Shown here: one piece after another, positions 1-10,723 of the stretch
Layout: every line of letters starts with the position of its first letter
Numbering within the stretch: position 1 is the first letter of the stretch
From: a virus
Lineage: Duplodnaviria; Heunggongvirae; Uroviricota; Caudoviricetes
DNA length: 10,723 nucleotides
Strand: one strand, 5' to 3'
Virus record (IMG/VR): IMGVR_UViG_2541047736_000008
Made by a program: the position numbers and the translations under genes
The notes under the pieces: model-generated
Seen by the model: only the letters and a program-made list of their open reading frames with translations
What the model was told of the DNA's origin: nothing
Database searches by the model: none

Positions 1-108
1 TCCGATATCACGAAGGATAAATGCAGCAAATGCCTGAGCGGCTGTAAGTTTCGCAATAACGTCGGCAACTTTGGCGGCTTCCTTTCCATTAACAAACTTT
101 CGCAGTAA
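1..108 (+). CDS. L: Tail tip protein L, C-terminal fragment (5' end lies outside the window)
   Basis: Frame-1 translation of 1..108 is SDITKDKCSKCLSGCKFRNNVGNFGGFLSINKLSQ followed by TAA at 106..108. This matches the C-terminus of lambda L as I recall it, including the Cys-rich CSKCLSGC motif. Its position immediately upstream of K fits lambda gene order. Confidence 0.85.
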   Translation, partial: SDITKDKCSKCLSGCKFRNNVGNFGGFLSINKLSQ

Positions 109-113
109 ATCCC

Positions 114-857
114 ATGACAGAGACAGAATCAGCGATTCTGGCGCACGCCCGGCGATGTGCGCCAGCGGAGTCGTGCGGCTTCGTGGTGAGAACGCCGGAG
201 GAGGAAAGATATTTTCCCTGCGTGAATATCTCCGGTGAACCGGAGGATTATTTCCGGATGGCTCCGGAGGACTGGCTGCAGGCCAAAATGCAGGGTGAGA
301 TTGTGGCGCTGGTCCACAGTCACCCCGGTGGTCTGCCCTGGCTGAGTGAGGCCGACCGGCGGCTGCAGGTACAGAGTGATTTGCCGTGGTGGCTGGTCTG
401 CCGGAGGGCGATTCACAAGTTCCGCTGTGTACCGCATCTTACCGGGCGGTGCTTTGAGCACGGGGTGACGGACTGTTACACGCTGTTCCGGGATGCTTAC
501 CATCTGGCGGGAATTGAGATGCCGGATTTTCATCGCGGGGATGACTGGTGGCGTAACGGTCAGAATCTCTATCTTGACAATATGGAGGCGACTGGTTTTT
601 ACCGTGTCGCACTGACAGAGGCGCAGCCTGGCGACGTGCTGCTGTGCTGCTTTGGTTCATCGGTGCCGAATCATGCCGCCATTTACTGTGGTGACGGCGA
701 TCTGCTGCACCATATTCCTGAACAACTGAGTAAACGAGAGAGGTATACCGACAAATGGCAGCGACGCACACACTCCCTCTGGCGTCACCGGGCATGGCGC
801 GCATCTGCCTTTACGGGGATTTACAACGATTTGGCCGCCGCATCGACCTTCGTGTGA
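114..857 (+). CDS. K: Tail assembly/tail tip protein K (JAB/MPN metalloprotease-like domain plus NlpC/P60 peptidase-like domain)
   Basis: 247-aa ORF. It carries a JAMM-like motif HSHPGGLPWLSEAD (H-x-H-x7-S-x2-D) with an upstream E-x2-G element (AESCGFVV), then an NlpC/P60-like Cys/His region (VTDCYTLF ... HAAIYCGDGDLLHH). The part from the internal ATG at 258 is near-identical to lambda K as I recall it; the lambda-style start at 258 is preceded by GGAGGA at 245..250. The ATG at 114 lies 5 nt after the L stop, so it could be translationally coupled. The true start (114 or 258) is unresolved. Confidence 0.9.
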   Translation: MTETESAILAHARRCAPAESCGFVVRTPEEERYFPCVNISGEPEDYFRMAPEDWLQAKMQGEIVALVHSHPGGLPWLSEADRRLQVQSDLPWWLVCRRAIHKFRCVPHLTGRCFEHGVTDCYTLFRDAYHLAGIEMPDFHRGDDWWRNGQNLYLDNMEATGFYRVALTEAQPGDVLLCCFGSSVPNHAAIYCGDGDLLHHIPEQLSKRERYTDKWQRRTHSLWRHRAWRASAFTGIYNDLAAASTFV

Positions 858-1402
858 AAACGGGGGCTGAAGCCATCCGGGCGCTGGCCATGCAGATCCC
901 GGCGTTTCGTCAGAAACTGAGCGACGGCTGGTATCAGGTGCGTATTGCCGGGCGTGATGCAGGCGAAAACGAATTATCTGCCCGTCTTAATGAGCCGCTG
1001 GCAAATGGTGCCGTGATCCACATCGTACCGCGCCTGGCGGGGGCTAAAAGTGGCGGCGTATTTCAGGCTGTGCTGGGGGCGACGCTGATTGCGGTGGCAT
1101 GGTGGAACCCTGCAGGCTGGCTGGGTGCTGCGGCTTTATCGGGCATGTATGCGGCAGGAGCCAGTATGATCCTGGGCGGTGTGGCCCAGATGCTGGCACC
1201 GAAAGCCCGGACGCCCACAGCGACCAGCACGGATAACGGTAAGCAGAACGCCTATTTCTCGTCACTGGATAACATGGTTGCTCAGGGCAATGTTTTGCCT
1301 GTTCTGTACGGTGAAATGCGTGTGGGGTCGCGGGTGGTATCTCAGGAGATCAGCACGGCAGACGAAGGTGACGGTGGTCAGGTTGTGGTGATTGGTCGCT
1401 GA
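755..1402 (+). CDS. I: Tail assembly protein I (ubiquitin-like N-terminal domain, hydrophobic central segment)
   Basis: 215-aa ORF beginning MAATHTLPLASPGMARICLYGDLQRFGRRIDLRVKTGAEAIRAL and ending ...YFSSLDNMVAQGNVLPVLYGEMRVGSRVVSQEISTADEGDGGQVVVIGR, matching lambda I at both ends. It overlaps the 3' end of K by 103 nt in another frame, as in lambda. The central Gly/Ala-rich hydrophobic region differs from lambda. An alternative in-frame start is the Met at 794. Confidence 0.85.
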   Translation: MAATHTLPLASPGMARICLYGDLQRFGRRIDLRVKTGAEAIRALAMQIPAFRQKLSDGWYQVRIAGRDAGENELSARLNEPLANGAVIHIVPRLAGAKSGGVFQAVLGATLIAVAWWNPAGWLGAAALSGMYAAGASMILGGVAQMLAPKARTPTATSTDNGKQNAYFSSLDNMVAQGNVLPVLYGEMRVGSRVVSQEISTADEGDGGQVVVIGR

Positions 1403-1420
1403 TGCAAAATGTTTTATGTG

Positions 1421-1440
1421 AAACCGCCTGCTGGCGGTTT
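1421..1440 (+). terminator. Stem-loop in the I-J intergenic region (weak terminator or RNA structure)
   Basis: Perfect 8-bp stem AAACCGCC (1421..1428) with GGCGGTTT (1433..1440) and a 4-nt loop TGCT, followed by a T-rich but interrupted stretch (TGTCGTTTAT). It lies between the I stop (1400..1402) and the J start (1463). It is unlikely to be a strong terminator inside a late operon. Confidence 0.25.
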
Positions 1441-1462
1441 TGTCGTTTATGGAGCATGACGA

Positions 1463-4400
1463 ATGGGTAAAGGCAGCAGTAAGGGGCATACCCCGCGCGA
1501 AGCGAAGGACAACCTGAAGTCCACGCAGTTGCTGAGTGTGATCGATGCCATCAGCGAAGGGCCGATTGAAGGTCCGGTGGATGGGTTAAAAAGCGTGCTG
1601 CTGAACAGTACGCCGGTGCTGGACAGTGAGGGGAATACCAACATCTCTGGTGTCACGGTGGTGTTCCGGGCCGGTGAGCAGGAACAGACACCGCCGGAGG
1701 GATTTGAATCCTCCGGATCCGAGACGGTGCTGGGTACGGAAGTGAAATACGACACGCCGATCACCCGGACCATCACGTCGGCAAACATCGACCGTCTGCG
1801 CTTTACCTTCGGTGTGCAGGCACTGGTGGAAACCACCTCAAAGGGGGACCGGAATCCGTCGGAAGTCCGCCTGCTGGTTCAGATACAGCGTAATGGTGGC
1901 TGGGTGACGGAAAAAGACATCACCATTAAGGGCAAAACCACCTCGCAGTATCTGGCCTCGGTGGTGGTGGATAACCTGCCGCCGCGCCCGTTTAATATCC
2001 GGATGCGCAGGATGACGCCGGACAGCACCACAGACCAGCTGCAGAACAAAACGCTCTGGTCGTCATACACCGAAATCATCGATGTGAAACAGTGCTACCC
2101 GAACACGGCACTGGTCGGCGTGCAGGTGGACTCGGAACAGTTCGGCAGCCAGCAGGTGAGCCGTAATTATCATCTTCGCGGGCGCATTCTGCAGGTGCCG
2201 TCGAACTATAACCCGCAGACGCGACAATACAGCGGTATCTGGGACGGAACGTTTAAGCCAGCATACAGCAACAACATGGCCTGGTGTCTGTGGGATATGC
2301 TGACCCATCCGCGCTACGGCATGGGAAAACGTCTTGGTGCGTCGGATGTGGATAAATGGGCGCTGTATGTCATCGGCCAGTACTGCGACCAGTCGGTGCC
2401 GGACGGCTTTGGCGGCACGGAGCCGCGCATCACCTGTAATGCCTGGCTGACCACGCAGCGTAAGGCGTGGGATGTGCTCAGTGATTTCTGCTCGGCGATG
2501 CGCTGTATGCCGGTATGGAACGGGCAGACGCTGACGTTCGTGCAGGACCGACCATCAGATAAGGTGTGGACCTATAACCGCAGTAATGTGGTGATGCCGG
2601 ATGATGGCGCGCCGTTCCGCTACAGCTTCAGCGCCCTGAAGGACCGCCATAATGCCGTTGAGGTGAACTGGATTGACCCGAACAACGGCTGGGAGACGGC
2701 GACAGAGCTTGTTGAAGATACGCAGGCCATTGCCCGTTACGGTCGTAATGTCACGAAGATGGATGCCTTTGGCTGTACCAGCCGGGGGCAGGCACACCGC
2801 GCCGGGCTGTGGCTGATTAAAACGGAACTGCTGGAGACGCAGACCGTGGATTTCAGCGTGGGTGCTGAAGGGCTTCGCCATGTACCGGGCGATGTCATTG
2901 AAATCTGCGATGATGACTATGCCGGTATCAGCACCGGTGGTCGCGTGCTGGCGGTGAACAGCCAGACCCGGACGCTGACGCTCGACCGTGAAATCACGCT
3001 GCCATCCTCCGGTACCACGCTGATAAGCCTGGTTGACGGAAGTGGTAATCCGGTCAGCGTGGAGGTTCAGTCCGTCACCGACGGACTTAAGGTGAAAGTG
3101 AATCGGGTTCCTGACGGCGTTGCAGAATACAGTGTGTGGGGGCTGAAGTTGCCGACGTTGCGTCAGCGCCTGTTCCGCTGTGTGAGTATCCGTGAGAACG
3201 ATGACGGCACGTATGCCATCACTGCCGTGCAGCATGTACCGGAAAAAGAAGCCATCGTGGATAACGGGGCGCACTTTGACGGCGACCAGAGCGGCACGGT
3301 GAATGGTGTCACGCCGCCAGCGGTGCAGCACCTGACCGCCGAAGTCACCGCAGACAGCGGGGAATACCAGGTGCTGGCGCGCTGGGATACGCCGAAGGTG
3401 GTGAAGGGCGTGAGCTTCCTGCTTCGCCTGACCGTGGCAGCGGATGACGGCCGTGAGCGGCTGGTCAGCACGGCCCGGACGACGGAAACCACTTACCGCT
3501 TCACACAACTGGCTCTGGGGAACTACAGGCTGACAGTCCGGGCAGTAAATGCGTGGGGGCAGCAGGGCGATCCGGCGTCGGTATCGTTCCGGATTGCCGC
3601 ACCGGCAGCGCCGTCGCGGATTGAGCTGACGCCGGGCTATTTTCAGATAACCGCCACGCCGCATCTTGCGGTTTATGACCCGACGGTACAGTTTGAGTTC
3701 TGGTTCTCGGAAAAACGGATTGCGGATATCAGGCAGGTTGAAACCAGCGCGCGTTATCTTGGTACGGCACTGTACTGGATAGCCGCCAGTATCAATATCA
3801 AACCGGGCCATGATTATTATTTTTACGTTCGCAGTGTGAACACCGTTGGCAAATCGGCATTCGTGGAGGCTGTCGGTCAGCCGAGTGATGATGCATCAGG
3901 CTATCTGGATTTTTTCAAAGGCGAGATAGGGAAAACCCATCTGGCTCAGGAGCTGTGGACGCAGATTGATAACGGTCAGCTTGCGCCTGACCTGACTGAA
4001 ATCAGGACGTCCATAACGGATGTCAGCAATGAAATAACACAGACCGTCAATAAGAAACTGGAAGACCAGAGTGCAGCGATCCAGCAGATACAGAAGGTTC
4101 AGGTTGATACAAATAATAACCTGAACAGCATGTGGGCAGTGAAGCTGCAGCAGATGCAGGACGGACGCCTTTATATTGCGGGTATCGGTGCCGGTATTGA
4201 GAACACCCCTGACGGCATGCAGAGTCAGGTGCTGCTGGCAGCAGACAGGATTGCGATGATTAATCCTGCGAATGGCAACACAAAGCCGATGTTTGTTGGT
4301 CAGGGCGATCAGATATTCATGAATGAAGTGTTCCTGAAACGCCTGACGGCCCCCACCATTACCAGCGGCGGTAATCCTCCGGCATTTTCCCTGACATCAG

Positions 4401-4960
4401 ACGGGAGACTGACGGCGAAAAATGCGGATATCAGTGGCAGTGTGAATGCGAACTCAGGAACGCTCAACAATGTCACGATTAACCAGAACTGTACGATTAA
4501 GGGCATGCTGGAGGCGACCCAGGTCAGAGGAGATTTCGTTAAAGCTGTATCAAAAGCCTTCCCGAAAAAAGTCGGTACGTGGGGTAACACGGAAACACCA
4601 AACGGTACGGTTACAGTCACCATCAGCGATGATCATAACTTTGACCGCCAGATTATTATTCCGCCCATTATTTTTAACGGTATAGCGTATGACGATCCGG
4701 GGAGCGGAAATAACCCGGGAGGCACGCGATACACGGGTTATGGTTTTGAAGTTCGCAAAAACGGCGTATTAATCGCATCCAGAGAAACTAAAGGGGCCAT
4801 TCCCGGTAGTTACAGTGCAGTTATTGATATGCCTAGTGGTGGTGGTAGCGTCACTCTGGAGTTTAAGATTTTCCAGAAAGGCAATCAGGGGGCAGGCAAT
4901 ATCACCGACTGTACGGTGATTGTGACCAAAAAAGCGGCTTCCGGCATCAGTATTCGTTGA
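1463..4960 (+). CDS. J: Host specificity protein J (central tail fiber / tail tip; receptor-binding C-terminus)
   Basis: 1165-aa ORF. The N-terminus [44 protein letters not shown] and roughly the first 800 residues match lambda J as I recall it, including the fibronectin-III-like region (about nt 3300..3900). A GGAG lies 8 nt upstream of the ATG. The last roughly 350 aa are divergent. Confidence 0.95.
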
Positions 4961-4982
4961 AATATTTATAACCCCAATAAAT

Positions 4983-5006
4983 GGCGTCAGGAATGACGCC
5001 TTTTTT
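4983..5006 (+). terminator. Rho-independent terminator between J and lom
   Basis: Perfect 7-bp GC-rich stem GGCGTCA (4983..4989) with TGACGCC (4994..5000), GGAA tetraloop, immediately followed by TTTTTT (5001..5006). It starts 23 nt after the J stop codon. Confidence 0.6.
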
Positions 5007-5030
5007 ATTGCAGAAAAGCGAGAGGTAATT

Positions 5031-5630
5031 ATGCGTAAAGTTTGTGCAGCAATTTTGTCCGCAGCCATTTGTCTGGCCGTATCCGGTGCGCCTGCATGGG
5101 CGTCTGAACATCAGTCCACGCTGAGCGCGGGGTATCTTCATGCCTCGACGAACGTCCCCGGCAGTGATGATCTGAACGGGATTAACGTGAAATACCGTTA
5201 TGAGTTTACGGACACACTGGGGCTGGTGACGTCATTCAGCTATGCAGGAGACAAGAATCGCCAGCTGACCCATTACAGCGATACTCGCTGGCATGAAGAT
5301 TCCGTTCGTAACCGCTGGTTCAGCGTAATGGCGGGGCCGTCTGTGCGCGTGAATGAATGGTTCAGCGCGTATGCGATGGCGGGTGTGGCTTACAGCCGTG
5401 TGTCGACTTTCTCCGGGGATTATCTTCGCGTAACTGACAACAAGGGGAAAACGCACGATGTGCTGACCGGAAGTGATGACGGTCGCCACAGCAACACGTC
5501 TCTGGCGTGGGGAGCTGGCGTGCAGTTTAACCCGACCGAATCCGTGGCCATTGATATTGCTTATGAAGGCTCCGGCAGTGGCGACTGGCGCACTGACGGT
5601 TTCATCGTGGGTGTCGGTTATAAGTTCTGA
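5031..5630 (+). CDS. lom: Outer membrane beta-barrel protein Lom (Ail/Lom/OmpX/PagC family); lysogenic-conversion moron
   Basis: 199-aa ORF with a signal-peptide-like N-terminus (MRKVCAAILSAAICLAVSGAPAWA) and a C-terminal aromatic residue (..GVGYKF), typical of small OMP barrels. It is near-identical to lambda Lom as I recall it. AGAGG lies 5 nt upstream of the ATG, and the gene is flanked by intrinsic terminators. Confidence 0.92.
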   Translation: MRKVCAAILSAAICLAVSGAPAWASEHQSTLSAGYLHASTNVPGSDDLNGINVKYRYEFTDTLGLVTSFSYAGDKNRQLTHYSDTRWHEDSVRNRWFSVMAGPSVRVNEWFSAYAMAGVAYSRVSTFSGDYLRVTDNKGKTHDVLTGSDDGRHSNTSLAWGAGVQFNPTESVAIDIAYEGSGSGDWRTDGFIVGVGYKF

Positions 5631-5656
5631 TTAGCCAGGTAACACAGTGTTATGAC

Positions 5657-5683
5657 AGCCCGCCGGTTCAGGCGGGCTTTTTT
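5657..5683 (+). terminator. Rho-independent terminator downstream of lom
   Basis: 7-bp GC stem GCCCGCC (5658..5664) with GGCGGGC (5671..5677), 6-nt loop, followed by TTTTTT (5678..5683). It lies 28 nt after the lom stop. Confidence 0.65.
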
Positions 5684-5694
5684 GTGGGGTGAAT

Positions 5695-8600
5695 ATGGCA
5701 GTAAAGATTTCAGGTGTACTGAAAGACGGCACAGGAAAACCGGTACAGAACTGCACAATCCAGCTGAAAGCAAAACGTAACAGCACCACGGTGGTGGTGA
5801 ACACGCTGGCCTCAGAAAATCCGGATGAAGCCGGGCGTTACAGCATGGACGTTGAGTACGGTCAGTACAGCGTTATTCTGTTGGTGGAAGGATTCCCGCC
5901 GTCACATGCCGGGACCATCACCGTGTATGAAGATTCCCGACCCGGTACGCTGAATGATTTTCTCGGTGCCATGACGGAGGATGATGCCCGTCCGGAGGCT
6001 CTGCGCCGTTTTGAACTGATGGTGGAAGAGGTGACGCGTAACGCGTCCGCGGTGGCACAGAACACGGCAGCCGCGAAGAAGTCAGCCAGTGATGCCGGCA
6101 CATCTGCCCGTGAGGCGGCAACCCATGCGACTGATGCTGCAGGCTCAGCACGCGCAGCCAGCACGTCAGCCGGACAGGCCGCGTCGTCAGCTCAGTCAGC
6201 GTCTTCCAGCGCAGGAACGGCATCAACAAAGGCCACTGAAGCGGAAAAAAGTGCTGCCGCTGCAGAGTCCTCAAAAAGCGCGGCAGCTACCAGTGCCAGT
6301 GCCGCGAAAACGTCAGAAACGAATGCGGCAGCGTCACAACAATCAGCAGCCACTTCTGCATCCACCGCGACTACGAAAGCGTCAGAAGCTGCCACCTCAG
6401 CCCGGGATGCGTCGGCTTCAAAAGAGGCGGCAAAATCATCAGAAACGAACGCATCCTCGAGCGCCAGTAATGCCGCTTCCTCGGCAACGGCGGCAGGAAA
6501 TTCTGCGAAGGCGGCAAAAACGTCCGAGACGAACGCTAAGTCTTCTGAAACGGCAGCGGGACAGAGTGCCTCAGCTGCGGCAGGCTCAAAAACAGCGGCT
6601 GCGTCGTCTGCCAGTGCAGCGTCAACAAGTGCCGGGCAGGCCTCAGCCAGTGCTAGCGCCGCCGGAAAATCGGCAGAAAGCGCCGCATCGTCCGCTTCAA
6701 CAGCCACAACGAAGGCTGGCGAAGCCACTGAACAGGCCAGTGCAGCAGCGAGGTCTGCTTCCGCAGCGAAGACATCGGAGACGAACGCGAAAGCGTCGGA
6801 GACCAGCGCAGAATCCTCAAAAACGGCTGCCGCATCGTCCGCCAGTTCGGCGGCGTCATCGGCATCATCGGCGTCTGCTTCAAAAGATGAGGCGACCAGA
6901 CAAGCGTCCGCAGCGAAGGGCAGCGCCACGACAGCATCCACGAAGGCGACAGAGGCTGCTGGCAGTGCGACGGCGGCAGCACAGAGCAAAAGTACGGCGG
7001 AATCCGCGGCAACGCGCGCCGAGACAGCGGCAAAACGTGCAGAGGATATTGCATCCGCCGTGGCGCTTGAGGATGCGAGCACGACGAAAAAGGGGATAGT
7101 ACAGCTCAGTAGTGCGACTAATAGCACGTCTGAAACGCTGGCGGCAACGCCAAAGGCAGTAAAAGCAGCCAATGACAATGCTGAGAAACGTCTGCAGAAA
7201 GACCAGAACGGCGCTGATATACCCGATAAGGGACGCTTCCTGAACAACATTAACGCGGTCAGTAAAACAGACTTTGCTGATAAGCGTGGTATGCGTTATG
7301 TGCGGGTTAACGCTCCTGCAGGTGCAACATCTGGAAAATATTACCCTGTTGTTGTTATGCGTTCTGCTGGCTCAGTAAGCGAACTGGCATCAAGGGTCAT
7401 TATCACCACGGCAACGCGAATCGCAGGCGATCCGATGAATAACTGCGAGTTTAACGGATTTGTTATGCCTGGTGGCTGGACTGACAGGGGGCGTTATGCT
7501 TATGGAATGTTCTGGCAATATCAAAACAATGAACGAGCCATCCACTCAATAATGATGAGTAATAAGGGCGATGATTTGCGCTCTGTGTTCTATGTTGATG
7601 GCGCTGCTTTCCCTGTTTTTGCGTTTCTCGAAGATGGCCTGTCAATATCCGCACCTGGTGCTGATCTCGTTGTTAATGATACGACCTATAAGTTTGGGGC
7701 AACAAATCCGGCGACTGAATGTATCGCGGCGGACGTTATCCTTGATTTTAAGAGTGGGCGTGGTTTTTATGAGTCTCATTCGTTAATCGTTAACGATAAC
7801 TTGTCGTGCAAAAAACTTTTTGCCACAGACGAAATTGTAGCGCGTGGTGGTAATCAGATTCGAATGATAGGTGGGGAGTATGGTGCATTATGGCGTAATG
7901 ATGGCGCTAAAACTTACCTGCTGCTTACCAATCAAGGTGATGTTTATGGTGGCTGGAATACATTAAGACCGTTTGTTATTGATAACGCAACCGGCGAACT
8001 GGTTATTGGAACCAAACTGTCTGCAAGTCTGAACGGTAACGCATTGACAGCAACAAAGCTGCAAACGCCAAGACTGGTTTCTGGTGTTGAGTTTGATGGT
8101 TCCAAAGATATTACTTTAACCGCCGCGCATGTGGCTGCTTTTGCCAGAAGGGCAACGGATACATATGCCGATGCGGATGGTGGCGTTCCATGGAATGCCG
8201 AATCAGGCGCTTACAATGTCACCCGCTCTGGCAACAGCTATATTCTGGTTAACTTCTATACCGGAGTCGGAAGTTGCCGGACCTTGCAGATGAAGGCGCA
8301 TTACAGAAATGGTGGTCTGTTCTACCGTTCTTCAAGAGACGGTTATGGTTTTGAGGAAGACTGGGCAGAAGTTTATACCTCGAAAAATCTTCCACCAGAA
8401 AGCTACCCAGTCGGCGCACCAATCCCGTGGCCATCAGATACCGTTCCGTCTGGTTATGCCCTGATGCAGGGGCAGACTTTTGACAAATCTGCCTACCCGA
8501 AACTTGCAGCCGCTTATCCGTCAGGCGTGATCCCTGATATGCGTGGCTGGACGATTAAGGGCAAGCCCGCCAGTGGTCGTGCCGTATTGTCTCAGGAACA

Positions 8601-9093
8601 GGACGGCATAAAATCGCATACCCACAGCGCCAGCGCATCCAGTACTGATTTGGGGACGAAAACCACATCGTCGTTTGATTACGGCACTAAATCCACGAAT
8701 AACACTGGTGCGCATACCCATAGTTTAAGTGGCAGCACGAATGCAGCTGGTAATCACAGCCATAGAGATGGCCGTCGATTTAACCCCAGTGTTTTTAAAG
8801 ATACTTATCAATATGGTTATACAAGCTCAGGTCAAAATACCTGGGGTGTGCAAGGCTCAGTAGGTATGTCTACGGGGGCGTTAGCTAATACCAGTACAGA
8901 TGGTAACCATAGCCACTCACTGTCCGGCACAGCAGCATCTGCAGGTGCACACGCACATACTGTCGGTATTGGTGCACACACGCACTCCGTTGCGATTGGT
9001 TCACATGGACACACCATCACCGTTAACGCTGCTGGTAACGCGGAAAACACCGTCAAAAACATCGCATTTAACTATATTGTGAGGCTTGCATAA
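5695..9093 (+). CDS. stf: Side tail fiber protein Stf, intact and long (about 1133 aa) with mosaic domain structure
   Basis: The N-terminus [37 protein letters not shown] matches lambda Stf. The ORF track starts at GTG 5689; I prefer the ATG at 5695 (GGGG/GTG 6 to 8 nt upstream, same start as lambda). The middle carries a phage tail-fiber repeat motif ([30 protein letters not shown]). The C-terminus holds seven HxH motifs (HTH, HTH, HSH, HSH, HAH, HTH, HGH) as in lambda Stf and the T4 gp37 tip, and ends ...[18 protein letters not shown]. Confidence 0.9.
6060..7030 (+). repeat. Degenerate in-frame tandem repeats (Ala/Ser/Thr-rich low-complexity segment) inside stf
   Basis: Recurring K-[TS]-SETNA units (DNA AAAACGTCAGAAACGAATGCG at about 6307, 6433, 6518 and 6770 with variations) are embedded in about 320 aa of A/S/T-rich sequence. 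This composition creates long spurious ORFs in other frames and on the opposite strand (6089..7099 +, 6192..7250 -). Confidence 0.6.
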
Positions 9094-9677
9094 TGGCATT
9101 CAGAATGAGTGAACAACCACGGACCATAAAAATTTATAATCTGCTGGCCGGAACTAATGAATTTATTGGTGAAGGTGACGCATATATTCCGCCTCATACA
9201 GGTCTGCCAGCAAACAGTACCGATATTGCACCGCCAGATATTCCGGCTGGCTTTGTGGCTGTTTTCAACAGTGATGAGGCATCGTGGCATCTCGTTGAAG
9301 ATCATCGGGGAAAAACCGTCTATGACGTGGCTTCCGGCGACGCGTTATTTATTTCTGAACTTGGCTCGTTACCGGAAAATGTCACCTGGTTATCGCCGGA
9401 AGGAGAATATCAGAAGTGGAACGGCACAGCCTGGGTGAAGGATACGGAAGCAGAAAAACTGTTCCGGATCCGGGAGGCGGAAGAAACAAAAAACAGCCTG
9501 ATGCAGGTAGCCAGTGAGCATATAGCGCCACTTCAGGATGCTGTAGATCTGGAGATCGCAACGGAGGAAGAAACCTCATTGCTGGAAGCCTGGAAAAAAT
9601 ATCGGGTGTTGCTGAACCGTGTTGATACATCAACTGCACCTGATATTGAGTGGCCTACGAACCCTGTCAGGGAGTAA
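9093..9677 (+). CDS. tfa: Tail fiber assembly protein Tfa (chaperone for Stf)
   Basis: 194-aa [82 protein letters not shown]..., near-identical to lambda Tfa as I recall it. Its start overlaps the stf stop (TAATG at 9091..9095), consistent with translational coupling. Confidence 0.92.
9512..9677 (+). repeat. Direct repeat copy A (tfa 3' end), paired with 10561..10723
   Basis: About 165 bp with roughly 90 percent identity, by eye, to 10561..10723 in the same orientation. An example shared core is CACTTCAGGATGCTGTAGATCTGGAGATCGCAACGGAGGAAGAAA. The copies diverge in their last 25 nt or so. Confidence 0.8.
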
Positions 9678-9691
9678 TCATTGGGGTTATG

Positions 9692-9724
9692 CCGCAGCAC
9701 GTCTTAAGCAAAAACGTGCTGCGG
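9692..9724. terminator. Inverted-repeat hairpin between convergent tfa (+) and the methyltransferase-like gene (-); candidate bidirectional terminator
   Basis: Perfect 10-bp stem CCGCAGCACG (9692..9701) with CGTGCTGCGG (9715..9724) and a 13-nt loop. It lies 15 nt after the tfa stop and 8 nt after the antisense gene stop (TAG, complement of 9732..9734). A T-run at 9735..9740 lies 10 nt beyond the stem, so the U-tract is not canonical on either strand. Confidence 0.35.
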
Positions 9725-9731
9725 TTGGATG

Positions 9732-10388
9732 CTATTTTTTCCCTGAAGCGGAAAACATTACTACAGTACCTTGAACCTTGGTTTTAACATTCTCGAAATG
9801 CTCTGAGAGTATATGTGTTAAGCCTTCTTCGGAATCTTTTGTGTTTGAAAAGATGCCTTTCTGATTGTAAATGCGCATCAGTTTTTGACCGAAGCTATTG
9901 TGCACAACTCCATCGCCAAGAATTGTGGCTCCGTATAGAGTTCCATCGTCAGTTAAGGCCTGCGCCGCATTGCGTATTACACAGCTTTTTGTAGATATAT
10001 TTCCAGGCAGGCAGTGAAGAAGGTAAAACATGGAAATGGAATCAAATTGACCATGTAACGCCGCGGGATAAGGTTCAAAAACATCATGGCTAATTTTATG
10101 TTTAATTTTTGATTCCCCAGCCCTTGTAGATGCCGCGTTCAGGCTAGCTTCGTTCAAATCCATTAAAGATATCAGACTACTCTCAGGTACGTGAGTAAGG
10201 TAAAACCCAGTTCCAACACCAATATCCAGATGGTTGTTACCTAAATGTTCCAGAAAGTGTGGAAGAAGGTGTTCCTTTGTAGGACATCCCCATGCAAGCC
10301 GATTTGATACTCCCAAAACCCACCAGTCATAAAGCTTTAGGGTAAGTGGTGTGTAAATTTTAGCCCCATCATCTGTGTTTTTTTTCAT
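9732..10388 (-). CDS. Class I (Rossmann-fold) SAM-dependent methyltransferase-like protein; accessory cargo gene, substrate unknown
   Basis: Antisense ORF of 222 aa in the track (9732..10400). I prefer the second in-frame ATG at 10388 (MKKNTDD..., 218 aa) because GGTGA lies 5 nt upstream. It carries a SAM-binding motif I (HLDIGVGTGFY), an acidic residue at the end of the next strand (LISLMDLNE), and motif II/III-like segments (FDSISMFYLLHCLP, LTDDGTLYGATILGDG). There is no DPPY/NPPY motif, so it is not an obvious DNA N6-adenine methyltransferase. The DNA is markedly AT-richer than the tail genes. From memory, its placement between tfa copies resembles the tfaD-ybcY-tfaX arrangement of the E. 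coli K-12 DLP12 prophage; that is unverified. Confidence 0.7.
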   Translation of the reverse strand: MKKNTDDGAKIYTPLTLKLYDWWVLGVSNRLAWGCPTKEHLLPHFLEHLGNNHLDIGVGTGFYLTHVPESSLISLMDLNEASLNAASTRAGESKIKHKISHDVFEPYPAALHGQFDSISMFYLLHCLPGNISTKSCVIRNAAQALTDDGTLYGATILGDGVVHNSFGQKLMRIYNQKGIFSNTKDSEEGLTHILSEHFENVKTKVQGTVVMFSASGKK

Positions 10389-10400
10389 TGATTTCACCAT

Positions 10401-10448
10401 GTTATAGTTTTGTTTGTGAATTAAATCAATTATGGCGATGAATTACAA
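10401..10448 (-). promoter_or_regulatory. Candidate sigma70 promoter(s) for the antisense methyltransferase-like gene
   Basis: On the minus strand: TTGTAA (10448..10443), 17-nt spacer, TTTAAT (10425..10420). An overlapping alternative is TTGATT (10429..10424), 17-nt spacer, TATAAC (10406..10401). The region is AT-rich and intergenic. Neither is validated; the second would put the transcription start at or beyond the first ATG. Confidence 0.3.
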
Positions 10449-10456
10449 GGGGTTAA

Positions 10457-10723
10457 ATGCTGCCGCAGCATAGCGATATTGAAATAGCCTGGTATGCTTC
10501 GATACAGCAGGAGCCGAATGGCTGGAAGACCGTCACCACACAGTTCTACATCCAGGAATTCAGTGAGCATATTGTGCCACTTCAGGATGCTGTAGATCTG
10601 GAGATCGCAACGGAGGAAGAAAACTCGTTGCTGGAAGCCTGGAAGAAGTATCGGGTGTTGCTGAACCGTGTTAATACAACAACTGCACCTGATATTGAGT
10701 GGCCGACTTCACCTGCAGAGTAA
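10457..10723 (+). CDS. Short tail-fiber-assembly-family ORF (Tfa C-terminal domain only); possibly a remnant of a second tfa gene
   Basis: 88-aa ORF whose last 53 aa or so ([49 protein letters not shown]...) are about 90 percent identical to the Tfa C-terminus. The N-terminal 35 aa ([35 protein letters not shown]) are unrelated. AAGGGG lies 4 nt upstream of the ATG and an in-frame TAA sits immediately before it. The stop codon is the last three bases of the window. Confidence 0.5.
10561..10723 (+). repeat. Direct repeat copy B (tfa 3' end), paired with 9512..9677
   Basis: Same-orientation copy of the tfa 3' end with roughly 90 percent identity over about 140 nt, then divergence at the extreme 3' end (TACGAACCCTGTCAGGGAGTAA versus GACTTCACCTGCAGAGTAA). 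Confidence 0.8.

Follow-up and report, generated by a model that had tools for sequence, protein, structure and literature searches.

A mosaic J gene with a phage 434-type receptor-binding domain in a lambda-like viral sequence, with OmpC as the probable receptor

Exchange of the J C-terminus as a route to receptor switching is already known, as are the allele and the modules described below; the documentation runs from the 434/OmpC genetics of the 1970s through Maddamsetti et al. 2018 (PMC6646904) and Brodel et al. 2024 (PMC11338833) to the lambda and A8 gpJ structures. The receptor of phage 434 is OmpC (protein Ib) according to Hantke 1978, in the passage of PMC7414163 that cites it, and this use is reviewed in PMC3509688 and PMC11101478; it is older genetics, summarized in PMC3509688, that ties the OmpC dependence to J. 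Lambda was itself retargeted to OmpC when natural gpJ C-termini were swapped in from lambda residue 964 onward (PMC11338833). Natural J homologues carry four indel hot spots, at lambda residues 1012, 1048-49, 1077-78, and 1107, the last of which is critical for receptor switching (PMC6646904), and the same study (Maddamsetti et al. 2018) described nested indels outside the specificity region whose consequence its authors were unsure of. In lambda gpJ, an upper helix spans residues 809-840, and residues 841-861 refold to a beta-strand upon receptor binding (PMC11101478).

Our analysis of the window, a 10,723-nucleotide stretch of DNA from a tailed virus, places its J gene squarely among these systems. 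The reading we favor, to which we assign a probability of roughly 0.8, is that J is a mosaic of a trunk common to lambda, 434, and 21, a phage 21-type shaft, a conserved prism, and a phage 434-type receptor-binding domain (RBD), and that it would bind OmpC. The gene, encoding the tip attachment protein or central tail fibre, occupies nt 1463-4960 on the plus strand (1165 aa plus a stop codon, from the open reading frame list and translation), and the C-terminal sequence quoted in a sequence-only reading of this DNA is the exact product of that frame. All six Pfam models specific to J or to phage tails score above their cut-offs in the same order as in lambda: FNIII-A_GpJ (residues 86-207), Phage-tail_3 (330-498), Ig_J (610-714), Ig_J_second (716-818), Phage_Tail_Tip (872-1000), and Ig_GpJ_C (1029-1164). 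With its hub domains, two FNIII/Ig domains, tail-tip fibre, and C-terminal Ig-like RBD, the protein has the architecture of the lambda gpJ family and is a member of it. The surrounding tail-tip cluster consists of K (114-857), I (755-1402), J, lom (5031-5630), stf (5689-9093), and tfa (9093-9677), a gene order shared with lambda, 434, and PhiR42_1. A terminator-like hairpin followed by a T-run is predicted by consensus scan between J and lom (4983-5008, plus strand); phage 434 has an annotated terminator at the equivalent position. A search of stf for tandem repeats that might account for its odd composition found none.

Alignment with lambda J (NC_001416; NP_040600.1, 1132 aa) divides the protein into discrete blocks. 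The trunk, comprising residues 1-815 (nt 1463-3907, plus strand) with the hub domains and the two FNIII/Ig domains, is lambda-like: 784 of the first 800 residues are identical to lambda J without gaps (98%), and the corresponding figures are 99% for 434 J and 97% for phage 21 J. At the nucleotide level most 100-nt bins match lambda at 93-99%, with dips to 86% and 89%. At about residue 816 (nt 3908), identity to lambda collapses. Two divergent blocks follow, residues 816-945 (42% and then 62% identical, with 28 additional residues) and residues 1014-1165, and between them residues 946-1013 retain 87% identity to lambda. The nucleotide profile in 100-nt bins tells the same story, falling from 95-99% to 49-61% and returning to 83-89%, and beyond nt 4463 the match to phage 434 jumps to 99-100%, apart from 94% in bin 4852-4939. 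Steps of this kind along the gene are far beyond chance. The sequence-only reading had described the first 800 or so residues as near-identical to lambda J, with divergence from about position 3900, and on both points the pairwise alignment agrees. It was also right that the extreme C-terminus is unlike that of lambda, since the last 152 residues are 38-40% identical with several indels, clearly short of the 90% or more over the terminal 150 residues that would have spoken against it. The last 350 or so residues do diverge, as it proposed; its description of that divergence as progressive is discarded in favor of discrete blocks around the conserved segment, which are evident in the alignments, the nucleotide profile, and the megablast classes alike.

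The megablast classes, defined by which parts of the region are matched in the phage collection, show these blocks moving separately. Both shaft and RBD modules are matched in 25 phage records; the RBD only in 434, mEp460, and Stx1a/Stx2c phages; the shaft only in 21, Lambda_2E9, and PPompW; and the conserved block only in lambda, DE3, and HK629. Matches to the shaft-only relatives stop at query positions 585-596 (nt 4492-4503), those to the RBD-only relatives begin at query position 375 (nt 4282), and lambda matches 375-607 only. The suspicion of the earlier reading that J is mosaic is thus borne out by domain-wise identities, nucleotide profile, and coverage classes together: J has been assembled by recombination from modules in circulation among the lambdoid phages of E. 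coli, and the window offers a clean example of three-way shuffling of trunk, shaft, and RBD within one gene. The conserved lower prism block (residues 946-1013; nt 4298-4501, plus strand; 91% identical to 434 and 90% to phage 21) is, as judged from these match boundaries, probably where shaft and RBD modules are joined by crossing over, and it may supply the homology for such crossovers.

The first divergent block is a long shaft module of phage 21 type (residues 816-945; nt 3908-4297, plus strand), made up of an alpha-helical shaft (AHS) and an upper beta-prism (CSF), both named as in the published structure of lambda gpJ (PMC11101478). Phage 21 J matches the module at 97-98% identity and Lambda_2E9 J at 98-100%, and tblastn finds it in 65 phage records at 95% identity or more; residues 816-905 are only 42% identical to lambda and 44% to 434, and residues 906-945 are 62% identical to both. 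The alignment indel list places the 28 residues that lambda and 434 lack at nt 3968-4060 (plus strand); they would correspond to four heptads. These are possibly the nested indels of Maddamsetti et al. 2018. A speculative and rather unlikely suggestion is that the long shaft determines how far the fibre extends through O-antigen or capsule, or that it tunes the threshold for triggering. If this were true, the free re-assortment of the shaft with unrelated RBD classes would imply that relay of the receptor signal to the hub does not depend on RBD type.

Base composition does not add to the evidence for exchange. The DNA of this part of J had been described as AT-richer than the sequence upstream, and so it is, with a GC fraction of about 0.46-0.55 across nt 3663-4960 against 0.53-0.69 upstream. 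GC starts to fall near nt 3663, some 250 nt upstream of the point where identity to lambda collapses, and it falls likewise in lambda J (0.48/0.47 against 0.50/0.46 in 3663-3862), so the drop is ruled out as the mark of a foreign or horizontally acquired segment. Only in the RBD is GC in the window somewhat below that of lambda (0.46-0.49 versus 0.49-0.62).

The RBD itself (residues 1014-1165; nt 4502-4957, plus strand) is an Ig-like/beta-sandwich tip of the phage 434 type. It is identical to 434 J at 148 of 152 positions (97%) and to mEp460_ev081 at 152 of 152, and is 43% identical to phage 21; against the J protein of the hybrid 'Lambda h434 imm21' identity is 97.0%. It matches PF12421 (E 6.6e-25), and a sequence search of the PDB gave end-to-end alignments with both A8 gpJ713 and lambda gpJ. 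Structural modeling of the C-terminal domain with AlphaFold2, which had been recommended as a check, gave a monomer model of residues 1001-1165 with a mean pLDDT of 75.7, built on a shallow alignment of 11 sequences and unreliable in its first 23 residues; the alignment was shallow because a protein-database search with the RBD returned mostly fragments and few distant relatives, and the chimeric matches P0055, P0057, P0045, and P0072 were taken out of it. The fragmentary open reading frames came from E. coli, E. albertii, and Shigella. The four top Foldseek matches to the model are 9wcb (A8 gpJ713 with OmpC), 9wca, 8xck, and 8xcj, all lambda or A8 gpJ RBDs (probability 1.00, TM 0.70-0.72, E about 1e-13), and the predicted domain accordingly keeps the fold of the lambda gpJ RBD. 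Its indels relative to lambda, at lambda residues 1011, 1043, 1078, and 1103-1110, fall at or within a few residues of all four hot spots reported in PMC6646904. From 434 it differs by four substitutions (N1047D, I1136V, Q1138H, and G1143R, window residue first); the last variable loop holds three of these, and G1143 aligns with lambda D1107.

By sequence, then, the RBD belongs to the host-range class of phage 434, and because it is of 434 type and 434 uses OmpC, the most likely receptor of this phage is OmpC rather than LamB. The prediction of a receptor other than LamB is in this way supported and narrowed, and of the three candidates that the sequence-only reading drew from general knowledge (OmpC, FhuA, and BamA), the first is favored and the other two are not supported. 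The record of the 'Lambda h434 imm21' hybrid cannot by itself pin OmpC dependence on the J RBD, as 434 DNA runs through lom and stf in addition to J. No paper on the receptor of a phage with exactly this J allele was found for mEp332, PhiR42_1, PhiR34_1, ev243, Kati, Ayreon, cdtI, phi458, or mEp460; a receptor-prediction preprint of 2026 takes up GpJ for Drexlerviridae and their relatives only, and a search for a 434 RBD-OmpC structure that would define the receptor contacts yielded none. The domain is neither of the engineered OmpC binders A8 and 1A2 of Brodel et al.: three exact 20-mers from it are absent from the supplement, the end of the sequence printed there just before the heading 'GpJ A8', which is probably 1A2, differs from it, and A8 is 44% identical.

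Since G1143 aligns with the critical lambda D1107 and the RBD carries four changes relative to 434, preference among porin alleles could differ from that of 434. Carried further, this becomes the proposal that the phage has a 434-class RBD and yet uses another porin, or only particular OmpC alleles. The clustering of three of the four changes in the last variable loop lends this some weight, as do the requirement for changes at residues 1012 and 1107 before lambda can use OmpF (PMC6646904) and the different OmpC variants accepted by the gpJ chimeras A8 and 1A2 (PMC11338833). We nevertheless consider it improbable: overall identity to 434 is 97%, the exact RBD is common to mEp460_ev081, ASU11, Stx2_EH2201, and many E. 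coli prophages and is thus a mainstream allele, and we found no sign of a different receptor. Receptor specificity would be moot if J came from a defective prophage and no longer functioned in infection. Cryptic prophages are numerous in E. coli, chromosomal prophage regions are what the window resembles most, and the protein search returned many fragmentary J frames; the 1165-codon frame is intact, however, as are its neighbors K, I, lom, the 1134-aa stf, and tfa, and J proteins 99% identical to it occur in the isolated phages PhiR42_1, PhiR34_1, mEp332, and Kati, which are listed with propagation hosts, making a defect of this kind very improbable.

LamB, FhuA, and BamA each serve as receptor for some E. 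coli temperate phages, so that continued use of LamB, or use of FhuA or BamA, has a general precedent; nothing in the data points to any of them, and we regard this as hardly credible. The low identity to lambda J residues ~985-1132 and the indels at all four bottom loops speak against an RBD of the LamB-binding lambda type. An FhuA-type tip is likewise not supported by comparison with HK022, which we take to be FhuA-dependent: the alignment of HK022 J is confined to Phage_Tail_Tip, at 38% identity across 104 aa, with nothing corresponding to the RBD, and in the window J is followed by lom rather than by the HK022 genes gp25, gp26, and cor. BamA is a receptor for Stx phages that have short tails and no tail tip of the lambda type, and it is not supported here, where the lambda K-I-J-lom-stf-tfa tail module is present.

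The divergent region makes up the 3' third of an intact J gene, whose product would form the trimeric tail-tip hub and central tail fibre of a lambda-like prophage or phage. On the OmpC reading, the four variable bottom loops of the trimeric RBD would most likely insert into the extracellular face of the OmpC trimer, and this contact would be transmitted upward through prism and shaft, causing the tail tip to open, a trigger we infer from the lambda gpJ-LamB and A8 gpJ-OmpC structures. The predicted receptor is useful in forecasting host range and in selecting natural gpJ tips when lambda particles are engineered; beyond annotation, the locus is of little importance.

The allele is a common one. 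The last 1098 nt of J recur at 100% identity in many E. coli chromosomes, 1164 of 5426 genomes contain them at a coverage of 80% or more, and the best complete-genome match to the window is 97.3% identical over 98% of its length. PhiR42_1, ev243, phiSTEC1575-Stx2k, PhiR34_1, Kati, mEp332, and many E. coli prophages carry the same full-length allele (96.5-97.7% nucleotide identity over 100% of the gene, PhiR42_1 being at 97.7%); the PhiR phages reportedly come from Brenes and Laub 2025. Segment by segment, identity to the PhiR42_1 protein is 99-100%, and phages with this allele differ by scattered trunk substitutions only, with no functional difference evident. Ayreon J is more distant, at 95.5% DNA identity over the gene.

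Other known J proteins can be compared with it module by module. The J protein of phage 434 (OL657226, UMO75286.1), the h434 host-range determinant, has nearly the same trunk and RBD and the same K-I-J-lom-stf order, but its shaft is the short lambda type, leaving it 28 aa shorter at 1137 aa. Phage 21 J (OL657228, UMO75436.1) and Lambda_2E9 J have the same long shaft and upper prism (97-100% over residues 801-945) on a trunk 97-98% identical, whereas the phage 21 RBD is far from that of the window and 82% identical to that of A8 gpJ. Lambda J (8IYK, 8XCK, 8XCJ) is of the same length class, Pfam architecture, and RBD fold, with a shorter shaft, a LamB-binding RBD, and indels at the four specificity loops. 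The chimeric A8 gpJ (9WCA, closed; 9WCB, open with OmpC; Brodel et al. 2024) is the best PDB sequence match, has the same RBD fold (TM about 0.7), and binds OmpC, but its RBD is only 43-44% identical and belongs to a distinct lineage closer to phage 21, so that its OmpC contacts are not transferable residue by residue.

Alignment of the tip attachment protein J (1463-4960; 1165 aa) with lambda J (NC_001416) defined a mosaic protein. Of the first 800 residues 784 are identical, without gaps, and the last 152 are 38-40% identical with several indels, not the 90% or more that would have refuted the sequence-only reading. Its picture of J, with about 800 near-identical residues and a divergent C-terminus, was therefore sound, and the C-terminal peptide it quoted is exactly that encoded by the ORF. 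The divergence, described there as progressive, is instead blockwise in both the segment identities and the nucleotide profile: identity collapses at about residue 816 (nt 3908), is 42% over residues 816-905, which include 28 extra residues, rises to 62% over residues 906-945, and returns to 87% over residues 946-1013. The 3′ part of J does have the lower GC content that had been perceived (∼0.46-0.55 past nt 3663, compared with 0.53-0.69 upstream), but this is not the footprint of an exchanged segment, since the drop sets in ∼250 nt before the breakpoint is reached and occurs in lambda J too. A lower GC content here is common to J genes generally.

Over its full length, the J gene is 96.5-97.7% identical at the nucleotide level to those of PhiR42_1, ev243, phiSTEC1575-Stx2k, PhiR34_1, Kati and mEp332. 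When the last 165 aa were used as a tblastn query, phage records separated sharply into 74 at 90% identity or above and 169 below 60%; the former include relatives of phage 434, 'Lambda h434 imm21' (97.0%), mEp460, and many long-tailed Stx1a/Stx2c phages. Direct alignment of the receptor-binding domain (RBD, residues 1014-1165) gave 148/152 identities with phage 434 J and 152/152 with mEp460_ev081 J, and from nt 4463 onward the DNA is 99-100% identical to that of 434, except for 94% in the 4852-4939 bin. The shaft of phage 434 J, by contrast, is short and of the lambda type. In the window protein the shaft (residues 816-945) is long, 97-98% identical to that of phage 21 J and 98-100% to that of Lambda_2E9 J, whereas the RBDs of these two phages are only 43% identical to the window RBD. 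From these identities, the window J is a four-part composite in which a lambda-like trunk is followed by a shaft of the 21 type, the conserved lower prism and an RBD of the 434 type.

The C-terminal domain has a Pfam match to PF12421 (E 6.6e-25) and, in a PDB sequence search, aligned over its whole length with A8 gpJ713 and lambda gpJ. An AlphaFold2 model of residues 1001-1165 is all-beta (mean pLDDT 75.7; the first 23 residues are unreliable), and Foldseek matched the modeled RBD, with TM-scores of 0.70-0.72 and E-values of about 1e-13, to 9WCB (A8 gpJ713 in complex with OmpC), 9WCA, and the closed and LamB-bound forms of lambda gpJ (8XCK and 8XCJ, respectively). As modeled, the RBD fold is conserved with lambda and A8 gpJ. 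In lambda gpJ the upper helix of the alpha-helical shaft spans residues 809-840, residues 841-861 convert to a beta-strand on receptor binding, and four bottom RBD loops enter LamB and relay a signal upward that opens the tip (PMC11101478). The 28 extra residues of the window protein lie in insertions at lambda positions 835 and 838. The triggering mechanism is presumably conserved, and receptor specificity should reside in the RBD loops.

The proposal that this phage uses a receptor other than LamB is supported and can be narrowed to a 434-type RBD, probably OmpC-binding, on a 21-type long shaft. FhuA, which had also been put forward, is not supported: the J of the FhuA-dependent phage HK022 has only the tail-tip fibre region in common with the window protein and no counterpart of the window RBD. 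BamA, another of the candidates named, is the receptor of short-tailed Stx phages, which are not known to carry a J-type tip. OmpC is by a wide margin the likeliest receptor because the RBD is 97% identical to that of phage 434, whose receptor is OmpC (protein Ib; Hantke 1978, as cited in PMC7414163). As reviewed elsewhere (PMC3509688, PMC11101478), binding is redirected to OmpC when the 434 tail fibre gene takes the place of J in lambda, and natural gpJ C-termini suffice for a LamB-to-OmpC switch when grafted onto lambda from residue 964 onward (Brodel et al. 2024, PMC11338833). Binding of OmpC by the window tip is thus probable on the basis of RBD similarity, with the caveats that four positions differ from 434 (N1047D, I1136V, Q1138H and G1143R), G1143 aligning with D1107 of lambda, a specificity-critical site (PMC6646904), and that in the sequenced h434 hybrid 434 DNA extends through stf as well. 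We located no literature on receptor experiments for phages with exactly this J allele. In this hybrid, Lambda h434 imm21 (OM418627, 4001-9732), lom, stf (437 aa) and tfa derive from 434 as J does, so 'h434' is wider than the J tip; NleB/NleC-like effector genes lie downstream. The window RBD is neither the A8 nor the 1A2 tip of Brodel et al.: A8 is 44% identical to it, compared with 82% to the RBD of phage 21 J (OL657228, 1056-4538). A8 is an engineered OmpC-binding gpJ (9wca/9wcb), and the phage 21 RBD is only 43-49% identical to RBDs of the 434 type and of lambda; OmpC may thus be the target of two or more natural J tip lineages that differ considerably from one another.

The ORFs and Pfam domains of the window are those of the distal tail genes of a lambda-like phage. 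K (114-857; JAB plus NlpC/P60 domains) and I (755-1402) precede J, and lom (5031-5630), an intact side tail fibre gene, stf (5689-9093; 1134 aa), and tfa (9093-9677) follow. The K ORF, with an ATG start, encodes 247 aa (JAB/MPN plus NlpC/P60), in agreement with the annotation of 434 and PhiR42_1; in the lambda reference (1277-1876) K is annotated as 199 aa only. Terminator-like hairpins with T-runs lie 3′ of J (4983-5008; GGCGTCA-GGAA-TGACGCC, then TTTTTT) and 3′ of lom (5657-5686), and the phage 434 annotation has terminators at equivalent positions, so that lom appears to form a unit of its own, bounded on both sides, between J and stf. Within stf, nt ∼6000-7200 are unusual in combining an AT skew of +0.27 to +0.48 with a GC content of 0.58-0.62, long ORFs overlap in other frames (6089-7099, plus strand; 6192-7250, minus strand), and Tandem Repeats Finder detected no repeats. 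This is probably a compositionally biased, shaft-coding part of the fibre. Directly past tfa, a minus-strand ORF (9732-10400; 222 aa) in a stretch of low GC content (0.40-0.43) encodes a class I SAM-dependent methyltransferase and resembles a moron; the corresponding position in PhiR42_1 is occupied by a Pin-type serine recombinase. A plus-strand ORF beyond it (10457-10723) is cut off where the window stops; its match is to the tail fibre assembly family Caudo_TAP, in the C-terminal half of the profile (positions 75-131, E 3e-24), and it could be a remnant or an alternative tfa.

Many E. coli chromosomes carry the 3′ 1098 nt of J, comprising shaft and RBD, with 100% identity. Of 5426 complete genomes, 1164 have matches covering at least 80% of this segment, at loci annotated as gpJ or host specificity protein J. 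The window-type RBD also occurs in E. albertii and Shigella sonnei protein-database entries, and the whole window is up to 97.3% identical to chromosomal prophages over 98% of its length. The mosaic observation is confirmed and its reading supported; nothing in this J is new, since published work or annotated records already document the allele, the modules, the way they recombine and the receptor class. When nt 3908-4960 were compared with the phage collection by megablast, each of four module combinations was present: shaft and RBD together (25 records); RBD only, with matches from nt 4282 (434, mEp460, Stx phages); shaft only, with matches ending at nt 4492-4503 (phage 21, Lambda_2E9, PPompW phages); and the conserved block only, nt 4282-4514 (lambda, DE3, HK629). 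Because it is common to these classes, the conserved block (residues 946-1013) is likely to be a crossover zone. Maddamsetti et al. 2018 (PMC6646904) reported frequent recombination between the J trunk and specificity region (lambda residues 960-1132), with four indel hot spots at residues 1012, 1048-49, 1077-78 and 1107; the indels of the window J, at lambda positions 1011, 1043, 1078 and 1103-1110, coincide with these or lie a few residues away.

Follow-up and report, generated by a model that had tools for sequence, protein, structure and literature searches.

How does an AT-rich gene for a methyltransferase-like protein come to lie between a phage tail fibre assembly gene and a second copy of that gene's 3' end, and what does it do there? 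The question is raised by a stretch of 10,723 nucleotides from a tailed virus (IMG/VR record IMGVR_UViG_2541047736_000008), here referred to as the window. An earlier reading of this DNA from its letters alone (the sequence-only reading) proposed that the tail module ends with tfa and is followed by a convergent, AT-rich gene of about 218 codons. The features are indeed arranged in this way:

5689–9093, plus strand: stf, the side tail fibre gene (1134 aa), final structural gene ahead of tfa in the ORF list
9093–9677, plus strand: tfa, full-length tail fibre assembly gene (194 aa; Pfam Caudo_TAP, E = 2.7e-45)
9501–9658, plus strand: direct repeat copy 1, the 3' part of tfa (repeat search and alignments)
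9691–9723, no strand: hairpin between the convergent stop codons of tfa and the methyltransferase gene (folding z-scores)
9732–10388, minus strand: MT, the methyltransferase gene (218 aa), intact ybcY homologue, predicted class I SAM-dependent, convergent to tfa
10378–10385, minus strand: run of eight A (A8) immediately 3' of the MT start codon at 10388 (sequence and alignment with K-12)
10401–10456, minus strand: divergent promoter spacer of 56 bp with candidate sigma-70 hexamers for MT (consensus scan and sequence)
10457–10723, plus strand: tfa', a truncated tfa-like, tfaX-like ORF (88 aa; partial Caudo_TAP match)
10550–10707, plus strand: direct repeat copy 2, within tfa', 92% identical to copy 1

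Judged by alignment, 9093–10723 is an intact version of the ybcY–tfaX unit of the E. coli K-12 prophage DLP12, in the order tfa–MT–tfa'. The best overall explanation, which we consider probable, is that this intact unit carries a moron for a methyltransferase of the small-molecule or lipid type and is exchanged through the 3' ends of tfa genes. The arrangement is already known, annotated and ordinary, and carries little weight as a discovery. The earlier suggestion that the intact state would be new does not hold, since RefSeq already annotates the intact gene, under the name "class I SAM-dependent methyltransferase", in thousands of genomes. The locus has modest interest in that a conserved methyltransferase under purifying selection is carried by roughly 70% of complete E. 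coli genomes and is found also on phages, plasmids and IS-flanked islands.

Layout and proposed expression of the locus

The site of the unit is the accessory ('b') region, directly past the tail-fibre genes of lambdoid phages. CDSs homologous to stf are annotated as 'prophage tail fiber N-terminal domain-containing protein' or 'side tail fiber protein', and the tfa product, with the C-terminus ...TNPVRE, matches PHROG 105 ('tail fiber assembly') with E = 3e-101. MT appears in the ORF list as 9732–10400 (minus strand, 222 aa), using an in-frame upstream ATG at 10400. The true start is likely the ATG at 10388, giving a protein of 218 aa, which is the most frequent length among the homologues; GGTGA is found 5 nt upstream of this ATG. 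The GC content of MT is 41% compared with 54% for positions 1–9677, and the predicted composition shift is clear in sliding windows, where GC drops to 37–43% over 9700–10500. Homologues in the seven non-E. coli hosts examined have GC contents of 39–47%, mostly 39–41%, with Yersinia at 43% and Salmonella at 47%. Atypical GC content and the occurrence of filled and empty alleles at one site (see below) are both moron-like traits of MT.

A consensus scan of the minus strand upstream of MT yielded the candidate promoter TTAACC-16-CATAAT (10456–10429), and a second candidate, TTGATT-17-TATAAC (10429–10401), was read from the sequence. Promoter sequence by itself proves nothing here, because the two sigma-70-like matches upstream of MT equal the expectation from shuffled sequence (1.9). 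Genomic SELEX located an RpoD-holoenzyme site, marked H-NS, in the ybcY<>tfaX spacer of K-12, with the same TTGATT-17-TATAAC hexamers (PMC3946193). At the other end of the gene, the hairpin at 9691–9723 has a stem of 12–14 bp and folding z-scores of −3.9 (plus strand) and −5.1 (minus strand). A terminator scan did not call it, as no U-tract directly follows, and we regard it as a candidate 3'-end or terminator element shared by tfa and MT. We infer that transcription of MT would start at a sigma-70 promoter of its own within the 56-bp spacer, probably silenced by H-NS, and would stop at the hairpin common to tfa. With its own promoter and an end at a shared hairpin, MT would be a gene of the moron type.

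It is also possible, though we consider it unlikely, that MT serves an early lytic or anti-defence function instead of being a moron expressed in the lysogen, and acts in the course of infection on a metabolite or signalling molecule of the host. The b-region genes of lambda are reached by antiterminated leftward transcription through att. In the circular phage MT would lie downstream of int and could be reached by such (pL-type) transcription. In Kati and ev243, MT shares its strand with int, the recombination genes and the early-left operon, which makes expression by read-through in lytic growth no less plausible than lysogenic expression. The nearly identical allele in all 15 lambdoid phage records that carry MT (at least 99% amino acid identity) suggests recent spread with active phages. 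Against this account, several kilobases and several genes separate int from MT, some of them in the opposite orientation (the AppY-like regulator and tfa'); homologues of MT thrive as stand-alone chromosomal or plasmid genes outside any phage context; and the RpoD site in K-12 is directly upstream of the MT homologue. Known defence and counter-defence models gave no match, the sole hit among the PADLOC anti-phage defence models, mad2, being not significant (14.3 bits, E = 0.003).

Distribution and selection

At a coverage of at least 80%, 3797 of the 5426 complete E. coli genomes (~70%) contain MT together with its flanks, at 95–99.6% identity and in up to four copies per genome, and the whole tfa–MT–tfa' block of the window allele is found in 1493 genomes. 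The main intact cluster holds 6589 member sequences. An exhaustive profile search collected 1752 clusters, forming a broad family with generic names in the source databases. Homologues occur as stand-alone genes on chromosomes, on a plasmid, and on IS-flanked or effector-rich islands, and their neighbourhoods in Salmonella, Enterobacter, Yersinia, Aeromonas, Citrobacter and E. albertii contain no conserved partner gene. The N-terminal extensions of longer family members contain no Pfam domain, and domain fusions within the family gave no functional clue. One fungal relative of 743 aa carries RCC1 repeats and may be a fused gene model.

The frequency of MT could be a simple consequence of its position next to a highly exchanged tail-fibre module, with the unit as a neutral hitch-hiker of no benefit to its carriers. 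Its pseudogene state in K-12 and truncated variants such as a 161-aa cluster with 445 members are in line with such neutrality, as is the absence of an effect of the K-12 ybcY mutant in the single screen that names it (PMC2408971). The dN/dS ratio of MT is 0.11–0.22 over the informative comparisons, however, which shows purifying selection on the encoded enzyme, and the intact cluster is large. Moreover, 45 positions are invariant across Enterobacterales, the family extends to Aeromonas, Acidobacteria and fungi, and MT moves without tail genes on plasmids and IS-flanked islands. A neutral origin of the frequency is accordingly improbable in our estimate.

The literature searched contained no functional study of ybcY, tfaX or the MT protein, which is likely due in part to the dead copy in the laboratory strain. 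The papers found on tfaX deal with the spacer between tfaX and appY, beyond the limits of this window.

The repeated tfa end and a proposed exchange of the unit

The sequence-only reading described a direct repeat of the tfa 3' end at 9512–9677 and 10561–10723. The repeat and its orientation stand, and the coordinates are corrected to 9501–9658 and 10550–10707. The two copies of 158 nt are spaced 1049 nt apart and are identical at 145 of 158 positions, with a longest exact run of 47 nt, far beyond chance. This is the sole repeat of at least 25 nt within the window, where the repeat search detected no inverted repeats; nor does the ORF list contain a recombinase between 9093 and 10723. The C-terminal domain of Tfa is a conserved, helical trimerisation module of the Tfa family (PMC9608196), and it is this conserved helical domain that copy 1 encodes. 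Matches of the repeat to the Rfam family IS009 were rejected as evidence of an sRNA because they lie inside coding sequence, in tfaD of K-12 and in tfa and tfa' of the window.

The second ORF is truncated, as had been proposed: only residues 31–87 of tfa' match Caudo_TAP, at profile positions 75–131 of 131. A unique 5' part (10457–10549) is fused to the tfa C-terminal domain, and the N-terminal 30 aa of the product are unrelated to Tfa. The product matches PHROG 2341 over its full length and, with residues 3–37, PHROG 3893. The variable N-terminal fibre-binding domain of Tfa proteins is missing, which places tfa' outside the Tfa family proper, and PGAP flags a homologue as a pseudogene lacking its N-terminus. 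From these comparisons tfa' is probably a remnant, a leftover tfa end without the fibre-binding domain.

We consider it quite improbable that tfa' is functional and not a scar, either as a mini-chaperone consisting of the trimerisation domain or as what is left of a tail-fibre switch of the invertible Pin/Gin type. Either way, a role in tail-fibre biology would maintain the repeat. In the window the 88-aa ORF is intact; it belongs to a PHROG family of the same length and has AAGGGG ahead of its ATG, and Pin-type invertases occupy the same position after tfa in the related phages Kati and PhiR34_1. Premature stops interrupt the homologues in K-12 and Kati, however, chromosomes with the empty allele manage with one tfa, the fibre-binding domain is missing, and the repeat copies are direct, not inverted. 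An origin of the unit as an invertible segment was rejected for the same reason, the copies being direct and the window free of inverted repeats. The features of site-specific cassettes (integron cassette, transposon or invertible segment) are absent, and the junctions fall within ordinary homology.

The proposal that the cassette is carried by recombination between tfa genes is supported by a comparison of junctions. At one chromosomal site adjoining potB, both filled (tfa–MT–tfa') and empty (tfa only) alleles occur. For a chimeric query, in which tfa up to and including repeat copy 1 was followed directly by the sequence beyond tfa', contiguous matches exist in many genomes, including TUM9757, O104:H4 and E2348/69, where the annotation shows tfa followed by potB and no MT. 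The filled/empty junctions fall within the tfa repeat, and the breakpoints vary between lineages. In alignments, the tfa' of strain IrN resembles ev243 tfaX up to a point about 50 nt ahead of its stop and follows the empty-allele sequence from there on; the tfa' of the window becomes tfa-type right where the homology begins. Junctions inside the repeat with lineage-specific breakpoints indicate that the repeat works as a recombination arm or scar.

These results lead us to propose that the tfa 3' end, by virtue of its conservation, may serve as a homology arm for homologous recombination. Unequal exchange between a tfa–MT–tfa' phage and a tfa-only phage would insert the 1049-bp unit, recombination between the two tfa copies within one genome would delete it, and no dedicated recombinase would be needed for gain or loss. 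The filled and empty alleles fit insertion and deletion alike, and the direction of the event cannot be read from them. The locus offers a clean natural example of a conserved tfa 3' end as homology arm for the gain and loss of lambdoid cargo, with exchange beside the tail-fibre module proceeding without a dedicated recombinase.

The enzyme, its likely substrates and known systems

The MT protein had been described as a SAM-methyltransferase-like Rossmann-fold protein, and profile and structure comparisons agree. The Pfam families Methyltransf_12, Methyltransf_23, Methyltransf_25 and Methyltransf_11 exceed their cut-offs. The glycine-rich (GxGxG) motif I (HLDIGVGTGFY), characteristic of the end of strand 1 in this superfamily, is present, with D55, G57, G59 and G61 invariant across 90 homologues; equally invariant is D77 (in LMDLN), the acidic residue that closes strand E72–77 in the AlphaFold2 secondary structure and corresponds to the ribose-hydroxyl-binding residue after strand 2 of class I enzymes. 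The AlphaFold2 model (pLDDT 90.8) consists of one 218-aa domain with a seven-stranded alpha/beta fold resembling those of solved class I methyltransferases, and by its predicted fold the protein is a class I SAM-dependent methyltransferase. It matches PHROG 2132 over 218 of 218 positions (E = 7e-157), and this full-length match and the conserved position adjoining tfaX identify it as a YbcY family member.

The best Foldseek match of the model is a bacterial phosphatidylethanolamine N-methyltransferase (8ys9, TM-score 0.62–0.66), and small molecules or lipids are the substrates of the best neighbours by structure and profile. The structural neighbours form a flat list at 12–21% identity and TM-scores of 0.55–0.66, for which reason the support they give to a substrate class is weak and does not discriminate. 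Sub-threshold NCBIfam matches to CpaM, PmtA and RquA recur in 64, 59 and 54 of the 90 family members, respectively. For the MT protein itself the PmtA score is 15.7 bits (E = 0.01), below the equivalog cut-off of 390 bits, and RquA and CpaM reach 17 bits compared with cut-offs of 175–180. No specific enzyme family exceeds its NCBIfam cut-off, either for this protein or for any of the 90 members, and sequence and profile searches against the PDB gave weak matches only (names across NCBIfam and PDB: UbiG, JHAMT, CpaM, PmtA and RquA).

A role as a nucleic-acid methyltransferase, acting on DNA for protection from restriction or on rRNA or tRNA to alter host translation, is highly improbable: phage orphan methyltransferases are common, and CmoA, Trm9, METTL6 and RsmC are among the distant structural or profile matches, but a regular-expression search found neither (D/N/S)PP(Y/F/W) nor PCQ, in agreement with the sequence-only reading, no DNA-methylase family of Pfam or NCBIfam matches, the single domain leaves no target-recognition or RNA-binding module, and the best neighbours have other substrates. 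On its motifs and model, the protein is not a DNA methyltransferase and would be of the small-molecule or lipid type. Its substrate would be a low-molecular-weight cell metabolite or a lipid head group, probably hydrophobic or amphipathic. One could speculate further that the MT protein methylates lipids or quinones and, encoded on phages and plasmids, remodels the E. coli envelope in lysogens, although so specific a role is doubtful. N-methylation of phosphatidylethanolamine or of another ethanolamine-bearing envelope component would be an example. If true, lysogenic conversion of a new kind would be present in most E. coli strains and could have gone unnoticed because the K-12 copy is a pseudogene.

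Among known enzymes, PmtA, UbiG, RquA, JHAMT and CpaM (~200 aa) share with the MT protein a single-domain class I fold of about 210 aa and an N-terminal helical lid, but its scores are far under the cut-offs of the PmtA, RquA and CpaM families and it is a member of none of them.

The closest known locus is tfaD–ybcY–tfaX (b0561–b0563) of DLP12, which the sequence-only reading had correctly named. Gene order and orientation are the same as in the window, the MT stretch and spacer are about 99% identical in nucleotide sequence, and tfa upstream shares its 3' end (TNPVRE) and its hairpin with the window. The DLP12 ybcY differs in being a pseudogene, having lost two nucleotides at the ATG/A8 run, the G of ATG and one A, and the K-12 tfaX is shortened to 61 aa by a stop, whereas both ORFs are intact in the window. 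The 3' part of the window tfa' is of the 'resident tfa' type, unlike the K-12 tfaX type.

Phages ev243 and Kati, like K-12, match the MT stretch of the window at about 99% identity. The inducible lambdoid phages ev243, 2G7b, Kati, Turner and the PhiR series carry MT at 99–100% protein identity, followed by the same tfaX-like ORF (PHROG 2132 + PHROG 2341), between the tail-fibre genes and att/int and beside ompT, AppY-like or hydrolase genes. Unlike in the window, a Pin invertase and small ORFs intervene between tfa and MT in Kati, and ev243 has a different fibre module ahead of MT, with tfa reduced to a 3' fragment. Homology of the window with Kati begins at the hairpin (9691–9723), which is the left edge of the shared unit. 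Accessory neighbours of the unit are ompT, the AppY-like regulator and int in Kati and ev243, cdtABC in strain 2017-02-2CC, and the prophage end adjoining potB in strain IrN.

MT resembles the classical lambdoid morons (lom, bor, and cargo of the cdt or nleG type) as a single AT-rich gene with a candidate promoter of its own, located in a late or accessory region, opposite to its neighbours and variably present in similar phages. Those morons encode envelope proteins, toxins and effectors with known phenotypes, whereas the product of MT is predicted to be a cytoplasmic enzyme.

Layout of the tfa-methyltransferase unit

The window is the terminal part of the late region of a lambdoid phage, in which the tail-tip genes, J and lom are followed by stf and tfa. 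The sequence-only reading placed a methyltransferase-like ORF convergent to tfa, then a truncated tfa-like ORF (tfa') and a direct repeat of the tfa 3' end, and this layout is present with small shifts in coordinates:

5689-9093, + strand: side tail fibre gene stf (ORF list)
9093-9677, + strand: full-length tfa (Pfam Caudo_TAP, E = 2.7e-45)
9732-10400, - strand: methyltransferase ORF, 222 aa from the upstream ATG, its stop side 54 bases past the tfa stop (ORF list)
56 bp: spacer between the methyltransferase gene and tfa'
10457-10723, + strand: tfa', an 88-aa ORF of which the last 57 residues alone match Tfa (Caudo_TAP profile positions 75-131 of 131)

We take the methyltransferase gene to be 9732-10388, starting at the second in-frame ATG (10388), because its homologues are mostly 218 aa long and begin there and because GGTGA precedes this codon at 5-nt spacing. 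The AT-richness attributed to the gene is borne out by a GC content of 41% compared to 54% elsewhere in the window, with a drop to 37-43% in sliding windows.

The tfa 3' end is directly repeated at 9501-9658 and 10550-10707 (158 nt, 145 of 158 positions identical, longest exact run 47 nt, starts 1049 nt apart). This is the sole repeat of at least 25 nt in the window, and the repeat search found no inverted repeats there. Tfa proteins bind the fibre through a variable N-terminal domain and trimerise through a conserved, helical C-terminal one (PMC9608196). The repeat is coding DNA for the C-terminal domain, which explains why it is common to otherwise different tfa alleles. The downstream copy is most simply read as a scar, since it is without the fibre-binding domain, takes its first 30 residues from an unrelated small-ORF family (PHROG 3893, with related sequence in phage Ayreon and Klebsiella phages), and is interrupted in E. 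coli K-12 and phage Kati, whose tfaX-like ORFs show premature stops when aligned with the window.

Both tfa copies match Rfam IS009 (RF02111, listed as an sRNA gene) at 9436-9634 and 10480-10683 on the + strand, scoring 224.5 and 125.8 bits, above the gathering score of 117 bits. The K-12 match (L002, 7857-8055) lies wholly within the tfaD coding sequence, and the family may model conserved tfa coding sequence and not a separate RNA. A 45-aa ORF at 9650-9787 (+ strand), covering the tfa stop, a hairpin and the methyltransferase 3' end in antisense, is RefSeq hypothetical protein WP_001309429.1 in many genomes and looks like an over-prediction. The stf protein contains a stretch of about 340 residues (approximately 130-470) in which nearly every residue is Ala, Ser, Thr, Lys or Glu, arranged as loose repeats.

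The methyltransferase and its family

The suggested SAM-methyltransferase fold is supported by Pfam, where the protein falls among the generic class I methyltransferase domains (37.6 bits for Methyltransf_12, whose cut-off is 30), and by a confident AlphaFold2 model built with 90 homologues (pLDDT 90.8, pTM 0.87), which predicts one domain of Rossmann type that has two helices at its N-terminus. Invariant among the 90 homologues are D55, G57, G59 and G61 of motif I, the strand-2 acidic residue D77, H101, an aromatic-rich N-terminal segment (Y12, Y20, D21, W22, W23, W33) and H125-C126 after strand 4; D102 is nearly invariant. The reading that DNA-methyltransferase signatures are lacking also holds, as neither such a motif nor a target-recognition domain was found by Pfam, motif search or in the model, and the protein matched no known defence system.

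The top Foldseek match is bacterial phosphatidylethanolamine N-methyltransferase (TM-score 0.62-0.66). Sequence and profile searches of the PDB returned only juvenile-hormone acid methyltransferase and UbiG (E 1e-5 to 1e-3). No NCBIfam match came near any cut-off; CpaM, Legionella-type PmtA and RquA are each matched weakly by 54-64 of the 90 family members. We conclude that the protein belongs to an uncharacterised family of methyltransferases of the small-molecule or lipid type. Our best guess, and a weak one, is that its substrate is hydrophobic or amphipathic; that it methylates a lipid or quinone and so remodels the lysogen's envelope is a long shot. The literature search found no functional study of the gene or of ybcY, its K-12 homologue. 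In one screen a K-12 ybcY mutant was without effect (PMC2408971), which is uninformative because the K-12 copy is a pseudogene.

The family comprises 1752 clusters (50% identity) at E<=1e-3 and 416 at E<=1e-30, carries generic names only, and extends to Aeromonas, Acidobacteria and lichen-forming fungi. The main intact cluster has 6589 member sequences, with truncated variants in the minority, and dN/dS is 0.11-0.22 against homologues at 65-90% protein identity. Homologues occur in the following settings:

core-like chromosomal region, Salmonella and Enterobacter
plasmid-like contig with KfrA and CcdAB
between IS elements, Aeromonas and other contigs
E. albertii island with NleG, OspG and Cdt
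Citrobacter prophage remnant

In all contexts examined the gene stands alone, with no conserved neighbour. Its GC content is 39-41% in six of seven hosts examined outside E. coli (Yersinia 43%, Salmonella 47%), even with 51% flanks, and in most of them it therefore behaves like cargo that moves horizontally. This is a real, selected and mobile gene. At individual loci it stays at 39-41% in Enterobacter, Aeromonas, E. albertii, Citrobacter and the Salmonella plasmid-like contig, with flanks of 42-51% (L005-L008, L013, L015-L017, L019); the Salmonella chromosomal copy (47%) alone appears to have drifted towards host composition. In two unrelated contexts, Yersinia (L010/L011, 7170-7361) and L016 (2328-3158), the homologue has an Rce1-like/CPBP gene (CAAX-protease family) no more than about 1 kb away, perhaps by chance, perhaps through a weak link in function.

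Predicted expression signals

Two sigma-70-like promoters are predicted in the 56-bp spacer upstream of the methyltransferase gene, and the convergent genes have a hairpin in common:

10456-10429: TTAACC-16-CATAAT
10429-10401: TTGATT-17-TATAAC
9691-9723: very stable hairpin common to tfa and the methyltransferase gene (z = -3.9 and -5.1)

Matches in the promoter scan are no more numerous than in shuffled sequence. For the ybcY<>tfaX spacer, genomic SELEX in K-12 lists a site of the RpoD holoenzyme that carries an H-NS mark and has exactly the TTGATT-17-TATAAC hexamers (PMC3946193), which is independent support for the predicted promoter. A live alternative is read-through from the early-left operon, which would reach the gene during lytic growth, since int and the gene share a strand in phages ev243 and Kati.

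A terminator role of the hairpin is uncertain because no U-tract directly follows it. The Shigella sRNA family CssrB is weakly matched at 9660-9723 on the + strand (29.6 bits, below the gathering score of 76; E=0.0012), which probably reflects the hairpin alone. In strain IrN (L001; 13725-13957, potB 13957-14820) the gene shares its strand with potA-potB and lies about 550 bp beyond the potB stop; read-through from the host pot operon could occur in potB-adjacent lysogens, as there is no obvious intrinsic terminator between potB and the gene in that direction.

Recombination at the tfa 3' end and the DLP12 counterpart

The proposal that the cassette is carried by recombination between tfa genes agrees with the existence of filled and empty alleles with breakpoints inside the repeat. 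A chimeric query was assembled from the IrN locus by joining tfa, taken as far as the end of repeat copy 1, with the DNA after repeat copy 2. It gave one contiguous match at 97-99% identity in many genomes (for example TUM9757, O104:H4 strains and E2348/69, where annotated tfa is followed by potB with no methyltransferase gene), and in IrN-like genomes it matched in two pieces with the methyltransferase gene between them. The same prophage end thus exists filled and empty, the difference being exactly the 1049-bp repeat-bounded unit.

Alignment of the repeat copies shows that the IrN tfa' is of the ev243 tfaX type over the first ~100 nt of homology and changes to the empty-allele sequence ~50 nt before the stop; the tfa' of the window resembles the resident tfa from the start of homology onward. 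Crossover points inside the same homology therefore differ between lineages, which we read as a signature of repeated homologous recombination and not of a site-specific element. The latter was rejected: the ORF list and repeat search show no recombinase or terminal inverted repeats in the unit, and crossovers are spread within the homology. The data are compatible with both directions: unequal exchange with a donor phage would insert the unit, and recombination between the two repeat copies would delete it and leave a hybrid but intact tfa.

In ev243 and Kati the accessory genes that separate the tail-fibre genes from att/int include, besides the unit, ompT and genes for an alpha/beta hydrolase and an AppY-like regulator. 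The unit closes the prophage ~230 bp from potB in IrN and is followed by cdtABC in strain 2017-02-2CC, and related phages hold other content after tfa (a Pin-type recombinase or unannotated DNA). This variable stretch is the accessory region in which lambdoid phages carry their cargo. In the 2017-02-2CC prophage (L023) a macro-domain gene (3091-3981) is inserted between stf and tfa, and the cytolethal distending toxin operon (6194-8294 region) begins ~580 bp past the tfa' remnant; the E. albertii homologue (L017) is also near a CdtA gene.

The comparison with the tfaD-ybcY-tfaX layout of the cryptic K-12 prophage DLP12 proved correct: the order there is tfaD, the minus-strand pseudogene ybcY, tfaX, and then appY and ompT. 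The window, K-12, ev243 and Kati share ~99% nucleotide identity over the methyltransferase gene and spacer, while the flanks diverge. In K-12 the gene is disrupted by the loss of 2 nt at the ATG/A8 run (window 10378-10388, - strand). This homopolymer directly follows the probable start codon and could be a slippage hot spot that switches the gene off.

The suggestion that an intact state would be new did not stand. Of 5426 complete E. coli genomes, 3797 carry the gene with its immediate flanks (9680-10460, at least 80% coverage) at 95-99.6% identity, in up to four copies per genome, nearly always annotated as "class I SAM-dependent methyltransferase", and the entire tfa-methyltransferase-tfa' block of the window's allele is found in 1493 genomes. 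The allele also occurs at 99% amino-acid identity or more in 15 phage records, all from E. coli lambdoid phages, and PHROGs already holds families for the methyltransferase (2132) and the 88-aa ORF (2341), listed there with function unknown. Given this wide presence and annotation, neither the arrangement nor the intact ybcY-type gene is new, and recombination at the tfa 3' repeat is the usual mosaicism of lambdoid phages, of which the locus is a good illustration.
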